A stretch of 64,000 bases of DNA from Alphaproteobacteria bacterium. GTDB taxonomy: Bacteria > Pseudomonadota > Alphaproteobacteria > 16-39-46 > JAJRRM01. The stretch covers positions 6,803 through 70,802 of the forward strand of contig JAJRRM010000114.1 of the NCBI GenBank assembly GCA_024279475.1, read 5' to 3'. The notes beneath the pieces were generated by a model. That model was not told the origin of the DNA, ran no database searches, and saw only the letters and a program-made list of their open reading frames with translations. The stretch's first letter is position 1; each line of letters starts with the position of its first letter. The translations under genes were made by a program, and so were the position numbers. Shown in pieces: positions 1-64,000 of the stretch.

Positions 1-737
1 CAAATCCCCACCTTTTTTAAAGCAAATGCATATAAATTCCATACATCTGAAGAAATGTGACTTCCATGATCATCTATGCATAAAGTTTCTCCTTTAATTT
101 TCATAGTGCAATGGCCCGCCAAATGCATTTCCTGCACTATAGATGCTGGTATACGACGAATATAATCATACGGATTAAAACTAAGATTTTTACTGCTAAC
201 AAAGACATTGTTAACATCCAGAATTAAACCGCACCCTGTTTTTTTACAAACTTCAGCTAAAAACTCTGGCTCCGCATAAGTATTTTCCTTAAAAGATAAA
301 TAGGTAGAAACGTTTTCAAGAATAATTTGCCTCCCTAAGAAATCCTGTGTTCTATCTATATTCTGACACAGCACTGTAAGAGCTTCCTCTGTATATGGTA
401 TTGGCAACAAATCATTAGTATAAACACCATCAATTTGACTCCAGCTCATATGCTCTGAAAATAAAAAAGGATTTAGCTCTTCTACTATCCCTTTGAGAAA
501 TTGTAAATGATCCTCACATACTGGCTGTGCACTGCCCAAGGAGAGACCAACACCGTGGATGCTCAGATCATAGTCATTTCTTATACATCTTAATTTATTT
601 AAAACCGTAGACCCAATGCAATTTTCCGCATGAACTTCAAAAAAATCTACCTTTGGCTTTTTTTCTAATATATCAGCTAAATGCTTAAAATTAAGCCCCA
701 CGCCAATAAGAGGCGGATTTTGAAGATTTTTAGTCAT
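1..737 (-). CDS. DUF692-family multinuclear non-heme iron oxidase (BufB/MbnB-like RiPP maturase); the 3' end runs off the left edge
   Basis: Absent from the ORF track because it is open to the window edge. My translation from ATG 737..735 reads MTKNLQNPPLIGVGLNFKHLADILEKKPKVDFFEVHAENCIGSTVLNKLRCIRNDYDLSIHGVGLSLGSAQPVCEDHLQFLKGIVE. The VDxFEVHxEN and LSxHGVGLSLGS motifs are DUF692 hallmarks. It lies 87 nt downstream of a DUF2282 gene on the same strand. Confidence 0.8.
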   Translation of the reverse strand, partial: MTKNLQNPPLIGVGLNFKHLADILEKKPKVDFFEVHAENCIGSTVLNKLRCIRNDYDLSIHGVGLSLGSAQPVCEDHLQFLKGIVEELNPFLFSEHMSWSQIDGVYTNDLLPIPYTEEALTVLCQNIDRTQDFLGRQIILENVSTYLSFKENTYAEPEFLAEVCKKTGCGLILDVNNVFVSSKNLSFNPYDYIRRIPASIVQEMHLAGHCTMKIKGETLCIDDHGSHISSDVWNLYAFALKKVGI

Positions 738-824
738 AAGTTTCACTTCTACTCTGCAATTTTCTCAGGCTCCTATTTTTCAATCCTCAGAAAGATTCTG
801 TATTTTCTCTGAGTAATAAGCCTT

Positions 825-1136
825 CTAAGCAGAGTCTTTTTCTGTATTTTCAATAGTAATCTTATTAACACCCTCTTTTGGCGCTAAGTTTCCACCATTA
901 ATACGAGAACATATACCTTTAGGAAGAATCATCCATGCAGCGCGATCACCATCTATAGTAGCCGAGCCAGAGCAGCTAGTTTTTCCTCCACTAGCACAAC
1001 CATTTTGGCCAGCCTTAACTATACCATAACATTTTTCTTTTAAGTGTTTCTTGTCAGCATCTTTATCTTCATTACAGCCACTAAGCGCTGCTGTTATAGC
1101 TGCTGCAATAAATGTCTTTGATGATATTTTTTTCAT
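825..1136 (-). CDS. DUF2282 (BufA/bufferin-like) Cys-containing RiPP precursor with a lipoprotein-type signal peptide
   Basis: Signal peptide ends in the lipobox LSGC. The core EKCYGIVKAGQNGCASGGKTSCSGSATIDGDRAAWMILPKGICSRINGG has the 4-Cys DUF2282 pattern (EKCYG...C...C...PxGxC). Good SD (GGGAAGGAAGTGG) before the ATG. Confidence 0.8.
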   Translation of the reverse strand: MKKISSKTFIAAAITAALSGCNEDKDADKKHLKEKCYGIVKAGQNGCASGGKTSCSGSATIDGDRAAWMILPKGICSRINGGNLAPKEGVNKITIENTEKDSA

Positions 1137-1215
1137 TCCACTTCCTTCCCTTAAGTTTACTCTAACATCCTAATAAATATTAAATTTTAAATACAAATCA
1201 GAATTTTCCTCTTTT

Positions 1216-1461
1216 TTAGGCCGGAAAATTAATGCGCCTTGCAATATCTTCTAAAGCTCTATCACCCATTTTTCGAATAACTTCTTCCTGATCCTTGTCT
1301 TTTGCTGCAATGTTTACAGACTCTAGATCTTTCTTAGCCTGTTCCATTTGATCTTCAATAAAAAGCTTTGCATTGCCAGATGCATGTGCTTGGTTTGCTA
1401 GAACACGCCCCAAGAGTAGTCGCATAGCAATCAATTCTCCAAAAAATTTTTCCATTTGCAA
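1216..1461 (-). CDS. hypothetical 81-aa helical protein without signal peptide, last gene of the secretin trio
   Basis: ORF lies 17 nt downstream of the secretin gene on the same strand. No recognisable motif. Confidence 0.4.
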   Translation of the reverse strand: MQMEKFFGELIAMRLLLGRVLANQAHASGNAKLFIEDQMEQAKKDLESVNIAAKDKDQEEVIRKMGDRALEDIARRINFPA

Positions 1462-1478
1462 ATCCTTTTTGTTTTTTC

Positions 1479-3455
1479 TTAAGATGCTGAGTTCGCGCTA
1501 TCATAAACTTCATCTAAGATGGCTGGTAAATCACTCCAACTTTCTACTATTGCATCCCCATTTCTAAATTCACGATATACTCCAACTTTTTGAAAATGCT
1601 TAAAAGCCTCTGAAATATTTGGATCTGGTTTAAACCAATCAGTATATCTATTTTTAAATTCAAAGAGAGCCTGAACAATTGGGGAATTTTTTGCAGCATC
1701 AGGTCCCCCAATAGCACCGACATACGTATAGTCTGGTTGACGCGGTGTTATCAAGAAGATTACAGACTTACGAGATTGAGTTGTAGTGTCTTTCTGAAAG
1801 AAATATTGCAACCCAGGTATATCACCAAGAACTGGAAAAGCACTAGTTGACTTTGAATCTGACCTCTGAGATAAACCGCCTAGAATTAATGTATCTCCAA
1901 TATTCATTTCTACCGTTGAGGTTATTTGGGTATGTCCCGAATATAAGGATTGACTAAAGTTTGATCCTGATGGAGCGCTTGAATCGTTAACAGTTTTTCT
2001 ATTTGCCTGTATATCTATCGACACCCTTCCATCACCTAAAAGAGTAGGTGTTACAATCATATTAAGACCGAGATTATAAGGCCCTGCTACGCTATTATCT
2101 CCATTACCAGAGGTAGCCACAACTATATCATTACCTGAAGAAAATGTAGCTTGTTTTCCGCTTAATGTTGTTAAAGTTGGTCTCGCTATAATTTCATTTC
2201 TCTCTCCAATAACATTTGCAATATTTAAAGAGTATGCAGTTGCATTTGATACAGTAAAAGAATTTCCTCCTGTTATCGTTTTATTTCCTGTTTGTTTGCT
2301 AATAGACTGACCCCAAGAGAATAGACCCTGAGCTGCCGCTGGGCTCTCTGACAAGGATATAGTTAAACCCTCTAAAAGATTCATCCCATAGGCCTGAGAA
2401 GATGACTCTTCTGCAATCATAATTACAAGATCAATAAGAACCATTTGGCCTTTAAAAGTAAGAGGTTTTGGCTGCGAAGCGTATGTTACTATCTCTTGCG
2501 TTACAGGACCCTTTAATAAGTCAGCAGCTACTGTAGCATTTCTATTTTTATAGGGATTCTCAATATCAGGCACCCTATAATTAGAAACCGATAAAGGAGG
2601 CTTTTTAGTTTCTTTTTTACCAGTATTTTTCTTGGAATTGATAGACTTTAGAGGTTTTTCAGAAATTTTTCCTATATCTTTTTTAGCGCTCTTTGGTACA
2701 TCTGATGCAGTATTCAAACCACTATCAATTTTAGACTGAACAACTTGGTATATATCACCCCATGTACTAATCCTGTTTTTTATATATCCTATATCTTTCG
2801 AATAGTTTCCTTTTAAAGCAACTAACCTATTCAAATACCCTTGCGATTTTTTCTTTTTATTAGCTGCAGCCATAACAATAGCTGCTGTGCGTAAATATAA
2901 AGGATTTTTTGCGTTTTTTTCCACAGCTTTTTCAATAGCACCCACCGCTACTATAAGATCATGTAGATAGTATGAGCTAACTGCCAAACCATACAGAGCT
3001 TTTGAAGATTTTGGATCCAATAAAAACGCTGCAGAAAAACTTCCTTGTGCTTGTGCATAGTTTTTTTTGTTCAATTCAACTGTTCCTTTATAGTAATGAA
3101 CAATAGAACTAGAGGGATCAAATTTTGCAGCTAATGCATAACCAACTTGTGCCATATCCAGATATTGATCATCCCCATTTCTCGCCATCAATTGATATAT
3201 ATAAGCATTAAAAAAATGAGCTAAAGAGTGTCTTGGTGCTACCTTTATCTGCATCCTAAACATTTTTGCAGCTACTTCAAGATCTCCTTTTTTTAGTTGC
3301 TTTATACCCTCTTTCATTATGGGGGACTTCAATGGATGACTTACTGAAATAGATGCCATAGAAAGTTTCTCTTGTTTCTGGGATGTCGTTTCACATCCAG
3401 CCAAAACAAAAGCAATTGAAATAGAAACCATTGATTGTCTCAAAAAGGCTTTCAT
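1479..3455 (-). CDS. outer-membrane secretin-family lipoprotein with an N-terminal TPR-like domain (pilotin-secretin-like fusion)
   Basis: Lipobox FVLAGC, then about 200 aa of TPR-like helical repeats and a K/S-rich linker. C-terminal secretin core motifs are VLIDLVIMIAEES, GDTLILGGL, FPVLGDIPGLQYFFQKD and VIFLITPR. Confidence 0.8.
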   Translation of the reverse strand: MKAFLRQSMVSISIAFVLAGCETTSQKQEKLSMASISVSHPLKSPIMKEGIKQLKKGDLEVAAKMFRMQIKVAPRHSLAHFFNAYIYQLMARNGDDQYLDMAQVGYALAAKFDPSSSIVHYYKGTVELNKKNYAQAQGSFSAAFLLDPKSSKALYGLAVSSYYLHDLIVAVGAIEKAVEKNAKNPLYLRTAAIVMAAANKKKKSQGYLNRLVALKGNYSKDIGYIKNRISTWGDIYQVVQSKIDSGLNTASDVPKSAKKDIGKISEKPLKSINSKKNTGKKETKKPPLSVSNYRVPDIENPYKNRNATVAADLLKGPVTQEIVTYASQPKPLTFKGQMVLIDLVIMIAEESSSQAYGMNLLEGLTISLSESPAAAQGLFSWGQSISKQTGNKTITGGNSFTVSNATAYSLNIANVIGERNEIIARPTLTTLSGKQATFSSGNDIVVATSGNGDNSVAGPYNLGLNMIVTPTLLGDGRVSIDIQANRKTVNDSSAPSGSNFSQSLYSGHTQITSTVEMNIGDTLILGGLSQRSDSKSTSAFPVLGDIPGLQYFFQKDTTTQSRKSVIFLITPRQPDYTYVGAIGGPDAAKNSPIVQALFEFKNRYTDWFKPDPNISEAFKHFQKVGVYREFRNGDAIVESWSDLPAILDEVYDSANSAS

Positions 3456-3457
3456 TG

Positions 3458-4420
3458 TTAATTTTTCTCCTTTGATAATAATTCTTCTAATTTAATTTTT
3501 TTTGCGGCTGAATGAACAGGTAAACTCGTGGCATTTTTCATATAATCAAGAGCCTGTCCCTTTATGTTTTGAAAAATTTTATTTTTAGAAACAAGATCCT
3601 CAAAGAATGTCTTTAAGAAAAAAGCTACTATATAGTTCGATGTATTTGCGCTAGAGAGGGCAACGATTGGTACTGTTATACTTGAAATAGTATCATTTTC
3701 CCCTTCATGAGTCTCTTCTCTATTACTAGTAATTATTTTAGTACTTTTATAATATGGATATTGTTTTTTTAGTTCTGGAGTTAATTTAATAGGTATTAGC
3801 TTATAGCCACAAGCCTCCACAAAATAATAAGCCACTGTGTTATCTGGAAGCCCTACATGGAAAATAGCATCTACTTCAGTGTTGCATGTATTATCATACC
3901 AACTTAACTGTGCCTTTCTCTCTACTAATTTTACATCATTAAATTTAAGATTATTCCCTCTTAATACTTTTTTAAAGGTATCAAAGGCTTCTCTACTAAA
4001 AATATTTACTTTTTTCCCTTTTAAATCTTGAATTTTTTCTATCTTTGAAGTAGGGCTGGCCAATAGATACGCGGTCCTTCTATAAAGCTGCGTAACAAAA
4101 TTTGTTTTTAATCTTTTCTTAACAGTAGCCATATCAAAATTCCTGTGATAAAAAGCATCAGCAGGGAGAACAATAAAACTATAGTTATTAGTAGGTTTAA
4201 GCGTATATTTTTTTTCTTCTAGACTACCATCTATAAGGACTTTGCACAAAATATTACGCTTACTAATCTTGATCATAGCACTACATATTTTTTGCAACAA
4301 ATTAAGCTCTATGGAATTAGTAGGGCTCGTTGCTATTGCTAGATCATAAGCACTAGCACCTGAATTTAGCATTATAAGAACAACAAGGGTTAAGAGAAAA
4401 CTTTTATTTTTATTCATCAC
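3458..4420 (-). CDS. secreted TAXI-family (TRAP-type) solute-binding-protein homologue, divergent, with no adjacent permease
   Basis: Has a signal peptide. It is collinear with TAXI receptors as I recall them (LKGKKV...; YPYYKS; C-terminal SLPVHSAAKK, cf. PLHPGA..YY). The N-terminal Gly-rich loop is replaced by ATSPTNSIE. The gap to the secretin gene is 2 nt. Confidence 0.55.
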   Translation of the reverse strand: MMNKNKSFLLTLVVLIMLNSGASAYDLAIATSPTNSIELNLLQKICSAMIKISKRNILCKVLIDGSLEEKKYTLKPTNNYSFIVLPADAFYHRNFDMATVKKRLKTNFVTQLYRRTAYLLASPTSKIEKIQDLKGKKVNIFSREAFDTFKKVLRGNNLKFNDVKLVERKAQLSWYDNTCNTEVDAIFHVGLPDNTVAYYFVEACGYKLIPIKLTPELKKQYPYYKSTKIITSNREETHEGENDTISSITVPIVALSSANTSNYIVAFFLKTFFEDLVSKNKIFQNIKGQALDYMKNATSLPVHSAAKKIKLEELLSKEKN

Positions 4421-4458
4421 TCTTTGGCCTTTTTAATTACTATTAATCTAATTTTTTA

Positions 4459-5379
4459 CTATTTACCAGAACTAGTAAGAGCTTTTTCTTTATCCAACGT
4501 TTTTTTCTGTACAGATCTATATCCATTTAAAACTTCTGTAAATTTTTTATCATCTCCTGGGCCCAAGCAGCCTCTAAGAAAAACACCATCTGGCCAGATA
4601 GAGTTGCAAACAGTGACCGATTCTAAAGCTTTTGCTTCAAAAAAAGAAGAACCTGTTAAATCAGCATTTTCCATAAAGACGTCTGCCATATTAGCACCCA
4701 TTAGGTTAGCCCCATTTAATGATGTCCCCAAAAATATTGCTCCAACCAATAAAGCATCTTGCATATTCACACCAGTCAACTTAGCCTTTGTGAAGTTAGC
4801 TCCTTTTAAATTTGCTTTTCGAAAGTTACTACCATTTAAAATGGCATTTTCAAAAATGGCTTCTGATAGGATAGCCTCTTCAAAGTTAGAATTTCCTAAC
4901 ACTGCTCCATAAAATGTACTATAAGGCATTTGAGCCCTATAAAAAGAAACGTTTTTTCCACTTGCTCCTGAAAAATTCATGTCAGGGCCTATAGTTTTAT
5001 CGAGTTTTGTATCTACTAGAAGTGCAAAAGAAAAATTTGTCCCATTGCACTTAGTACCTTGCATATTAACATTTTCTAAAGTTGCATATACAAAAGTAGC
5101 AGATACCAAGTTAGAGTTTGAAAAATTAATATCTTTTAATATTGCTTGAAAAAAGGAAGCCCCTTCTGCACTCCGGCCAGAAAAATTTACCCCTTCTAAA
5201 GAAAGCCCCTGAAAAAGACAATATTTGCAATCTTTCTCTGCAAGGAACCGACTTTTGCTCCCAACGGATAAAAGAGCTCCATAATAAAAGTAGTCTGGTT
5301 TTATTTCTTTCATATAACAACTACTTAAGAAAAGAAGCGAAATAAGAGCAAAGAAACTTTTTATTATTATTCTATCCAC
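4459..5379 (-). CDS. pentapeptide-repeat lipoprotein
   Basis: GTG start and lipobox LSSC. Long runs of A(N/D)LxG-type pentapeptides, e.g. ANLKGANFTKAKLTGVNMQDALLVGAIFLGTSLNGANLMGANMADVFMENADLTGSSF. Confidence 0.8.
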   Translation of the reverse strand: MDRIIIKSFFALISLLFLSSCYMKEIKPDYFYYGALLSVGSKSRFLAEKDCKYCLFQGLSLEGVNFSGRSAEGASFFQAILKDINFSNSNLVSATFVYATLENVNMQGTKCNGTNFSFALLVDTKLDKTIGPDMNFSGASGKNVSFYRAQMPYSTFYGAVLGNSNFEEAILSEAIFENAILNGSNFRKANLKGANFTKAKLTGVNMQDALLVGAIFLGTSLNGANLMGANMADVFMENADLTGSSFFEAKALESVTVCNSIWPDGVFLRGCLGPGDDKKFTEVLNGYRSVQKKTLDKEKALTSSGK

Positions 5380-5555
5380 TGTTTTTATTCTTATTTTATT
5401 AATAATACATCTTTATTGAATAGTAGTTTGCGTTTTTTAGCAAGAAAAAAAATCTCCTTTCAAGCTTTTTATTAGAAGGATTCTATGTTCTTAGATAAAC
5501 ATCCCCCTTCTAGAAAAAACCAATACCTGAAGAGTTGTTCCTTCCTTTAGCAGCG

Positions 5556-6329
<774 letters not shown>

Positions 6330-6335
6330 TTCGCC

Positions 6336-7295
6336 TCACCTTTTGTTTTTAAATTTTTTTATTAGTTTCCAAAACTCCTCTACTAAATCTATCAAAGTAT
6401 GAAAAGACTGTCTACCCATTGTTTTTGTATTGAATGAATAAATAAAACCATTTACTTCTGCATTGTATGTTTTTTCTAGAGCTTCTTTGAATGAATATTT
6501 CTTTAATATTGCCCCCATATGAAGATCATCACAGAATATTGTTCCTGTAAAATTATAGTCTTTCCTCAGTTTATTTATCAAACTTTTTGAAAATGTAGCT
6601 GGTTCATGTCCCCAGTCATCGTGGCTGATATGAGCTGTCATAACTCCTTCTACCGATGTATCTTGAATAAGCGTCTTGAATACATTCATCTCTTCTTTTT
6701 TCCACACTTTAGACGTGTCTACAAAACCGTCATGCGTGTCTCCTTGAGCTGACCCATGTCCTGGAAAATGCTTTAGGCAAGTTCCTACACCTTCTTCTTC
6801 ATGCGCTTTTATAAATGCCTTTGCATATAAAGCAACGTTCTCTTCTGTTCCATATGAACGCTTTAGACTTCCTATTATAGGTGACAGAGGCACATGCTTT
6901 GGATTTATATCAATGCACGGTGCAAAATTATAGTTAATACCAAAATAATTTAACTCTGAAGCCATTTTTCTATAGAGTTGCTTTGCGCCTTCATAGTCTA
7001 GTGTTTTTGCTACAAATTGCGGTGTAGCATAATCTGTGAAGCTATTTTTTTTGCGCAACCTTTGAACTAACCCACCTTCTTGATCCACAGTCACAAGCAG
7101 CTTGTCTGCACCGTCTTTCAAATACGTTGTAAGTTCTTTTAACTGCCTAGGATTTTCTATATTATAATCAAAGAGAATAACACCTTGAATTTTATCTTCT
7201 TGAATAAATTTTTTTACTTGCTGTACTTCTTTGTCTCCAGAAGTGGTCCCTGAAAATCCAACAACTAAAACAAGTGTGGGGAAACTTTTTGCCAT
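6336..7295 (-). CDS. nagZ: beta-N-acetylhexosaminidase, glycoside hydrolase family 3 (NagZ-like)
   Basis: GH3 N-domain motifs VDQEGGLVQRL and KHFPGHGSAQGDTHDG. Confidence 0.8.
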   Translation of the reverse strand: MAKSFPTLVLVVGFSGTTSGDKEVQQVKKFIQEDKIQGVILFDYNIENPRQLKELTTYLKDGADKLLVTVDQEGGLVQRLRKKNSFTDYATPQFVAKTLDYEGAKQLYRKMASELNYFGINYNFAPCIDINPKHVPLSPIIGSLKRSYGTEENVALYAKAFIKAHEEEGVGTCLKHFPGHGSAQGDTHDGFVDTSKVWKKEEMNVFKTLIQDTSVEGVMTAHISHDDWGHEPATFSKSLINKLRKDYNFTGTIFCDDLHMGAILKKYSFKEALEKTYNAEVNGFIYSFNTKTMGRQSFHTLIDLVEEFWKLIKKFKNKR

Positions 7296-7323
7296 ATCAT
7301 CATTTCCTTTTTTAATATGAACA

Positions 7324-10242
7324 TTATAAGTCTGTAAGTATTGTTCTAAAAATACCAGGTGCCAAAATAGAAGCTGCGTTCACATCTATCTCTGGATTAT
7401 CTAGGTCTCCCTTAACATTAAAAGTGAAAGAAAAAACACCTTCTCCTTCGCCACCACCAAGTATATATCCAATAATAGGAATATAGGAAATAGTCCCGTT
7501 TATGAAGTTCATAGGCGTAAGTGTCCCTTTCATTTTAATAACTCTTTTTGGCATAAAACGGACCTGCCCTTGAGTAGAAATACCGATAGATATACTAGAA
7601 GCAATCGCCTTAGATATGTCCAGAACACTATCTTTATATTTAAAATCTATATTTAAAGAAGAAAATGATAGCCCTTCTTCATTATTTAAGAGGTCTAGAA
7701 TTCCGACTAGAGAGGCTACAGAAAGCATGCGCGCCATGATAGGTGCTTTAAGAATCCTAAAGTCAGTTAGCTCTGCCTTTCCAGACCATAGCCCCTCTAT
7801 TGAAAGCTCTGCATCTAACCTTAGATTACCTCCTGCAGCCTTATCCATTAAACCTAATAATTTTAATAAATATCCTGCCTCTTTAGCCTTAACTGTTAAT
7901 ATGCCTTTTGGTTTTACTTTTTTATCCTCCCCATAGTCTTTTCCTGCTTCTTTTTTAGCTAAAGAATTAAATTTATAATTAATTTCAGCATTCCCTTTTG
8001 CTTCCACTTTTTCTTCCTTCAAAAAAGTAGTATAAAAATCAAATGATTGAGGAACTCCCTTTTCCATAACAAAATTAAGGTACGTTTTATTTAAAGGTTC
8101 TTTAGGAGAGTTTATAGTAACTGCTTCACTTTTAATTTTTAGGTTAAGAGATGTTTCTGAAGAATTATTATCGACTAAATTTTTATTGTGAATAATATAA
8201 TACTGCCAATACGGCGTAAAATCTAGCGTTTTAGCATCTATTTTTACTAACCACTTATTTTTTTCTGAGCGAGTAATAAAACTTCTTTTAATTTTGTTAT
8301 TTGCATAACTTGTATCATAGATCTCTAAATTTTCCAAAAATCCTTCATCGTCAAACTTCATATTCCCCTGAAATTTAAATTCTTTTCCTTTTTCTTTTCC
8401 CTTAAAATAAACATCTCTAAAGAAGAGTGGTTTTTCCTTTACAAAAACTATTGTTCCCTTAAAAACAGCCTCTTCTTTTGCAGGTTTTATAAAAGAGATC
8501 CAGGGGAGTCTTACCTTTAACGGTTTTGCATTTACAGTGATTTTCAACGTTGAATCTGCCTTAATATATTCTTCGTATAAAATCTTGAAATCTGTAGGTT
8601 CTGTACTGCTAACAAAACGACTCACATCTACATTAAATTTATTAGCTAAACTAAGAGGACCTTTACCCTTAATAGTTAACTGATTCATAATGTCTACGGA
8701 GTCATCAAAATTTGAATTCAATTCAATAGTTGCATTAATATTTTCTATTATACCTTTGCCGTGCATTCTTAACTCTTTTTCAGTAATTGTGTACTCTATA
8801 TCTGCTTCTCGCAAATCATACGGCAAATCTTTTGGAAACTTAGAGATAACAAGGCCATGCATCGATCCTTTTATATATAAGCTAATGTCTTTAAACATCA
8901 AATCTTTTAGCAACAAAAAATCAAATACAAGATCCATTTCTGTTTGCCCTGTAACTCTATCAATATCAAAACCTACCTTGTCTATGTAATTGAGAGGAGT
9001 TTTATTGATAATTTTTAGAAAGTCTGGAAGCTTTCCCCCCATGCTTGCTTCTATTTTTATATTCTGTATGTCTTTATCAAGATCATAAATACGCACTTTC
9101 CCCTTTGTCAGATCAACAGAACCTATTTTTCCTTTCTTTATATAAATCCTAAGATCTTTTTCTGAAAAAACTACATCAGCTTGCAGACCCTGAATAAGCG
9201 GCAAATCACCCAAGTAGGAAATAACTCCATCTATAAACTTAAAGTGCCCCTCTAGTAGTAAATCTAGAACCTGCTCTTTATCATCTATAGAAAACTTAAG
9301 ATTTCCCAATACTCCTTGAATCATACCTTTTTTTAAGTTCTTACTTACCCAATTATGAGCACCCTTTGCCACTATATCTGGCCAAATCTGTTTCAAATAC
9401 TGTACATTGAAATCTTCAGTAGACTCTAAGGTTGCATCTAATAATAACTTGTTCTTAAGAATATCTAGGCAAGCTTTTACCTTGAAAATATTTTTATCTA
9501 TATTAATATTATGAATATTTAGGAGTATTTTATCCTTTTGAATATCAAGGTTCGCTTTAAATTCACTTATTTTTAGAGGTCTATTTGGAAACATATAATT
9601 GTTTTTTAAGATAAGCGGACTTTTCAAATAAAAATAAAAACCAAGTCCCTGTTTTTTTTGATCTTCATACTTCACGTTAAACACCACGTTTTTCAAATGA
9701 ATCAACTCTTTTTTAGGACCAACTTTTCCTACAATAAGATCCGGAATAACTAAAGTGAACTGCATATATTTAGTTTCTGCCAGTTTAGGCACCATAGTCA
9801 TAAGTGTTTTAAAGATGCCTTCCCAATCATGCTGATACGTTGTAGGTCTTTTAGTTTTTTCTTCTTTTAGTTTTCCCTGCTGAAAATATATCAAATCAAG
9901 CTTGTTTGTTTTTAACTCTACTTTTAGAAAATGTAATTTTCCCTTTAGTAAGTCTATCCATTTTGGCGTAATATAGATTTTAAAAGGAGCTTGCCTTTTA
10001 CCCAGTTCGGGAACTTTAAATGTAATAACTAATCTAAGCTTAGTATGGATTAAAGATAGTTCCAGTTTGCTTACTGTTTTTACACGTTTAGACTCTTTTA
10101 CATATCCTTTAACCCATGTTAAATCTATAGGAGCTATAAGCAATCTTATGAAAAGAGCAATAAAAGCTATACTAAGAATAGATAAAAACCAAATACTTAA
10201 GCTTTTTATAAGTCTGACAATATATTTTAGAGTTTTCATCAA
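7324..10242 (-). CDS. AsmA/YhdP-like large envelope protein (DUF3971/AsmA2-type)
   Basis: 972 aa with a single N-terminal TM helix and a long beta-rich body. The C-terminal end (GDLDNPEIDVNAASILAPGIFRTIL) is typical of the YhdP/AsmA-like family. Confidence 0.65.
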   Translation of the reverse strand: MMKTLKYIVRLIKSLSIWFLSILSIAFIALFIRLLIAPIDLTWVKGYVKESKRVKTVSKLELSLIHTKLRLVITFKVPELGKRQAPFKIYITPKWIDLLKGKLHFLKVELKTNKLDLIYFQQGKLKEEKTKRPTTYQHDWEGIFKTLMTMVPKLAETKYMQFTLVIPDLIVGKVGPKKELIHLKNVVFNVKYEDQKKQGLGFYFYLKSPLILKNNYMFPNRPLKISEFKANLDIQKDKILLNIHNINIDKNIFKVKACLDILKNKLLLDATLESTEDFNVQYLKQIWPDIVAKGAHNWVSKNLKKGMIQGVLGNLKFSIDDKEQVLDLLLEGHFKFIDGVISYLGDLPLIQGLQADVVFSEKDLRIYIKKGKIGSVDLTKGKVRIYDLDKDIQNIKIEASMGGKLPDFLKIINKTPLNYIDKVGFDIDRVTGQTEMDLVFDFLLLKDLMFKDISLYIKGSMHGLVISKFPKDLPYDLREADIEYTITEKELRMHGKGIIENINATIELNSNFDDSVDIMNQLTIKGKGPLSLANKFNVDVSRFVSSTEPTDFKILYEEYIKADSTLKITVNAKPLKVRLPWISFIKPAKEEAVFKGTIVFVKEKPLFFRDVYFKGKEKGKEFKFQGNMKFDDEGFLENLEIYDTSYANNKIKRSFITRSEKNKWLVKIDAKTLDFTPYWQYYIIHNKNLVDNNSSETSLNLKIKSEAVTINSPKEPLNKTYLNFVMEKGVPQSFDFYTTFLKEEKVEAKGNAEINYKFNSLAKKEAGKDYGEDKKVKPKGILTVKAKEAGYLLKLLGLMDKAAGGNLRLDAELSIEGLWSGKAELTDFRILKAPIMARMLSVASLVGILDLLNNEEGLSFSSLNIDFKYKDSVLDISKAIASSISIGISTQGQVRFMPKRVIKMKGTLTPMNFINGTISYIPIIGYILGGGEGEGVFSFTFNVKGDLDNPEIDVNAASILAPGIFRTILTDL

Positions 10243-10531
10243 GTAAAATGATACCTTTGTATACGAATTAAATAGAAGTTCGTTGCCTATTATTCCTTAT
10301 TTACTATACATACGTTTGAAAAGAAAGATATGTTAATTTTAATATTTATATCATATATCGCAGATATTTTTCATAGTATTTTTAAGAAAAATGCTAACCT
10401 TTATTGCTTAGTAAAATAAAAACTTTTCATATGAAATCAATTTTTGTACACTGCTTTTGCTTCTTTCTATTACCCCTTCTATTTTTTAATTTTTCTTGGC
10501 TACATAACCCTTAAACAGTAAGAGTATTTTC

Positions 10532-11470
10532 ATGCCCAAAATTATTATTAGAACTATTCTACTCGAAGAAAATAATTTGCGCTTGGATAAGTGGTTTCAC
10601 CACCAAGAGATTGGACTACCTTTTTCCTACGTGCAAAAACTCTGCCGCTCTGGTCAGGTGCGTATTAATGGCAAACGTGTAAAAAGCAATCATCGCATAA
10701 AAGCTGGAGATAGTGTCCGTTTTCCATTTTTTAAACTCCTAGAACCTATAATGAAGGAGTCCAGGTCCTATTCTTCTAAAGATCACGCTATTATAGATAA
10801 CCTTATTATTAATATTGTTTTTCAAGATAAAGATTATATTGTCCTCAATAAACCCTCTGGTTTAGCTGTACAAGGTGGAACCAATATAGATCACCATTTG
10901 AGTATGCTGCTACCTCTTCTTTCTAAATGTCTCTCCCTTCCTAACAAAACACTTCATATACCTCATCGATTAGATCGAGACACCTCTGGCCTCCTAATAA
11001 TAGCCAAATCATCTTTAGCATCTAAAAATATTGCTGAAGCATTTAAGGAAAAGAAAATACAGAAAAGATATTTAGCTCTATGTAATAAATATCCTACAAA
11101 AAAATCTGGGAAAATCACTATGAAAATAAGTAAAGATAAAGGAAAAAATAAGCGTACCATGGTTCAAGATAACAAGTATGGAAAAGAAGCTATTACCCAG
11201 TACACTTGCTTAGATAAAACGGGGAAAATAGCTTCTCTACTAGAGCTTGTACCTCTTACAGGGAGAACACACCAATTGCGTGTTGCATGTCAAAAACTTG
11301 GTTGTCCCGTAATAGGAGACAAACGTTACAATCCTGCCTCTTCTTTGAAAGAGATTATGATGCTTCACGCATGGCAACTCATCTGGACAGAAAAAAAATG
11401 GGAATTCACAGCTCCCCTATCCCCAGAATTTACTAACAAAGCTTTTAATCTGAATCTTAAGCTTCCATAA
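10532..11470 (+). CDS. RluA-superfamily 23S rRNA pseudouridine synthase (RluC/RluD type) with an N-terminal S4 domain
   Basis: Catalytic motif HRLDRDTSGLLIIAK and an S4-like N-terminus (RLDKWF...RINGKRVK). Confidence 0.85.
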   Translation: MPKIIIRTILLEENNLRLDKWFHHQEIGLPFSYVQKLCRSGQVRINGKRVKSNHRIKAGDSVRFPFFKLLEPIMKESRSYSSKDHAIIDNLIINIVFQDKDYIVLNKPSGLAVQGGTNIDHHLSMLLPLLSKCLSLPNKTLHIPHRLDRDTSGLLIIAKSSLASKNIAEAFKEKKIQKRYLALCNKYPTKKSGKITMKISKDKGKNKRTMVQDNKYGKEAITQYTCLDKTGKIASLLELVPLTGRTHQLRVACQKLGCPVIGDKRYNPASSLKEIMMLHAWQLIWTEKKWEFTAPLSPEFTNKAFNLNLKLP

Positions 11471-11640
11471 TTCAAATGCTAAAAAAGACAAAGTCTATAT
11501 ACAGAGTAATCTCTAGAACTGTATCCCCCCACGGGGCTTAATGAGATAATCCTCCTTCTTTTAAATTTTATCTGTTTTCTTAAAAGAAAATAAAGAACTA
11601 TATCATGCAGTAGATAGAAGCTATTAATATAAATATAATT

Positions 11641-12252
11641 CTATCTAGGTTCTAGATTTATTTCAGCAAAATCCCAATTCACAAGTTTGTTAAGAAAAGT
11701 TGTCACGTAATCTGGACGACGATTTTGATAATCTAGATAGTAAGCATGTTCCCACACATCGCACGTAATAAGCGGCTTATAGATTGGCATTGTCAACGGT
11801 GTCTGTGCATTCCCTGTTTTAATAACATCAAGTTTTCCATCTTTTTTTGCCACAAGCCAGGTCCATCCAGAGCCAAACTGCGTTGCTGCAGCCTGTTTAA
11901 AAACATCCAGAAAACTGTCAAAAGATCCAAAAGAATCTTGGATCATTTCCATCAGTACACCCTTTGGCAAACCTCCCCCTCCTGGGCGCATACTATGCCA
12001 GTAAAATGTATGGTTCCAAACCTGTGCAGCATTATTAAATATAGAAACCAAATCATCATTATCATTAGATTTTTGGATAATTTCAACCAAATTTTTACCA
12101 GCTAGATCTGTACCTGTTATTAATTTATTTAAGTTTTTTCCATATGCTTGATGATGCTTCATATAATGAAATTCTAGTGTTTTAGCGCTAATATATGGCT
12201 CTAGAGCATTTAAATTATAAGGAAGCTTTGGAATTTCAATAGTCATTATCAT
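11641..12252 (-). CDS. sodB: Fe-type superoxide dismutase
   Basis: LPKLPYNLNALEPYIS...EFHYMKHHQAY, AAQVWNHTFYW and DVWEHAYYLDYQNRRPDY. Confidence 0.9.
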   Translation of the reverse strand: MIMTIEIPKLPYNLNALEPYISAKTLEFHYMKHHQAYGKNLNKLITGTDLAGKNLVEIIQKSNDNDDLVSIFNNAAQVWNHTFYWHSMRPGGGGLPKGVLMEMIQDSFGSFDSFLDVFKQAAATQFGSGWTWLVAKKDGKLDVIKTGNAQTPLTMPIYKPLITCDVWEHAYYLDYQNRRPDYVTTFLNKLVNWDFAEINLEPR

Positions 12253-12861
12253 GCCTTTTTATTATTACATTGCACAATAGGATAACAACTCCGCTATTAG
12301 ATAGCAAGAATGTCTTTTTATCTTTCCACACACGAGGTATAAAAACATCTATTATAGATTAATTCTTAAAAAGCTAATTATATTACTTTAAGTGTCATTA
12401 AAATAGTATCACCCTACTTTGAAAATACAAGGTAAACTATAGTCATGTAGAGGGGGATGGCTTTCCCAAGTTAATCTATCTCTTCTATATTTAAATGCTC
12501 ACTCCTTAACAAAAATCATCTCATAAGAGTATAATAGAGAGCGATGAATAGTAACTTACAAATCTAAAAATAAGTTTAAAGTCTCTTCTAATTTCTCATC
12601 ACTTAAGTGATGCCAAGCTTGCAGAAGTAATCCCTTTATAAGGCCTGATACTCATATCCCTTGGGTCCGACTACTTCTATCCAGTTTAACTGCTATTCAA
12701 CGGACGTCCTTCCAGTACACTACCTCTTCTACTACTTTCAAAAGATTTTTTTCAAACCGACGTTACACTTCCAGTATTAAAAAACTCATGAGATTTTCCC
12801 TCTTTTTATCTTTATAATCCTGAGCTGAATCTTTTTTTTTAATTAGAAATACCTTTTTATC

Positions 12862-13095
12862 TACTTATTCATCTGTCTCAAATATGAAAGCTACCATGGT
12901 CTTGAAAAAACGATTCTGGAGAGAGGTATTGAAGTGGGTCATACAACACTCTATCGTTAGATTCAACAGACTGCTACAGAAGTAGAGAAACGATTATGTT
13001 GGTATTGGAAACCTTCTCTAGAATATAACTGGAGAGTTAATAAACTCCCTATGAAGGTAAAAATAAATTTCTCTTACTCTTTATGGTGTTGTTGA
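12862..13095 (+). pseudogene. decayed IS6-family (IS26-like) transposase N-terminal fragment
   Basis: The frame reads YLFICLKYESYHGLEKTILERGIEVGHTTLYR*IQQTATEVEKRLCWYWKPSLEYNWRVNKLPMKVKINFSYSLWCC*. This is collinear with IS26 Tnp ...WYCKYGISYRELQEMLAERGVNVDHSTIYRWVQRYAPEMEKRLRWYW...W..DETYVKVNG..YLYRAVD, with a stop in place of the conserved Trp. Confidence 0.6.
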
Positions 13096-13257
13096 TAAAT
13101 AGGGCCGTTTTTACTCACTTATACATTGATCTCTACTAATCAAAAAACGGGTAAAATATCCTTATTACTTAGATGTTGTACCCTAATATTAAAATATTTA
13201 TGTGCTATTTTAACCTCTCGTTAAGAAAAAATCCCTTATGCAACTATATCCTTCATT

Positions 13258-13276
13258 GGCTCTGTTTCAACAATAG
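13258..13276 (+). repeat. candidate IS6-family terminal inverted repeat (solo end)
   Basis: GGCTCTGTTTCAACAATAG compared with the IS26 IR GGCACTGTTGCAAATAG from memory. The following AAAATTTATC also resembles IS26 AAACTTATC. Confidence 0.35.
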
Positions 13277-13481
13277 AAAAAATTTATCTCTTTTGTATTG
13301 CGTTTGTTCTTAAAACTGTGTATTCAGACTGCAGGCATAAACATGCTGGTTATATTAGCTTCCTTAAATAAATTTACGTGGATTTGATGACTACCGATCT
13401 TAAAGTGAGATCTCCAAAAGCATTCAATTTCTTTATCATTTTTAATTTTTCTATCAATATAGCAATTGGGAGCATCTTGTA

Positions 13482-15020
13482 ATGACAGCTCCCTTTCTTA
13501 ATAAAAAAAGCCCTCTTAGTCGTACGCGATCTTTTTTTTGGCCTATTCACGGATATGAAATGAAAAAATTTCTTCCTATGGCTATTATGATGTTCTTAGT
13601 TCTTTTTAACTATACAATTCTTCGCAATACAAAAGATGCTTTAATTGTGACTTTATGTGGCCCAGAGGTTATTCCTTTCTTAAAAGGTCTTCTTATTATG
13701 CCTATTTCTATCTTCTTTGTGGCACTTTATGCTAAGTGTCTTAACGTATATAAAGTTGAAACTGTTTTTTACCTTGCTATTAGCTTGTTTATTTCATTCT
13801 TTGCTTTTTTCTCTCTCTTTCTCTACCCCAATCATGAATTTTTAGAACCTTCTCCTGAAAAGATATTAGCCTTAAAAATAACCTATCCCTCTTTACAGCA
13901 TTTGATATCTGTCTATGGCAATTGGGTAGCATCTATTTTTTACATATTCTCTGAACTGTGGGGAACTCTTGTTTTAGGGCTATTATTTTGGCAGTTTGCC
14001 AACGAAATAACACGCATAGCAGAAGCCAAGCGTTTTTATCCTATGTTTGCCTTTCTAGGTCATTTTGGACTTATTGCTGCAGGACTTATTATGGTTTACT
14101 TATGCAAGTTTCAGTCAATAGGAAAACCCGGGGTAAAAATGTGCTCAAGCTATTTAAACGATATTATGTTAACAGTGATTGTAGCTTCTCTCCTCATTAT
14201 GGCTATTTATCGCTGGATGAATCTAAAAGTTTTAACAAATATACAATATTATGACGCAGCCTCTAAAGACTATAAAAAAAATTATCAAAGACCTAAGTAT
14301 TCTTTACGAGAAAGCTTTAAACACGTTATAAACTCTCCCTACATAGGCTTAATTTCTATTCTTGTTTTAGGCTATGGATTTTCTAATAATATATTAAGTC
14401 TTATTTGGAAAAAACAGATAAAACTACAGTATGATACTGTTGTGGAATATAGTCAATTCATGGCAAATTTTTCCTCTATTCTAGGGATTGTAACCGTAAT
14501 ACTTATCTATTTTTTCAAAGGCACCGTTCTTCGTTTTGGGTGGCTTAGTGGTGCTCTTGTAACGCCTATTTTTTTAGCTATTACAGGAAGTATTTTTTTC
14601 TATTTTATTTTTTTTGGCGATAAAATGTCTTCTTTTATAGCTCTGTTCATGGTTACACCTCTATTTTTTACGCTTATTATAGGAACAGTGCAGCAAGTAT
14701 TAAGTAAGTGTGCAAAATACTCTATGTTTGACCCTACAAAAGAAATGGCTTATATTCCTCTAGATCCTGACCTAAAAACCCGCGGTAAAGCAGCAGTTGA
14801 CGTAATTGGCCACACCTTCAGTAAAGCTAGTAGTGGTTATGTTGTAGGCGGACTTCTTATCCTTACTCAGGCAAGTGACTTAATGTTCATCGCCCCTTAT
14901 CTAGCTGGACTGATAGCGATTATGATTGTTGTTTGGATTTTAGCTACTCAAGCTCTCTACAAACGCTATAAAATATTATTAGCTCAAAAATCTGCTAAAG
15001 AAGAATCTTTATCCTCTTAA
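13482..15020 (+). CDS. tlc: ATP/ADP translocase (Tlc/NTT nucleotide transporter family)
   Basis: 512-aa polytopic protein. The N-terminus (FFWPIHGYEMKKFLPMAIMMFLVLFNYTILRNTKDALIV) and later motifs (FWQFANEIT, KRFYPMF, PTKEMAYIPLD) are typical of Rickettsia/Chlamydia-type nucleotide transporters. Confidence 0.9.
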   Translation: MTAPFLNKKSPLSRTRSFFWPIHGYEMKKFLPMAIMMFLVLFNYTILRNTKDALIVTLCGPEVIPFLKGLLIMPISIFFVALYAKCLNVYKVETVFYLAISLFISFFAFFSLFLYPNHEFLEPSPEKILALKITYPSLQHLISVYGNWVASIFYIFSELWGTLVLGLLFWQFANEITRIAEAKRFYPMFAFLGHFGLIAAGLIMVYLCKFQSIGKPGVKMCSSYLNDIMLTVIVASLLIMAIYRWMNLKVLTNIQYYDAASKDYKKNYQRPKYSLRESFKHVINSPYIGLISILVLGYGFSNNILSLIWKKQIKLQYDTVVEYSQFMANFSSILGIVTVILIYFFKGTVLRFGWLSGALVTPIFLAITGSIFFYFIFFGDKMSSFIALFMVTPLFFTLIIGTVQQVLSKCAKYSMFDPTKEMAYIPLDPDLKTRGKAAVDVIGHTFSKASSGYVVGGLLILTQASDLMFIAPYLAGLIAIMIVVWILATQALYKRYKILLAQKSAKEESLSS

Positions 15021-15091
15021 CACGCTACTTATCAAAGTTGATCAAGCCTTTTAAACTTGTTAAGGTATGGTAGAAGAAAGTCAGGAAAATC

Positions 15092-15856
15092 ATGAATGGT
15101 CCAAAAAATGCTAAGGTTTCTTTTGGTTTTAAGCAAGTAGAGCCTCAAGAAAAAACTGAATTAGTAAAAAATATCTTTAGCCGTGTAGCATCTAAATATG
15201 ACATTATGAATGATGCCATGAGTTTTTTTCAGCATCGTTTGTGGAAAAAACAATTTGTAAGCAAGATTTTTTTATATACTAGCTCGCGATTACTTGATGT
15301 TTCTTGTGGCAGTGGTGACATAGCCTATTTGCTCTATAAAAAAGCCAAAAATAAGGACTTTTATTTATCCCCTATCACTTTATTAGACCCCAATGAAGAT
15401 ATGCTTAAACAAGCAAAAAATCGCTTTATTGATAAAGGATTATTAAAATCTTTTATCTACACATTAGCCCCCGCAGAAGAACTTCCTTTTGAAGACAATA
15501 GTTTTGATATATATACTATTTCTTTTGGTCTACGCAATGTGACAGATCGTAGAAAAGCGCTGAAAGAAGCTAAACGTATTCTTGCACCTAATAGCACTTT
15601 CTATTGCTTAGAGTTCAGCCGCCCGAAGTGGCCTGGCTTAGACACTCTATACGACCTCTACTCTTTTAAATTTATACCCAGGTTAGGAGAGTACATTGCA
15701 AATGATAAAGAGGCCTATGAGTACCTGGTAGAAAGCATCCGCTTGTTTCCATCTCAAAAACAACTGTGCAAAGAACTTGAAGAAGCTGGATTTACTCAAA
15801 TTTCTTATAAAAATATAGCAGGTGGTATTGCAGCTATTCACATAGCACACACTTGA
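15092..15856 (+). CDS. ubiE: ubiquinone/menaquinone biosynthesis C-methyltransferase
   Basis: VFSRVASKYDIMNDAMSF..HRLWK, SAM motif LDVSCGSGD and FGLRNVTD. Confidence 0.9.
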   Translation: MNGPKNAKVSFGFKQVEPQEKTELVKNIFSRVASKYDIMNDAMSFFQHRLWKKQFVSKIFLYTSSRLLDVSCGSGDIAYLLYKKAKNKDFYLSPITLLDPNEDMLKQAKNRFIDKGLLKSFIYTLAPAEELPFEDNSFDIYTISFGLRNVTDRRKALKEAKRILAPNSTFYCLEFSRPKWPGLDTLYDLYSFKFIPRLGEYIANDKEAYEYLVESIRLFPSQKQLCKELEEAGFTQISYKNIAGGIAAIHIAHT

Positions 15857-15933
15857 TATAAGCTTGAATAGAAAAATTTCTTTTATTTTCTAGCTACTAA
15901 TGCTAAAAATATTTCTGTTTACTTAGCCTAAGA

Positions 15934-16635
15934 ATGACGAGCCTTATGACTGAAAATAAATCTATCTTCTATGGCCGCCGTATTGGCCGACCTCTAAAGT
16001 CCCTAAATAAGGGACTCTTAACCCATTTTTTTCCTAAATACGAATTAATTTTTCCAAAAAATATAGAAGAAAAACTTGACCCTAAGATTCTTTTTCCAAC
16101 TGCTACCACATTTTCTCTAGAGATTGGCTTTGGTACAGGTACTCACCTTTTTTCTCAAGCAAAAGGAAATCCTAATACAGGGTTTATTGGTAGTGAACCT
16201 TACTTGAGCGGCGTATCACAGCTTTTGAAAAACCTTCAGGAAGAACCTTTAAAAAATATTCTCTTATCTCTTACACCTGTACAAACTCTTCTCACTTTTC
16301 TTAAATTATATAGCCTTGACCATATTTATATTCTCTTTCCTGACCCCTGGCCGAAAGCACGACATAATAAACGCCGTATAGTAAGCACACCAATGCTTAA
16401 AGTACTTAAAAAATATTTAAAACCAACAGGGAAAATTACCATATCTACAGACCATACTGATTATGCTGGATGGATGGAAGAAGCTTTTGAAAAGTCTCCT
16501 TTTATTTTGGAAAAAACCTATTTTCTAGAAACTCATAAACGACCTGTACATTGGCCCATAACCCGATTCGAAAACAAAGCTCACTTAGTTGGTAGACCTT
16601 GCAAAGTATATGAGTTGATCTTAAGTAAAACTTAG
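15934..16635 (+). CDS. trmB: tRNA (guanine-N7)-methyltransferase
   Basis: LEIGFGTG and FPDPWPKARHNKRR motifs. Confidence 0.85.
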   Translation: MTSLMTENKSIFYGRRIGRPLKSLNKGLLTHFFPKYELIFPKNIEEKLDPKILFPTATTFSLEIGFGTGTHLFSQAKGNPNTGFIGSEPYLSGVSQLLKNLQEEPLKNILLSLTPVQTLLTFLKLYSLDHIYILFPDPWPKARHNKRRIVSTPMLKVLKKYLKPTGKITISTDHTDYAGWMEEAFEKSPFILEKTYFLETHKRPVHWPITRFENKAHLVGRPCKVYELILSKT

Positions 16636-16826
16636 CATGTAGGTCTTTATATAGTAAGTTAACTTGAGGATTCTCCTTTTCGTGATTTTCCTACTATACA
16701 ACAAGCTATTGAGAATTATTTTAATAGGTATCGCCTTTAAGTTAATCTACCATAAAAATATAAAACTTTTAAACTATGAAAACATTTGTTCTATAGGTGG
16801 GATAGACTTCTACCTATATTGAGGGG

Positions 16827-18200
16827 CTAGATCATATATTCAGGCCTAACCCAAGCATCGAATTTCTCTTCTGATACATAACCTAGTTTTAGGGCTGACT
16901 CCTTAAGCGTTAAACCTTTTTCATGAGCCTGTTTTGCAATTTCTGCTGATTTATCATAACCAATATGTGGTGCTAACGCTGTTACTAAAAGTAAAGAATT
17001 ATTCAAATGTTCTTCAATACGATCTTTATTTGGTGCAAGTCCTTCTAGACAATTACTTCTAAAACTATCTAGAGCCCCTGACATCAAGCGCATACTCTGT
17101 AGTACATTATAGATAATCACCGGTTTATAGGTATTGAGTTCAAAATGACCAGAAGCACCCGCTATAGTCACTGCTGTATGGTTTCCAAATACTTGTACAC
17201 AAGTCATAGCAAGTGCCTCTGCTTGTGTAGGATTTATTTTACCTGGCATAATAGACGATCCTGGCTCATTAGCTGGTAATTCTAATTCCCCAAATCCACA
17301 TCTTGGTCCTGATGCCAAGAACCTAATATCATTAGCAATCTTCATAGCTGCACAACTTAGTGTATTTAATGTACCAGAGAAAGCTACCAATATATCATGA
17401 CTAGCCAAAGCTTTAAATTTGTTAGGAGCTGGTTTAAAGGGCAAACTTGTTAATTCAGCCAACTTACGAGCTATTTTCTTATCAAATCCCTTTGGCGCAT
17501 TGAGGCCTGTTCCAACAGCTGTACCACCTTGTGCCAAGAAAAAGACTTCACTTAGAGCTTGATTAATATACTCTCTACAACTTTTAATTTGTTGAGCATA
17601 ACCAGAAAATTCCTGTCCTAATGTAAGTGGAGTGGCATCTTGTAAATGTGTGCGACCAATTTTCACAATTGATGCATATTCTTTAGCTTTTTTATCTAAA
17701 TTTTTTTCAAAAGCCTCTAATGCTGGCAACATTGATTTTTTACATAATAAAGCTGTTGCCACATGCATAGCAGTAGGAAATGTATCGTTAGAAGACTGAC
17801 TTTTATTAACATGATCGTTGGGGTGTAAGGGTTTTTTTGAGCCTAATGGATACCCTAGAATTTCATTAGCACGGTTAGCCAATACCTCATTCATATTCAT
17901 ATTACTTTGCGTACCAGAACCTGTCTGCCAAACAACCAGTGGAAAATGCCCATCAAACTTGCCATCTAGCACCTCATCGCAAGCAAAAACAATAGTTTCA
18001 GCTAATTTTTTATCAAGAACCCCAATTTCTGCATTTACTAAAGCTGCCGCTTTTTTCACATAAGCCAATGCCTGAATAATTTCACCTGGCATAATTTCTG
18101 TTCCTATTTTGAAGTTATTCAAAGACCTCTGCGTTTGAGCTCCCCAATATTTATCTTCTGGCACATTAATTTTTCCCATAGAATCTATTTCTATCCGCAT
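16827..18200 (-). CDS. fumC: class II fumarate hydratase
   Basis: [16 protein letters not shown] signature. I prefer the ATG at 18200 ([10 protein letters not shown]) because AGGAGG lies just upstream. The track ORF extends to 18230. Confidence 0.9.
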
Positions 18201-18433
18201 GATTTTCCTCCTAAAATTCAAGCATATCATTGCTATAAGTTAAAATTTTCTTAGTAATCCAAATATATAAAACCTTTATATATACCATGAAATATTTTTT
18301 TCTTTTATAAGAACAGCTTTCTCCAAAATTTCTTCTACAAAAGAATGTCTCTTTTACCTATCTTTCTACAAGATTTTTCTATAATTTATACTTTCTAACT
18401 ATAAGTACACGCCTAAATTTCAAGCCTCTAAGT

Positions 18434-18973
18434 TTATTTTTTCTTTCTAAAAGAGTCTATGGAAACTACCTTTGCCGACCTATCTTTCTTTTTTATATCC
18501 TTATTAGATTTTGTTGACTTCTTCTTATTTATAGTCTTTAAACCTGTCTTCTTTTTTTCAAGAAAAACTTCAGCGTTAGGTAAATTTTCTAGTTTTTCTG
18601 GAGAAAGAGCATCTTCCAACTCTTTTGGTGTAAATTGTAAACCAAACTTTACAGAAGGATCAACAAATCCTGTAATAGAACCAAATGGCACAATAATATT
18701 TTCTTTAATATCATTAAAGCTTAAGGAAATTGAAAAGCCTACATCTGTAACCAACAAATCCCAGAACTGGTACTGTAAAACAATCGTCACTTCCTCAGGA
18801 TGGCGCTCCTTCAGATAATCTGTCATCTTCACACCAGGATAATTAGTTTGGAAGGTAATATACAGGTGATGGTTTCCAAATAAACCATTCTCTTTTACAT
18901 CCTCTAGAATGGTTTTTACCACACCTCTTAAAGCATCTTGTACTATATCTTCATATTGCATGGTCACGAGCAC
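18434..18973 (-). CDS. sspB: alpha-proteobacterial SspB (ClpXP specificity-enhancing adaptor)
   Basis: YEDIVQDALRGVV...HHLYITFQTNYPGVKM...EEVTIVLQYQFWDL...VPFGSITGFVDPSVKFGLQF matches the SspB-alpha family as I recall it. GTG at 18973 or ATG at 18961 are both possible starts. Confidence 0.8.
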   Translation of the reverse strand: MLVTMQYEDIVQDALRGVVKTILEDVKENGLFGNHHLYITFQTNYPGVKMTDYLKERHPEEVTIVLQYQFWDLLVTDVGFSISLSFNDIKENIIVPFGSITGFVDPSVKFGLQFTPKELEDALSPEKLENLPNAEVFLEKKKTGLKTINKKKSTKSNKDIKKKDRSAKVVSIDSFRKKK

Positions 18974-18999
18974 TTACCTCTATCATTATGATGTGAGTA

Positions 19000-19375
19000 T
19001 ACTACTTAACACCTATTTCTGCCAGCGCATTTATGAGGGGCTTCTGTTGCCCGGCCCCCTCAAACCGCGCATCGGGATATACCCAATGACTTATGCTGCA
19101 GCAGCAACTCTTCGGAATAAACCCTCAGAGTTGTCATTAACAGCAGAAGCAAGGATAACGACATTGTCGTTAGCCACTGCTAGTTTTTTTCTTTCGACAT
19201 TTATAGTGTCTAGTCCGATATCGGTGGTACCATGCCGAGCGAAAACAATATCTTTACTACACATGTCGAGCCTATTTCATCCCCAGTATTTTATTGGTGG
19301 AGATGCCGGGTACCGCCCCCGGGTCCATAATGCTTATTCCATACGAAATTTATCGCCATAGTAAGACTTACACCC
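19000..19375 (-). ncRNA. ssrA: two-piece (circularly permuted) tmRNA; outer ends approximate
   Basis: On the minus strand the T-arm is CCGGG-GGCGGUA-CCCGG, then acceptor strand CAUCUCC, discriminator A and CCA (terminal A at 19295). A 10-nt spacer follows, then GGGGAUGAAAUAGGCUCGAC (19284 downward). The acceptor stem forms with G3:U70. The tag ORF at 19174..19091 reads ANDNVVILASAVNDNSEGLFRRVAAAA*. This is the most GC-rich non-coding island in the window. Confidence 0.85.
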
Positions 19376-19607
19376 TACATATATATATATAGTATAAAAT
19401 ACTACAAATTTAAAGGGGCAATGCTAAAAAATATGATACATTACTCCTCTTATGGATGGATTTCTCTATTTTTTACTATCCTCTACAGAGATTTGCTCTA
19501 TATTAGCACTAAGTAACAACAAAAACCCTTAAATTCATTTTCTATCTTGGCTTTTCCTCTAAAAAACATTAAAACTACGAAAACTAGGTTAAAAAACAGG
19601 ACAAAAA

Positions 19608-21611
19608 GTGAGCCTATCAAAAATAAATACAAAAAAACGTATGGCAAATGCAGTGCGTTTTCTTTCAGTAGATGCTGTGAATGCCGCTAATTCAGGGCAC
19701 CCTGGCATGCCACTTGGCATAGCAGATGTGGCTACTGTTTTATTTTCTGACTTCCTTGTTTTCAACCCAAAAGATCCTTCTTGGCCTAACCGTGACCGCT
19801 TTATCTTAAGTGCTGGTCATGGGTCAGCTCTACTCTACAGTCTATTACACCTTACAGGCTATTCAGCTATAACTCTGGAAGAACTGAAAAATTTTCGTCA
19901 ACTTGGCAGCTTAACACCAGGCCACCCAGAAGCTAACCACACGCCTGGCGTTGAAACAACTACTGGTCCACTAGGGCAAGGACTTGCCAATGCTGTAGGC
20001 ATGGCCTTGGGAGAAGCTCTTATGGCTAGTCGTTTCGGAAAAGATATAGCAAATCACTATACTTATACAATTGTAGGAGATGGCTGCCTGATGGAAGGCC
20101 TTTCTCAAGAAGCCATTTCTCTAGCTGGACACCTGAAGCTTAGAAAATTAATCGTTCTTTTTGATGACAATGGCATTACCATTGATGGAAAAACAGATCT
20201 TTCTACTAGTGAAGATACAATTAAACGTTTTAAATCATGTGGTTGGGCAACTCACTCTATTGATGGTCACGACTATGAAGCCATTTCTGCAGCTCTTGAA
20301 AATGCAAAAAAAGAAGACAAACCAAGCCTTATTTCATGTAAAACTATTATTGGTTTTGGAGCACCAAACAAGCAAGGATCTAATAAAGCACACGGATCCC
20401 CTCTCGGAAAAGAAGAGCGAGAAGCTCTGAAAAATAGCCTGCATTGGGCTCATGATCCTTTTGACATACAGGATGAAATCTACAACGATTGGACTTCTTC
20501 TTTAAAACGCTGCGAGAAAATCTACACAAACTGGCAAAAATCTATAGCCAACAAGCCCCATCAAGAGCGCAAAGATTTTGAATGCTTTCTTAATAAAGAG
20601 CCAAACAAAGGCTTACAATCCGCTATAGAAAACTATTTTATAGAAATTTTAGAGAAAGGTTCCTGCAAAGCAACACGCCAAGATTCTCAAAAATCTTTAG
20701 AAGTTTTAACAAAATATATTCCTCAACTGATTGGGGGTTCTGCTGACCTCACAACCTCCAATAATACAAAGTCTAGCATGCAAAAGGATATAACATCAAA
20801 AGATTTCTCCGGATCTTACATTAACTATGGCATTCGTGAACATGCCATGGGGGCTATTATGAATGGTTTATCCTTATATGGAGGTTTCATTCCCTATGGC
20901 GGTACATTTCTAACATTTACTGACTATATGAGACCAGCTATACGCCTCTCTGCGCTGATGGGTGCACAAGTCATTTATGTCATGACACATGATTCTATTG
21001 GGCTTGGCGAAGATGGCCCCACGCACCAGCCTATAGAACATCTAGCATCATTACGAGCTATACCTAACCTGTACGTTTTTAGGCCTTGTGACGCTGTAGA
21101 AACAATGGAATCTTGGCAAGCAGCTCTTTCTTTAGACCGTTCTTCCTCTGTTTTAGCCCTCTCGCGCCAAGCCCTTCCTTTATCTCGTAAAGAACCAAAG
21201 AAAGAAAATCTAACACTGCGCGGTGGATACATTATATCTGAATCAATAACTGTGCAATCAACTATAGCTCTTTTAGCAACAGGATCTGAAGTGCATTTAG
21301 CCCTAAAAGTTCAAGCAGCGCTGAAAGATAAAAATATATCTGCCTATGTTGTTTCTATACCCTGTTTTGAGCTATTTAATAAACAGTCTGCTACTTACAA
21401 AGAAAGAGTTTTAGGAAATGCTTCTGTCTTAAAAGTAAGCATTGAAGCTGGTGTTTCTCTTGGTTGGGATAAATATGTTGGCGACAAAGGTCTAATAATT
21501 TCCATAGATACTTTTGGTGCCTCAGCACCAGCAGACACTTTATTTAAACACTTTGGTTTTACAACAGAAGCTATAGTGAAAAAAATATGTACGCAACTAA
21601 ATGAGAAATAG
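19608..21611 (+). CDS. tkt: transketolase
   Basis: GHPGMPLG, the GDGCLMEG TPP motif and THDSIGLGEDGPTHQP. GTG start. Confidence 0.9.
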   Translation: MSLSKINTKKRMANAVRFLSVDAVNAANSGHPGMPLGIADVATVLFSDFLVFNPKDPSWPNRDRFILSAGHGSALLYSLLHLTGYSAITLEELKNFRQLGSLTPGHPEANHTPGVETTTGPLGQGLANAVGMALGEALMASRFGKDIANHYTYTIVGDGCLMEGLSQEAISLAGHLKLRKLIVLFDDNGITIDGKTDLSTSEDTIKRFKSCGWATHSIDGHDYEAISAALENAKKEDKPSLISCKTIIGFGAPNKQGSNKAHGSPLGKEEREALKNSLHWAHDPFDIQDEIYNDWTSSLKRCEKIYTNWQKSIANKPHQERKDFECFLNKEPNKGLQSAIENYFIEILEKGSCKATRQDSQKSLEVLTKYIPQLIGGSADLTTSNNTKSSMQKDITSKDFSGSYINYGIREHAMGAIMNGLSLYGGFIPYGGTFLTFTDYMRPAIRLSALMGAQVIYVMTHDSIGLGEDGPTHQPIEHLASLRAIPNLYVFRPCDAVETMESWQAALSLDRSSSVLALSRQALPLSRKEPKKENLTLRGGYIISESITVQSTIALLATGSEVHLALKVQAALKDKNISAYVVSIPCFELFNKQSATYKERVLGNASVLKVSIEAGVSLGWDKYVGDKGLIISIDTFGASAPADTLFKHFGFTTEAIVKKICTQLNEK

Positions 21612-21638
21612 TAAAAACTATATAAGGATGCCAAAAAT

Positions 21639-22649
21639 ATGACCTTACGTATTGCCATAAATGGCTTTGGCCGCATCGGTCGCCTTATTCTACGATCCCT
21701 CGTTGAATCTGGGCGTAAAGATATGGAAATCACCGCTATAAACGATCTAGGTACAGTAAAAGACAATGCTTTTATGTTAAAGTATGATTCCGTCCATGGT
21801 ACTTTTCCAAAAGAAATTAAAACCCAAGACAATACACTTATAGTAGATGGTAAAAAAATTTCTGTAACAGCAGAATCAAAGCCTGAAAAATTGCCCTGGA
21901 AAGAGAAAAATATTGACATTGTTTTTGAATGTTCTGGTCAATTTACAAACTGCACATCTGCTATAAAGCATCTAGAGGCTGGAGCAAAGAAAGTATTGAT
22001 ATCAGCACCTGCAAAAAATGTTGATCTCACTGTTGTTTATGGTGTAAATCAGGACAAAATAAAAGAAAATGATAAAATTATTTCCAATGCCTCTTGCACC
22101 ACAAACTGTTTAGCTCCTATAGCTCAAGTGCTAAATAAAAATTTTGATATCCAACATGGTTTCATGACTACTATCCATGCTTATACTAGTGACCAACGCT
22201 TGGTGGACACCCTTCATAATGATCCACGCCGCTCTCGAGCTGCTCCTTTATCTATAATTCCTACATCTACGGGCGCGGCTAAAACTATAGGCCTTATTTT
22301 ACCTGAACTAGATGGCAAACTAAGCGGAACTGCTATCCGCGTTCCAACACCTAACGTGTCCATGATTGATTTTTCATTTACTACAGGAAAGAGGTGTACT
22401 AAAGATGAAATAAATAATGCTATTATTCAAGCTAGTAAACAAGCTTCCCTAAAAAATATTTTGATTACAAACCAAGATCCTCTTGTCTCTATTGATTTTA
22501 ATCACAATAGTGCTAGCTCTATCTTCGACTTAAGCCAAACGCATGTGATTAATGGCACATTTTGCCGCATTCTTGCCTGGTACGACAATGAATGGGGTTT
22601 TTCTAATCGTATGCTGGATACAGCAGCTATTATGGGCAACAACTTATAG
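21639..22649 (+). CDS. gap: glyceraldehyde-3-phosphate dehydrogenase
   Basis: INGFGRIGR, SNASCTTNCLAP and WYDNEWGFS. Confidence 0.9.
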   Translation: MTLRIAINGFGRIGRLILRSLVESGRKDMEITAINDLGTVKDNAFMLKYDSVHGTFPKEIKTQDNTLIVDGKKISVTAESKPEKLPWKEKNIDIVFECSGQFTNCTSAIKHLEAGAKKVLISAPAKNVDLTVVYGVNQDKIKENDKIISNASCTTNCLAPIAQVLNKNFDIQHGFMTTIHAYTSDQRLVDTLHNDPRRSRAAPLSIIPTSTGAAKTIGLILPELDGKLSGTAIRVPTPNVSMIDFSFTTGKRCTKDEINNAIIQASKQASLKNILITNQDPLVSIDFNHNSASSIFDLSQTHVINGTFCRILAWYDNEWGFSNRMLDTAAIMGNNL

Positions 22650-22656
22650 ATATAAT

Positions 22657-23229
22657 ATGGAAAAAAACAATTCCTCTCAAGATATGATAGCCGCTCTCAT
22701 TTCTAAATGTTGTCATGATCTATCCTCACCTTTAACAGGAGCTATGCTAGCTTTTGAAGTAATGAATACAGAATCTTCCGATCCGGAGATGATAGAAATT
22801 ATGAAAAATAGTTTTGACAAACTTTCTCTGCTCCTCAATATATGGCGTAAGTGTTTTGGAAGTTCTAAAAATATGAGTATGTTGCTAAGTGACTTACAAA
22901 AGCTTGCAATATTTAATAAAATAACAATTACATATAGCTCACTTGCCTCTACACTATCTGAAGAAAATCATCAACAGATTACAGAAGCTCTCTGCCTTAT
23001 ACTGTATATATTGCTAAATCATATACATACAGGGCAATCTATTGCAGTTAAGCAAATCAATAATACTATAACTATATCAGCTAGCAATCTCTCTTCTCTA
23101 AAAATTGATCAAGAAAATATCACACCTTCGTCTATTGTGGGTATATCTTTACATCAATTTTTAGAAAAAAATGGCCTAAAACTTTCTCTTAGAAATAACC
23201 ATGCAACTCTCTCTTTTTTAGAGTCTTAA
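22657..23229 (+). CDS. chpT: ChpT-like histidine phosphotransferase
   Basis: LISKCCHDLSSPLTGA (cf. ChpT LCHDxISP) and ...RKCFGSS. I chose the ATG at 22657, after the gap stop. The track ORF (22552) overlaps gap. Confidence 0.6.
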   Translation: MEKNNSSQDMIAALISKCCHDLSSPLTGAMLAFEVMNTESSDPEMIEIMKNSFDKLSLLLNIWRKCFGSSKNMSMLLSDLQKLAIFNKITITYSSLASTLSEENHQQITEALCLILYILLNHIHTGQSIAVKQINNTITISASNLSSLKIDQENITPSSIVGISLHQFLEKNGLKLSLRNNHATLSFLES

Positions 23230-23780
23230 TATCGTATAGTACAAGCTTTATCTCATCTGTTAAAAAAGCTAAGAAACTTCATTTCCAGAGCATGCTCTTT
23301 CATACAGATCACAGTTTCAACGTAAAACATTTGAATACTACTCCATCTCCATCAGTAGTATTGCAGCTGTAATGGCGATTTTATTAATAAGATCAGATGA
23401 GCCCCCTGCACTAGTGTAAACTCTTTATATTCTTCAATAGTTTTTTAATCCTCTTTCCAGAGGTCTCCTTTTCTTACCTAAGTGCGTTAATCAATAAAGA
23501 TAAATACTTAGCTCCTATATCCACCCTCTTCAAGAAAATCTCTTATGGTTGGAAATAGCTTAGATAAACTTGTTTCTACCATGGTTCTTTTTCTAATAGT
23601 ATAAATCTACAAAATAACTTTTCTTCTATTGATCTGTTCCCCATAAACTGAAACATTTAAAATTAGTGTCTGAAATAATACTATATCTATAGGTCTCAAT
23701 ATCTTACTTTTTTCTTTATTTTTCTACAGGACAATAAAATTTTATCACCCTAAAATATCCTTAAAATGTAAAAATGATAT

Positions 23781-23820
23781 AAAAAACCATAAAATACCAT
23801 TGCATCCCATCTTAACCCAT
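23781..23820 (+). promoter_or_regulatory. four direct (A/C)CCAT repeats at exact 10-bp spacing upstream of mraZ (candidate MraZ operator)
   Basis: aaaaaACCAT aaaatACCAT tgcatCCCAT cttaaCCCAT. On the opposite strand this reads ATGGG/ATGGT-N5. It is preceded by phased A-tracts and followed by a TATACT/TACTAA -10-like element. Confidence 0.45.
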
Positions 23821-23880
23821 GATATGATCACTTATACTAATAAGAAAATTGAATAAAGAAAAATTTAAGGGATCGGAACG

Positions 23881-24345
23881 TTGGCTCTATTTTTATCAAC
23901 GTATATTAATAAAATTGATAAGAAAGGACGCATTTCCGTTCCCGCTCTTTTTAGGCAATCTCTCTCTTCTAAAATTTTTTCTGGACTGATCGTTTTTCGT
24001 TCTTATAAGTATGCTGCTCTTGAGGGATGTACAATGGATCGCATGGAACAACTAAGCAAAAGTGTCGATCAGTTTGACCAATTTTCTGATGCTTATGATG
24101 AAGTTTCCTCCACTATTTTTGCAGATGCACATCAACTTTCTTTCGATAATGAGGGTCGTGTGATGCTACCAGAAACCTTGCGTACTTATGCTAATATAGA
24201 ATCACAAGCTGCCTTTGTTGGACGCGGTGCCTCTTTTCAAATTTGGAATCCAACAGATTTTTATTTATTCCAAAAAGAAGCTCGCCAGAAAATTCTCTCC
24301 AATAAAACTACTTTCAAAATTAATCCTCAACAAAATAGTGAGTAA
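23881..24345 (+). CDS. mraZ: division/cell wall cluster transcriptional regulator MraZ
   Basis: TTG start. INKIDKKGRISVPALFR and the second half DNEGRVMLPETLR are the duplicated MraZ/SpoVT-AbrB motifs. Confidence 0.85.
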   Translation: MALFLSTYINKIDKKGRISVPALFRQSLSSKIFSGLIVFRSYKYAALEGCTMDRMEQLSKSVDQFDQFSDAYDEVSSTIFADAHQLSFDNEGRVMLPETLRTYANIESQAAFVGRGASFQIWNPTDFYLFQKEARQKILSNKTTFKINPQQNSE

Positions 24346-25320
24346 GTGATGATGACAATTTCTAACACTTCTTCCCACTATCCTGTGATGCTAAATGAAG
24401 TTATTTTTTCTTTAAATATTAAAAAAAATGGTATTTATGTTGATGGTACTTATGGTGTTGGCGGATATACTAATGCTATATTAGATCAAGGAGCAAAGCA
24501 TGTGGTTGCCATTGATCAAGATCCAGATGCTAAAAAAAGATCTACTGCCACCAAAAAAAAATATGGCCCTGCCTTTACTTTTCTCCATGGAAATTTCAAA
24601 AATTTAAAGAACCTTTTAAACGATATTGGTGTAGATCATGTAGATGGCATTGTACTAGATCTAGGGGTTTCTTCACCTCAATTGGATGAAGCAGAACGTG
24701 GGTTTTCTTTTAAAAAAGAAGGCCCTCTAGATATGCGTATGAGCCAAAAAGGCCCTGATGCAGCAGAATTAGTTAATAACGCTTCAGAACAAGATCTAGC
24801 TACTATTTTTTGGCGTTATGGCGAAGAACGAAAATCTTATAAAATTGCCAGAGCTATTATTGCTGCTCGTGATGAAATTCCGTTATCTACCACTACTCAA
24901 TTAGCAGATATCATCAAAAATACCTTCTCTCAAAAAGAGAAAGCAAAGATGAAAATTCATCCAGCTACACGTTGTTTTCAAGCATTACGTATTTATTTAA
25001 ACGAAGAACTTTCTTCTCTTGAAAGTTCTCTTTCTCAAAGCATTAATATTCTTAATGACAAAGGACGCTTGCTTGTCGTTACTTTTCACTCACTAGAAGA
25101 CCGCATAGTTAAAAGATTCATAAAAGAGCAAAGTGGGCAAAAAGCCTCTACGATGCCAAAAGATTTGCAAAAAAACATATCCACATTCAAAGCAATTACA
25201 AAAAAGCCAATTTTACCGACAGAAGAAGAATGTGCAGAAAATTCACGCTCTCGATCTGCCAAGTTACGCGTTGCTCAACGATATATTAAACAACAACAAT
25301 TATATAAAAAAGAAAGTTAA
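24346..25320 (+). CDS. rsmH: 16S rRNA (cytosine1402-N4)-methyltransferase
   Basis: HYPVMLNEV, DGTYGVGGYT, DLGVSSPQLD and FHSLEDRIVK. Confidence 0.9.
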   Translation: MMMTISNTSSHYPVMLNEVIFSLNIKKNGIYVDGTYGVGGYTNAILDQGAKHVVAIDQDPDAKKRSTATKKKYGPAFTFLHGNFKNLKNLLNDIGVDHVDGIVLDLGVSSPQLDEAERGFSFKKEGPLDMRMSQKGPDAAELVNNASEQDLATIFWRYGEERKSYKIARAIIAARDEIPLSTTTQLADIIKNTFSQKEKAKMKIHPATRCFQALRIYLNEELSSLESSLSQSINILNDKGRLLVVTFHSLEDRIVKRFIKEQSGQKASTMPKDLQKNISTFKAITKKPILPTEEECAENSRSRSAKLRVAQRYIKQQQLYKKES

Positions 25321-25323
25321 AAA

Positions 25324-25701
25324 ATGACTCGTATTCTCTCTCAATTTTGGATGATAGCTATTAGTTTAAATCTCTCTCTAGCTTGTGCTCTATATCATAT
25401 AAAATATAAAGTTATAGACTTAGAACACAGTCATTTGGCCTTACAAAAAAAATATAATATACTCTCTGAATCCAATCACACACTAAATGCTGAGTATACT
25501 TTCCTTTCTAACCCTAAACGGCTAGCTACCTTAGCAAAAAAATACTTAGATAAGAAATATACCAATCCTGTACATTTACAACATGTCTCAGTTGTCAAAC
25601 TTGCTCATGTGCTTGATTTAAAATCTGTTTCTAGTAATCCTATTCCTCGCAATCAAAAAGTATATTCTATACGTCTTGCATCTTATCAGCAACCACGTTA
25701 A
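25324..25701 (+). CDS. ftsL: cell division protein FtsL (alphaproteobacterial type)
   Basis: Single TM helix plus coiled coil, ...LNAEYTFLSNPKRLATLAKKYL. Sits in the conserved position between rsmH and ftsI. Confidence 0.65.
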   Translation: MTRILSQFWMIAISLNLSLACALYHIKYKVIDLEHSHLALQKKYNILSESNHTLNAEYTFLSNPKRLATLAKKYLDKKYTNPVHLQHVSVVKLAHVLDLKSVSSNPIPRNQKVYSIRLASYQQPR

Positions 25702-25710
25702 TAATTAGTA

Positions 25711-27423
25711 ATGAAACTTCGTCAAGTACGTGACCTTTCCCATACTGAGAAGAGGCCCAAACGAGCTGAACTTTCAGCCTTAGGTGAAGCACGTTTTAAA
25801 CTCACTATTCTTGGTATTGTTTTTTTAATAGCCTATAGCCTTATTGCCTTTAGGCTTATTGAACTCGGTTTTTACTGTGTTATGGGTACAAAGATAGATT
25901 CGTACTCTTCTCCTTTTTTTCAAATAAAGAGAGCTAACATCATTGATGTTCGTGGCACAACTATTGCTACAAATCTTATAACAGCTTCCGTTTTTGCAAA
26001 GCCAAAAGAACTCCTAGATATTGATGAAGTAGCAAAAAAACTCCCCTCTGTTCTAACAAATTTAAACTCAAAAGAAATTCGAAAAAAGCTTGATAAAAGA
26101 AAAGATTTTGTTTGGCTTGCACGTAACATTACCCCTCTTCAACAAATGAAAATTTTAAAACTAGGATTACCTGGTATTGACTTTTTTCAAGAAGAAAAAC
26201 GTATGTATCCTCATGGAAGCATAGGCGCTCATATTATTGGTTTCACAGATGTTGACAACAAGGGCCTAGCTGGAATTGAGCGCTTTTTTAATGAGCAATT
26301 ACTTAACTCTGACACTGTAGTACAATTAACTATTGATATGCGCATTCAAACCGCTGTTGAAAATGAGATTTTTCAGGCTGTAAAAAAATTTAAGGCAAAT
26401 GGTGGAAATTCCATTGTTATGGATGCTAATACCGGTGAGATTTTAGCTATGGCTACTTTTCCCACCTATAATCCAAACTTGCCAAGTAAAATAAAAAAAG
26501 AGACGCTTTTTGATTCTAATACTTTAGGTGTTTATGACCTTGGCTCTATTTTTAAAATTTTCACAGCAGCCATTGCCTTAGATACAAAAAAAATTACTCT
26601 TGAAGATGGCTATGATGCCACAAATCCTATCCGTATTGCTGGATTCACTATATCTGACTATTTAGGCGGTGAAAAAAGATGGCTCTCTATACCTGAAATA
26701 ATTTTGTATTCTTCAAATATAGGCTCAGCAAAAATGGCAATGGACGCTGGTACTCAAGCGCAGAAAAGTTTTTTTAAGCGCCTTGGATTTTTTGAAAAGG
26801 TTCCTATAGAGCTGCTCGAACTCAGCACACCTATACTTTCTCAATCCTGGGGGGATGTAGCTACCATGACTATTTCTTACGGTTATGGATTAGCTGTTAG
26901 CCCTTTACATATAGTACGTGGCTTTGCTGCACTAGTTAACGGCGGATACCTTGTTAAACCTACTCTTATAAAAGCTAATATATCTCCTATTAAAACTCAA
27001 GTGATTTCAGAAACTACATCAAAAGATATACGCCGACTTCTTCATTTAGTTGTACAAAAAGGAACTTCTAAAAAAGCACGTATTCCTGGATATTTTGTTG
27101 GGGGAAAAACAGGAACAGCAGAAAAACGTAACGTAGGAGGTAAGGGTTTTCTTAAAAAAGCTAACATAACTTCCTTCTTAGGAGCTTTTCCTATTCATAA
27201 GCCAAAATACATTATATATGTACAGTTAGATGATCCAAAAGGTGTTAAAGAAACCCATGGTTTCCGAGCTGCTGGATGGAATGCAGCACCAACAGCTAGT
27301 GCCATTATCAAACGTATTATTCCTTTACTTAACATCTTGCCAGAAGATGAAAATGACCCTAGTATACACAAGTTTCTTAACATTAACTTATCACCTAAAG
27401 TATTCTCTTCATCAGCAGGATAA
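25711..27423 (+). CDS. ftsI: peptidoglycan D,D-transpeptidase FtsI (PBP3)
   Basis: Transpeptidase motifs are present (SIFK = SxxK, SSN, KTGT). Position in the dcw cluster fits. Confidence 0.85.
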   Translation: MKLRQVRDLSHTEKRPKRAELSALGEARFKLTILGIVFLIAYSLIAFRLIELGFYCVMGTKIDSYSSPFFQIKRANIIDVRGTTIATNLITASVFAKPKELLDIDEVAKKLPSVLTNLNSKEIRKKLDKRKDFVWLARNITPLQQMKILKLGLPGIDFFQEEKRMYPHGSIGAHIIGFTDVDNKGLAGIERFFNEQLLNSDTVVQLTIDMRIQTAVENEIFQAVKKFKANGGNSIVMDANTGEILAMATFPTYNPNLPSKIKKETLFDSNTLGVYDLGSIFKIFTAAIALDTKKITLEDGYDATNPIRIAGFTISDYLGGEKRWLSIPEIILYSSNIGSAKMAMDAGTQAQKSFFKRLGFFEKVPIELLELSTPILSQSWGDVATMTISYGYGLAVSPLHIVRGFAALVNGGYLVKPTLIKANISPIKTQVISETTSKDIRRLLHLVVQKGTSKKARIPGYFVGGKTGTAEKRNVGGKGFLKKANITSFLGAFPIHKPKYIIYVQLDDPKGVKETHGFRAAGWNAAPTASAIIKRIIPLLNILPEDENDPSIHKFLNINLSPKVFSSSAG

Positions 27424-27430
27424 ATAACAA

Positions 27431-28918
27431 ATGTTTAAACAATTTCTTCCAGAAATTCTAGAAAATATCAAATTAAACATGCCTGTTTTAGCTTCTTCAC
27501 AAGTAGTTCCAGGGTGTGCCTTTATTGCTATACAGGGCACTACAGTTGATGGTCGCGTTTTTATTGAAGAAGCCTGCAAAAAAGGAGCTTCTATCATTCT
27601 CTATAAAAAAGAAGAGATTTGGACAGACCCTATAGATTTGCTTAAGAGTCAATATAAAGAAGTGCAATTTATTGCTTTAAATGAAGACCCTAGTCTATAT
27701 CTACCTGCTTTAGCTCATAAAACTTATCCTCAATTACCAAAAAAACTCGTTGCTATCACAGGTACAAATGGAAAGACCTCCACAGCTTTTTTTTCTTACC
27801 AACTTTTAAAAGCTTGCAATGTACCAGTTGCCTATATTGGCACTATTGGTTTAAAAAGTTTTCCCTTTTTAAGTCAATATTTAGATCCTCTCCCAGCTCT
27901 AACTACACCAGATATTTTCTCTCTTTATAGAACACTATCTATTTGCAAAGAAGCTGGTATTGATCATGTTTTTCTGGAAGCCTCTAGCCACGGTTTGAAA
28001 CAAGGACGCCTAGATGGTTTGTTTTTTTCTGCTGGATGCTTTACGAATCTATCTCCTGAGCACCTGGATTTTCATAAGACTGAAGAAGCTTACTTTCAAG
28101 CAAAAAAACTGTTGTTTACAAAGCATATGAAACCAGATGCTACAGCTGTGATAAATATAGATGACTCTTTAGGCAAAGATATTATAAAAACCTGCAACTT
28201 TCATAACCTTAAAATAAAAACATTTGGAGAAAATATAGAAAGTACTTTAGCTATAAAATCGTGCATATTTTCAGCAGAAAATCTGCATTTTACCCTTATA
28301 TACGATAGTGTTCATTATCCTATAAAACTCCCCTTTCTTGGGAATTTTCAAGCATGGAATCTAGCAGGGGCTCTGCTTTTAGTTATATCTGTATCTTCAA
28401 TTTATTTAAATGATTTGATCAAAAAAGCACCTTCTATTAACCCTCCAAAGGGTCGCATGGATCTTGTGGGGAGAACGCCCTCAGGGACCTCTATCTTTAT
28501 TGACTTTGCTCATACGCCTGATGCTCTAGAAAAAGCTTTTATATCTCTTAGAGAATATACAGATAATAAATTATGGGTTGTTTTTGGATGTGGTGGAGAT
28601 CGCGACGCTAAAAAACGCCCTCTCATGGGAGCCGTGGCTGAACGCTTAGCAGATATTGTTGTTATTACTGATGATAATCCTCGGTCAGAAAATCCTAGTT
28701 CTATACGTGAATCTATAGCAAGAGCATGCAAAGAGTCTATCATTTTAGAAGACCGTACAAAAGCTATAGAATATACTCTTAATAGAGCAAAAAAAGGTGA
28801 CAGTATTCTTATTGCTGGAAAAGGCGACGAACACGGCCAAATTATAGGGAAACAGAAACTTCCATACTCTGACTATGCTGTTGTAAAAAATTGGATGAAA
28901 CTACAAAAAAATGCCTAG
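27431..28918 (+). CDS. murE: UDP-MurNAc-L-Ala-D-Glu:meso-DAP ligase
   Basis: GTNGKTS P-loop and DDNPRSE (the DNPR motif of DAP-adding enzymes). Confidence 0.9.
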   Translation: MFKQFLPEILENIKLNMPVLASSQVVPGCAFIAIQGTTVDGRVFIEEACKKGASIILYKKEEIWTDPIDLLKSQYKEVQFIALNEDPSLYLPALAHKTYPQLPKKLVAITGTNGKTSTAFFSYQLLKACNVPVAYIGTIGLKSFPFLSQYLDPLPALTTPDIFSLYRTLSICKEAGIDHVFLEASSHGLKQGRLDGLFFSAGCFTNLSPEHLDFHKTEEAYFQAKKLLFTKHMKPDATAVINIDDSLGKDIIKTCNFHNLKIKTFGENIESTLAIKSCIFSAENLHFTLIYDSVHYPIKLPFLGNFQAWNLAGALLLVISVSSIYLNDLIKKAPSINPPKGRMDLVGRTPSGTSIFIDFAHTPDALEKAFISLREYTDNKLWVVFGCGGDRDAKKRPLMGAVAERLADIVVITDDNPRSENPSSIRESIARACKESIILEDRTKAIEYTLNRAKKGDSILIAGKGDEHGQIIGKQKLPYSDYAVVKNWMKLQKNA

Positions 28919-30347
28919 TTTACTTCCTTCTTTTTGGACATATGAGAATCTAAAAAAAGCTACTGGTGGTCAATGGAAAGAAATTTCTTCATCAAATATG
29001 CTTAATAAGCCGTTGGGTTCTCTTACTTTCGACTCACGCATCATCAAATCTAATGATATTTTTATAGCTATTCAAGGTGTAGCAAAAAATGGTCATAAAT
29101 ATCTATCTAAGGCTATAGAAAATGGTGCTATGGCAGTTATAGTGGATGATATAACATCTCTACCTTCAGCAAACAGAATTCCTGTCCTTCAAGTACCAAA
29201 CACCCAGAAAGCTTTAGAAAATCTAGGCGTTTATGCTAGACAACATATTAATGCACAACGTGTTGCCATAACTGGAAGTGTGGGGAAAACCAGTATAAAA
29301 GACTTTCTATTCTACACACTAAATCAGCAGGCACCCACATGGGCTAGTATGCGTAGTTTTAATAATTTGTGGGGCGTTCCCATTACACTAGCAAACATGC
29401 CAGTTAATACAAAATATGGTATCTGTGAAATTGGTACAAATCATATAGGAGAAATAAACCCTCTTAGCAAACAGGTAAGCCCTAACATTGCTCTCATTAC
29501 AACCGTTGGTATAGCACACCTAGGAAATTTTCCTTCGTTTGACCATTTGCTAGCCGAAAAAATATCTGTTATTAGAGGGCTTTCTTCCTGTGGAACAGTT
29601 ATTCTTCCCAGAGACAATTCCCATTTTAGTAAGCTATCAATCTTAGCCCTTAAAAAGAAGGCTATAAAGATATTTACTTTTGGATATCATAAAGAAGCTA
29701 ATGTGCGTATTTTAAAATCTACTCCCACTTCCAAAGGCTTAAGCTTACAATTTTCAATTAATAAATTAATTCTAAAAAAAGAAGTACCCCTTTATGGTCA
29801 GCATTGGGCACACAATATTGCAGCTGCTTTAGCTGTTGGATTTTTGTTAGGAGCTGATATAAAATCTCTCCTGGAAGCTGCAAAAACTTTTAAAGAACCC
29901 GAAGGGCGTGGGCGATTACATTATCCTATTGTGCCAACTCAACCAGATAAAATATTTACACTTATTGATCAAACATACAATGCTAATCCACAATCTATGC
30001 GTGCAGCGCTGAAAGCCCTGCAGGACATTCCTCTCAAAGCTGCAGGAAAACGTATTGCTGTAATTGGTAACATGTATGAATTAGGAAATGATAAAGAAAC
30101 TCATAAACAGCATGAATCAATATCAGAAGTTCTTGATCCAGATAAAATTCAAACAATCATCACAGTTGGTAAATTTGCACAGGCACTTTCTAATAAAATA
30201 AAAAATATATACCCAGAAACATACCATTTCAATTCCACAAAAGAATCTATAGTTTTCCTAAGAAACTATGTGAAAGCAGATGATTTGCTTATGGCAAAAG
30301 CCAGTAAGAGTGCATTATTTTCTAAAATAGTAAAATCTTTTCTTTAG
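28911..30347 (+). CDS. murF: UDP-MurNAc-tripeptide:D-Ala-D-Ala ligase
   Basis: GSVGKTS and DQTYNANPQSM. The 8-nt overlap with murE is typical. Confidence 0.9.
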   Translation: MPSLLPSFWTYENLKKATGGQWKEISSSNMLNKPLGSLTFDSRIIKSNDIFIAIQGVAKNGHKYLSKAIENGAMAVIVDDITSLPSANRIPVLQVPNTQKALENLGVYARQHINAQRVAITGSVGKTSIKDFLFYTLNQQAPTWASMRSFNNLWGVPITLANMPVNTKYGICEIGTNHIGEINPLSKQVSPNIALITTVGIAHLGNFPSFDHLLAEKISVIRGLSSCGTVILPRDNSHFSKLSILALKKKAIKIFTFGYHKEANVRILKSTPTSKGLSLQFSINKLILKKEVPLYGQHWAHNIAAALAVGFLLGADIKSLLEAAKTFKEPEGRGRLHYPIVPTQPDKIFTLIDQTYNANPQSMRAALKALQDIPLKAAGKRIAVIGNMYELGNDKETHKQHESISEVLDPDKIQTIITVGKFAQALSNKIKNIYPETYHFNSTKESIVFLRNYVKADDLLMAKASKSALFSKIVKSFL

Positions 30348-30419
30348 AATATGAACTCTCCCTATTGCTCTAAATAACCGTATTAGCTACTATAAGGGTC
30401 TACTAACAATGAGAAATAA

Positions 30420-31511
30420 ATGCTCTACAAATTCTTAGCTCTATACGGCACTGAAAATCTTTTTTTTAATTTATTTAGATATATTACTTTACGTAGTGGT
30501 GGTGCTTTGCTTACCTCTCTTCTTATTAGCCTTTTGATTGGCCCTTGGATGATTAAATATTTAAAATCTAAACAAGGAAAAGGTCAACCTATCCGTGATG
30601 ATGGACCAACATCTCATATGAAAACAAAAAAAGGAACGCCAACCATGGGTGGCTTTCTTATTTTGATCTCTCTTACTTCTAGCATTCTTTTATGGGCAGA
30701 TTTAAGCAACGCTTATATTTGGATAACTTTGCTTACCACTTTATTTTTCGGCCTTTTGGGATTTAGTGATGACTACTTAAAGGTAACTCAACAAACAAGC
30801 AAGGGTATTAGTGCAAAAACTAAATTGCTAGCCCAGCTCATTGTAAGCTTTATAGCCGTTGGAGCAATTATGTATTTCCTACCTGAAAACTTAAATAGCT
30901 CTCTTGCCTTTCCTTTTTTTAAAAATATGCTTCTTCCCCTGGGTTGGCTTTTTATACCTTTCTCTATTGTTGTTATTGTTGGATCATCTAATGCAGTAAA
31001 TCTTACAGATGGCCTTGATGGCTTGGCTATAGGACCTATTATTGTTGCCTCTCTATGTTTTTTAATCATTACTTATGTCACCGGCAACTATCATTTTTCT
31101 GCGTATTTGCAATTACACTATGTACCTGGTAGTGGCGAGCTAGCTGTTTTCTGTGGTGCATTGATTGGTGCTGGATTGGGATTCTTATGGTTTAATACTC
31201 CTCCAGCCTCTATATTCATGGGCGATATGGGCTCTCTTGCCATGGGTGGAGCCCTTGGAACTATGAGTATCATTGTAAAAAACGAACTTGTTTGGATTAT
31301 TATTGGTGGTCTCTTTGTGATGGAAACTGCCTCTGTAATCATTCAAGTAACTTATTTTAAATTAACTGGTGGAAAGCGCATTTTTCTCATGGCTCCTATA
31401 CATCATCATTTTGAAAAAAAAGGCTGGGCAGAAACCACCATTGTTATCCGATTTTGGATTATTTCTGTCGTTCTAGCCATGGTTGGCCTAGCCACTCTAA
31501 AACTACGGTAA
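30420..31511 (+). CDS. mraY: phospho-N-acetylmuramoyl-pentapeptide transferase
   Basis: Kx[20 protein letters not shown] and PIHHHFE. Confidence 0.9.
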
Positions 31512-31515
31512 TTTT

Positions 31516-32820
31516 ATGAGAAAAGTTCCTACTTTACCTTCATATTGCTACGTTGTTGGGTTGGCGCGCTCTGGACTTAGAACAGCTAAGTGGCTTCAAC
31601 AACACAGCCGTTTATTAGCTGCGTGGGATGACAACAAAGAACAGAGAACAAAAGCTATAGAATTGGGGATTCCCGTTATTTCTCCTGAGCATGCTTTTTC
31701 TGATAAAACTTTAAAACCCAATGCGTTAATTTTAAGCCCTGGCATCCCTCATACACATAATAAAATTCATAAATCAGCTCATTTAGCACGGTTAAATAAC
31801 TGTGAAATAATTGGTGATATAGAGTTATTCTATAGAGCTTATCCTTCCTCAAAAATAATAGGTATCACAGGCACTAATGGAAAATCGACAACTACCGCTC
31901 TCATGGCTCATACATTTAATTATTGTGGTGTTAAAGCTTTGATAGCTGGAAATTTTGGTATTCCATGTTTTGATTTATGTGCACAAACAGACCCTAAAAC
32001 AACTGATGCTTGGTTTATATTTGAATTATCCTCCTATCAACTAGAGCTAACGCCTTCTCTTATTCCAAAAATTATGATTCTTTTAAATATCACCCCTGAT
32101 CATCTAGATCGCTACTCTTCATTTTCATCCTATGCGGCAGCTAAATTAGATATATTTAAACGTCTTAAACCTACAGAATTTGCTCTTATTGGTACAAACA
32201 CAGACTTTACAAAAAAACTTTCCCTTTGTCCCCCTGTACATGGATTTACTATAAAAGACCTTCCTTTTTCTTTAGATACCTGCTCTCATTTAACAGGTAT
32301 TCATAACAAAGAAAATGCTACAGCCGTCTATTTAACCTGCTCTTATTTAGGGTTCGAAAAAAATCATATTCTAAAGGCTTTTGAACTTTTCCCTGGCTTA
32401 GCTCATAGACAAGAACTCGTTACAAAAACAAAAAAATTTAAAGTTATAAATGATTCTAAAGCAACTAGTTTTGAAGCAGCCTCAAAAGCCACTTCTTCCT
32501 TTTCTCACATTCACTGGATTGTCGGTGGACTTTCTAAGGATGATTCTATTTTGCAATGCAAAGCGTCTTTTCCTGCTATTGATCATATTTATTTTTTTGG
32601 GAAAGATGGTAAGAAATTACAACATAATTTGAATAAGGCCTGCGACTCTAGCCTTTTTAAAACATTAGAAGAAGCTACTTTGAAAGCTTTAGAAGCTGTA
32701 AAAAATGCACCCTATCAATCAACAATTCTTCTATCTCCAGGCTGTGCATCTTTTGATCAATTTAAAAATTTTGAATACCGTGGTGATTTTTTTAAGAACC
32801 TGATACACTCCCTTCAGTAA
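31516..32820 (+). CDS. murD: UDP-MurNAc-L-Ala:D-Glu ligase
   Basis: GITGTNGKSTT, NITPDHLDRY and NDSKATS. Confidence 0.9.
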   Translation: MRKVPTLPSYCYVVGLARSGLRTAKWLQQHSRLLAAWDDNKEQRTKAIELGIPVISPEHAFSDKTLKPNALILSPGIPHTHNKIHKSAHLARLNNCEIIGDIELFYRAYPSSKIIGITGTNGKSTTTALMAHTFNYCGVKALIAGNFGIPCFDLCAQTDPKTTDAWFIFELSSYQLELTPSLIPKIMILLNITPDHLDRYSSFSSYAAAKLDIFKRLKPTEFALIGTNTDFTKKLSLCPPVHGFTIKDLPFSLDTCSHLTGIHNKENATAVYLTCSYLGFEKNHILKAFELFPGLAHRQELVTKTKKFKVINDSKATSFEAASKATSSFSHIHWIVGGLSKDDSILQCKASFPAIDHIYFFGKDGKKLQHNLNKACDSSLFKTLEEATLKALEAVKNAPYQSTILLSPGCASFDQFKNFEYRGDFFKNLIHSLQ

Positions 32821-32845
32821 TACAATAAGATGTAAAAAAATACCT

Positions 32846-33952
32846 ATGCGCAATCTTGATACAACTAAAATTGGCCGTTGGTGGTGGACTCTAGACCGTT
32901 GGATGCTTTTTGCCCTATTTTCTCTTATTTTCATTGGCATCATACTTAATTTTGCTGGTACACCTCTTATTGCTAAAAAACTTGGGCACACACCCTATCA
33001 TCTTTTACAAAAACAGCTTCTTTTCCTTATTCCAAGCTTAGGTATTTTACTTGTTACCTCTATGGCACCTCTTCTAACTTTAAGAAATATATGTTTTGTT
33101 CTACTCTTTATATTTATCCTCCTTCTTATTGGCACACTTTTATTCGGTATTGACATTAAAGGTGCTCGCCGTTGGATACGTATAGCGGGGTTTTCTCTTC
33201 AATCTTCCGAATTTATTAAGCCTGCTTTCGCCGTAACCTCTGCCTGGTTTTTTGCTCATGCTAAAACTTCACATGATAACCTTGGCCGCTATGTTTCTAC
33301 AATTATCTTCCTAACCATTGTTCTTCTTTTGCTCATGCAACCTGACCTAGGTATGACATTCATTATTTCTTCTATCTGGTTTGTTCAATTTTTCCTATCA
33401 GGACTTCCTATTCTTTCTGTAATTATTATTGGTATTTTAGGATTAGTTGGAATAGTTGGAGCCTATCTGTTTTTTCCTCATGTTGCTAGCCGTATAGACC
33501 GTTTTTTTGACCCTCAATCCGGCGACAATTATCAAATAAATAAGTCTCTAGAAGCCTTTACTAGTGGAGGTTTTTTTGGCAAGGGTCCCGGCGAAGGAAA
33601 AATTAAAGCACATTTGCCAGATGCCCACGCAGACTTTATTTTTTCTGTAGCTGGTGAAGAGTTTGGCCTAGTTGTTTGTTTAAGCATTGTCTTTCTCTAC
33701 ATTTTTATTATTTTGCGTTGTTTTTGGCGGTTGTATTCAAAAGAAAATTTATTTTCCCTACTAGCTGGAACTGGACTTTGTGTACAGTTTGGCACACAAG
33801 CTATGGTTAACATGGCCTCCTGCCTGCGACTCATTCCAACAAAAGGTATGACTCTTCCCTTCTTAAGCTATGGTGGCTCTTCTTTATTATCCCTTTCTTT
33901 TGGCATGGGAATTTTATTAGCCTTTACAAGAAAAACACGTGTGAAAAAATAA
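32846..33952 (+). CDS. ftsW: SEDS-family lipid II flippase/polymerase FtsW
   Basis: Polytopic SEDS motifs (QPSEFIKPAF-like SSEFIKPAF, PDAHADFIFSVAGEEFG, GMTLPFLSYGGSS). Confidence 0.9.
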   Translation: MRNLDTTKIGRWWWTLDRWMLFALFSLIFIGIILNFAGTPLIAKKLGHTPYHLLQKQLLFLIPSLGILLVTSMAPLLTLRNICFVLLFIFILLLIGTLLFGIDIKGARRWIRIAGFSLQSSEFIKPAFAVTSAWFFAHAKTSHDNLGRYVSTIIFLTIVLLLLMQPDLGMTFIISSIWFVQFFLSGLPILSVIIIGILGLVGIVGAYLFFPHVASRIDRFFDPQSGDNYQINKSLEAFTSGGFFGKGPGEGKIKAHLPDAHADFIFSVAGEEFGLVVCLSIVFLYIFIILRCFWRLYSKENLFSLLAGTGLCVQFGTQAMVNMASCLRLIPTKGMTLPFLSYGGSSLLSLSFGMGILLAFTRKTRVKK

Positions 33953-33974
33953 CTATATATCCTTAAATTAGAGC

Positions 33975-35120
33975 TTGTTAACTATGTTTAACTTTTTTAA
34001 AAAAACTACAAAAAATACATTTCTTCTTGCTACAGGTGGTACCGGTGGACATGTATTTCCCGCTATAGCTTTGGGGCAGCACCTGCAAGAGAAAAAATAT
34101 TCTGTCCACTTAAGCACAGATATGCGCGGAAGAGACTATATTCAACAATCTTCCCTATCTCTTAGTTATTCTACTATTTTATATAAAAATCTTGGAAATA
34201 TGAGCTTAAAAAAGCAGCTATTTTATATTTTACCTTCATGTCTTACAGCTGTGCGATTACTTCTTAAAGTTAAACCTAAAGCCGTTATTAGCTTCGGTGG
34301 ATACCCCGCTTTTCCAGTTTGTATTGCCACTCAATTAACAAGAACTCCTCTTTTTATTCATGAACAAAACTCTGTAGCTGGACTTGTAAATAGACTGTTT
34401 ATCAAAAAGAGTAAGGGCTTTATGGCATCTTTTCCTCAAACAAAATTTATTAGCAAAAAATATAAAAATAAGACTTATATAACTGGTAATTTTGTTCGTC
34501 AAGATTTTCTAGGTTCTGACTATGCTTATACCTTACCCTCTCAAAATGAACCTCTTCATATTTTAGCCTTGGGTGGAAGCCAAGGTGCCTTAAGTTTATC
34601 TAAAAATACCATAGAAGCTATACAAGCTCTGCCAAATTCTCTAAAGAAACGTATTAAATTAATACTTCAAGCACCCAAAAAAGAGCTTGATCTTCTTTAT
34701 AAACAATGGCCAACATATAAAGATGGTACTGAAAACAAGCGAGTTCCAGGTGAAGTAAAATCTTTCTTCAATGATATGCCTAAACAACTAGAAACTGCTC
34801 ATCTGGTAGTTTCTCGTTCTGGGGCATCCGCCGTGTGGGAAATATTAACCACTAAACGTCCTGCTATTTTTTTACCCCTTGCCACAGCATCTAATAACCA
34901 TCAGTATTACAATGCTTTATATTTAGAACAGCAGAAAAGTGCTTGGGTTCTTTCTGATAAGAAAAATCAATCGACCGATTTGAAAAACCTGTTAGAAGAA
35001 ATTTTTAAGGATATAACCGTACTCAAAAAATATAACAAAGCTCTAACAAAATTTCACAATGAAATTTTTAAGAAAAACCCCCTAGAATTTGCTACAGAAA
35101 TATTGCAAAATAAAACCTGA
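33975..35120 (+). CDS. murG: UDP-GlcNAc:lipid I GlcNAc transferase
   Basis: GGTGGHVFPA and HEQN. Position in the dcw cluster fits. The start may be the ATG at 33984. Confidence 0.9.
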   Translation: MLTMFNFFKKTTKNTFLLATGGTGGHVFPAIALGQHLQEKKYSVHLSTDMRGRDYIQQSSLSLSYSTILYKNLGNMSLKKQLFYILPSCLTAVRLLLKVKPKAVISFGGYPAFPVCIATQLTRTPLFIHEQNSVAGLVNRLFIKKSKGFMASFPQTKFISKKYKNKTYITGNFVRQDFLGSDYAYTLPSQNEPLHILALGGSQGALSLSKNTIEAIQALPNSLKKRIKLILQAPKKELDLLYKQWPTYKDGTENKRVPGEVKSFFNDMPKQLETAHLVVSRSGASAVWEILTTKRPAIFLPLATASNNHQYYNALYLEQQKSAWVLSDKKNQSTDLKNLLEEIFKDITVLKKYNKALTKFHNEIFKKNPLEFATEILQNKT

Positions 35121-35152
35121 CTGTAGTTCTTTATAAAAAATAAAATGGATAT

Positions 35153-36577
35153 ATGTTTATGAAATTATCCCCTCTTTCCCTTGGAACTCTCCATTTTATT
35201 GGTATTGGTGGAATTGGTATGAGTGGGTTAGCAGAAATCTTTCATAATCTTGGACAAACTGTTCAAGGTAGTGATATTTCAGAAAATGCTAATATCCAAA
35301 GGCTCCGGAAAAATGGTATCCCTATATTTATTACTCAAACAGCTTCCAACCTAGATAATGCTAATATTATTGTTATTTCTTCAGCTATAAAAAAAGATAA
35401 TCCCGAGTATAAAGAAGCGCTAAAACTCCATATGCCTATCATACATAGATCAGACCTTTTAGCTCAGCTTTTGCGACTAAAATGGTCTATAGCTGTTTCT
35501 GGAAGCCATGGAAAGACAACTATAACCTCTCTTATGGCACATTTATTTGAAACAGCAAATCTGCATCCTACCGTAATTAATGGTGGTATCATGAATTCCT
35601 ACGGATCAAATGCCTGTCTTGGAAAAGGAGATTGGATTATAGCAGAAGCAGATGAATCTGATGGTAGTTTTACAAAGTTCTTTCCCACCATTGGTATTGT
35701 TTCCAACTTAGATGAAGAACATATGGATCACTATGCTACTTTTGATAAGCTAAAAGAGGCTTTTCTAACATTTTTACATAATATTCCTTTCTTTGGATTT
35801 GCTCTCATGGGGTATGATGATCCTGATGTGCGAAGTCTAATACCCAAGTTGAAAAACTATAAAGTTATTACTTATGGCCTTCACAAAGAAGCTCAAGTGC
35901 GTGCAATAAATATAGTTCATACACCTGAAGGTATGTGTTTTGATGCCCTTATTAAAGATATTTCTTCTACCTCCTTTATACGGATAGAAAACATTCAGTT
36001 AAAAATGCTAGGGAAACATAACGTTCAAAACAGTCTCTCTATTATAGGACTAGCTATCCGTATTGGTCTTAGTGAGTCCCTAATACGTAAAGCGCTCTCC
36101 ACATTTGAAGGTGTTAAGAGGCGCCTTACATTGCTAGGAAATGTTAATAATGCCCCTGTTTATGATGATTATGCTCATCATCCCAAAGAGATTGAAGCCA
36201 TTTTAAAAACATTAACCTCCCTAAAAGATCAAGATCCTAATAAGCGTATTATAGTAGTTTTTCAGCCTCATAAATATTCTCGTCTAGCTCATTTATTTAA
36301 GGATTTTGCCCAAGCTTTCAAGTTAGCTAACCAAACTTACATCCTGCCTGTTTATGCAGCAGGTGAAAAACCTATTAAAAACATTAACCACAAGTCATTG
36401 GCTAATGCTATCTGTTCTCTTCCATATTCATATAAAACTACAGCTATAGCTATAGAAAAAGATGAAGATCTTTTTTCTCACCTAAAAGAAGATTTATCTT
36501 CTAAGGATATTCTTGTTTTTATGGGCGCTGGATCTATTACCTCCATTGCCTCTGATTTTGTAAAACTATATCAGTAA
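35153..36577 (+). CDS. murC: UDP-MurNAc:L-Ala ligase
   Basis: HFIGIGGIGMSGLA, GSHGKTTITS and DDYAHHP. Confidence 0.9.
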   Translation: MFMKLSPLSLGTLHFIGIGGIGMSGLAEIFHNLGQTVQGSDISENANIQRLRKNGIPIFITQTASNLDNANIIVISSAIKKDNPEYKEALKLHMPIIHRSDLLAQLLRLKWSIAVSGSHGKTTITSLMAHLFETANLHPTVINGGIMNSYGSNACLGKGDWIIAEADESDGSFTKFFPTIGIVSNLDEEHMDHYATFDKLKEAFLTFLHNIPFFGFALMGYDDPDVRSLIPKLKNYKVITYGLHKEAQVRAINIVHTPEGMCFDALIKDISSTSFIRIENIQLKMLGKHNVQNSLSIIGLAIRIGLSESLIRKALSTFEGVKRRLTLLGNVNNAPVYDDYAHHPKEIEAILKTLTSLKDQDPNKRIIVVFQPHKYSRLAHLFKDFAQAFKLANQTYILPVYAAGEKPIKNINHKSLANAICSLPYSYKTTAIAIEKDEDLFSHLKEDLSSKDILVFMGAGSITSIASDFVKLYQ

Positions 36578-36584
36578 TATTTTA

Positions 36585-37526
36585 ATGACTCTTTCCTTAC
36601 CAAAATGGATAAAATATTTACCTACGGTGCACGGCAGATACTCCTATGGATATGATCTAAGAAAAGTTACCTGGTTTCGTGTAGGAGGACCTGCTGATGT
36701 TATTTTTAAACCTTCAAATCTAGAAGATCTTCAGAACTTTCTAAGGAATATAGAAAAAAATATACCTATTCTTCCCTTAGGTCTCGGGTCAAATGTGCTC
36801 ATCCGTGATGGGGGTATTGAAGGTGTTATTATTCGCCTAGGGCGTTCTTTTTCAGCTATTGAAATAGATAATAAAAATCCGTTACTTTTGCATGTGGGGG
36901 CAGCTAGCCTAGACCGCAACGTTGCCTATGTGGCTGCTGAGCATAACTTGGATGGATTATCTTTCTTATGGGGCATACCTGGTACTATTGGTGGAGCTCT
37001 TCGTATGAATGCTGGATCCTATGGGACAGAAATGAAAGATATTATTGAGAGCGCTACGGCCATTGATTTAGATGGAAATATACATACGCTTAAATTGGAA
37101 GATCTAAATTTTTCCTATCGCCATTGCTCAATTCCAGAAGGCTGGATCTTCATAGGAGCTACCTTAAGAGGAAAGCCTGGCTATAAAAAAGATATACTCA
37201 TACAGATGAATAAAATTCAAAAACAACGAGAGGACACTCAACCTGTTCGCACACGCACAGGCGGTAGTACTTTTGCAAACCCAGAAAATAATAAAGCATG
37301 GAAACTTATTGATGATGCTGGATGTAGAGGACTCAAGTTAGGCGGCGCTCAAGTTTCAGAGCATCACTGCAATTTTCTTCTCAATACAGGAGCAGCTACC
37401 GCAGCTGATCTTGAGGATCTTGGAAACTTAGTACAGAAAAAAGTTTGCACCACTAGTGGCATTACTCTAAAATGGGAAATTAGGCGGATTGGACGTTTGA
37501 AGCAACCAAATAATAGCTTAAAATAA
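36585..37526 (+). CDS. murB: UDP-N-acetylenolpyruvoylglucosamine reductase
   Basis: FAD-binding LGLGSNVL, GIPGTIGGA, GSTFANP and HCNFLLN. Confidence 0.9.
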   Translation: MTLSLPKWIKYLPTVHGRYSYGYDLRKVTWFRVGGPADVIFKPSNLEDLQNFLRNIEKNIPILPLGLGSNVLIRDGGIEGVIIRLGRSFSAIEIDNKNPLLLHVGAASLDRNVAYVAAEHNLDGLSFLWGIPGTIGGALRMNAGSYGTEMKDIIESATAIDLDGNIHTLKLEDLNFSYRHCSIPEGWIFIGATLRGKPGYKKDILIQMNKIQKQREDTQPVRTRTGGSTFANPENNKAWKLIDDAGCRGLKLGGAQVSEHHCNFLLNTGAATAADLEDLGNLVQKKVCTTSGITLKWEIRRIGRLKQPNNSLK

Positions 37527-37545
37527 AGAAAGTTAAATCAACCCT

Positions 37546-38475
37546 ATGACAAAAAGAAAAAAACATATAACAGTGCTTTTAGGCGGGTGGAATGCAGAAG
37601 CAGAAGTTTCACGTTCTTCAGGAAAGAATGTTAGAACCTCCCTAAAAGAATTAGGGTATGATATCACAGTTATTGATATTCCCCGATGCCCACGTGCTTT
37701 GCTAAACCTAATTCCTGAAAAAACAGATGTTATTTTTAATGCGCTTCATGGCCATGGCGTTGAAGATGGAAACCTTCAAGGTCTTCTAAACCTATTGGGC
37801 ATCCCTTATACTCATTCTGGCCTTCTATCCTCTGCCCTGGCTATGAATAAACCTATGGCTAAACGCATTTTTTCTCAAAATAATATACTTTGTCCTGAGG
37901 GATACCTATTGCCCATTGAAAAGATTCGCCAAAAGCATGTAATGAAGCCTCCTTATATTGTAAAACCTAGTTGCGAAGGTTCGAGTGTTGGAATCACTAT
38001 TGTTAAGAAAGGGGAAAACCCTCCTACTCTCAAAGACTGGCACTTTGGTGAAGAAGCACTTGTGGAAGAATACATTCCAGGCCGTGAAATATTTGTTTCT
38101 GTTATGGGAGGAAAATCACTGGGCATTATAGAAATAAAGCCTCAACATGAATTTTATGATTATAAATCAAAATATACAAAAGGCCTTACTGAATATATTT
38201 GCCCTGCCTCAATCGATGAAAATATTCGCCACCAAGCAGAAGAAATGACCTTGAAAGCTTTTCATGCCTTAGGTTGCCGTGGTATTGTTCGTTCTGATAT
38301 CCGTTACGACCCAACTCGTCCAGACGGTCAGCAGCTGTTTTTATTAGAACTTAACACACAACCTGGCTTTACGCCTCTTTCTTTGATCCCCATGGCAGCC
38401 AAAGAAAGAGGATTAAATTATAATGATCTAGTCCAATGGCTTATTGAAAATGCTAGCTGCGACCCTAAAATATAA
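37546..38475 (+). CDS. ddl: D-alanine--D-alanine ligase
   Basis: HGHGVEDGNLQGLL, VKPSCEGSSVG and LELNTQPGFT. Confidence 0.9.
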   Translation: MTKRKKHITVLLGGWNAEAEVSRSSGKNVRTSLKELGYDITVIDIPRCPRALLNLIPEKTDVIFNALHGHGVEDGNLQGLLNLLGIPYTHSGLLSSALAMNKPMAKRIFSQNNILCPEGYLLPIEKIRQKHVMKPPYIVKPSCEGSSVGITIVKKGENPPTLKDWHFGEEALVEEYIPGREIFVSVMGGKSLGIIEIKPQHEFYDYKSKYTKGLTEYICPASIDENIRHQAEEMTLKAFHALGCRGIVRSDIRYDPTRPDGQQLFLLELNTQPGFTPLSLIPMAAKERGLNYNDLVQWLIENASCDPKI

Positions 38476-38489
38476 GAAGACTACTTAGT

Positions 38490-39374
38490 ATGATAAGAAA
38501 ACTGAAAAAAGGCAATAACCTCTATAAAGCTGACCAGCCTTACAGGTTTAAACAAAAAAAACAACCTTTTTGGATTAGAAGTCTCTTAAATCCAAAGATA
38601 TTTTCTCTTCTTCTCTTCTTTTTAGGGCTTATTTGGTTATCTCAAAGCAATAGTGAACAGTATTTCTTTCTTCAAGCAAGATCTTTTGGTGAAACATCTC
38701 TTAAAATATCAGGCTTGGTTGTTAAAAATATATCTATTATAGGTGCTAATAAAACATCTATACTTGCCTTAAAGAAAATTCTTTCCTCATCTAAACATTA
38801 CCCTTCTATTTTCTCTATTAATGTAGAAGCTCTAAAAAATAAAATAGAAAAATTTCCTTGGGTCCAGCAAGTTTCTGTGAAACGCCGCTGGCCAAATACT
38901 CTAATAATTTCTCTCATAGAAAAAAAGGCTTTGGCTCTTTGGCAAAATAATAGTAAACTTACTCTTATTGATACAAAAGGCACCCAGATTGCTGTTAGAA
39001 ATCTAAAACCTTTTAAACATTTTCCTTTGGTTGTCGGAAAAAATGCTAATAAAAAAGCTTTTTACTTATTTGAAACCCTCTCCAAAACCCCCTATCTAAG
39101 AAAATTAGTTAAATCAGCATCTTTTATTTACAATAGACGATGGAATCTGAATCTTTCTACTGGTATTGTAGTTCAGCTCCCTGAAGCTAATTGGGCAGAA
39201 GCTATTATTAGTCTAGAAGATCTAAATAAGAAATCAAAACTGTTGAAAAAGGATATAAAATTTGTTGATATGCGTGTTCCACCACAAATAGTATTGCGTT
39301 TAAAGTCAGAAACAGCTAAGCGTTATAAAACTATTAACTCTCCCTCTTTGAAAAAAAGACCCCGATCAGCTTAA
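38490..39374 (+). CDS. ftsQ: cell division protein FtsQ
   Basis: Single TM helix plus POTRA-like region (...FPWVQQVSVKRRWPNTLIISLIEKKALALW). Position in the cluster fits. Confidence 0.8.
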   Translation: MIRKLKKGNNLYKADQPYRFKQKKQPFWIRSLLNPKIFSLLLFFLGLIWLSQSNSEQYFFLQARSFGETSLKISGLVVKNISIIGANKTSILALKKILSSSKHYPSIFSINVEALKNKIEKFPWVQQVSVKRRWPNTLIISLIEKKALALWQNNSKLTLIDTKGTQIAVRNLKPFKHFPLVVGKNANKKAFYLFETLSKTPYLRKLVKSASFIYNRRWNLNLSTGIVVQLPEANWAEAIISLEDLNKKSKLLKKDIKFVDMRVPPQIVLRLKSETAKRYKTINSPSLKKRPRSA

Positions 39375-39417
39375 TTACAAAACAACCAGATTATAAAAAA
39401 TGTGCTAGACTGTATAA

Positions 39418-40647
39418 ATGAGAAAAACTTTTTCACGCTCACCCTTTATTGCCGCTTTGGATATAGGTAGTACTAAAATATGCTGTGCTTTAGCTCAACC
39501 TATTGAGGATAGTGATGATCTACAAATTTTTGGCCTAGGTCACCAACTTTCACAAGGGATACGTAATGGAAAAATTGTTAATATACACGAAGCCAGTCGA
39601 GTAATTTCTAAAGCTATCCATGCTGCTGAGCATATGGCTCGCCAACCTATTCAGGAAGTGTTTGTAAACTTATCTGGCACCGTTATTTCTCTTCGCCCTA
39701 CAATCACAGAAAATATTGGAGGTAGAGAAATAGAAGAAGAGGATATTCAAAATTTATTAATTCAAGCTCAGAAAATTTCAACAAAAATCGATAAAGAAGA
39801 AATGCTTCATTGTTTGCCTATTTACTATACTGTAGATGACAATAAAAGCGTCTTAGACCCCATAGGCATGTATGCTGAAACATTGGGCGTTAAAGTACAT
39901 GTTATAGCTACTTCTAAAGGCCGTATTAAAAACCTTGTAAATACTTTAGATAAGGCACAGATGGATGCTCAACATATTATTTACACACCCTATGCTTCGG
40001 GACTAGGCACACTGGTAGAAGATGAAATGGACCTAGGCGTAGGTGTTATAGATTTTGGTGGAGGTACTACTTCTATTAGCATTTTTAAATCTGGTCATTG
40101 CCTATTTGCGGCAAGTCTTCCCATTGGTGGTATGCATATTACAAATGATATTGCTCATGCCCTATCTACTCCTATTGCACAAGCAGAAAGGCTGAAAATT
40201 CTCTATGGTTCTGCTGTGATTTCACCTTCTGATAAAAAAGAACGCTTAAAAATTCCACAAATAAGTATAGATAAAAAAGACTTAGAAAAATCTGTCACAC
40301 GTTTCGAGCTAAATGCTGTTATCCAGCCTAGACTAGACGAAATATTTGATGCTCTTTTAGATACTCTTCGACAATACCCTGAAATACAAGCTGTAGCACG
40401 CCGATTTGCTCTCACAGGTGGTGGAAGTCAAATGACTCATATAAAAAAATATGCTACAAAGCGCCTTGGCCAGCAAGTTAGGCTTGGCATCCCTCTTGGT
40501 ATTCAAGGGCTTACAGAGTCCTCTGGAGGAGCAAGTTTTTCTGTGTGTGCTGGGCTCTTGCATTATGGAACACATGCTGTTCTAGATGGCCTTGTCAAAC
40601 ACCCTTCTTCTTCATGGTTTGGACGTCTATTCAATTGGATAAAGTAA
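39418..40647 (+). CDS. ftsA: cell division protein FtsA
   Basis: Actin-fold motifs ALDIGSTKICC and VIDFGGGTTSISIF. Position in the cluster fits. Confidence 0.9.
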   Translation: MRKTFSRSPFIAALDIGSTKICCALAQPIEDSDDLQIFGLGHQLSQGIRNGKIVNIHEASRVISKAIHAAEHMARQPIQEVFVNLSGTVISLRPTITENIGGREIEEEDIQNLLIQAQKISTKIDKEEMLHCLPIYYTVDDNKSVLDPIGMYAETLGVKVHVIATSKGRIKNLVNTLDKAQMDAQHIIYTPYASGLGTLVEDEMDLGVGVIDFGGGTTSISIFKSGHCLFAASLPIGGMHITNDIAHALSTPIAQAERLKILYGSAVISPSDKKERLKIPQISIDKKDLEKSVTRFELNAVIQPRLDEIFDALLDTLRQYPEIQAVARRFALTGGGSQMTHIKKYATKRLGQQVRLGIPLGIQGLTESSGGASFSVCAGLLHYGTHAVLDGLVKHPSSSWFGRLFNWIK

Positions 40648-40652
40648 TAATT

Positions 40653-41162
40653 TTACTCTTTTAAGAAAGTTCCCAATTCTGCCAAAGAATAACGTAATTT
40701 TTCATCTTTTATATCCTCTAAACCTTTATATATAGATTTAAATTTACTTGTATCCCTTATATTTTTTAGCGCTACCCTCTGCATGCTTAGTGCATCCTTT
40801 CTTTTTTTTACTGGCAGCTCATATACCTGGCGCATAGTAATTCTATTAATAACATTATAGCCAAAATATGCATTAATTTTATCTATAAGAACTTGCCTAT
40901 GAAAAGGAAATTCATGGGAAAAGCTTGCCATTATCAAAAGTTTTAAAGACCCTTGTATTTTAGTTCCTTTTTGAAAATATAACTTCTCTGGATGCGTTTG
41001 TTCTGCTAAAAAAGAACCTACAATCAAGTGCCAATCCAACGCTAATGTAGCCACAGGGGAACCTTTCTGTTTAACCAAAGGGCGAACAATTTTTTGAGCA
41101 ATCTTATCAATGGAATGCCATCCTTGATTAAAATGGCGAAGTTTTTTATAGTTCTGTGACAT
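40653..41162 (-). CDS. DUF721/DciA-like protein
   Basis: W..IVG..LAEQTHPEKL...G.L.L...S...FPFHRQVLIDKINAYFGYNVINRI fits the DUF721 pattern. It is divergent from mutY, as in many alphaproteobacteria. Confidence 0.6.
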   Translation of the reverse strand: MSQNYKKLRHFNQGWHSIDKIAQKIVRPLVKQKGSPVATLALDWHLIVGSFLAEQTHPEKLYFQKGTKIQGSLKLLIMASFSHEFPFHRQVLIDKINAYFGYNVINRITMRQVYELPVKKRKDALSMQRVALKNIRDTSKFKSIYKGLEDIKDEKLRYSLAELGTFLKE

Positions 41163-41208
41163 ATGAGACTATTTCTTTCCCTATTAATGTAGCAAATCAA
41201 GGATTCAA

Positions 41209-42276
41209 ATGCCAGATGAAATTGTAAAAATCCTCTTAACTTGGTACGATAAAAATCAACGTATATTACCCTGGCGTATGGTAGATGGCAATGTCCCCAA
41301 TCCTTACCTTGTTTGGCTTAGCGAAATTATGCTGCAGCAAACAACCGTTCCCACAGTCATCCCTTATTTTTATCGTTTTTTAGAAAAATGGCCTTCTATT
41401 TCTGACTTGGCTAGAGCTAGCCGTGATGAAATACTTCATGCCTGGCAAGGACTCGGATATTATAATCGAGCCCATAAACTACATGAGTGCAGCATTCTTA
41501 TCTCTCAAAAATATAATAATATCTTTCCTTCTACTTACAATAATCTACTCCTACTTCCTGGTATTGGTCCCTACACTGCAGCAGCCATTTCCTCTATTGC
41601 CTTTAATCAACCTGTTCCTGTTGTAGATGGTAATGTAGAACGCCTCATGGCTCGTTTATATGCTTTGCAAATTCCTAAAAAGGATATAAAGAAACGCTCT
41701 ACAGAAATTTTGCAACTTTTTCCTTTAAATCATCGTCCAGGAGACATAGCTCAAAGTATGATGGACTTTGCTAATAGTATTTGCACGTGGGCAAAACCTA
41801 AATGCCTCAGCTGTCCTCTAAAAAATCATTGTAAGTCTCAAAAGCTAGGTATTGCTGAACAACTTCCAAAAAGAGAGGTTAAAAAAAAACCTACACGCTA
41901 TGCGTATTTCCTATGTATTGAACGAAATCATGACAAGGCATTTCTTTTTTACAAGAGACCTCTGAAAGGATTGCTACCTGGCCTCATGGGGTTTCCTTCA
42001 ACAAATTGGCAACCGCATGCTTGGCCAGATGCCCCTGCATTTTATTCTCAATTTCTTCCTAATCATGATAACATTCAGTGGATAGATACTCCTATACAAC
42101 ATACATTCACGCACTTCTATCTGGAAGCTCGCGTAGGAAAATATGTTGCTAGTAACTCTATTATTAATTATGTACCCTTTCCTAATATGCAATGGATAAA
42201 ATCCTGTAATATTAACAAACATGCTCTTCCTACACTTATGAAAAAAGTAGCTAAGACGTGTGGCATAGTGTGCTAG
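41209..42276 (+). CDS. mutY: A/G-specific adenine DNA glycosylase
   Basis: YLVWLSEIMLQQTTV, VDGNVERL, the 4Fe-4S Cys cluster CTWAKPKCLSCPLKNHC and a C-terminal NUDIX-like domain. Confidence 0.9.
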   Translation: MPDEIVKILLTWYDKNQRILPWRMVDGNVPNPYLVWLSEIMLQQTTVPTVIPYFYRFLEKWPSISDLARASRDEILHAWQGLGYYNRAHKLHECSILISQKYNNIFPSTYNNLLLLPGIGPYTAAAISSIAFNQPVPVVDGNVERLMARLYALQIPKKDIKKRSTEILQLFPLNHRPGDIAQSMMDFANSICTWAKPKCLSCPLKNHCKSQKLGIAEQLPKREVKKKPTRYAYFLCIERNHDKAFLFYKRPLKGLLPGLMGFPSTNWQPHAWPDAPAFYSQFLPNHDNIQWIDTPIQHTFTHFYLEARVGKYVASNSIINYVPFPNMQWIKSCNINKHALPTLMKKVAKTCGIVC

Positions 42277-42353
42277 CAACACATATTTTATCTATTTATC
42301 CCTAGACCAACTCCTTTAATTTCTTTATACTTTGCTTAGAAAAGGAAATATGC

Positions 42354-43250
42354 ATGGCCCTACCTAAATCACTTCCAAAAAGTAATATTAGTGAAGACAG
42401 CTTATCGAAATTTTTGCGAGATATTCGCAAATTTCCAATGTTAGGTGAAAAAGAAGAGTATGAACTAGCTAACCAGTGGATTTCTAAACAAGATAAAAAT
42501 GCCGCTAAGCAATTAATTAACTCACATTTGCGTCTTGTAGCTAAAATTGCTACTGGTTATCGCGGGTATGGCCTTCCTTTGGCAGAACTTGTTTCTGAAG
42601 GTACTATGGGTCTTATGCAGGCTGTAAAGCGCTATGATCCTGAAAAAGGGGTGCGGCTATCCACTTATGCCATGTGGTGGATTAGAGCTTCTATTCAAGA
42701 ATATGTCTTGAGATCTTGGTCTCTGGTAAAAATTACCGCAACCAAAGCTCAAAAGAAACTTTTTTTTAACTTACGTCGCTTAAAAGGTGAAATGCAGTCA
42801 TACGATGATTCAGCACTTAGTCCTGAAGACCTAAATTACATTGCAAAAACATTAGATGTTTCTGAATCAGATGTAAAATCTATGAATCAACGTATGCAGT
42901 CCAATGATTCTTCCCTAAATGCACACTCTTCTAAAAATTCTGATACACCTCAAGAATGGCAAGATTGGTTAGAAGATGAAAGCTCTACTCAAGAAGAAAA
43001 TCTAGCAAATACACAAGAATACAACGTACGATGGAATCTTATAAAAGAGAGCTTAAGTGTTTTAAATGAACGAGAAAAAGATATCATTACGGTTCGCCAT
43101 TTAGAAGAGACACCTCATACCTTAAATTTAATTTCTAAAAAATATAATATTGCTAAAGAGCGTGTGCGTCAAATTGAAACACGTGCCATGCAAAAACTGC
43201 AAGAATCTGTCCGTGATAAGGCTAAAGCTATTGGCTATCATAAATCCTAA
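42354..43250 (+). CDS. rpoH: RNA polymerase sigma-32 factor
   Basis: Sigma-70 regions 2-4 plus the RpoH box (TKAQKKLFFNLRRLK). Confidence 0.9.
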   Translation: MALPKSLPKSNISEDSLSKFLRDIRKFPMLGEKEEYELANQWISKQDKNAAKQLINSHLRLVAKIATGYRGYGLPLAELVSEGTMGLMQAVKRYDPEKGVRLSTYAMWWIRASIQEYVLRSWSLVKITATKAQKKLFFNLRRLKGEMQSYDDSALSPEDLNYIAKTLDVSESDVKSMNQRMQSNDSSLNAHSSKNSDTPQEWQDWLEDESSTQEENLANTQEYNVRWNLIKESLSVLNEREKDIITVRHLEETPHTLNLISKKYNIAKERVRQIETRAMQKLQESVRDKAKAIGYHKS

Positions 43251-43333
43251 ACTATATGGTTGTGATAAAGATTAAAAAAAATTCAAGCACCCCTAATACT
43301 TACCCTAAACAGCTTAAAATTAAAACTTCTCCC

Positions 43334-43362
43334 TTGACGATAGAGTAATAAATCGCTAGATA
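43334..43362 (+). promoter_or_regulatory. sigma-70-like promoter for tRNA-His (TTGACG-17 nt-TAGATA)
   Basis: -35 TTGACG at 43334..43339, 17-nt spacer, -10 TAGATA at 43357..43362. The predicted start lies a few nt before G-1 of the tRNA. Confidence 0.5.
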
Positions 43363-43373
43363 TTTAGTAGTGT

Positions 43374-43451
43374 GGCGGGCGTAGCTCAGGTGGTTAGAGC
43401 ACCAGATTGTGGCTCTGGGGGCCGTGGGTTCAAGTCCCATCGTTCGCCCCA
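43374..43451 (+). tRNA. tRNA-His (anticodon GTG) with encoded G-1, C73 and CCA
   Basis: Hand-folded. Acceptor GCGGGCG/CGTTCGC (two G:U pairs), D arm GCTC-AGGTGGTTA-GAGC, anticodon arm CCAGA-TTGTGGC-TCTGG, T arm GTGGG-TTCAAGT-CCCAT, discriminator C and CCA. An extra 5' G pairs with C73. Confidence 0.9.
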
Positions 43452-43478
43452 TTTTTATATAAAAAATAGGGGATACAT

Positions 43479-46172
43479 ATGGGGGAGAAAATTGCTCTTT
43501 TTAATAAGCCCTACGAGCATGTTAAGAAATTTGATGGCGTATCTTATCGATTTTATAGCCTTAAAAAATTACAAAAAGAATTTCCAAACATAGAAAATTT
43601 TCCTATTACTTTAAAAATTTTAGCTGAAAACCTCCTGCGTCGAAATAGGAAAAAAGAACTTTTATCTTTAAAAAATTGGATAAAAAAACGCTCTAGCCAA
43701 GAAGATATAACCTTTGCACCAGCACGTGTACTTATGCAAGATTTTACCGGTGTTCCAGCTATTGTTGATCTAGCGTCTATGCGCAATGCTTTACAAAAAA
43801 AAGGACTTAATACTAAAAAAATAAATCCTTCTTTCCCCGTAGATCTAGTTATTGATCACTCTGTTATGGTCGATTACTTTGGTACAGATACCTCTTTTAA
43901 AAAAAACGAAAAGCTTGAGTATAAACGCAATGCTGAACGATACTCTTTCTTAAAATGGGGACAATACGCCTTTAAAAATTTTCGGGTTGTTCCACCAGGT
44001 ACAGGCATATGCCATCAGGTAAATCTTGAATACCTAGCTAAAGTTGTATGGACTCAGTCATCCGAAGATACAACTCTTCCACCTCTCATCTACCCTGATA
44101 CATTAGTTGGCACAGATAGCCATAATACGATGATCAACGGTTTATCTGTTCTTGGATGGGGCGTAGGGGGTATTGAAGCAGAGGCAGCTATGCTCGGCCA
44201 GCCTATTTCCATAATTATTCCTGAAGTTATTGGTTTTGAATTAAAAGGAGCTCTAAAAGAAGGATCTACGGCGACGGACCTTGTCCTTACCATCACGCAA
44301 CTTTTACGCAAAAAAGTTGTTGTAGGAAAGTTTGTAGAATTTTTTGGTAATGGGCTAAAAAGCTTAAGCCTAGCTGATAGAGCCACACTGGCTAATATGG
44401 CTCCTGAATATGGTGCCACGTGTGGCTATTTTCCTATTGACGAAGAAACTATAAAGTATCTCTCACTTACTGGCCGTAAAAAACATTTGATTCACCTTGT
44501 GGAAGAATATGCTAAAGAGCAAGGTCTTTGGCGCTTTGATGATGCGCTAGCTTGCCACTATACAGACACCATCTCTCTAGAACTTGATTCTGTTACCCCC
44601 TGTATTGCCGGTCCAACACGCCCTCAAGATAAAATTAATCTATCTTCTGTTAAGGCAAACATCACACAATTTATAGACAAACAAAAAAAAGCCCCACACA
44701 CTGTAAAGTTAGGCCAGAAAATAAATATTCCTGGATATAATTATGATATAAAACATGGCAGCATCCTTATTGCTGCTATTACGAGCTGTACAAACACTTC
44801 TAACCCCTCTGTGATGATTGCTGCTGGGTTGCTAGCACGTAAAGCCATAAGTTATGGCCTGCATGTGCCCCCGTGGGTAAAAACTTCTTTGGCACCAGGT
44901 TCTAAGGTAGTGACAGACTATCTTATAAAAGCTGACTTGCAAAAAGATTTAGATACGCTTGGCTTTAATTTAGTTGGCTATGGTTGCACAACATGCATTG
45001 GAAATTCTGGTCCCTTAGCTAGCCCAATTATTGAAGCTATAGAGGCAGGAGACCTAACTGTCTGCTCTATTTTATCAGGAAACAGAAATTTTGAAGGACG
45101 TATTAACCCTTATACAAAAGCGAGTTTTCTCGCCTCTCCACCTCTTGTTGTAGCCTATGCTTTATCAGGGTCCATGCTCTGTAACTTAAAAACAGACCCT
45201 ATTGGTCGTAATGCAGAAGGTCAGGATGTTTTTTTGCATGAAATATGGCCTACTTCTCTAGAAATTAATGAGCTTATAGCTAAGTGTGTTCAACCCCAAA
45301 TGTTTAAAAACCGTTACAAAGATGTCTTTACCGGTGATTCCCTTTGGGATGATTTAACTATACAAAAAGGAGATACCTACGCTTGGGATAAAAATAGTAG
45401 TTATATTAAAGAAGCACCTTTTTTCTCTTTAGATGATTTTAATACAGATGATATTAATGTTGCACGACCTCTTCTTGTTTTAGGAGATAGCATCACAACA
45501 GACCATATCTCTCCAGCTGGATTCATAAAAGAAGATAGCCCTGCTGGGAAATATCTTATAGAACAGGGGATTACTCCATCTTATTTTAATTCTTATGGTT
45601 CTAGACGAGGAAATCATAACGTTATGATTCGAGGAACATTTGCAAATGTACGCATTAATAATGAAATGACACCTGATATTGTAGGTGGTGTGACCAAGCA
45701 TCTACCTTCAAGTGAAATTATGACAGTCTATGATGCAGCTATACGCTATAAAGAAGAATCTACGCCTTTGATTGTAATTGCTGGGAAAGAGTATGGTACA
45801 GGATCTTCTAGGGACTGGGCAGCCAAAGGAACACGCCTGCTGGGCATAAAAGCTGTAGTAGCTGAGTCTTTTGAGCGCATTCATCGTTCTAACTTAATTG
45901 GCATGGGTGTTTTGCCTCTTATTTTTAAAAAAGGAGCATCTCGAAAAACACTTAAGATTACAGGTGAAGAAACTTGGTCTTTCAAAGGGATTTCCCATGC
46001 TACAAAAAAAACAAATGGCCAAATTGAAGCTACAATCACTTATCCAGACAAAAGAAAAGAAGAAATACAACTTCAAGTATGCCTTTATACCCCTGAAGAA
46101 TCTTCTTATTTCCAAACTGGAGGTATTTTACCCTATATATTTAATAAAAAGACCAAAGCTGAATTATCATAA
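43479..46172 (+). CDS. acnA: aconitate hydratase A
   Basis: 897 aa. RVLMQDFTGVPA, GTDSHNTM, ITSCTNTSNP and GCTTCIGNSG Fe-S ligand motifs, plus DHISPAG. Confidence 0.9.
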   Translation: MGEKIALFNKPYEHVKKFDGVSYRFYSLKKLQKEFPNIENFPITLKILAENLLRRNRKKELLSLKNWIKKRSSQEDITFAPARVLMQDFTGVPAIVDLASMRNALQKKGLNTKKINPSFPVDLVIDHSVMVDYFGTDTSFKKNEKLEYKRNAERYSFLKWGQYAFKNFRVVPPGTGICHQVNLEYLAKVVWTQSSEDTTLPPLIYPDTLVGTDSHNTMINGLSVLGWGVGGIEAEAAMLGQPISIIIPEVIGFELKGALKEGSTATDLVLTITQLLRKKVVVGKFVEFFGNGLKSLSLADRATLANMAPEYGATCGYFPIDEETIKYLSLTGRKKHLIHLVEEYAKEQGLWRFDDALACHYTDTISLELDSVTPCIAGPTRPQDKINLSSVKANITQFIDKQKKAPHTVKLGQKINIPGYNYDIKHGSILIAAITSCTNTSNPSVMIAAGLLARKAISYGLHVPPWVKTSLAPGSKVVTDYLIKADLQKDLDTLGFNLVGYGCTTCIGNSGPLASPIIEAIEAGDLTVCSILSGNRNFEGRINPYTKASFLASPPLVVAYALSGSMLCNLKTDPIGRNAEGQDVFLHEIWPTSLEINELIAKCVQPQMFKNRYKDVFTGDSLWDDLTIQKGDTYAWDKNSSYIKEAPFFSLDDFNTDDINVARPLLVLGDSITTDHISPAGFIKEDSPAGKYLIEQGITPSYFNSYGSRRGNHNVMIRGTFANVRINNEMTPDIVGGVTKHLPSSEIMTVYDAAIRYKEESTPLIVIAGKEYGTGSSRDWAAKGTRLLGIKAVVAESFERIHRSNLIGMGVLPLIFKKGASRKTLKITGEETWSFKGISHATKKTNGQIEATITYPDKRKEEIQLQVCLYTPEESSYFQTGGILPYIFNKKTKAELS

Positions 46173-46211
46173 GACTTATACCATTTACCTGCTATATTTT
46201 TATTTTTTCTG

Positions 46212-47027
46212 CTAAGAAAATGGTGGTAACGTATAGCCTTTAGGAGAGAGCGTAAATATTTCATAGCTATTTTTTGTTACACCCAGGCTATGTTCAAACT
46301 GTGCTGACAAAGATTTATCTCGCGTTACAGCTGTCCAACCATCGCCTAATATTTTTACCTGCCATTTTCCAGCATTCACCATAGGTTCAATCGTAAAAAA
46401 CATACCCTCCTTCAATGCCATTCCCTCGCCTGGTTTTCCAAAATGAACAATGGATGGCGGTCCATGAAAGACACGCCCCAAACCGTGACCACAAAAATCG
46501 CGAACCAGACTAAACCCTTCTTTCTCAGCAAAATTCTGAATAGCATAACCTATATCGCCAAGTGTTGCCCCTGGTTTTACCACTTCAATACCACGCATCA
46601 TTGCCTCATAAGTGACTTCTATGAGACGCTGAGCCTTTCTGCTGGGATTTCCCACATAAAACATACGACTTGTATCTCCATACCAACCATCCAAAATAAC
46701 AGTCACATCAATATTAATACTTTCACCTTCTTTCAAAACTCGTGGACCTGGAATTCCATGACACACGACATGGTTAATAGAGGTGCATATAGATTTTGGA
46801 AACCCACGATAATTCAGCGGCGCTGGAATTGCTTTGTTTTGTAATATAAAGTCATGACACAAAGTATTTAACTCATCTGTTGTTATACCTGGATTTACAA
46901 AATCAGTTATATAGTCCAACGTTTGTGCAGCCAATTTTCCAGAAGCGCGCATACCCTTAAATTCTTCTTCACCATAGAGAGGAATAGCATCTGTATTTTC
47001 TTCTTGTACATATTCTATATGATCCAT
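46212..47027 (-). CDS. map: type I methionine aminopeptidase
   Basis: VCHGIP, DVTVILDGWYGD, FCGHGLG and FTIEPM metal-ligand motifs. Confidence 0.9.
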   Translation of the reverse strand: MDHIEYVQEENTDAIPLYGEEEFKGMRASGKLAAQTLDYITDFVNPGITTDELNTLCHDFILQNKAIPAPLNYRGFPKSICTSINHVVCHGIPGPRVLKEGESINIDVTVILDGWYGDTSRMFYVGNPSRKAQRLIEVTYEAMMRGIEVVKPGATLGDIGYAIQNFAEKEGFSLVRDFCGHGLGRVFHGPPSIVHFGKPGEGMALKEGMFFTIEPMVNAGKWQVKILGDGWTAVTRDKSLSAQFEHSLGVTKNSYEIFTLSPKGYTLPPFS

Positions 47028-47047
47028 AGACTTCCTACTTTTTTAAT

Positions 47048-47749
47048 TTATTCTACAGGCAATTCCGATCCCAGTATAATCCTGTCCGTCTGCATCTGGC
47101 AAGCATAACAATAAACCTCTACCCCTTCTTTCTTAGCCCTATCTAGCGTTTCAGCATATACTGGGTCAATATCTTTAGCTGCTGTAAAACTTTTTACATC
47201 TTCTCTTTGAACAACAAAAACAAGAGCTGCACGATATCCTTCTTTTAATACATTAATTAACGTATTGAGATGCTTTGTTCCTCGCGTCGTTACTGCATCT
47301 GGAAACTGTGCCTGATCCCCCACTTTTAATGTCACATTCTTCACTTCAACAAAGGCATTTTTTTCTCCTGTCGCACTTTCTAACAAAAGAAAATCTAAGC
47401 GTGTACCTTCTCCACATTGAACTTCCGGTTTAACTTTCTGATAGTTTTTGAAGGGATTTAATGTCTGATCCATAAAAGCGTCTTTCATCAGCTTATTTGG
47501 TCTATTAGTATTTATCCCAACTAAAGAACTTGGCATTTCAACTAGCTCCCAAGAATATTTTAGCTTACGTTTGGGATCCTCTACATAATTCACCCAAATA
47601 CTAACACCTGGATCACACAATCCTTTCATAGACCCTGAATTAGGGCAATGTGCTTGCACAACTTCTCCTGTTGAAAGCTCTACATCTGATAAAAACCGTT
47701 TATATCTTTTTATAAGTTTTCCACGTTGAAGAGAAACTGGTAATAACAT
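47048..47749 (-). CDS. sfsA: SfsA-family nuclease/sugar fermentation stimulation protein homologue
   Basis: G.LIKRYKRFLSDVEL..GE...AHCPNSGSM and LVEVKNVTL are typical of SfsA. Confidence 0.85.
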   Translation of the reverse strand: MLLPVSLQRGKLIKRYKRFLSDVELSTGEVVQAHCPNSGSMKGLCDPGVSIWVNYVEDPKRKLKYSWELVEMPSSLVGINTNRPNKLMKDAFMDQTLNPFKNYQKVKPEVQCGEGTRLDFLLLESATGEKNAFVEVKNVTLKVGDQAQFPDAVTTRGTKHLNTLINVLKEGYRAALVFVVQREDVKSFTAAKDIDPVYAETLDRAKKEGVEVYCYACQMQTDRIILGSELPVE

Positions 47750-47813
47750 CTTGACCTTGTCTTGTAATTATCTATATCTTAGTCATACATATAACTCTAA
47801 TAACTGTCAAAGC

Positions 47814-48584
47814 ATGCCTCAACTAACAGCTAGTATTATTATCATTGGAAACGAGATTCTTTCTGGGCGCACACAAGATGTGAATATCCAATTTATAGCT
47901 CAACGACTTGTTAATCTGGGCATTCGTTTAGAAAGCGTCACCATTATTCCTGACGTTCATGAAATTATTATTGGAACAATTAATAATCTGCGTAAAAAAC
48001 ATACCTATATTTTTACTACTGGTGGCATTGGTCCTACCCATGACGATATTACTTCTAAGGCTGTAGCAGCTGCTTTTAATCTTCCCTTTGAGCCTCATTC
48101 TGAAGCCTATAAGATTTTATTAAATTTTTATGGTAAAAAAGCTTTCACACCAGCTCGTCAAAAAATGACTTTTATGCCTCGCGGCGCTATTTTAATTGAC
48201 AACACAGTTACTTCAGCCCCTGCTTTTCAGGTAGAAAATGTGTACGTACTTGCTGGTTTTCCAAAAATTATGCGTGAAATGTTCAAAAATTTAGAAATAA
48301 CATTAAAAATAGGCGATCCTATTTTCTCTAACTCTACTCATTGTCATATAGCAGAGAGCATTATTGCTCAAGGGCTAGAAGTTATTCAACAACAACATCC
48401 TTGCTTAGATATTGGCAGTTATCCTTTCTATGAATCTGATACAAATAATGGAACAAGCCTTGTTGTAAAAGGTACTAAAAAAAGCTCTATAGACACAGCT
48501 ATTATAAAAATAGAACAGTTAATTATAGATTATGGAGGAACACCTTTAACAGATAATGAGTTCCAACGACCACAAAAAACTTGA
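47814..48584 (+). CDS. CinA-N-terminal-type molybdopterin-binding (MoCF) domain protein
   Basis: ASIIIIGNEILSGRTQDVN and TTGGIGPTHDDIT. I chose the ATG at 47814. The track ORF extends to 47751. Confidence 0.7.
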   Translation: MPQLTASIIIIGNEILSGRTQDVNIQFIAQRLVNLGIRLESVTIIPDVHEIIIGTINNLRKKHTYIFTTGGIGPTHDDITSKAVAAAFNLPFEPHSEAYKILLNFYGKKAFTPARQKMTFMPRGAILIDNTVTSAPAFQVENVYVLAGFPKIMREMFKNLEITLKIGDPIFSNSTHCHIAESIIAQGLEVIQQQHPCLDIGSYPFYESDTNNGTSLVVKGTKKSSIDTAIIKIEQLIIDYGGTPLTDNEFQRPQKT

Positions 48585-48647
48585 TTAAATAGCTAAAACG
48601 TGGTTTCTATATTAGAGTTAAAGTAAAATAATGAAAAAAAGGTTTCT

Positions 48648-48866
48648 ATGTCTAAAGAAGACCCTATAGAGATGGAAGGCATCGTAAGTGAAACACTGCC
48701 TAATGACACATTTCGCGTAACACTTGATAACAAGCATATTATTATCGCCCATAAGTCTGGCCGCATGAAAAGAAATCGTATTCGTGTTTTAGCTGGTGAC
48801 CGTGTTAGAGTAGAGATGTCTTCATATGACCTAACCAAAGGGCGCATTACTTTCCGCGAAAAATAA
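48648..48866 (+). CDS. infA: translation initiation factor IF-1
   Basis: 72 aa. [20 protein letters not shown]...[35 protein letters not shown]. Confidence 0.95.
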
Positions 48867-48907
48867 TCCCCTTCTTAAAAAAGATTTTTTTAAAAGAAGA
48901 ATCTACT

Positions 48908-49504
48908 ATGTCTTTACCCCTTAAAATTATAGATAAGTTAATATTAGCATCTTCTTCACCAAGACGCCTAGATCTCTTAAATCAAATGGGGATAATGCCT
49001 CGATGTGTATACCCTGCAAATATTGATGAAACCCCTTTAAAAAAAGAGTTACCTAGAGTTTTTGTTCAACGTATGGCCTTAGAAAAAGCGCAAGCTGTTT
49101 CTAACAAAAATTTAAACTCATTCGTTCTTGCCGCTGATACTATTGTTGCTGTTGGGAGACGCATTCTAGGGAAGCCTGCCAATGCTAAAGAAGCTCTGAA
49201 CTTCTTAACCTTACTTAGTGGAAAAAGACACCGCGTTTATACAGCTATAACTCTCTACAATCCTCTAACTAAATATTTTCATCAAAAGACTGAATATACT
49301 CACGTTCGATTCAAAAACCTCCATTCTGATGAAATAATGTTTTATCTCTCTACAGGTGAATGGGAAGGAAAAGCAGGAGCATACTCAATTCAAGGGTTTG
49401 CTAGCTGTTTTATCCAGAATATAAATGGATCTTATACAAATGTAATAGGACTTCCTCTTAGCAGTGTCTATGCGCTCTTTTTGTCAAACAATCTAAGCCC
49501 TTGA
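48908..49504 (+). CDS. maf: Maf-like nucleoside triphosphate pyrophosphatase
   Basis: LILASSSPRR..LL, ADTIV, GKP and AGAYSIQG motifs. Confidence 0.85.
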   Translation: MSLPLKIIDKLILASSSPRRLDLLNQMGIMPRCVYPANIDETPLKKELPRVFVQRMALEKAQAVSNKNLNSFVLAADTIVAVGRRILGKPANAKEALNFLTLLSGKRHRVYTAITLYNPLTKYFHQKTEYTHVRFKNLHSDEIMFYLSTGEWEGKAGAYSIQGFASCFIQNINGSYTNVIGLPLSSVYALFLSNNLSP

Positions 49505-49863
49505 GCCGGATCCTTTTTTTGCCATAAGCAAATAAGCCCTTTTATTTCTCTGAATTCTACCCATAAAAACCCAACGAAAAATATAATAATACTACTAATA
49601 GATACACCCTTAGCCGGAGAAAAAATGAAAACAAAAGCCGACAAACCTGTAAAAGTAAAATAAATAAGCAGAGTTTTTCTTAGCCATAAAAAGTGAGATC
49701 TCTCCAGCTCTGGCATTTTGTGTACCGAAGCTAGAAAAATAAAGATACCTAAAAATAGTGAAATTATTGGTGCAAAATCAAAAACAATAAGAAGAGTATA
49801 AAAAATAAAAAGAATCGTTTTTAATTTATAAATATCTTGCCAAAAAATGTTTTTCTTTTTCAC
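49468..49863 (-). CDS. small polytopic membrane protein appended to the F0 operon
   Basis: 131 aa with about 4 hydrophobic helices. The start lies 2 nt after the atpF stop. The 3' end overlaps the convergent maf by 37 nt. Confidence 0.5.
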   Translation of the reverse strand: MKKKNIFWQDIYKLKTILFIFYTLLIVFDFAPIISLFLGIFIFLASVHKMPELERSHFLWLRKTLLIYFTFTGLSAFVFIFSPAKGVSISSIIIFFVGFLWVEFREIKGLICLWQKKDPAQGLRLFDKKSA

Positions 49864-49865
49864 TG

Positions 49866-50369
49866 CTATCCTACCCTTTTTTCTTTAGATTGTTGAACAT
49901 ATTTAGCCATTTCTATAGACTCTTGTACAATATTTTTTTCTTGTTCCTCTATCAACCCCTTTGCCACAACAATACCACATAAATCAATAGCTTTTTTCTT
50001 TGATATTTGTTCAAAATGAGCTTCTAGCTGCTTCATACGCTTGTCCAAAGCTTCTGACATATTTTTTCCTAGAATCTTTATTTTTTCCTTGTTCTCAATA
50101 GACAACTTTTTTATGCGCATATCTGCTTTATCCTGAATTTTCTGGCACTGTTCCATAATACAACGTAATTCTAGCTCGCGTTTATCAAAGCGATTCTGCA
50201 TTTCTTCTTTTTCTTTTTGTATACTTACAATAAGGTTTTTTATTTTTTTTGCTTTATTATCTACAGTGTTTAAAAATGTAGTAAAAATTCTTTTTCCAAA
50301 AAAAGAAAAAAAAGCTATGAAAGCTATTAAAACCCAAATACCTGTAGTAAAAAATTCTTTAAATATCAT
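49866..50369 (-). CDS. atpF: ATP synthase F0 subunit b
   Basis: N-terminal TM helix plus a long charged helix. Position is after b' in an alphaproteobacterial F0 operon. Confidence 0.75.
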   Translation of the reverse strand: MIFKEFFTTGIWVLIAFIAFFSFFGKRIFTTFLNTVDNKAKKIKNLIVSIQKEKEEMQNRFDKRELELRCIMEQCQKIQDKADMRIKKLSIENKEKIKILGKNMSEALDKRMKQLEAHFEQISKKKAIDLCGIVVAKGLIEEQEKNIVQESIEMAKYVQQSKEKRVG

Positions 50370-50865
50370 TGATCTTCTCTTTGTTTTTTAAAGTCTTTTC
50401 TGTAGTAGCTTCTATACTTCTATATTCTACGGCTGATCCTGTTAATTTTTTTAGAAAAAGGTGACTTAAATACGGTACTTCTTTTTTGAAAGCTCCCAGA
50501 AAAATATTTTGAGCTTCCTGCAGTTTTAGGCTAAGCTCCTTTTCTTTTTTTTCTGCTATATTCTGCCAGTTTTCTTTGTTTTTATCCAAAATTATCTGAA
50601 AAGATCTTTCTGCTTTATCAATCATTTTTTTCGATTTTAAACGGCTATCTATCAGCTGATTTTTTATTTCCTCATCAATTTTTTCCATCTGATCTAAGAG
50701 GGTTTTTATCTGATTTTTTTGAATATCTATATGCTCTTGTCGCTCCTGTAAAATCCTTCCTAATCGAGGAAAAATAAAGCGATTCAAAAAACAATACATA
50801 AAACCAAAGGTCAAAAACAACCAGAAAATTAATGACGAATATGTACTTGTATCTAACTGTGGCAC
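50359..50865 (-). CDS. ATP synthase F0 subunit b'
   Basis: MPQLD..TY.SLIFWL..TF start, typical of alphaproteobacterial b', then TM helix plus charged helix. Confidence 0.75.
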   Translation of the reverse strand: MPQLDTSTYSSLIFWLFLTFGFMYCFLNRFIFPRLGRILQERQEHIDIQKNQIKTLLDQMEKIDEEIKNQLIDSRLKSKKMIDKAERSFQIILDKNKENWQNIAEKKEKELSLKLQEAQNIFLGAFKKEVPYLSHLFLKKLTGSAVEYRSIEATTEKTLKNKEKINDI

Positions 50866-50883
50866 GCTCAGAGGCTCCAGTCC

Positions 50884-51108
50884 TTATAGAAATAAGATCA
50901 GAAAGGCTATAACAAGTGCAAAAATCGCAACAGCTTCTGTAAGAGCAAAACCTAGCAACCCAATTGGCATCACTTGTGATTTTGATTCAGGATTACGCGA
51001 TATAGCTTGAATAAGACTAGAAAATATATTTCCAATTCCTATACCTACTCCCAATAGACCAAAAACAGCGAGACCTGCCCCTATCATTTTTGCAGCTTGA
51101 ACATCCAT
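50884..51108 (-). CDS. atpE: ATP synthase F0 subunit c
   Basis: 74-aa hairpin with GxGxGxG (GVGIGIGNIF), RNP loop and ALTEA carboxylate motif. Confidence 0.95.
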   Translation of the reverse strand: MDVQAAKMIGAGLAVFGLLGVGIGIGNIFSSLIQAISRNPESKSQVMPIGLLGFALTEAVAIFALVIAFLILFL

Positions 51109-51146
51109 TTTTTTTCTCCTTTTATTTAGTTAAAGTATAAATATGT

Positions 51147-51893
51147 TTAATGTAAATACAAGGCATCATGTAAATAAATACATGTTAGAATCGTAAATAC
51201 ATACGCCTGCAATATTGCTACCATAAATTCAAACCCTAGAAGCAACACTGTAAAAAAAGAAGGAGCAATACCGAAGTAAACACCCATAACTACCGAAAAT
51301 CCTGCAAATACTTTTAAAATTGTATGCCCTGCCATCATATTAGCAAACAACCGAACAGATAATGTTACTGGACGAGATAAATATGAGAGTGTCTCAATTA
51401 AAATAACAAGTGGATATAAGAAAACAGGCAAACCCTTGGGTACCAGCAATGTAAAAAAGCGAACACCATGTTTTATAAATCCTACTAAAGTAACAACAAA
51501 AAACACCAGAATAGCCAAAGAAAATGTTACAATTATTTGACTTGTAAATGTATATGCATAAGGAATCATTCCCAAAAGATTCCCAAATAAAATAAAGAAA
51601 AATATTGAAAAAATGAAAGGGAAAAAACACTTACCCTTATCTCCTACATTCTCATGTATCATATTTTCTATAAATTCATAAGCAACTTCACAAACAATTT
51701 GGGCTCGATCAGGTATCATTTTAGGGCTTCTTAAGCTAATAGACATAAATCCTACTATACATAAAACTGTAAGTACCATAAACAATGAAGCATTCGTAAA
51801 AGATACATCTAAACCACCAAACTCAAGATGGAATATTTTTCTTATTTCAAACTGATGAAGTGGATTGGGCAATGTAATACTATTAACTGCCAC
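51147..51893 (-). CDS. atpB: ATP synthase F0 subunit a
   Basis: LSVRLFANMMAGH with the essential Arg. Polytopic protein. Confidence 0.9.
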   Translation of the reverse strand: MAVNSITLPNPLHQFEIRKIFHLEFGGLDVSFTNASLFMVLTVLCIVGFMSISLRSPKMIPDRAQIVCEVAYEFIENMIHENVGDKGKCFFPFIFSIFFFILFGNLLGMIPYAYTFTSQIIVTFSLAILVFFVVTLVGFIKHGVRFFTLLVPKGLPVFLYPLVILIETLSYLSRPVTLSVRLFANMMAGHTILKVFAGFSVVMGVYFGIAPSFFTVLLLGFEFMVAILQAYVFTILTCIYLHDALYLH

Positions 51894-51920
51894 TTATTTC
51901 TCCTTTTTTCAATTTTAAAA

Positions 51921-52748
51921 TTATACAGCATCCTTCACTCGCTGATTAACCTTTGATAGGCCCAAAGCTGTTATAAGAGTTCTTAATTCTTGCCTTGCAG
52001 CAACATGGGATAAATTAAGTTTTTTCTCTCCCACCTCTGTTAAATCTAATAATGTTAAACCTTGCATAAATAATTCTCTAAAAATAACACGTTCAGAAAA
52101 TCCAGGGACATGTTTGAATCCTATCCTTTTTTCTAGTTTCCCCAACACTTCTTCCATATACTCTTTATTTTTTGCATTCAACTGGCTTAAGCGGTTACGT
52201 AAAACAATCCAATTCATATTGCCACGATTACGCAGAGCTTTATTTTTTTTAAATTCCCATACATTCTCAGCATAAATACTTAGACGATTAACATTAAGCG
52301 TTCCATTTTCAATATGAGCTAATAGGTCTAAATCTATAAAGCTATCATTAAGCGGCGTTATAAGTGTGTCTGCAAAAGAATGCGCAAATCTTGAAAGATA
52401 TGTATTACCACCTGGTGTATCTACAACAACATAGTCACACCCCTTCAATTTTTCCATTGCTTCAGAAAAACTAGATTCTTCTTCTTTATTTGCCTCATCA
52501 ACACTTTTATTCTCGCTCAGATAGACCGGATTATGAGAAGGCGTTAATAGCTTAACTTTATTGTCCTTTATATATTTATCTCTATTTTCAAGATATCGCG
52601 TTAAAGTACCTTGCCTTGCATCCACGTCAATACTACCTACATTGTGCCCTGCATGCAGTAGGCTTGCTATAATATGCACAGCTACAGTAGACTTTCCTGT
52701 TCCGCCTTTTTCATTCCCAAGAACAATAACGTAAGGCTGAGAAATCAT
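51921..52748 (-). CDS. mipZ: division-plane positioning ATPase MipZ (ParA/MinD superfamily)
   Basis: VIVLGNEKGGTGKSTVAVHI..SLL..G..VGSIDVDARQGTLTRYLENR matches the MipZ N-terminus as I recall it. Confidence 0.8.
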   Translation of the reverse strand: MISQPYVIVLGNEKGGTGKSTVAVHIIASLLHAGHNVGSIDVDARQGTLTRYLENRDKYIKDNKVKLLTPSHNPVYLSENKSVDEANKEEESSFSEAMEKLKGCDYVVVDTPGGNTYLSRFAHSFADTLITPLNDSFIDLDLLAHIENGTLNVNRLSIYAENVWEFKKNKALRNRGNMNWIVLRNRLSQLNAKNKEYMEEVLGKLEKRIGFKHVPGFSERVIFRELFMQGLTLLDLTEVGEKKLNLSHVAARQELRTLITALGLSKVNQRVKDAV

Positions 52749-52826
52749 CTTTTTCCTGTAATCATTTTATTTAAATTAATACTGCTCAAAGAGTACCGTG
52801 TAATATATTTTAAAGCAATAGGCTAT

Positions 52827-52856
52827 AAAAAAACCAGGACAAAGCCTGGTTTTTTT
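52827..52856 (-). terminator. symmetric rho-independent terminator after the NYN gene
   Basis: AAAAAAACCAGG-acaaag-CCTGGTTTTTTT, 14 nt past the stop at 52870. It has a U-run on either strand. Confidence 0.7.
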
Positions 52857-52869
52857 AATACTAAAAGCT

Positions 52870-53529
52870 TTAAGCGGCTTTTTCACCAGATGCTTTTGCA
52901 GTTTTTTTCTCGCCAACCTTCTCTATTAAAGCGAAATCACCTTGCAAATCTGCTGCAGGTTGAGCATTTTCAGAAGGTGTTTTTTGAGAAGAGTCACGCA
53001 TAACGTAAGGCGCTATGTCTTTCAAATCAATAAAATTATCTGCCTGACGACGCAAATCATCAGCTATCATTGGTGGGTTTGTACGAATTGTACTAACAAC
53101 TGTTACACGAACACCCTTACGTTGGGCAGCCTCTACAACGCAACGAAAATCCCCATCCCCAGAAAATAATACGATATGATCAAGACGGTCACATAGTTCC
53201 ATTACATCCACTGCCAGCTCAATATCTGTATTTCCCTTAACACGGCGGCGACCTGCAGAATCTGTATATTCACGAAATGGCTTTGTTACCATCGAGTAAC
53301 CATTATAATCTAGCCAATCAACTAATGGTCGTATAGGGGAATAATCTTGCTCTTCAACCAAAGCCGTATAGTAAAAAGCTCTAATAAGAAGTCCTTTCTC
53401 GGAAAAAAAACCTAGTAATCGTTTGTAATCGATATCAAAGCCTAGAACTTTTGCGGCTGTATGTAAGTTAGACCCATCCATAAAAAGCCCCAAGCGCTCC
53501 TGTTTATAAAAAATCATTTTGCTCTCCAA
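52870..53529 (-). CDS. NYN/LabA-like (DUF88) domain protein
   Basis: [24 protein letters not shown] and VLFSGDGDF. Divergent from rpoZ. Confidence 0.75.
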
Positions 53530-53661
53530 AATTTGTTATTAATATTATATAAAAAACAGACTCAGCATATTTTAATAAGTATCTACACATGTTTAGCTTG
53601 CTTTGTTAACTATTTTCTTATAATGATAATTAAGAAAAGGTCAAGAAAGGATTTTAAAATT

Positions 53662-54081
53662 ATGGCACGCGTTACTGTTGAAGATTGTGTAAAACGTATT
53701 AAGAATCGCTTTGATTTAGTTATCAAAGCCGCAAATCGCACTCGTCAGATATCTCAAGGCGCTGAAATTACAGTAGATAGAGATAATGATAAAAATACTG
53801 TTGTATCCTTACGTGAAATTGCTGAGGGTACAATTGATATAAAGTCCCTTAGAGCCTCTCTAATAAGAAAATACCAACGTGTTCCGGAAATAGGTTCTGA
53901 TGATGATATAGAAGTAGCTGATCTTATGAAAGAAGAGCAAGCATGGATATCTCAACCTGAAAGCTCTGAAATGCGGGAAGAAATCACTGATGATCAGTTA
54001 AAAATTATATCTGAAAAAAAAATGGAAAGGGATTTAAAAACAGAAGCTTTCGAAGATGTTTCTGAAAAAACTACTGACTGA
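53662..54081 (+). CDS. rpoZ: RNA polymerase omega subunit with an acidic C-terminal extension
   Basis: [31 protein letters not shown] chose the ATG at 53662. The track ORF extends to 53533. Confidence 0.85.
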
Positions 54082-54158
54082 TTATTTTTATCTACGCTGC
54101 TACTCTCCAAAGAGAGAGACCCTTTTATGTTATAAATATAAGCTAATATCTTAAATAC

Positions 54159-54689
54159 ATGTTTAAACGTCGAAAAGCTAAACCTATCCTCCGCAAAGCT
54201 GCAGACCTAATATGGCCAAGTATAGGCATAAAAAGAACCATGCGATACTATTGGCTAAGATTAGTACACCATCCAGCCTCAAGCCAAAATCTAGCTGCTG
54301 GCTTTGCAACAGGCGCTGCCCTTTCATGTACACCTTTACTTGGTCTTCATCTTATCCTCGCTGCTTTTATCTGTTTCTTATTTCGCCTTAATATCTGGTC
54401 TGCAGCTCTAGGCACTGTGTTTGGTAATCCATGGACTTTTCCTTTCATTTGGTCTTTTACCTATTTCCTGGGAAATATTTTTTTTTCAGATTCATCAAAA
54501 ATACTAGATCTACATACTCTAAACTGGTCTTCTTTGATTGAAGATCCTTGGCATATTTTTATACCCATGCTCGTTGGAAGTATTCCCCTGGCTATCTTTG
54601 TCTGGATTGCCTCCTATAAAATTCTTTCTTTTTTTCTAGATAAATACAAAAAAACACCAACGAAATCTAAAACTAACAGAAAAACATAA
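54159..54689 (+). CDS. DUF2062-family membrane protein
   Basis: AAGFATGAALSCTPLLGLHLILA...GNPWTFPFIW pattern. Confidence 0.7.
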   Translation: MFKRRKAKPILRKAADLIWPSIGIKRTMRYYWLRLVHHPASSQNLAAGFATGAALSCTPLLGLHLILAAFICFLFRLNIWSAALGTVFGNPWTFPFIWSFTYFLGNIFFSDSSKILDLHTLNWSSLIEDPWHIFIPMLVGSIPLAIFVWIASYKILSFFLDKYKKTPTKSKTNRKT

Positions 54690-54690
54690 G

Positions 54691-55080
54691 ATGATTATAG
54701 GAATTGGCAGCGATATCGTTCACGTAGATCGCTTTGAATACTTGATTTCCTCCTATGGAGACCGTTTCTTAAAACGTATTTTTACGCAAAAAGAAAGAGC
54801 ATACGCTAAAAAATCTAAAAATTCTCCCAATGTATATGCTAAACGCTTTGCAGCCAAAGAAGCTTTTTCTAAGGCATTGGGAACAGGTTTTCGAAAAGGA
54901 TTACGTTGGAAAGATATTGAGATTTCACATACAAAGCTTGGCCAACCTTTTATCATTGCTCATGGGAAAGCAAAAAAACTTATTGAGGCTTGCCACGGCC
55001 CCCTTGATACGTGTAGGATCCACTTGAGCCTTTCGGATGAAAAAAACCTAGCCCTAGCCTTTGTTATAATAGAAAAATAA
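54691..55080 (+). CDS. acpS: holo-[acyl-carrier-protein] synthase
   Basis: MIIGIGSDIV...RFAAKEAFSKALGTG. Confidence 0.9.
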   Translation: MIIGIGSDIVHVDRFEYLISSYGDRFLKRIFTQKERAYAKKSKNSPNVYAKRFAAKEAFSKALGTGFRKGLRWKDIEISHTKLGQPFIIAHGKAKKLIEACHGPLDTCRIHLSLSDEKNLALAFVIIEK

Positions 55081-55095
55081 GAATTTAATATAAAT

Positions 55096-55926
55096 ATGCC
55101 TTCAAAAAAAATATCCTTGCAAGAAACTGTCGATAAAAATACATTACCTCTGAAAAACAGAATAAAAGAAGAATGCAAAGAACTTTCTGCCGCCTTAATT
55201 TGGGCACTCCTTATAGCGGGTATCATTCGTACTTTTATTTTTGAGCCCTTTACTATTCCTTCTGGATCTATGATCCCAACCTTGCTTGTTGGCGATTATA
55301 TCTATGTTAATAAAAATTCTTATGGATATAGCCGATGGTCGTTTCCTTGGGGCTACCCTTCTTTTTCTGGACGTTTTGCTTTTTCTTCGCCAGAAAAGGG
55401 AGATGTTATCGTTTTTAAGGGACCAAAAGCTGGTGATGATAAATTTTACGTCAAGCGCCTTGTAGGAAACCCAGGTGACACTATACAAATGATAAATGGA
55501 CGCCTACATATAAATAATGAAAAGCTTCCTATAAAAAACATAGGACCTTATACTTACATAGATGAAGAGACAAAACGGAAATTTATAACACAACGCTTTC
55601 TGGAAACACTTCCCAATGGTGTAAATCACTATATAATTAAAGGGTTTGCTTTTGGTAAAGCCACTTTTGACAATACAATTGCTTTCCATCTACCTGAAAA
55701 ACATTATTTTATGATGGGTGACAACCGTGATTTCTCTGGAGATAGCCGCAGTCGCTTCAGTATGGGGGATATTCCTGAAGAAAAGCTCGTGGGAAAAGCA
55801 CTCTTTATTTTCTATTCTACAACAGCTAAATGGAAAGAAATTTTTAAATACGCAAGTGGGCTTCGTGGTGAACGTATTTTTAAAGGACTTTACGATATTT
55901 CATGGCAAACAAAGAAACGTTCTTAA
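55096..55926 (+). CDS. lepB: signal peptidase I
   Basis: IPSGSMIPTLLVGD, YVKRLVG.PGD and GDNRDFSGDSR. Confidence 0.9.
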   Translation: MPSKKISLQETVDKNTLPLKNRIKEECKELSAALIWALLIAGIIRTFIFEPFTIPSGSMIPTLLVGDYIYVNKNSYGYSRWSFPWGYPSFSGRFAFSSPEKGDVIVFKGPKAGDDKFYVKRLVGNPGDTIQMINGRLHINNEKLPIKNIGPYTYIDEETKRKFITQRFLETLPNGVNHYIIKGFAFGKATFDNTIAFHLPEKHYFMMGDNRDFSGDSRSRFSMGDIPEEKLVGKALFIFYSTTAKWKEIFKYASGLRGERIFKGLYDISWQTKKRS

Positions 55927-56636
55927 ATGCCTTAAAGGCGTTAGAGAAACGTCTAAATTTATCGTTTGAAAATTTAACCCAAACGTTAAAAGCTTTTGAA
56001 CATCCAAGCCTTATTAACTACCGAAAAAAAGAAACAAAACCTTCTTATTTTCAACGTCTTGAATTTTTAGGTGACCGTGTGTTAGCTTTAAGTGTAACAG
56101 CGTATCTTTATAAGACTTATCCTAATGCTTCAGAGGGAGAGCTAGCAAAACGCTTAACTTTTCTCATTCGAACAGAAACACTAGCCGATATAGCTAAAAA
56201 ATTAAATTTATCTTCCTGCTTACACGCTCAAAAAAAAATATTTAGCACAAGCGGATTACCTGAAAGTGTTCTTGCTGACACAACAGAAGCCCTACTCGGG
56301 CATATATATGAAACCTTAGGATATGAAATTTCCACCTCTATCATTCTAAACATTTGGGCTCCCTACTTTGATCTCTTAGAAACAAAGACCGAAGAACAAC
56401 TTAAAGATGCTAAATCTCAACTCCAAGAACTTATTTTAAAACAGGGCACAATCCTTCCTGCATATACCACAGAAAAACTTAGCGGTGAAGATCATAATCC
56501 TATATTTGAAGCAACAGTTGCTCTTCCTAACACTATGATATATAAAGCAACTGGCACAAGCAAAAGTAAAGCTGAACAAGCTGCCGCTACCACTGCTTTA
56601 GACTCATTAAATGCATTTAAAAACCCTAAGCCTTGA
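55902..56636 (+). CDS. rnc: ribonuclease III
   Basis: QRLEFLGDRVL signature and a C-terminal dsRBD (AEQAAATTAL). Confidence 0.9.
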   Translation: MANKETFLNALKALEKRLNLSFENLTQTLKAFEHPSLINYRKKETKPSYFQRLEFLGDRVLALSVTAYLYKTYPNASEGELAKRLTFLIRTETLADIAKKLNLSSCLHAQKKIFSTSGLPESVLADTTEALLGHIYETLGYEISTSIILNIWAPYFDLLETKTEEQLKDAKSQLQELILKQGTILPAYTTEKLSGEDHNPIFEATVALPNTMIYKATGTSKSKAEQAAATTALDSLNAFKNPKP

Positions 56637-56645
56637 GAATATAAA

Positions 56646-57551
56646 ATGACAGATATAAAAACACTCTGTGGACACGTAGCTTTAATTGGTCTTCCAAATG
56701 CTGGAAAATCTACTTTGCTAAATACAATACTTGGCACTAAAGTATCCATTGTATCTCGTAAACCTCAAACAACTCGTTTCCAAGTCATTGGTATACATAT
56801 TGAAGAAAATTCCCAAATTATTTTTTTAGACACACCTGGTCTTTTTCAAGCAAAGTCTCCTTTTGAAAAAAGCATCCTCCAAACTGCTTGGCATGCTGTA
56901 CATAACTGCTCATTTGTTGCTCTTCTAGTGGATGTACAAGAAGGCTTTTCATCTCGTATGAAACAACTCATATCCACTCTGAAAGAAAGAAAAGTTGAGA
57001 TAATTGTTGTTCTTAATAAAATTGATCTTATTGCTAAACCGAAGCTATTGAATATTGCCAAAGAATTTCATGAAACCAATATTGTAAAAGATATTTTTAT
57101 GGTATCTGCCCTCAATAATGATGGTGTTTCTGATTTTGTTACATATATACGTGTACGTTTACCTGAAAGCCCTTGGATTTATGAACATGATAAAATAACT
57201 AATTTACCTCAGCGTCTAATAGCCTCTGAAATTACCCGTGAAAAACTCTTCCGAACCCTTAATAAAGAACTTCCTTACGAACTAATGGTAGACACCGCTA
57301 GGTGGGAAGAAACGCTTAATAAAAATATAAAAATCTACCAGACAATTTATGTAAGAAGAGACAGCCAGAAAGCTATCATACTTGGAAAGAACGGCCAAGC
57401 CATAAAAAAAGTGGGCAAAATGGCTAGAGAAGAGCTAACTGAGATGTTTCAGAAAAAAATACATTTATTTTTGCATGTAAAAACAGATAAAATATGGCAT
57501 GAAAAACCACATATTTTTAATAGTGGGCATGGATTTTATTCAAATGAATAA
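56646..57551 (+). CDS. era: GTPase Era
   Basis: GLPNAGKSTL, DTPG, NKID and a C-terminal KH domain. Confidence 0.9.
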   Translation: MTDIKTLCGHVALIGLPNAGKSTLLNTILGTKVSIVSRKPQTTRFQVIGIHIEENSQIIFLDTPGLFQAKSPFEKSILQTAWHAVHNCSFVALLVDVQEGFSSRMKQLISTLKERKVEIIVVLNKIDLIAKPKLLNIAKEFHETNIVKDIFMVSALNNDGVSDFVTYIRVRLPESPWIYEHDKITNLPQRLIASEITREKLFRTLNKELPYELMVDTARWEETLNKNIKIYQTIYVRRDSQKAIILGKNGQAIKKVGKMAREELTEMFQKKIHLFLHVKTDKIWHEKPHIFNSGHGFYSNE

Positions 57552-57790
57552 AATTACCCTTAAGTTTCCTTTATAATCTGATACTTAGCTCTTTTTTTAA
57601 AGTTGCAAAAAAGACACATTTATTTAGTTGATAAAAAATATGATTAAAAATCAATTGGTTATGTATCAGTGCTTTCTCTTAAAAAGGGATCATTCCATAA
57701 TTAATTTAGTTTTTTACTTTTTTTCTATTGCACACACCATATAGGTAGGATACAAGTGAACTAATAATAATAATAAAATTAAAAACTAAA

Positions 57791-57820
57791 GGTGGGAGGC
57801 AATGTTACCCACCTTTTTTT
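57791..57820 (+). terminator. rho-independent terminator in the era-rpsU spacer
   Basis: GGTGGG-aggcaatgtta-CCCACC followed by TTTTTTT. It lies 240 nt past the era stop. Confidence 0.65.
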
Positions 57821-58220
57821 ATTTTCTGTTTTATCCGAGTGATTGCTAATAAAAATTTAGAAACATTTCTACCCTCTTTTAGAAGAACTTCTATTCAGCA
57901 AATAAAAATTATTCCTTTCTTTTCTAACCTCCCTGAAAATCTATGTAGTCAAATAGATTAAAGAGAATACCCTTAGTCAATAGCCCACTGTACGATTGAA
58001 AAATCATTAAAAAATCAAGGAAGAATTTTAAATATATATTTTTCCCTATATAATGGCTTTTTAGAAAAAAAACACCTCTTTGAACAACACTTGTAAGCTC
58101 CTTTTTTTTAATTTTTATCCTACTATTATTTGATTTTTTAGCTAGACAACTGCATCAGAGCCCTGTATAAGAGACAGGTTATCTGAAGATATAAAGAATC
58201 CCGTTAAGTAGGAGAATAAA

Positions 58221-58427
58221 TTGGTAGAAGTTAGTGTTCGTGATGGCAATATAGATCAAGCTTTACGTGCTTTTAAGAAAAAGCTACAACGTGAAGGAGT
58301 CTTTCGTGAAATGAAAGAACGACGTCACTTTGAAAAACCTTCTGAGAAAAAAGCTCGTGAAAAAGAGGAAGCAATTCGTCGCACACGTAAACTTATGCGC
58401 AAGCGTTTACAACGCGAAGGCTACTAA
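58221..58427 (+). CDS. rpsU: 30S ribosomal protein S21
   Basis: TTG start with GGAG upstream. [43 protein letters not shown]. Confidence 0.9.
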
Positions 58428-58465
58428 CTTTAATTTCTTTTAAATAACTAAGCATATTAAATAAA

Positions 58466-58495
58466 AGCCTTGAAGAGTTTTTTAAGGCTCTTTTA
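58466..58495 (+). terminator. rho-independent terminator after rpsU
   Basis: AGCCTT-gaagagtttttt-AAGGCT followed by CTTTT. Confidence 0.5.
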
Positions 58496-58691
58496 TCCTA
58501 TCTTACCTTTTAATTTTTTAGTATGAGGACCTTAATAAAAATCCTCACTATTATGCCCCTTTTTATAGAAGATCTGATAGAAAATTTTCAAAAAAATCTT
58601 TACCAAAAATAAAGTTCCCTTGTAATAAAATTCTTTTCTTGATCTCTCCAGTTACTATAGCTTATAAATGAGAGGAGAAGGATAACTATAA

Positions 58692-60527
58692 ATGCGTGAT
58701 ATTCCTGTATTAAGCTTGCGTGATGTGAATTTATCCTTTGGATCAAAGACACTGTTTGATAACTTGACTATAGATATTGGTCGATTTGATAAAATCACCC
58801 TAGTTGGTCATAATGGCTGTGGGAAAAGCACTCTCTTGAAAGTTTTAGATGGCCATTTACCCCAGGATACTGGCGAACGCTACGAAGAACCCGGTATTAA
58901 TATTGTTTATATGGAGCAAGATCCTGTATTTGAAAATGAAGAAATCAGCACTGAAAAATTTCTTCGACAGCAACTAAAAGACCCCTCTTTATTCTATAAA
59001 GCTGAGGAATATACTCAGTCCTTAGAAGTTAATTTAAAAAATCCTATTAGTATTTTATCTGGTGGTGAACGTCGCCGTTTAGCACTTGTATCTACCTTTA
59101 TGCAAGAACCTGACGTTATTTTAATGGATGAACCTACCAACCATCTGGATTTATCTACCATTCAATGGCTTGAAAGAAAACTTATTAGCTTCCGTGGAGC
59201 TTTTGTAGTTATTAGCCACGATCGCACATTCTTGTCCAATATAACAACTGCTATCTTATGGATTGAACGTGGCCATATTCATCGCCTAGATAAAGGATTT
59301 GAATATTTTTATGACTGGCAAAGCTCTCTCTTAGATCAAGAGGCTCAGCAGATGCAACGCCTAGGAAGCCTTTTAAAGAAAGAGCAGCGCTGGTTGCACC
59401 GAGGTGTCACTGCTCGACGAAAACGTAATCAAGGGCGCATTCAAAAATTGCATGAGCTACGAGAACAACGTGCGACGCTTCTTCAGCAACCTCGCACTGG
59501 AAACTGGAATCCCCCTAAAGAAATCTCTGCTTCTAAAGTCATTATTGAGGCTTTTAATATTTCTAAGTCTTTTGGTGATAGAGTTCTAGTAAATGATTTT
59601 TCCACCCGAATTCTAAAAGGCGACCGCATTGGTATCATTGGCCCTAATGGCGCTGGAAAAACAACACTCCTTAAGCTGCTAACTGGCGCTATAAATCCTG
59701 ATGTAGGTTTAACAAAAATTGGAAAAAAAATAGATATTGTATATCTTGATCAACATAGGTCAGAATTAAACCCTAAAAAAAGCATAAAGGAAATCCTATG
59801 TCCCAGCGGTGGTGATCATGTAGGAATTGGCGAAGAGCACCGACATGTTATTTCTTATTTAAAAGACTTCCTGTTTTCTCCAGAGCAAGTTGACTCTAAA
59901 ATAAGCACCTTATCTGGTGGAGAACGCAATCGCTTGCTACTAGCAAAGTCTCTTTCCCTTCCATCTTCTATTCTCATTCTAGATGAGCCCACCAATGACC
60001 TTGATATGGATACATTAGATATACTGCAAGATATGTTAGACAGCTACGCTGGAACTATTTTAATGGTTAGTCATGATAGAGATTTTTTAGATAAAACTGT
60101 CACATCTATCATCTCTTTTGAAGAAAATGGAAAACTTATTGAATATGCAGGCAGCTATAGTGATTTTCTTTCCGCTCAAAAGAGAAAAGAAAAAAATGTA
60201 GAGTTAAAAAGCCAAAAACCAAAAATAACTCCTTTTTACAAAAAAAAACCGGCAATAGAATATAAAAACCGACTTACTTATAAACATACTTACCGATTAA
60301 AAAAAATTCCTACAGAAATGCAAGAACTAGAAAAAACTATACTATGCTGCGAAGAGCAACTTCATGACACAACTTTTTATGAACGTGATCCAAAAGCTTT
60401 TAATAAACTTTCCTTTGATTTAGAATCATACGAAGAAAAAAAGATGTTATTAGAAGAAGAATGGTTAAAACTTGAGTTAATTCAAGAAGAATTAAAAATT
60501 AAGAAGGATGAAAAGGAAAAAAAATGA
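58692..60527 (+). CDS. ABC-F family ATPase (Uup-like)
   Basis: Two ABC cassettes (GHNGCGKST/LSGGERRRLAL and GPNGAGKTT/LSGGERNRLLLA), no TM domain, and a C-terminal coiled-coil tail. Confidence 0.85.
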   Translation: MRDIPVLSLRDVNLSFGSKTLFDNLTIDIGRFDKITLVGHNGCGKSTLLKVLDGHLPQDTGERYEEPGINIVYMEQDPVFENEEISTEKFLRQQLKDPSLFYKAEEYTQSLEVNLKNPISILSGGERRRLALVSTFMQEPDVILMDEPTNHLDLSTIQWLERKLISFRGAFVVISHDRTFLSNITTAILWIERGHIHRLDKGFEYFYDWQSSLLDQEAQQMQRLGSLLKKEQRWLHRGVTARRKRNQGRIQKLHELREQRATLLQQPRTGNWNPPKEISASKVIIEAFNISKSFGDRVLVNDFSTRILKGDRIGIIGPNGAGKTTLLKLLTGAINPDVGLTKIGKKIDIVYLDQHRSELNPKKSIKEILCPSGGDHVGIGEEHRHVISYLKDFLFSPEQVDSKISTLSGGERNRLLLAKSLSLPSSILILDEPTNDLDMDTLDILQDMLDSYAGTILMVSHDRDFLDKTVTSIISFEENGKLIEYAGSYSDFLSAQKRKEKNVELKSQKPKITPFYKKKPAIEYKNRLTYKHTYRLKKIPTEMQELEKTILCCEEQLHDTTFYERDPKAFNKLSFDLESYEEKKMLLEEEWLKLELIQEELKIKKDEKEKK

Positions 60528-60784
60528 GCCTAGAACAATCCATTCGTGAAAAATTAATAAAAAAATTTAACCCTGTAAAATTAGTTGTTATTAATCAATC
60601 GTCGGAACACGCAGGACATGCCGGCTCACCTGGTACAGGTAATTCTCATTTTTTAATTGAGATTATATCTTCTTCATTTAAGGGGAAAAATCGGGTTCAA
60701 GCTCAGCGTATGGTATATGCTGTTTTAGAAGAAGAAATGAAAAAAGATATACATGCTTTAGCTTTAACCGTTTCTAGTTCTTAG
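60524..60784 (+). CDS. BolA-family protein
   Basis: SEHAGHAG...HF.I.I.S..F.G...V..QRMVY..L..E....IHAL. 4-nt overlap with the upstream ABC-F gene. Confidence 0.8.
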   Translation: MSLEQSIREKLIKKFNPVKLVVINQSSEHAGHAGSPGTGNSHFLIEIISSSFKGKNRVQAQRMVYAVLEEEMKKDIHALALTVSSS

Positions 60785-61973
60785 CATTTTTTTTAACATC
60801 TCTTATATAGTAGCAGACACAAAAAGCTCCTGTAGATGCAGAAAAAATAAGCCAAGCTAACGGTTCAAATGAATCTTTGTAGAAATATCCTGTAAGAGTT
60901 ATGAAAATGGAGCTCAAAAGCATTTCAATCGCAATTAAGGCAGCTGATGCAGTTCCTGCTTTTTCTGGAAAAACATCTAATGCAACAGATGCACTATTGG
61001 AAATAATAAAGCCCATGAAAAAGATATAAGCTGCTGTAGAAAAACGAATAACACTTGGATCAGTAGGAAAAATGTAGGCAACAATCACATTTGAAATACC
61101 CATAGCAAAGAAAAATTTAATAGCTTTCCACAATAAATATTTTGCCCCTAACTTCTCTACTGTACGTCTATTAATTTCTGCAGCAAAAACATAAGCAATA
61201 ACTCCAGCAAGTAAGTACAATGTAAAATGTAAAACATCAAATCCAAAAACTTCTTGATAAAGATATGGTGTACCAACAATAATCACAAAAAGACCTGAAA
61301 AAACAAAGCCTGAAACTATAGAGTACCCAAAGAATTCTTTATTAAGTAAAATTTCTTTGTATGAAAAATATATTTTTTTCAAAGTTATAGTCGTTCTTTT
61401 TTCTTCAGGAAGAGTTTCTGGTAACCTAAAAAAAAGCAAAAGAAAAGCAGCACAACTCATAGCAAAAATAAGATAAAAATTATACTGCCAACCAACATAC
61501 TCAGATATAAATCCTCCAAGTATAGGAGCAACAGCCGGGGAAGTTGCAATATATAATTCCAAAACTGTTAAAACCTTTGCACTTCTATTTCCAGAATAAA
61601 GATCCCTTATCATGGCAATCGCCAGTATGTCTGCAACACAAGTTCCTGCTCCTTGAATAAAGCGTCCTGCAATCATAATAGGTAAGCTTGGAATAAATGC
61701 ACAAATAGCACTTCCTAGGAGAAATATTCCCATACCAATTATAAATATTTTACGACGACCATAAGCATCTGAAAGTGGGCCATAAAAAACACCTATAAGA
61801 GGAAAACATAGTAAATTAGCTGTTACTGTTAAATTGAGCCAATTATCAGAAGTTTTATAATATTTTGCCATTACTGGCAAACTCGGAATATATAAATCTC
61901 CTGCTGCCATAGTAGCCCAAATAGCTATTATTAATAAATAAAGGAATCTTGATCTTTTTGAAGAAGAAACCAC
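60774..61973 (-). CDS. MFS transporter (Bcr/CflA-like), copy 2
   Basis: 12-TM profile and the YGPLSDAYGRRKIF motif. Confidence 0.8.
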   Translation of the reverse strand: MVSSSKRSRFLYLLIIAIWATMAAGDLYIPSLPVMAKYYKTSDNWLNLTVTANLLCFPLIGVFYGPLSDAYGRRKIFIIGMGIFLLGSAICAFIPSLPIMIAGRFIQGAGTCVADILAIAMIRDLYSGNRSAKVLTVLELYIATSPAVAPILGGFISEYVGWQYNFYLIFAMSCAAFLLLFFRLPETLPEEKRTTITLKKIYFSYKEILLNKEFFGYSIVSGFVFSGLFVIIVGTPYLYQEVFGFDVLHFTLYLLAGVIAYVFAAEINRRTVEKLGAKYLLWKAIKFFFAMGISNVIVAYIFPTDPSVIRFSTAAYIFFMGFIISNSASVALDVFPEKAGTASAALIAIEMLLSSIFITLTGYFYKDSFEPLAWLIFSASTGAFCVCYYIRDVKKNAKN

Positions 61974-63209
61974 CTAATTCTCCTGTCGTGCAAAAATACG
62001 ATAACCAAAAATGAAAATTATAAACCCAAACGTCATAAAAACTAATAACATAGGCCAGAAAGTATGGTTATAAAACTCTGCTATAACAGCTGTACTTATA
62101 GCTGTTCCACCAAGCTGTATTAATCTCACCAAAGAGGCTGTATATCCTTTTGCCTCTGGCACTGTTGACATAGATAGGGGCATTGCTGTTGAGAACACAC
62201 AACCAACGCCTATATTAAAAACAAACATGCACATAGAAAAAATAAATGGGTCTCTAATATCTTCAATCATCACAATAAAAAATAGCATAGGCGCTATTAA
62301 GCATAATAGACTACCAAGCCTTAATAACCTTGTAAGGCCATAGTCCATAACAAACCTATTAATGATAAAATTACCAACTATAATACCTGAGACTGAAAAC
62401 ATCTGATAGTATCCAAAATGTTGTAATTCCACCCCCAATTGCTGGACGAACATAAAGACTGCTGTAACATTATACATCATCATACTAGCATGCGCTAAAG
62501 CAAGCATAACAGCGTACTGCAGAAACTCCCTCTTCCTAATAACTTTCAAAAATGTTTCCATCATGAGTTTAGGGGAAAAAAGTAACCGAACGTTTTTTTG
62601 ATGCGTTTCTGGCAAATAAAAAAAGGTTATTCCCGTAACAATTATGCCTGATATAGCTATGAATATGTATATTGATTGCCACCCATAGTAAGCTTCAAGG
62701 TAACCTCCTAATAAAGGTGCCGTGGCTGGAGCAAGAGGAATTACTAACCCCAAGCTTGCAATGGTTTTTGCAGCTGAAGCACCTTCAAATGCATCTTTTG
62801 CAATAGCTAAAACAATAACTGCTCCCGATCCCACATGCAATCCTTGAAGAAATTGAAGCAGCATAAACATTTCAATAGTTGTTGCAAAAGAGCTAAGAAA
62901 TGAAAAAACAGTGTACATAATTAAAGTAAAAATAAGAATTTTTTTTCGACCAAATGAATCAGATAAAGGACCATAAATAAGGCCTGAAAAAGCACTTCCT
63001 AAAAAAATTATACTAGAGATTTGCTGTGCTGTATCTTTATCTACGTGAAAGTATTTTGCTAATACTGGCAAAATTGGCATAGCAATTGTCATAGAAATAA
63101 TAGAGAAAAAAGATATTACGCATAGCAATACCTTTAAACCAAAACCAAAATTTGGTTTTATATTTTCAGGATCCTTATAGGAAGTGGATAACGATTCAAT
63201 TTCAGACAT
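61974..63209 (-). CDS. MFS transporter (Bcr/CflA-like), copy 1
   Basis: 12-TM profile and the YGPLSDSFGRKKIL motif. Directly abuts copy 2. Confidence 0.8.
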   Translation of the reverse strand: MSEIESLSTSYKDPENIKPNFGFGLKVLLCVISFFSIISMTIAMPILPVLAKYFHVDKDTAQQISSIIFLGSAFSGLIYGPLSDSFGRKKILIFTLIMYTVFSFLSSFATTIEMFMLLQFLQGLHVGSGAVIVLAIAKDAFEGASAAKTIASLGLVIPLAPATAPLLGGYLEAYYGWQSIYIFIAISGIIVTGITFFYLPETHQKNVRLLFSPKLMMETFLKVIRKREFLQYAVMLALAHASMMMYNVTAVFMFVQQLGVELQHFGYYQMFSVSGIIVGNFIINRFVMDYGLTRLLRLGSLLCLIAPMLFFIVMIEDIRDPFIFSMCMFVFNIGVGCVFSTAMPLSMSTVPEAKGYTASLVRLIQLGGTAISTAVIAEFYNHTFWPMLLVFMTFGFIIFIFGYRIFARQEN

Positions 63210-63222
63210 ATGATTTAGCTAT

Positions 63223-64000
63223 TTAAGGCAGTTCTAGTAATTTTTTTTCTAATAATTTTATCTCATCCCTATAGTGCGATGCACTCTCAAACTCAAGGTT
63301 TTCTGCCGCTTTTAGCATTCTTTTTTCTAACAACTGAATTCGCTTTATTAAGTCTTGCGGCTTTAAATAACTTTTCTTAGATGTATCCTCTAATACTATA
63401 GCATTTTTATTAAAAACACTATCCATAATAGTCTTTTTTACTGAGACTGGGATAATGTTATTTTTATCGTTATACGCTCTTTGTATTTTTCGTCGTCTAT
63501 TAGTTTCCTCCAAAGCGCCAGTTAGAGCAGGCGTCTTTTTATCTGCATAAAGTAAAGCTCTTCCCTCTATATGACGTGCTGCTCGACCAATAGTTTGAAC
63601 CAAAGCTGTCTTAGACCTCAAAAACCCTTGCTTATCTGCATCTAAAATTGCCACCAATGAGCATTCTGGAATATCAAGGCCTTCACGCAATAAATTTATG
63701 CCCACTAATACATCAAATACACCCTGACGAAAATCTTGAATTATTTTAATACGCTCCAATGTTTCCACATCTGAGTGCAGGTAACGCGTCTTTAACCCTG
63801 ATTCTGTAAGGTACTCTGTAAGAGCCTCTGACATCTTCTTTGTAAGCGTTGTTATTAAAACTCTCTGATCTTTTGAAGCTCTTATCTTTGCTTCATGAAT
63901 TATATCATCTATCTGATTTTCAGTTGATCTAATTTCACAGATAGGATCAATTAAACCTGTGGGACGGATAATTTGTTCCACCACCTCTCCTTGCGTTTGT
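63223..64000 (-). CDS. uvrB: excinuclease ABC subunit B, C-terminal part (5' end outside the window)
   Basis: VEQIIRPTGL.DP, LITTLTKKMSE.LTEYL, YLHSDVETLERIKIIQDFR.G.FDVLVGINLLREGLDIPE and a C-terminal UVR domain (FE.A..YRDEI). The frame stays open to the window edge. Confidence 0.9.
   Translation of the reverse strand, partial: QTQGEVVEQIIRPTGLIDPICEIRSTENQIDDIIHEAKIRASKDQRVLITTLTKKMSEALTEYLTESGLKTRYLHSDVETLERIKIIQDFRQGVFDVLVGINLLREGLDIPECSLVAILDADKQGFLRSKTALVQTIGRAARHIEGRALLYADKKTPALTGALEETNRRRKIQRAYNDKNNIIPVSVKKTIMDSVFNKNAIVLEDTSKKSYLKPQDLIKRIQLLEKRMLKAAENLEFESASHYRDEIKLLEKKLLELP

Follow-up and report, generated by a model that had tools for sequence, protein, structure and literature searches.

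A bufferin 1 gene cluster with a predicted lipoprotein leader and a possibly single-chain BufBC maturase in a small-genome alphaproteobacterium

Results

Gene content and order of the locus

At the left edge of the window, by which we mean the whole 64,000-nt stretch of DNA analysed here (contig C9:6803-70802), the minus strand carries a 103-codon gene, bufA, whose stop codon is followed 87 nt downstream by a second open reading frame (ORF) that starts at ATG 737 (or GTG 746) and exits the window. A sequence-only reading had assigned these two ORFs to a bufferin-type locus composed of a DUF2282 precursor and an MNIO enzyme, and had predicted that DUF2063 and possibly DoxX partners would lie past the left edge. 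To extend the sequence leftwards, we took positions C9:1-9000 (sequence L003), called ORFs and searched them against profiles. On the extended contig the operon runs, on the minus strand, from bufA through a fused bufB::bufC to doxX (bufD), with a gene for a hybrid histidine kinase beyond it. The features of the locus are listed below, in window coordinates unless marked C9.

825-1136, minus strand: bufA, 103-aa Buf1-type (DUF2282) bufferin precursor (ORF and Pfam PF10048)
1077-1136, minus strand: predicted signal peptide, BufA residues 1-20, with n-region MKKISSK and h-region TFIAAAITAAL
1074-1085, minus strand: lipobox L18-S19-G20-C21 (match to a PS51257-type rule)
885-1040, minus strand: DUF2282 core, BufA residues 33-84 (HMM envelope)
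828-884, minus strand: C-terminal tail, BufA residues 85-103, APKEGVNKITIENTEKDSA
738-824, minus strand: bufA-bufBC spacer, 87 nt, with a stem-loop (RNA fold)
1-737, minus strand: 5' part (MNIO/BufB domain) of bufB::bufC, continuing past the left edge
C9:5878-7548, minus strand: whole bufB::bufC ORF, 556 aa from GTG or 553 aa from ATG
C9:5418-5876, minus strand: doxX (bufD), left of the window, 152 aa
C9:3348-5414, minus strand: hybrid histidine kinase, left of the window

Both members of the proposed pair matched their families above curated cut-offs. For BufA, Pfam DUF2282 (PF10048) returned 72.7 bits against a gathering cut-off of 22.4, with the full model aligned to residues 33-84, and NCBIfam gave zero matches. 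The second ORF was present as it had been described, with the hallmark motifs VDFFEVHAEN and LSIHGVGLSLGS; its in-window part scored 288 bits with Pfam MbnB_TglH_ChrH and 311.4 bits with NCBIfam MNIO_BufB (cut-off 310), and the whole bufB::bufC ORF reached 328.7 bits with the former (PF05114, residues 14-276) and 348.7 bits against the same cut-off of 310 with the latter (NF050167, an equivalog model). The invariant MNIO residues H39, E41, N42, H64, H99, E144, D177, N180, H208, D225, H227 and E254 are retained and, going by published MbnB structures, would include the iron ligands. The partners predicted beyond the edge were likewise found: a DUF2063 domain lies directly downstream of the MNIO domain at 51-55 bits (51.3 bits for PF09836 in the bufB::bufC ORF against a cut-off of 27.2, residues 296-391), and then comes DoxX (PF07681, 65.4 bits against a cut-off of 23.6).

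The doxX gene starts 1 nt past the bufBC stop codon, and 3 nt separate it from the hybrid histidine kinase gene, whose product comprises one TM helix and HisKA, HATPase and REC domains. The kinase gene may share a transcript with the bufferin genes, and its product could substitute for the SigF/NrsF control of Caulobacter. The same position is kept in L018, an independent metagenome contig that is syntenic with the locus and carries the same flanking genes. The gene order in L018 is NMT1_3, TPR-secretin, a small ORF, bufA, bufB, bufC and doxX, continuing with the hybrid kinase, a polyketide cyclase, lipA and gltX; the encoded proteins are 66% (BufA), 64% (BufB), 40% (BufC) and 68% (DoxX) identical to those described here.

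RNA folding gives the bufA-bufBC spacer a moderately stable stem-loop of -24.5 kcal/mol (z = -2.44; 1 of 200 shuffled sequences was equally stable), which might tune the ratio of precursor to enzyme. A role as a conserved attenuator was considered and rejected, as in L018 bufA overlaps bufB and the stem-loop is missing. Scanning the operon for promoters and terminators gave zero terminators and fewer promoter-like sites than were obtained from shuffled sequences. Taken together, the locus is a complete and intact bufferin 1 (Buf1, 'captophorin') biosynthetic gene cluster of an already described type.

BufB and BufC are encoded by a single frame in the assembly

BufB and BufC form one uninterrupted 556-codon frame in the assembly, an arrangement that is hidden from a view restricted to the window. 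The BufC half scores weakly on the NCBIfam HvfC model (29.8 bits; cut-off 142); its residues 293-553 share 39.5% identity over 258 aligned positions with the BufC of L018, a free-standing 265-aa protein, indicating that the RRE-type half is also present. The linker that joins the two frames (C9:6543-6783) is lysine-rich and A-rich and contains A7 runs.

We consider the fusion likely to be genuine. The competing explanation, to which we give distinctly lower odds, is that the fusion is an assembly artefact and that bufB and bufC are in truth two genes, as they are in the syntenic relative. In L018, bufB (273 aa) and bufC (265 aa) are indeed separated by a 44-nt spacer. Moreover, the junction in the present assembly, CAGCAAAAAAATAAAG (...CAG CAA AAA AAT AAA GAA...), falls inside an A7 run, where a single extra A would introduce a TAA stop; 30 nt further on, an in-frame TTG matches the point at which the BufC of the relative begins; and the assembly is a fragmented metagenome-assembled genome (MAG) of 130 contigs that is 86% complete. 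A single miscounted A does not, however, reconcile the two sequences: the position of the relative's TGA stop is occupied here by a CAA codon and the spacer sequence is divergent, so that more than one indel separates L018 from this genome. MNIO-DUF2063 fusions of ~550 aa are also common and have arisen repeatedly, with dozens among the matches listed, and 9 of the 57 MNIO ORFs at the best 80 BufB loci are fused, for example in Noviherbaspirillum, Janthinobacterium, Duganella and Rhodoblastus. As the closest syntenic relative is unfused, any BufB::BufC fusion here would be of independent origin.

The BufA core contains four invariant cysteines

BufA is laid out as MKKISSKTFIAAAITAALSGC up to the predicted cleavage point and NEDKDADKKHLKEKCYG...NGC...SC...GIC...APKEGVNKITIENTEKDSA after it. 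In an alignment of 139 representative homologues, obtained from an exhaustive search of representatives, C36, C47, C55 and C76 were the sole invariant columns, in keeping with the earlier expectation that the four core cysteines would be conserved in orthologues. By analogy with characterised bufferins, we infer that CysI (C36) and CysIV (C76) form a disulfide pair and that CysII (C47) and CysIII (C55) are the sites of thiooxazole formation (PMC12452194, PMC11626156). Bufferin 2 (BUF_6/12Cys) is defined by six or twelve conserved cysteines with Cys-Lys motifs; the four core cysteines of BufA, together with the DUF2282 match, place it in Buf1 rather than Buf2.

An AF2 model of BufA is confident across core residues 33-88, with block means of 72-94, and of low confidence over residues 1-32 and the final ~14. 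The core is modelled with strands at residues 33-37 and 68-72 and a short helix at 76-78, which agrees with the two strands and short helix described for BufA1 (PMC11626156). In a PDB copy that contains no bufferin structure, neither a sequence search with BufA nor a Foldseek search with the model returned a meaningful match; GINS-like Foldseek matches with E ~1 were dismissed as noise.

Two departures from the family pattern were observed among these precursors. Residue 46 of BufA (window 999-1001, minus strand) is Gly, giving N-G-C before CysII in place of the N-D-C of the family, in which the Asp next to CysII is at least 90% conserved; both of the closest relatives retain it. Separately, an uncultured Holosporaceae MAG (L039, CAZEUR010000042.1) encodes a BufA-like precursor of 144 aa, an atypical Buf1 that has a proline-rich insert ahead of the core and, C-terminally, a long extension containing one extra Cys.

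The sequence-only reading had singled out a C-terminal tail of roughly 20 residues as unusual. The tail exists, extending 19 aa past the DUF2282 model, but it is not unusual: BufA has 27 residues after CysIV, and 24% of the 139 representatives have as many or more. We rejected the tail as a distinctive feature because its length is within the family range. It has a pLDDT of ~59 in the AF2 model and is probably disordered, and the motif GVNK[IV]xI[EQ][ND]TEK is conserved between it and the tail of P0123 (GVNKVIIQDTEK).

The BufA leader ends in a predicted lipobox

The BufA leader, MKKISSK-TFIAAAITAAL-SGC, has the positive n-region and hydrophobic h-region (11 residues) of a Sec signal, and its cleavage type is predicted to be SPII, not SPI. 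Signal peptide and lipobox were assigned by pattern rule only, using a PROSITE PS51257-type rule (K or R among the first seven residues, a run of six uncharged ones, then [LIVMFWSTAG]2-[LIVMFYSTAGCQ]-[AGS]-C) that the leader satisfies with the Cys at position 21. Cys21 is thus the predicted diacylglyceryl acceptor and the predicted first residue of the mature protein. The rule was also satisfied in L018, in a same-family genome (G001) and in a class-level genome (G022). The position of the Cys is kept across the lineage, with LSGC here, LASC in P0123/L018 and LSAC in the same-family genome, and the residues at -1 to -3 are variable; the LSGC lipobox of the class-level genome is an independent occurrence. 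Processing enzymes are encoded in the genome, with matches of 126 bits for LspA, 247 bits for Lgt and 33 bits for LolA. The LSGC lipobox that had been noted at the end of the leader therefore stands, given the match to the rule, the conservation of the Cys in the lineage and the presence of Lgt and LspA.

It is nonetheless conceivable, if improbable, that BufA is an ordinary soluble periplasmic bufferin that is cleaved by SPI, for example between ALS and G, with Cys21 either incidental or an extra metal ligand. Such a protein would be typical of the family. The strict lipobox rule was satisfied by 6 of 143 Buf1 representatives (~4%) and by none of the 48 Buf1 precursors that adjoin the best 80 BufB loci in named genomes, so that plain Sec signals occur in at least 96% of the Buf1 precursors sampled (137/143 representatives and 48/48 from named genomes). 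Plain signal peptides without a lipobox are found, for example, in G002, an order-level relative, and in P0122, which is 47% identical, and the literature searched contained no experimental lipidation of any Buf1. These frequencies must be weighed against the leader itself: the three members of the lineage all have this Cys at an identical position in a canonical lipobox, with variable neighbouring residues; no A-x-A site occurs after Cys21; the stretch that follows it is polar and acidic, resembling a lipoprotein tether; and the genome encodes Lgt and LspA.

The earlier suggestion that a lipobox is unusual in such a precursor holds in so far as it is rare in Buf1, but the concept is already in print (PMC12452194, PMC13056109). 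Lipoprotein signals have been predicted for ~16% of Buf2 (PMC12452194), SPII signals have been reported in subsets of bufferins and oxazolins, and lipidation of the MNIO RiPP DybA via the SPII route has been shown experimentally, with triacylation in E. coli (PMC13056109).

Lipobox-like leaders were also observed on two proteins encoded nearby on the minus strand, a pentapeptide-repeat protein (window 4459-5379; ...LFLSSC) and a TPR-secretin (window 1479-3455; ...VLAGC), and several neighbouring envelope proteins therefore look lipid-anchored.

Neighbouring genes and host genome

The TPR-secretin cassette was considered as a candidate bufferin exporter, as it lies on the same strand as bufA at a distance of 79 nt and is adjacent in L018 too. 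We rejected this link, as secretin homologues occur in five order-level genomes without DUF2282, secretin and bufA are on different contigs in G002 and G019, and in G001 bufA comes after a Tag glycosylase gene; the TPR-secretin adjoins bufA only in this genome and in L018. Elsewhere in the neighbourhood, the product of window 5556-6329 (minus strand) is an exported protein of 257 aa in which Ser/Lys-rich repeats accompany a pair of very long poly-Asp/Glu tracts; translated from the opposite strand, the same stretch reads as poly-Ser.

The assembly amounts to 1.56 Mb. TLC-family ATP/ADP translocases are a hallmark of energy-parasitic intracellular bacteria, and the genome encodes two of them, one in the window (~13506-14969, plus strand; C9:20308-21771; 525 bits) and the other on contig C43, which supports the view, first put forward from the window, that this is the genome of an intracellular organism. 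Among named genomes, the nearest neighbours of BufB include Holosporaceae and Rickettsiaceae MAGs. We place the host among Holosporales/Rickettsiales-like alphaproteobacteria with small genomes and ATP/ADP translocases; it also has a Cu-type P1B ATPase, which is split across contig ends.

The DUF2282 precursor is single-copy in this organism. The same-family genome likewise carries a bufferin locus, and DUF2282 was found in 15 of 41 related genomes, several of which are no larger than 2 Mb. Given this distribution and the several Buf1 copies carried by Legionella (PMC12452194, PMC5413113), retention of a bufferin in a host-dependent bacterium is plausible and not unprecedented. That the bufferin is retained and conserved in position in reduced, host-dependent genomes fits with copper stress in the intracellular niche.

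Discussion

A model for a lipid-tethered bufferin

We interpret the locus as a Buf1 operon that specifies a thiooxazole-bearing, lipid-tethered periplasmic copper chelator, and assign a probability of roughly 0.8 to this explanation as a whole, in which functions are assigned by analogy. In characterised bufferins the central cysteines become thiooxazoles, the outer cysteines form a disulfide, and Cu(II) is bound with femtomolar affinity (PMC11626156, PMC12452194). In the model that we propose, the cytoplasmic MNIO domain (BufB) and the attached DUF2063-RRE (BufC) would convert C47 and C55 into 5-thiooxazoles, after which the precursor, whose signal is seen in the sequence, would be exported by Sec. 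As the leader ends in a lipobox, Lgt would then add diacylglycerol to Cys21 and LspA would cut before it; lipidation at this residue would mean that the enzyme must leave Cys21 unmodified. Following formation of the C36-C76 disulfide, the 83-residue mature protein would be tethered to the membrane by a flexible linker of ~14 residues and face the periplasm. The membrane is probably the outer membrane, reached by Lol sorting, as suggested by the Asn at +2 and the presence of LolA, with the proviso that the sorting rules of this lineage may differ. There, the tethered protein would bind excess periplasmic copper, and the host would keep one periplasmic copper buffer beside its P1B copper ATPase.

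It is doubtful that bufferin chemistry serves something other than copper defence here, namely another soft metal (Au, Ag, Hg or Zn) or, together with DoxX, protection against redox or sulphur stress: the literature leaves room for such roles in its gold-induced gig operons, MerC fusions and the link of DoxX to oxidative and sulphur stress (PMC12452194), and the locus has a linked hybrid histidine kinase in place of a copper-responsive regulator (SigF/NrsF or CueR), but all characterised members are copper-binding and copper-induced, and the genome has its own Cu-type P1B ATPase.

Among the relatives examined, a lipobox was seen in three cases, each in a genome of at most 1.9 Mb, and we tentatively raise the idea, which we regard as more speculative than our model, that lipid-anchored Buf1 bufferins are a recurrent adaptation of small-genome, host-associated bacteria. 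If this were true, tethering to the envelope would prevent loss of a costly RiPP and concentrate thiooxazole sites where host copper enters, and the fused BufBC, in sparing the lipobox Cys while oxidising two others, would be a natural test of how MNIO enzymes choose cysteines.

Knowledge of how bufferins work is unchanged by this locus. What it adds is a clean example of a Buf1 whose leader is predicted to be of the lipoprotein type and whose BufBC maturase is possibly a single chain, in an uncultured small-genome alphaproteobacterium, and the two-gene set of bufA and bufBC would offer a compact system for studying SPII lipidation after thiooxazole installation and the discrimination by one enzyme among five cysteines.

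Comparison with known systems

The best-matched characterised system is bufA1B1C1D1 of Caulobacter vibrioides (CCNA_03363-03366; PMC11626156), which has the same four families in the same order. As in bufferin 1 of that species, the precursor has four cysteines, an N-terminal export signal and no classical RiPP leader, and is predicted to form a small folded core of two strands and a short helix. The two systems differ in that the leader is predicted here to be SPII rather than SPI, BufB and BufC form one polypeptide in the assembly, no SigF/NrsF is linked and a hybrid histidine kinase comes after DoxX, CysII is preceded by N-G-C rather than N-D-C, and the host is a small-genome, intracellular-type bacterium.

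With lipoprotein-type Buf2 and DybA (PMC12452194; PMC13056109), the locus shares a Cys-rich precursor that serves as substrate for an MNIO enzyme and has a lipobox at the end of its leader, as well as the expected course of cytoplasmic modification, Sec export, Lgt/LspA processing and membrane tethering. Unlike Buf2 (6/12-Cys) and the chryseobasin-like DybA, the precursor here is a 4-Cys DUF2282 protein (Buf1), a group in which lipoboxes are found at a frequency of ~0-4% in our samples compared with the ~16% reported for Buf2 (PMC12452194).

Retention of bufferins by an intracellularly replicating bacterium has a parallel in Legionella pneumophila, which replicates inside amoebae and macrophages and whose GIG/bufferin operons are copper- and gold-responsive (PMC5413113; PMC12452194). 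In contrast to the single copy found here, L. pneumophila has a large genome and up to five Buf1 genes.

Finally, the single chain of ~550 aa resembles the 'MNIO family bufferin maturase' proteins of Oxalobacteraceae and other Pseudomonadota (P0059, P0103 and P0116, for example), in which PF05114 is likewise followed by PF09836 and the gene adjoins a DUF2282 precursor, although overall identity to bufB::bufC is only 32-36%. The locus thus combines two architectural features found in a minority of systems, the predicted SPII leader and what may be a fused BufBC, and each of them has precedent.

Follow-up and report, generated by a model that had tools for sequence, protein, structure and literature searches.

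The window analysed here is a 64,000-nucleotide stretch from an Alphaproteobacteria bacterium (GCA_024279475.1 JAJRRM010000114.1:6803-70802); all features described lie on its minus strand. Three ORFs that a sequence-only reading had proposed as a functional trio were recovered: a gene for a TAXI-fold protein (3458-4420), a gene for a 658-aa TPR-secretin lipoprotein (1479-3455) that follows after 2 nt, and a small gene (1216-1455). The small gene, previously taken to encode 81 aa from a TTG at 1461 (17 nt from the secretin gene), encodes 79 aa from an ATG at 1455 (23 nt), the length recorded for an exact NCBI protein match and for both orthologues. Upstream lies the gene for a pentapeptide-repeat lipoprotein (4459-5379; lipobox LSSC; Pfam Pentapeptide, 7e-38).

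Downstream, the secretin cassette runs directly, head-to-tail, into a bufferin RiPP cluster that the earlier reading had not remarked on. It comprises a BufA1/DUF2282 bufferin precursor with lipobox LSGC (825-1136; Pfam DUF2282, 2e-20) and the N-terminal 245 aa of BufB, a member of the MNIO family of MbnB/TglH/ChrH (3-737; PF05114, 6e-86), which runs off the window. In the orthologous loci, genes labelled BufA1 are followed by MNIO, DUF2063 (HvfC_N) and DoxX genes, and the neighbouring cluster has all the hallmarks of Buf1 clusters (Sec-signal DUF2282 precursor, MNIO, DUF2063 and DoxX). A gap of 79 nt (1137-1215) separates the 79-aa gene from bufA, and from 4420 to 1 the minus strand is free of terminator-like sites. 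Judging from the sequence, the bufferin cluster is probably co-transcribed with the secretin cassette.

Architecture and spread of the TPR-secretin

The 658-aa protein was delineated from its ORF, Pfam matches, family searches, an AF2 model and Foldseek comparisons. Its lipobox (L-A-G-C, aa 18-21; 3393-3404) ends in Cys21, the predicted acylation site, which is conserved in at least 90% of a 40-member family alignment; most alpha and gamma members of the family have a lipobox, and the Jacalin-type clade has none. The lipobox is followed by a TPR solenoid of ~12 helices (aa 45-246; 2718-3323; pLDDT 87-96) and by a Lys/Ser-rich disordered linker of ~85 aa (aa 247-333; 2457-2717; pLDDT <50), which is variable in length and poorly conserved across the family. 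The secretin beta-domain (aa 338-572; 1740-2444) was defined by Pfam Secretin (aa 419-572; 5e-31, 107.9 bits vs a 27.5-bit cutoff), PDB profile matches and strands in the AF2 model. In profile searches against the PDB, the core matched GspD, PilQ and RcpA at 5e-15 to 1e-11, with comparable sequence similarity to each, and Foldseek matched it to secretins of all classes (GspD, InvG, PilQ, RcpA and pIV) at 1e-17 to 1e-13. The C-terminal extension (aa 573-658; 1482-1739) is family-specific, with a YREFRxGD motif, conserved columns to aa 634 and helices modelled at low confidence. In 67 of 87 family members, the protein ends in FL[YF][YF], here called the FLYY tip. The tip is missing in the clade of the window, whose secretin ends in ...DSANSAS.

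In other secretins, N0-N3 domains normally provide the coupling to an inner-membrane motor. Here, only TPR helices and the disordered linker precede aa 338 in the AF2 model; TPR_2, TPR_16 and TPR_17 were matched in the protein, and Secretin_N, STN and the Tad N-domain had no Pfam match at E<=0.1. A domain scan of 40 diverse family members found Secretin in all 40, TPRs in 34 and an N0/N1-type or Tad N-domain in none (0/40). The layout read from the sequence, in which lipobox LAGC, TPRs instead of ordinary N0/N1 domains and a linker precede a secretin core with its quoted motifs, is thus borne out.

An exhaustive HMMER search recovered 412 sequence clusters that share this architecture at E<=1e-30, with full-length matches spanning both the TPR and the secretin parts. 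A genome scan, confirmed by tblastn, gave 334 species-level genomic relatives, most of them from free-living Proteobacteria. Conservation, at 24-33% identity, extends over the lipobox Cys, the TPR residues, the secretin core and the C-terminal extension, and the first matches outside the family are Tad-type secretins. No description of the family was found in the literature searched. The 658-aa protein is a member of this widespread and undescribed group of stand-alone secretins, and the term "orphan", applied to it previously, is wrong at the family level.

Conserved partners and missing motor genes

Gene neighbourhoods were compared using our own ORF calls at the best 80 of the 334 loci. Among the 71 secretins flanked on each side by at least 1.5 kb, 63 have an adjacent partner (~61 of 69 without duplicate contigs): a pentapeptide plus a TAXI protein in 15 cases, a pentapeptide protein in nine, a TAXI protein in five, Tectonin in 17, a Jacalin-type protein in 13 and mixed types in four. 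The TAXI and pentapeptide arrangement, to which the window belongs, is the commonest and is paraphyletic; in two derived secretin clades, Tectonin-repeat or Jacalin-ending secreted proteins take its place, and partner type follows the secretin tree. The sister of the window clade, locus L072, has an identical gene order. Judging from their signal peptides or lipoboxes and their conserved Cys pairs, the partners are extracytoplasmic. They fall into unrelated families of 260 to >2000 aa, sometimes present in two or three copies, which replace one another between clades, and hhalign detected no domain shared among them.

The conserved cassette consists of the TAXI-like protein, the TPR-secretin and an exported pentapeptide-repeat protein. 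The third conserved partner is thus the pentapeptide lipoprotein, previously listed only as possible cargo, and not the 79-aa protein. The latter, a helical protein without a signal peptide (three helices in the AF2 model, pLDDT 66), is one of only three such proteins found among 5.8 billion, all within the three-member window clade, and has no match in 80 distant family loci. A poly-Asp protein, also suggested as cargo, is likewise clade-specific. Beyond the window clade, orthologous exported pentapeptide proteins adjoin the secretin in ~30 loci. Common to these proteins are a signal peptide or lipobox, a CxxC in the N-cap, a Cys pair in the C-cap and a narrow size range of ~30 kDa. Many pentapeptide partners, including that of the window, are lipoproteins and might stay anchored in the periplasm.

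The TAXI-like protein is Sec-exported and was matched by Pfam NMT1_3 (1e-10, 41.8 bits vs a 27-bit cutoff), by TIGR02122 (5e-16, 58.3 bits, under the curated cutoff of 84.35 bits) and by TAXI proteins of the PDB (6e-9 over aa 45-311), which confirms the earlier identification. TAXI homologues adjoin the secretin in ~25 family loci, and in six unrelated loci the TAXI stop and secretin start overlap as ATGA. Outside the window clade, the family TAXI proteins contain two Gly-rich motifs, LGTASxxGxYxPVG and NIGNxGSGxR, which we take to form the ligand site. In the window clade, the first is lost and the second has a 5-aa deletion, in agreement with the degenerate loop proposed before; four Cys are retained in the window protein. 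As also noted previously, there is no TRAP permease beside the gene: no TAXI-type fused TRAP membrane component is adjacent in the window, nor is one conserved in the family loci.

Motor genes were sought with a window inventory in which each ORF from 110 aa upwards was either assigned by Pfam or had no match. Pfam detected no T2SS, T4P or Tad gene in the 64-kb window, and a six-frame motif scan of the same DNA detected neither a secretion-ATPase Walker A nor a prepilin leader, as the sequence-only reading had held for type IV filament machinery. Across 85 family loci (1.48 Mb), orthologues are not part of Tad, T4P, T2SS or T3SS operons; prepilin leaders are absent (0/85) and a GspE/TadA-type Walker A occurs at a single locus, L053, within a separate Tad cluster that has its own secretin.

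Relation to known secretins and exporters

The closest parallel is the RcpA-TadD complex of Tad systems (PDB 8ODN; PMC10499894), in which a secretin core is paired with a lipoprotein of ~5 TPRs and PilF-like fold. [quoted passage not shown] The TPR-secretin family likewise combines a TPR lipoprotein module with a conserved C-terminal tip, so that by analogy the FLYY tip is a candidate ligand of the TPR module. However, TPRs and secretin form one polypeptide, there is no VirB9-like Tad N-domain (PF13629), and genes for CpaF/TadA, TadB/C, Flp pilin or a prepilin peptidase are not found near the TPR-secretin. A TPR-tip contact in the family is hypothetical, and the window clade lacks the tip altogether.

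Whether the N-terminal module is a pilotin bears on the "pilotin-secretin fusion" proposed earlier. The module has the general layout of these pilotins, a lipobox lipoprotein with a solenoid in the ~5-6 TPR class. The family N-domain profile, which has BcsC among its TPR matches, hits consensus TPRs in the PDB at 2e-26 and PilF at 8e-4, behind many unrelated TPR proteins. In Foldseek, PilF (2ho1) scores a TMt of 0.65 and consensus TPRs 0.59. TIGR02521 (PilW) aligns from the lipobox onwards at 6e-9, but its 35.7 bits are far under the 154-bit cutoff, and specific sequence homology to PilF, PilW or TadD was not found at trusted cutoffs. A fusion is plausible by analogy, with PilF no better a match than generic TPRs.

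The beta-domain fold is shared with PilQ, which works with PilF, PilW or Tgl, and with GspD and its pilotins (Foldseek, ~1e-16), and the lipid anchor on the secretin itself recalls self-piloting liposecretins. Unlike PilQ of T4P and GspD of T2SS, the TPR-secretin has no AMIN, N0, N1 or N3 domain and is not encoded in pil or gsp operons. BcsC, PgaA, PelB and AlgK/AlgE also combine a periplasmic TPR scaffold with an outer-membrane channel and have no dedicated ATPase there. However, these exopolysaccharide exporters use a monomeric beta-barrel porin and are encoded beside glycosyltransferase or synthase genes, none of which occurs among the annotated recurrent neighbour clusters of the TPR-secretin. 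The TAXI-like protein shares the NMT1_3/TIGR02122 fold with TAXI-TRAP solute-binding proteins (PDB 8S4J and 1US4; aa 45-311 aligned) but differs in being coupled to a secretin.

The only secretin-pentapeptide precedent found in the literature searched is the slime nozzle of Arthrospira, in which a ~30-kDa pentapeptide-repeat protein (NIES39_A07680) is physically associated with PilQ (PMC12475490). Its secretin is a canonical PilQ of a T4P/T2SS-type system, and no TAXI or TPR component is reported there. The precedent favours a structural rather than a cargo role for the pentapeptide protein (PMC12475490). No described system fits the cassette, as the sequence-only reading had held. Secretins have been co-opted repeatedly (PMC6668835).

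Possible functions of the cassette

The reading that we favour, with a probability of about 0.45, is that of a self-piloting, stand-alone secretin serving its neighbouring secreted partners, by a mechanism that we infer. The lipid-anchored TPR solenoid on its long flexible linker would replace the N0-N3 domains, and the anchor and TPRs would act in cis as pilotin and docking platform, for which TadD and RcpA offer a precedent. Secretins characteristically form SDS-resistant, gated 12-15-mer pores in the outer membrane, and the secretin core would provide such a gated multimeric pore. The repeat or lectin-like secreted protein encoded alongside would be a dedicated client delivered to the cell surface or medium, as suggested by gene adjacency and by the extracytoplasmic, lectin-like or repeat nature of the partners. 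The TAXI-fold protein, which in the window clade is still conserved despite the loss of its ligand loops, would act as a periplasmic adaptor or gate-keeper and not as a solute receptor. With no ATPase encoded nearby, transport would need to be driven, speculatively, by binding or, once outside the cell, by the folding of a beta-repeat client. We know of no secretin gate that opens without a piston, filament or needle. Given that the family adjoins its own secreted partners and not a known secretion or pilus machine, it may represent an unrecognised route across the outer membrane.

It is less likely, though still worth serious consideration, that the pentapeptide and TAXI proteins are structural or regulatory subunits that build or gate a ring in the periplasm beneath the secretin, in place of the N-domains; the real substrate would then be another one, e.g., an exopolymer, a small molecule or DNA. 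In a model of the PilQ slime nozzle of Arthrospira, the pentapeptide protein, which co-purifies with the nozzle, forms the lower ring (PMC12475490). The translational coupling of TAXI and secretin, the narrow size range, conserved caps and frequent lipidation of the pentapeptide partners, and the retention of the TAXI scaffold in the window clade despite the loss of its ligand loops all point the same way. However, three unrelated partner families interchange across clades, and such interchangeability, with variation in size and copy number, fits clients better than core subunits. In addition, the recurrent neighbour clusters, of which the larger were annotated, yielded no polysaccharide synthase or glycosyltransferase family. 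Export or surface display of the lipidated BufA metallophore by the secretin cassette in the endosymbiont lineage is improbable. If true, a copper buffer of the periplasm would become one that is secreted or displayed on the surface. The genes for the pentapeptide protein, TAXI, secretin, 79-aa protein, BufA, BufB, BufC, DoxX and a hybrid kinase share one orientation and are separated by short gaps in each of the three clade members, whose BufA proteins all have a lipobox, and two Thalassospira loci have buf genes ~6 kb upstream of the cassette. Yet direct adjacency occurs in one clade alone, whose entire neighbourhood is syntenic, and thus counts as a single evolutionary event; L072 and >70 other loci lack buf genes in their vicinity. 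Bufferins have been described as periplasmic, with no need for an outer-membrane exporter, and ~16% of Buf2 bufferins carry lipoprotein signals without a secretin context. The bufferin and MNIO papers PMC11626156 and PMC12452194 name no secretin, TAXI or outer-membrane component.

A pore for the uptake of a TAXI-captured solute, which had been considered for a host-dependent bacterium, is very improbable, even though TAXI proteins are solute receptors, both Gly-rich motifs are kept outside the window clade, and MFS or TRAP genes lie near some loci. The cassette is not accompanied by a conserved inner-membrane permease, two large secretin clades are entirely without a TAXI gene and, to our knowledge, secretins do not serve as solute uptake channels. 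As a family function, uptake is unlikely because most members are free-living and the window TAXI protein has lost its ligand loops. We give hardly any credence to the idea that the protein is an ordinary orphan secretin working for a T2SS, T4P or Tad machine whose genes lie elsewhere in the genome. The comparable core similarity to GspD, PilQ and RcpA would allow it, as would the scope of the inventories (the 64-kb window and 85 family loci) and the Tad cluster at L053. However, that cluster has its own secretin, the domains that would couple to GspC, PilP or a platform are found in 0/40 members, linkage is consistently to the family's own partners and not to TFF genes, and the family has been kept in an intracellular genome that is reduced.

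Equally remote is a decaying, functionless relic in an endosymbiont lineage, despite the losses in the window clade and the fast evolution of its TAXI and pentapeptide proteins (36-43% identity vs 64% for the secretin). Every ORF is intact in the three diverged genomes, the secretin retains each family-invariant residue, and its 64% amino-acid identity exceeds the 59-61% of the neighbouring housekeeping GH3 gene (nominal dN/dS 0.16 vs 0.18-0.19). The cassette of the window, in an intracellular alphaproteobacterium, is a derived version in which the FLYY tip is lost, the TAXI protein is degenerate and the 79-aa gene is gained. With tip and TAXI loops gone, it may have departed functionally from the rest of the family. 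Within the clade, nominal dN/dS values, for which dS is saturated, lie below 1, at 0.07-0.16 for the secretin, 0.17-0.47 for TAXI, 0.11-0.47 for the pentapeptide protein and ~0.1-0.15 for the 79-aa protein.

Domain architecture of the TPR-secretin

Secretins are described as outer-membrane components of larger assemblies (T2SS, T3SS, type IV and Tad pili, filamentous phage), each of which has an inner-membrane motor that drives material through the gate. The 658-aa minus-strand product of positions 1479-3455 carries the core of such a protein. The Pfam Secretin domain covers aa 419-572 (5e-31) and is accompanied by several TPR families, and the lipobox LAGC and every secretin motif quoted in the sequence-only reading are found in the product. 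Pfam detects no Secretin_N, STN or Tad-type N-domain in it at E<=0.1. Among the NCBIfam models, those for PilQ, GspD, HofQ, MshL and SctC match the C-terminal core alone, far under their cutoffs, and the PilW pilotin model aligns to aa 11-213 (6e-9), also under cutoff. No NCBIfam model covers the TPR-secretin family as such, and the few source names on its members all read 'hypothetical protein'.

An AF2 model computed from 40 aligned family sequences predicts, from the N- to the C-terminus, a confident TPR solenoid (aa 45-246, pLDDT 87-96), a disordered Lys/Ser-rich linker (aa 247-333), secretin beta-strands (aa 338-572) and, after aa 572, a helical tail of low confidence. When this model is searched with Foldseek, the beta-domain matches secretins of every class (~1e-16) and the solenoid matches consensus TPRs, with PilF at TMt 0.65. 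By its beta-domain, the protein is a secretin. It does not fall among the T2SS, T4P, Tad or T3SS secretins, whose N-domains and operon context are both missing.

PilF, PilW and TadD resemble the TPR module in size, lipidation and fold, but specific sequence homology is missing. The pilotin-secretin fusion proposed earlier is retained as an analogy only, since many unrelated TPR proteins outrank PilF (8e-4) in the profile search. The TPR-porin exporters BcsC, PgaA and PelB follow a similar logic; however, their channel is a monomeric, synthase-dependent porin.

A widespread family with secreted partners

The family became visible only in an exhaustive HMMER search. A word-indexed homology search with the single protein gives just two relatives (63-65% identity), and a 40-member profile used in the same way likewise returns only this three-member clade, hereafter the window clade. 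With a profile of these sequences, exhaustive HMMER yields 412 representative clusters (E<=1e-30), and the 150 best of them are mostly 580-700 aa long and are matched in the TPR part, the secretin part and the C-terminal extension. In members with only 24-33% identity to the window protein, the lipobox Cys, the TPR positions and the secretin core are kept, as is the tail motif YREFRxGD. The Secretin domain is present in 40/40 sampled members and TPRs are detectable in 34/40, while an N0/N1-type domain is found in 0/40. A scan of species-representative genomes with a 10-sequence alignment confirmed 334 relatives. The best 80 of these loci belong to Alpha-, Beta-, Gamma- and Deltaproteobacteria and a few other phyla, mostly to free-living organisms (for example Thalassospira, Terasakiella, Glaciecola punicea, Colwellia, Herminiimonas, Paucimonas lemoignei, Rhodoferax and Gallionellaceae). 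Of 87 family secretins (L005-L084 and the window), 67 finish with almost the same C-terminal tip, ...RLxxALxFL[YF][YF]-COOH; it is missing from the window clade and from most members with Tectonin partners, and is retained in the sister of the window clade. The tip could be a ligand of the TPR groove or a BAM beta-signal.

Neighbourhoods of the best 80 of the 334 loci were compared using our own ORF calls, which were clustered and rescanned with profile HMMs. Seventy-one secretins have flanks of at least 1.5 kb in both directions; immediately beside 63 of these lies the gene of a recognisable partner, in most cases co-oriented. Without the duplicate contigs L002 and L004 the figure is ~61 of 69. 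The partners are pentapeptide-repeat and TAXI-fold proteins together (15 secretins), a pentapeptide-repeat protein only (9), a TAXI protein only (5), Tectonin-repeat proteins of ~850 aa, often one per side and with an AraC regulator (17), a ~950-aa protein with a terminal Jacalin domain (13), or a mixture (4); in the other 8 cases the adjacent gene product was not recognised. In Pfam, the TAXI partners match NMT1_3 over the full length (1e-41 to 1e-45) and the pentapeptide partners match Pentapeptide (1e-53 to 1e-58), and the Tectonin and Jacalin identities are confirmed. Together, the pentapeptide partners make up a distinct subfamily of exported proteins, marked by a signal peptide or lipobox, the N-cap motif CxxC(D)LRY and the C-cap motif C.A.MPDG...C. 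The pentapeptide-repeat lipoprotein of the window (4459-5379, minus strand) had been listed only among possible cargo; it proves to be a conserved part of the cassette, together with the TAXI and secretin genes. The pentapeptide, TAXI, Tectonin, Jacalin-type and 79-aa families (the last from the small gene described below) share no domain detectable by hhalign, with all probabilities <1%.

The type of partner agrees with the secretin tree: secretins with Tectonin partners form one monophyletic clade and those with Jacalin partners another, and the pentapeptide/TAXI state is paraphyletic and occurs widely. The sister of the window clade, a Hyphomicrobiales MAG (L072), likewise has the order pentapeptide-TAXI-secretin. 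In six unrelated loci the stop codon of the TAXI gene overlaps the secretin start as ATGA; the corresponding junction in the window is 2 nt. The idea of a stand-alone conduit survives a check for orthologues within Tad, T4P or T2SS operons, since a GspE/TadA-type ATPase signature occurs in only 1 of 85 loci (1.48 Mb scanned), where it is part of a distinct Tad cluster that has a secretin of its own. None of the 85 loci contains a prepilin leader, and a six-frame motif scan of the 64-kb window found neither a secretion-ATPase Walker A nor a prepilin leader.

At the locus with the ATPase signature (L053 3613-6672), the Tad-like cluster lies just downstream of the TPR-secretin and includes a weak second secretin match and a CpaF-like GGTGSGKTT Walker A. 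Loci of the pentapeptide/TAXI type often adjoin cyclic-nucleotide or c-di-GMP signalling proteins, none of them universally conserved (read by eye as PAS-GGDEF-EAL proteins, CHASE2 or HAMP adenylate cyclases and cNMP-binding permeases). In 4-7 such loci an MFS protein with an ABC_sub_bind protein, both confirmed by Pfam, stands beside the cassette. The loci with signalling or MFS neighbours are L013, L009, L038, L042, L010, L012, L030, L026, L037, L018 and L019.

The cassette and its surroundings in the window clade

All three minus-strand ORFs of the sequence-only reading are present. The 320-aa product of 3458-4420 has a Sec signal and is TAXI/NMT1_3-like; a TAXI fold is predicted from its alignment to solved TAXI proteins over aa 45-311 (6e-9). 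Family TAXI proteins outside the window clade keep the Gly-rich motifs LGTASxxGxYxPVG and NIGNxGSGxR. In the window clade the former is lost and the latter has a 5-residue deletion, and the four conserved cysteines are all kept. The window copy of the cassette is a derived version. Its genes are intact in three diverged genomes, and the secretin is better conserved within the clade than the adjacent GH3 gene (64% versus 59-61% identity). The secretin has a nominal dN/dS of 0.07-0.16 and every cassette gene stays below 0.5; these values are rough, as dS is saturated (>1).

The third ORF, listed at 1216-1461 as coding for 81 aa, more likely starts at ATG 1455, because both orthologues and the exact NCBI protein have 79 aa. 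This small protein, modelled by AF2 as a three-helix bundle with low confidence, is confined to the three-member window clade, and the proposed trio of TAXI protein, secretin and small protein is not family-wide. The poly-Asp protein (5556-6329, minus strand), encoded between the GH3 and pentapeptide genes, is likewise specific to the clade. It is secreted and combines an N-domain rich in Cys with poly-Asp and Ser-rich tracts of great length; the GAT repeats of its gene create long spurious ORFs in other frames and on the opposite strand (5510-5968, 5578-6402 and 5711-6094).

The earlier inventory of the downstream side recorded the small gene and overlooked a bufferin cluster next to the cassette, of which the window holds bufA (825-1136, minus strand; DUF2282/BufA1 precursor, Pfam 2e-20) and, at its left edge, bufB (3-737, minus strand; MNIO enzyme, Pfam 6e-86). 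In the two closest relatives the gene order is YhdP, GH3, poly-Asp, pentapeptide, TAXI, TPR-secretin, 79 aa, BufA, BufB, BufC (DUF2063), DoxX and a hybrid histidine kinase, all co-oriented with short gaps. The bufferin-type RiPP cluster (BufA1/DUF2282, MNIO BufB, DUF2063 BufC, DoxX) is complete in both (L001 12344-14785; L003 11445-13855). BufA has a lipobox in 3/3 clade members (LSGC, LSSC, LASC), because of which it would be a lipidated Buf1 bufferin. The Sec pathway exports bufferins, which are RiPPs that bind copper in the periplasm (PMC11626156), and lipoprotein signals have been reported for about 16% of Buf2 bufferins (MNIO survey). Neither of two bufferin/MNIO papers mentions secretin, TAXI or outer-membrane components (PMC11626156; PMC12452194). 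Two Thalassospira loci (L071 3104-4402; L083 1960-3159) have bufA and bufB ~6 kb upstream of an AraC-Tectonin-secretin-Tectonin cassette, and buf genes are absent from the other Thalassospira loci (L047, L064, L067); this second co-location for the family is probably due to chance.

No terminator-like site was found on the minus strand between 4420 and 1, promoter and terminator scans were no better than background, and Rfam detects no regulatory RNA in the vicinity of the cassette. Along the gene string only two intergenic gaps are sizeable, 1137-1215 (79 nt, before bufA) and 5380-5555 (176 nt, before the pentapeptide gene); both are AT-rich without a convincing match to sigma-70 or a terminator, and internal or cassette promoters are likely to lie there. 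The remaining genes of the window are housekeeping genes (YhdP, NagZ-like GH3, SodB, the dcw cluster, ATP synthase genes and others). The alpha-type permuted tmRNA (19032-19418, minus strand), the TLC ATP/ADP translocase (13482-15020, plus strand) and MipZ (51921-52748, minus strand) indicate an intracellular (energy-parasitic) alphaproteobacterium of ~35% GC, and retention of the cassette in such a reduced organism suggests a function there.

A possible motor-independent secretion route

Starting from the architecture, family, partner linkage and lack of a linked motor demonstrated here, we infer each function of the cassette from sequence and gene context. With a probability of roughly three in ten, the TPR-secretins may constitute a distinct motor-independent secretion pathway, in effect a new secretion-system type: a self-piloting secretin would serve dedicated proteins of beta-repeat or lectin-like nature (pentapeptide beta-helices, Tectonin propellers, Jacalin-ending proteins), exporting them or displaying them at the surface with no type IV filament, needle or phage, and the TAXI protein would be co-opted from solute binding as a periplasmic adaptor. 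Every cassette component except the 79-aa protein is extracytoplasmic. The lipid-anchored TPR module may act in cis as a pilotin or docking platform. A lipoprotein of the Tad system, TadD, has five TPRs and a PilF-like fold, and its groove holds the last four residues of the secretin RcpA, a contact essential for assembly (PMC10499894). The FLYY tip of the family is a candidate for a similar contact, within or between subunits.

The most economical reading of the neighbouring secreted proteins would make them dedicated clients of the secretin, since they come from three unrelated families of about 260 to >2000 aa, sometimes in several copies, and are beta-repeat or lectin-like. Such diversity is the pattern expected for substrates beside a dedicated channel. 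The main rival takes the same partners to be structural accessories, that is, channel subunits and not cargo: the PilQ slime nozzle of Arthrospira co-purifies with a pentapeptide-repeat protein of ~30 kDa, which has been modelled as the lower ring of the nozzle (PMC12475490), and several partners in the TPR-secretin family are lipoproteins. The TAXI protein may be a periplasmic adaptor or gate-keeper; a pure solute-receptor role is disfavoured because of its translational coupling to the secretin and the loop loss in the window clade. Binding-protein-coupled uptake through the TAXI protein and the secretin, also considered in the sequence-only reading, meets the further difficulties that a conserved permease is missing and that the TAXI gene is wholly absent from two secretin clades. 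The total absence of coupling domains speaks against an orphan secretin serving a distant T2SS, T4P or Tad machine, and the sequence conservation of the cassette genes against a decaying relic. Export of the bufferin by the cassette in the window clade has one further weak case in Thalassospira but is rated low, because the adjacency counts as a single evolutionary event.

In the literature searched on orphan, stand-alone and TPR-fused secretins, no motor-less TPR-secretin family is described, nor is any linkage of secretins to TAXI, pentapeptide, Tectonin or Jacalin proteins. This includes a survey of the TFF superfamily, which reports that secretins were repeatedly co-opted and has nothing further on this point (PMC6668835). 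A family of hundreds of members that has shed the motor-coupling domains, has its own TPR lipoprotein module and keeps its own secreted partners alongside would amount to a novel mechanism of secretin opening or else to a novel use of the channel. Exported pentapeptide-repeat proteins, orphan TAXI binding proteins and bacterial Tectonin and Jacalin proteins, all poorly understood, are also placed in a genomic context for the first time. The question is directly testable, since the family is present in culturable bacteria: Thalassospira (T. profundimaris WP0211 has the Tectonin type), Glaciecola punicea (strain ACAM 611, TAXI and pentapeptide type), and Paucimonas lemoignei and Herminiimonas (Jacalin type). 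At four loci (L017, L021, L025 and L036) TPR-secretin genes are duplicated in tandem, in the order TAXI-secretin-secretin-pentapeptide, which suggests hetero-oligomeric or specialised paralogous channels.

Follow-up and report, generated by a model that had tools for sequence, protein, structure and literature searches.

A two-piece tmRNA gene with an unusually long, double-NDN tag next to sspB in a small uncultured order of Alphaproteobacteria

The window, i.e., the whole stretch of 64,000 nucleotides of DNA that was analyzed, carries a tmRNA gene (ssrA) followed on the minus strand by the gene of an SspB adaptor. ARAGORN, run on the window, calls a permuted tmRNA at 19000-19390 on the minus strand. 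The covariance model RF01849 (alpha_tmRNA) matches 19032-19418 on the same strand over its full length (model positions 1-355), with 210.3 bits and E = 1.8e-60 (threshold 50), and RF04321 (tmRNA_permuted) matches at ssrA with 131 bits (threshold 47). The alpha-type tmRNA placed here by a first-pass annotation of the same DNA is thus real, and it is of the two-piece (permuted) kind. The downstream sspB that it had named is equally real: the ORF at 18434-18973 on the minus strand codes for SspB, matching PF04386 with E = 4.1e-41 over profile positions 3-156 of 156, as well as the PDB entries 2NYS (E = 4e-36) and 2QAS/2QAZ (E = 1e-28 to 1e-29). From the leader of ssrA to the end of sspB, the features are the following.

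19385..19418, minus strand: 5′ leader or promoter-proximal stretch (CCCCUUUAAAUUU...UAUAUAU) aligned with RF01849 positions 1-39 at high posterior probability
19295..19384, minus strand: acceptor piece, with the 5′ hairpin, the 3′ strand of P2, the T-arm, and the 3′ strand of the acceptor stem (from the structure lines of RF01849 and RF04321 and the sequence)
19285..19294, minus strand: intervening spacer of 10 nt (AUAAAAUACU), which separates the CCA from the 5′ GGGG that opens the coding piece
19032..19284, minus strand: coding piece, with the 5′ strand of the acceptor stem, P2, PK1, the tag template, and the 3′ helices
19199..19205, minus strand: pre-resume motif UAUAAAU (U at −1, A at −4, U at −5), 14 nt past PK1 and common to all tmRNAs of the order
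19094..19198, minus strand: most likely tag template on comparative grounds, 35 codons with resume codon GUC, peptide VERKKLAVANDNVVILASAVNDNSEGLFRRVAAAA; stop UAA at 19093-19091
19163..19174, minus strand: N-proximal ANDN, whose GCU (19174-19172) is the resume codon of the first-pass annotation
19130..19138, minus strand: C-proximal NDN, 12 residues before the C-terminus
18968..19031, minus strand: ssrA-sspB spacer, with an RBS (GAGG, 18980-18977) and one weak sigma-70-like match
18434..18967, minus strand: sspB, alpha-type SspB adaptor, its start aligned with the starts of its relatives

The order of the tmRNA parts is permuted, since the acceptor piece, which ends in CAUCUCCACCA at 19295 (with the CCA at 19297-19295), precedes the GGGGAUG of the coding piece (19284-19278). 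Read from the sequence, the acceptor stem pairs GGGGAUG with CAUCUCC and includes G3-U, the alanine identity pair. PK1 spans roughly 19238-19215, and a 3′ hairpin conserved across the class, GAGGGG...GGCAACAGAA...CCCCUC, is found at 19061-19035. The tmRNA is a member of the alpha two-piece family and has every defining feature that can be tested at the level of the sequence. Processing would cut the two pieces out of a longer precursor, whose promoter probably lies in the leader stretch at 19385..19418. Scans for SspB in genome and metagenome collections yielded one useful closer relative, hereafter L126, a 512-kb metagenome contig that is the window's nearest relative. The spacer between CCA and GGGG is similarly short in L126 and measures ~30-60 nt in the other members of the order.

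SspB has 177 residues if translated from GTG 18967 and 179 if translated from GTG 18973, the former being the most likely start. Its linker is rich in lysine, and the alignment with 2NYS pairs its C-terminal tail, VVSIDSFRKKK, with VVSLDAFRKK. The genome also has smpB (PF01668, E = 7.2e-55, contig C89) and a clpX that keeps the zinc-finger N domain (PF06689). Hence, the trans-translation pathway is complete in this genome.

The first-pass annotation had sspB starting a few tens of nucleotides past ssrA on the same strand, and the gap from the end of the RF01849 match (19032) is indeed 58 nt (to GTG 18973) or 64 nt (to GTG 18967). It had regarded this adjacency as noteworthy, which a comparison of gene order in relatives does not support. 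In 21 of 30 alphaproteobacterial genomes of different families, sspB is the gene that immediately follows ssrA on the same strand. A larger survey took 251 genomes drawn evenly across Alphaproteobacteria and the best 150 matches per search with the ssrA and SspB families; the comparison is between the 115 genomes with both genes among the matches listed, and it leans to well-conserved copies. Among these listed matches, sspB is ≤400 nt downstream of ssrA and on the same strand in 85 of the 115 genomes, with the SspB domain 51-298 nt past the tmRNA model (median, 119 nt); it is within 5 kb downstream in a further 17, and elsewhere or on another contig in 13. This is the default arrangement of the class. 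Within the window's order (8 genomes), families f1 and f2 keep the adjacency, and family f3 has sspB elsewhere. The conservation of gene order indicates that ssrA-sspB is an ancestral, class-wide arrangement. Lessner et al., in the SspB-alpha paper, are said to have already noted that sspB is beside ssrA; text searches of the literature on ssrA-sspB adjacency or ANDN tags returned nothing useful.

A scan of positions 18200-19700 of the window found 0 terminator-like sites, and so none in the gap between the two genes. Among the adjacent relatives, the ssrA-sspB gaps range from 24 to 159 nt. In family f3, three of the four main copies have a stem and a T-run within ~60 nt past ssrA. The lack of terminators, along with gaps that in many relatives could not hold a separate promoter, makes read-through from the ssrA promoter the probable source of at least part of the sspB expression, and it is the most economical reading. 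A somewhat unlikely alternative is that sspB has its own promoter in or just before the gap, so that the adjacency would reflect conserved gene order without a shared transcript. tmRNA is far more abundant than the mRNA of the adaptor need be, which was counted for a separate sspB promoter, and the spacer has a sigma-70-like match, CTGGCA-18-TATACT, at 19025-18996. However, promoter-like matches in the scan of the window are at the level of shuffled sequences (6 against 5.2 expected), and the −35-like segment of the spacer match is absent in L126. Furthermore, 11 of the 21 adjacent relatives have as little as 24-37 nt between the two genes, which leaves no room for a promoter and leader of their own, and a search of the gap for terminator-like sites came up empty in all 21 and in the window. 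The terminator-free, class-wide arrangement suggests that expression of the gene that writes the tag and of the gene that reads it is coupled.

The tag itself is where this locus departs from the class, and its length depends on the codon at which translation resumes. The frame 19174..19091 had been given as ANDNVVILASAVNDNSEGLFRRVAAAA followed by a stop, i.e., a long tag of 27 codons. The letters are exact and the tag is long, but the open frame extends upstream of GCU 19174, and the tag is probably longer still, at 35 codons. There are three in-frame candidates for the resume codon: GUC 19198-19196, GUG 19177, and GCU 19174-19172. ARAGORN starts the tag at GUG 19177 (VANDNVV...). The covariance models, proposed earlier as arbiters of this choice, are split: RF04321 aligns its consensus GCaAACGAuAAc with GCUAACGACAAU, in agreement with the GCU of the first-pass annotation, whereas RF01849 points to the upstream site.

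Comparison with relatives favors the upstream site. In the alignment, UAUAAAU is found just past PK1 in all nine usable tmRNAs of the order. Seven of these continue with GCC or GCA, and the other two, those of the window and L126, with GUC; in L126, ARAGORN itself picks the GUC. The context of canonical resume codons was taken from 123 distinct alpha tmRNAs with tags that start with ANDN and have ≤15 residues. Among these, U is at −1 in 98% and A is at −4 in 98%, and the spacer from the 3′ strand of PK1 to the resume codon is 11-15 nt in 120. The −1/−4 positions correspond to U85 and A86 of the E. coli tmRNA, which mutagenesis identified as the main determinants of frame choice (PMC2481249). 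GUC 19198 shows all three features (U at −1, A at −4, and a spacer of 14 nt). The GCU has the A at −4 but a G at −1, and lies 38 nt from PK1; the GUG chosen by ARAGORN has an A at −1. There is also a precedent for a GUC resume codon in another alpha lineage, where the site is unambiguous (cauauaaau followed by GUC AAC GAU AAC, for VNDN...).

From the conserved site to the C-proximal NDN, the RNA behaves as a translated sequence. Across the nine tmRNAs of the order, the 147 codons of this part contain 0 in-frame stops, as opposed to 8 in the +1 frame and 19 in the +2 frame, and the lengths of the tags vary between lineages always by whole codons. Since it is stop-free and changes length by whole codons in nine sequences, an untranslated leader is unlikely. 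In the tmRNA of L033 (genome G004), the conserved site and the NDN...AA end are not in the same frame; as this copy also has indels in the T-arm and a much lower score, an assembly error is the likely cause. A position weight matrix of the 10 nt preceding canonical resume codons holds little information beyond −1, −4, and −6; its top-ranked site in the window is the GUC, but this does not hold for the relatives. With so poorly informative a matrix, the choice of resume codon was based instead on the spacing, the alignment, and the positions that hardly vary. The alignment of the relatives, the distance to PK1, and the two near-invariant bases (U at −1, A at −4) together make it likely that translation resumes at GUC 19198-19196, eight codons upstream of the GCU.

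The first-pass annotation had also considered a tag of normal length that starts at a later codon. Resumption at GUU 19141-19139 or GCU 19144-19142 would give (A)VNDNSEGLFRRVAAAA and leave the upstream RNA untranslated. On its own, the C-proximal NDN...AA resembles a full canonical alpha tag, and no other part is invariant; the codon before this NDN is an Ala codon in L126 and L046. Yet it is a Val, Ile, Met, or Cys codon in the other members, and the resume site would be ~70 nt from PK1 with no conserved motif upstream. The upstream frame is moreover open and conserved, being stop-free in the nine sequences and 19-20 codons long in all four genomes of f1 and f2, which have diverged. We consider this start very improbable, and the 35-codon tag from GUC is used in what follows.

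To place this length in the class, tags were called by ARAGORN in a family-diverse sample of Alphaproteobacteria (n = 142). Most of them (123, or 87%) have 9-13 residues, and the longest outside the window's order has 25. In contrast, all eight genomes of the order have tags of 21-37 codons.

Window: 35 codons, VERKKLAVANDNVVILASAVNDNSEGLFRRVAAAA
L126: 33 codons, VTNRKKLLAKKFIAANGDFANDNDRTNAVAAAA
G001: 32 codons, ANRRKKVVANDNKFVTPLAANDNSREAVAAAA
G002: 30 codons, ADTLVTAVNDNVGVRGDFINDNHEAATMAA
Family f3 (example): 21-23 codons, ANDNSMRVAAINDNFVGAVAAAA
G006, second copy: 37 codons, ADNRKRRFGVAFGTVALNDNTPKAINDDMPAKRARVA

Hence, the tag that had been singled out as unusual is a true outlier for the class, but it is typical of the order and not peculiar to this genome. 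The long tag with a repeated motif is a lineage trait of a small uncultured order.

The layout of the window tag is VERKKLAV-ANDN-VVILASAV-NDN-SEGLFRRVAAAA, and its template ends with GCU GCU GCA GCA UAA, for a peptide ending in ...VAAAA. Both NDN motifs of the first-pass annotation are present, at 19171-19163 and 19138-19130. The C-proximal one is invariant in the order, with the single exception of an NDD in the second copy of G006, and it stands 7-12 residues from the C-terminus across the order, which is the geometry of canonical alpha tags. The C-proximal NDN together with the ...VAAAA end is likely to constitute a module of SspB site plus ClpX degron. The N-proximal motif is variable (ANDN, DNDN, NQN, NAN, and VNDN), and L126 lacks an NDN at this place, where it has AKKF. 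Outside the order, two NxN motifs are found in 6 of the sampled tags, from five families. Family f1 has an R-K-K-(L/V) patch, which in three relatives shows synonymous changes. When the window is compared with L126, identity is 95% in the tRNA-like and pseudoknot parts and 98% in the 3′ part, but only 63% in the tag template, which nonetheless stays in frame. This fast divergence with the frame kept suggests that the extension is constrained mainly in frame and length.

Two further observations concern the template as RNA. A recent internal duplication as the source of the second NDN is not evident, as AACGACAAU and AAUGACAAC share only the letters required by the codons. In a single-sequence fold, hairpins form over the codons of the first NDN and over those of SEGLFRRV.

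The reading that we hold to be likely is that of a standard trans-translation locus, in an uncultured alphaproteobacterium with a small genome, with an outlier tag that starts at GUC and has a C-proximal degron preceded by a spacer-like extension. Ala-tmRNA and SmpB would rescue stalled ribosomes, translation would resume at the GUC, and 35 residues would be added to the stalled protein. SspB would then bind one of the NDN sites, most likely the C-proximal one, which is invariant and canonically spaced, and its C-terminal tail would tether it to the N domain of ClpX, with ClpX engaging the ...VAAAA end; in this way SspB would hand tagged proteins to ClpXP. The C-proximal NDN and the ~12 residues ending in Ala-Ala would by themselves be a complete canonical alpha tag, and probably a working degron. 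The preceding 20 codons would be a lineage-specific translated extension, with a basic RKK patch and, in the window genome, a second ANDN. This extension is most likely a spacer or an auxiliary element and not an obligatory second adaptor site. In tag-design work in E. coli, a longer distance between the determinants for SspB and ClpX reportedly improved delivery.

In a different reading, translation would resume at GCU 19174 (or GUG 19177), for a tag of 27-28 codons, and the two NDN would bind both subunits of the SspB dimer at once and give high-avidity delivery. The ARAGORN call, the RF04321 alignment, and the A at −4 of the GCU all go in this direction. So does the presence of two NxN motifs in several members of the order and in the five other families. 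In the cryo-EM complex of E. coli, a single subunit of SspB, the proximal one, links the tag with ClpX, and the distal subunit stays free (PMC9963277). Against this stand the G at −1 and the 38 nt from PK1, and the eight codons upstream of the GCU, which are open, have the conserved R-K-K-(L/V), and follow the order-wide UAUAAAU. Since L126 has a single NDN, binding by both subunits is no conserved requirement. This makes the reading quite unlikely when compared with resumption at GUC and a spacer-like extension.

Going beyond that favored reading, one may conjecture that a bipartite extended tag evolved in this order, made of the C-terminal module and of a translated extension of ~20 codons, conserved in length and bearing the RKK patch and often a second NDN, with a function of its own; separately, the tmRNA precursor would be, across the class, the 5′ part of the sspB mRNA. 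We regard this as unlikely. If it were true, the extension could keep the degron at a distance from the ribosome or a folded stub, permit the simultaneous binding of SspB and ClpX, or recruit the second SspB subunit or another protease, and a precursor that doubles as the 5′ part of the sspB mRNA would tie the supply of adaptor to the synthesis of tmRNA.

The resume codon of these long-tag tmRNAs is placed differently by tag-calling programs and by covariance models. A comparative rule resolves this: the codon is the one that follows UAUAAAU at 11-15 nt past PK1 and has U at −1 as well as A at −4, and by this rule the window tag is longer than any single tool reported. The order offers natural variants of tag length and of the number of adaptor sites, of use for studying how the spacing and number of SspB sites affect delivery to ClpXP. 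Neither the rule nor the possible coupling of ssrA and sspB overturns current understanding: this is an ordinary locus with an outlier tag.

The closest known system for the RNA is the two-piece tmRNA of Caulobacter crescentus (Keiler, Shapiro and Williams 2000, as cited in PMC3985003). The two share the order of acceptor piece, spacer, and coding piece, the G3-U pair, and the encoded CCA, as well as PK1 before the tag, an ANDN-type motif, the Ala-Ala end, and the 3′ hairpin with GGCAACAGAA. They differ in that the window tag has ~35 codons, about three times the usual length, a probable resume codon GUC (Val) instead of GCN (Ala), two NDN motifs with a basic N-terminal extension, and a very short spacer between the pieces (10 nt).

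A second Asn-x-Asn in a lengthened tag is shared with other Alphaproteobacteria with small genomes, the tags of which are ANENRIAMNDNYSMEALVAA, ANKNKKVRVAANRNSRIAIAA, AKDSINDNTPALVAANGNYLAARAA, and VNDNKTFANSNVAPVALAA. These follow the same context (uauaaau followed by GCN), but they have 19-25 codons, whereas those of the window's family have 32-35 and an 8-codon basic leader before the first NDN.

For the adaptor, the counterpart is the SspB-alpha of Lessner et al. 2007 and Chien et al. 2007, with the structures 2QAS and 2QAZ from Caulobacter and 2NYS from Agrobacterium. The window protein resembles it in the PF04386 domain, in its 45-50% identity to other alpha SspBs, in the flexible charged linker, and in the VVSxDxFRKK tail, and as in most of the class its gene is directly downstream of ssrA. 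It differs by a linker that is very rich in lysine and is otherwise in no way notable.

In the window, the gene that follows sspB on the same strand, after a gap of about 200 nt, is fumC:

16827-18230, - strand, fumC

The same gene also comes next after sspB, on the same strand, at the two loci most closely related to this one, L126 (on a 512-kb metagenome contig) and L046. Among the alphaproteobacterial loci centred on SspB and having full flanks, fumC follows sspB in 27 of 79, and it lies on the same strand in every case. Hence, ssrA-sspB-fumC is a recurrent arrangement.

The two pieces of the permuted tmRNA are very close to each other in the window. A spacer of only 10 nt lies between the CCA encoded in the acceptor piece and the 5′ GGGG with which the coding piece starts:

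19285-19294, - strand, spacer between the two tmRNA pieces

It is similarly short in L126, whereas in the other members of the order it has approximately 30-60 nt. Within the coding piece, the predicted fold of the window tmRNA includes a perfect 6-bp hairpin, AACGAC AAU GUCGUU (19163-19177, - strand), which consists of the codons of the first NDN motif and the two Val codons that follow.

Two full-length alpha tmRNA genes, L021 and L034, are present in G006, a genome of the order with 3% contamination. The second copy has a terminator of its own and a tag of 37 codons, with a C-terminal end ...KRARVA instead of Ala-Ala. This copy could be an additional tmRNA, possibly borne by a mobile element, or else a contaminant of the bin.

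The tmRNA of another genome of the order, G004, has defects in its assembled sequence:

contig C12, 97586-97935, tmRNA L033

Its T-arm and acceptor stem carry single-base indels, and a stop interrupts its tag frame after the conserved resume site, before the NDN...AA end is reached. These defects reflect either indel errors of the assembly or a decaying gene.

Besides the full gene, three genomes of family f3 contain partial tmRNA-like matches (126-185 nt, E from 1e-8 to 1e-10) that score under the gathering score:

G003, contig C54, 3291-3416, partial tmRNA-like match
G005, contig C11, 11507-11632, partial tmRNA-like match
G007, contig C45, 4029-4213, partial tmRNA-like match

These may be tmRNA remnants that stayed behind at integration sites.
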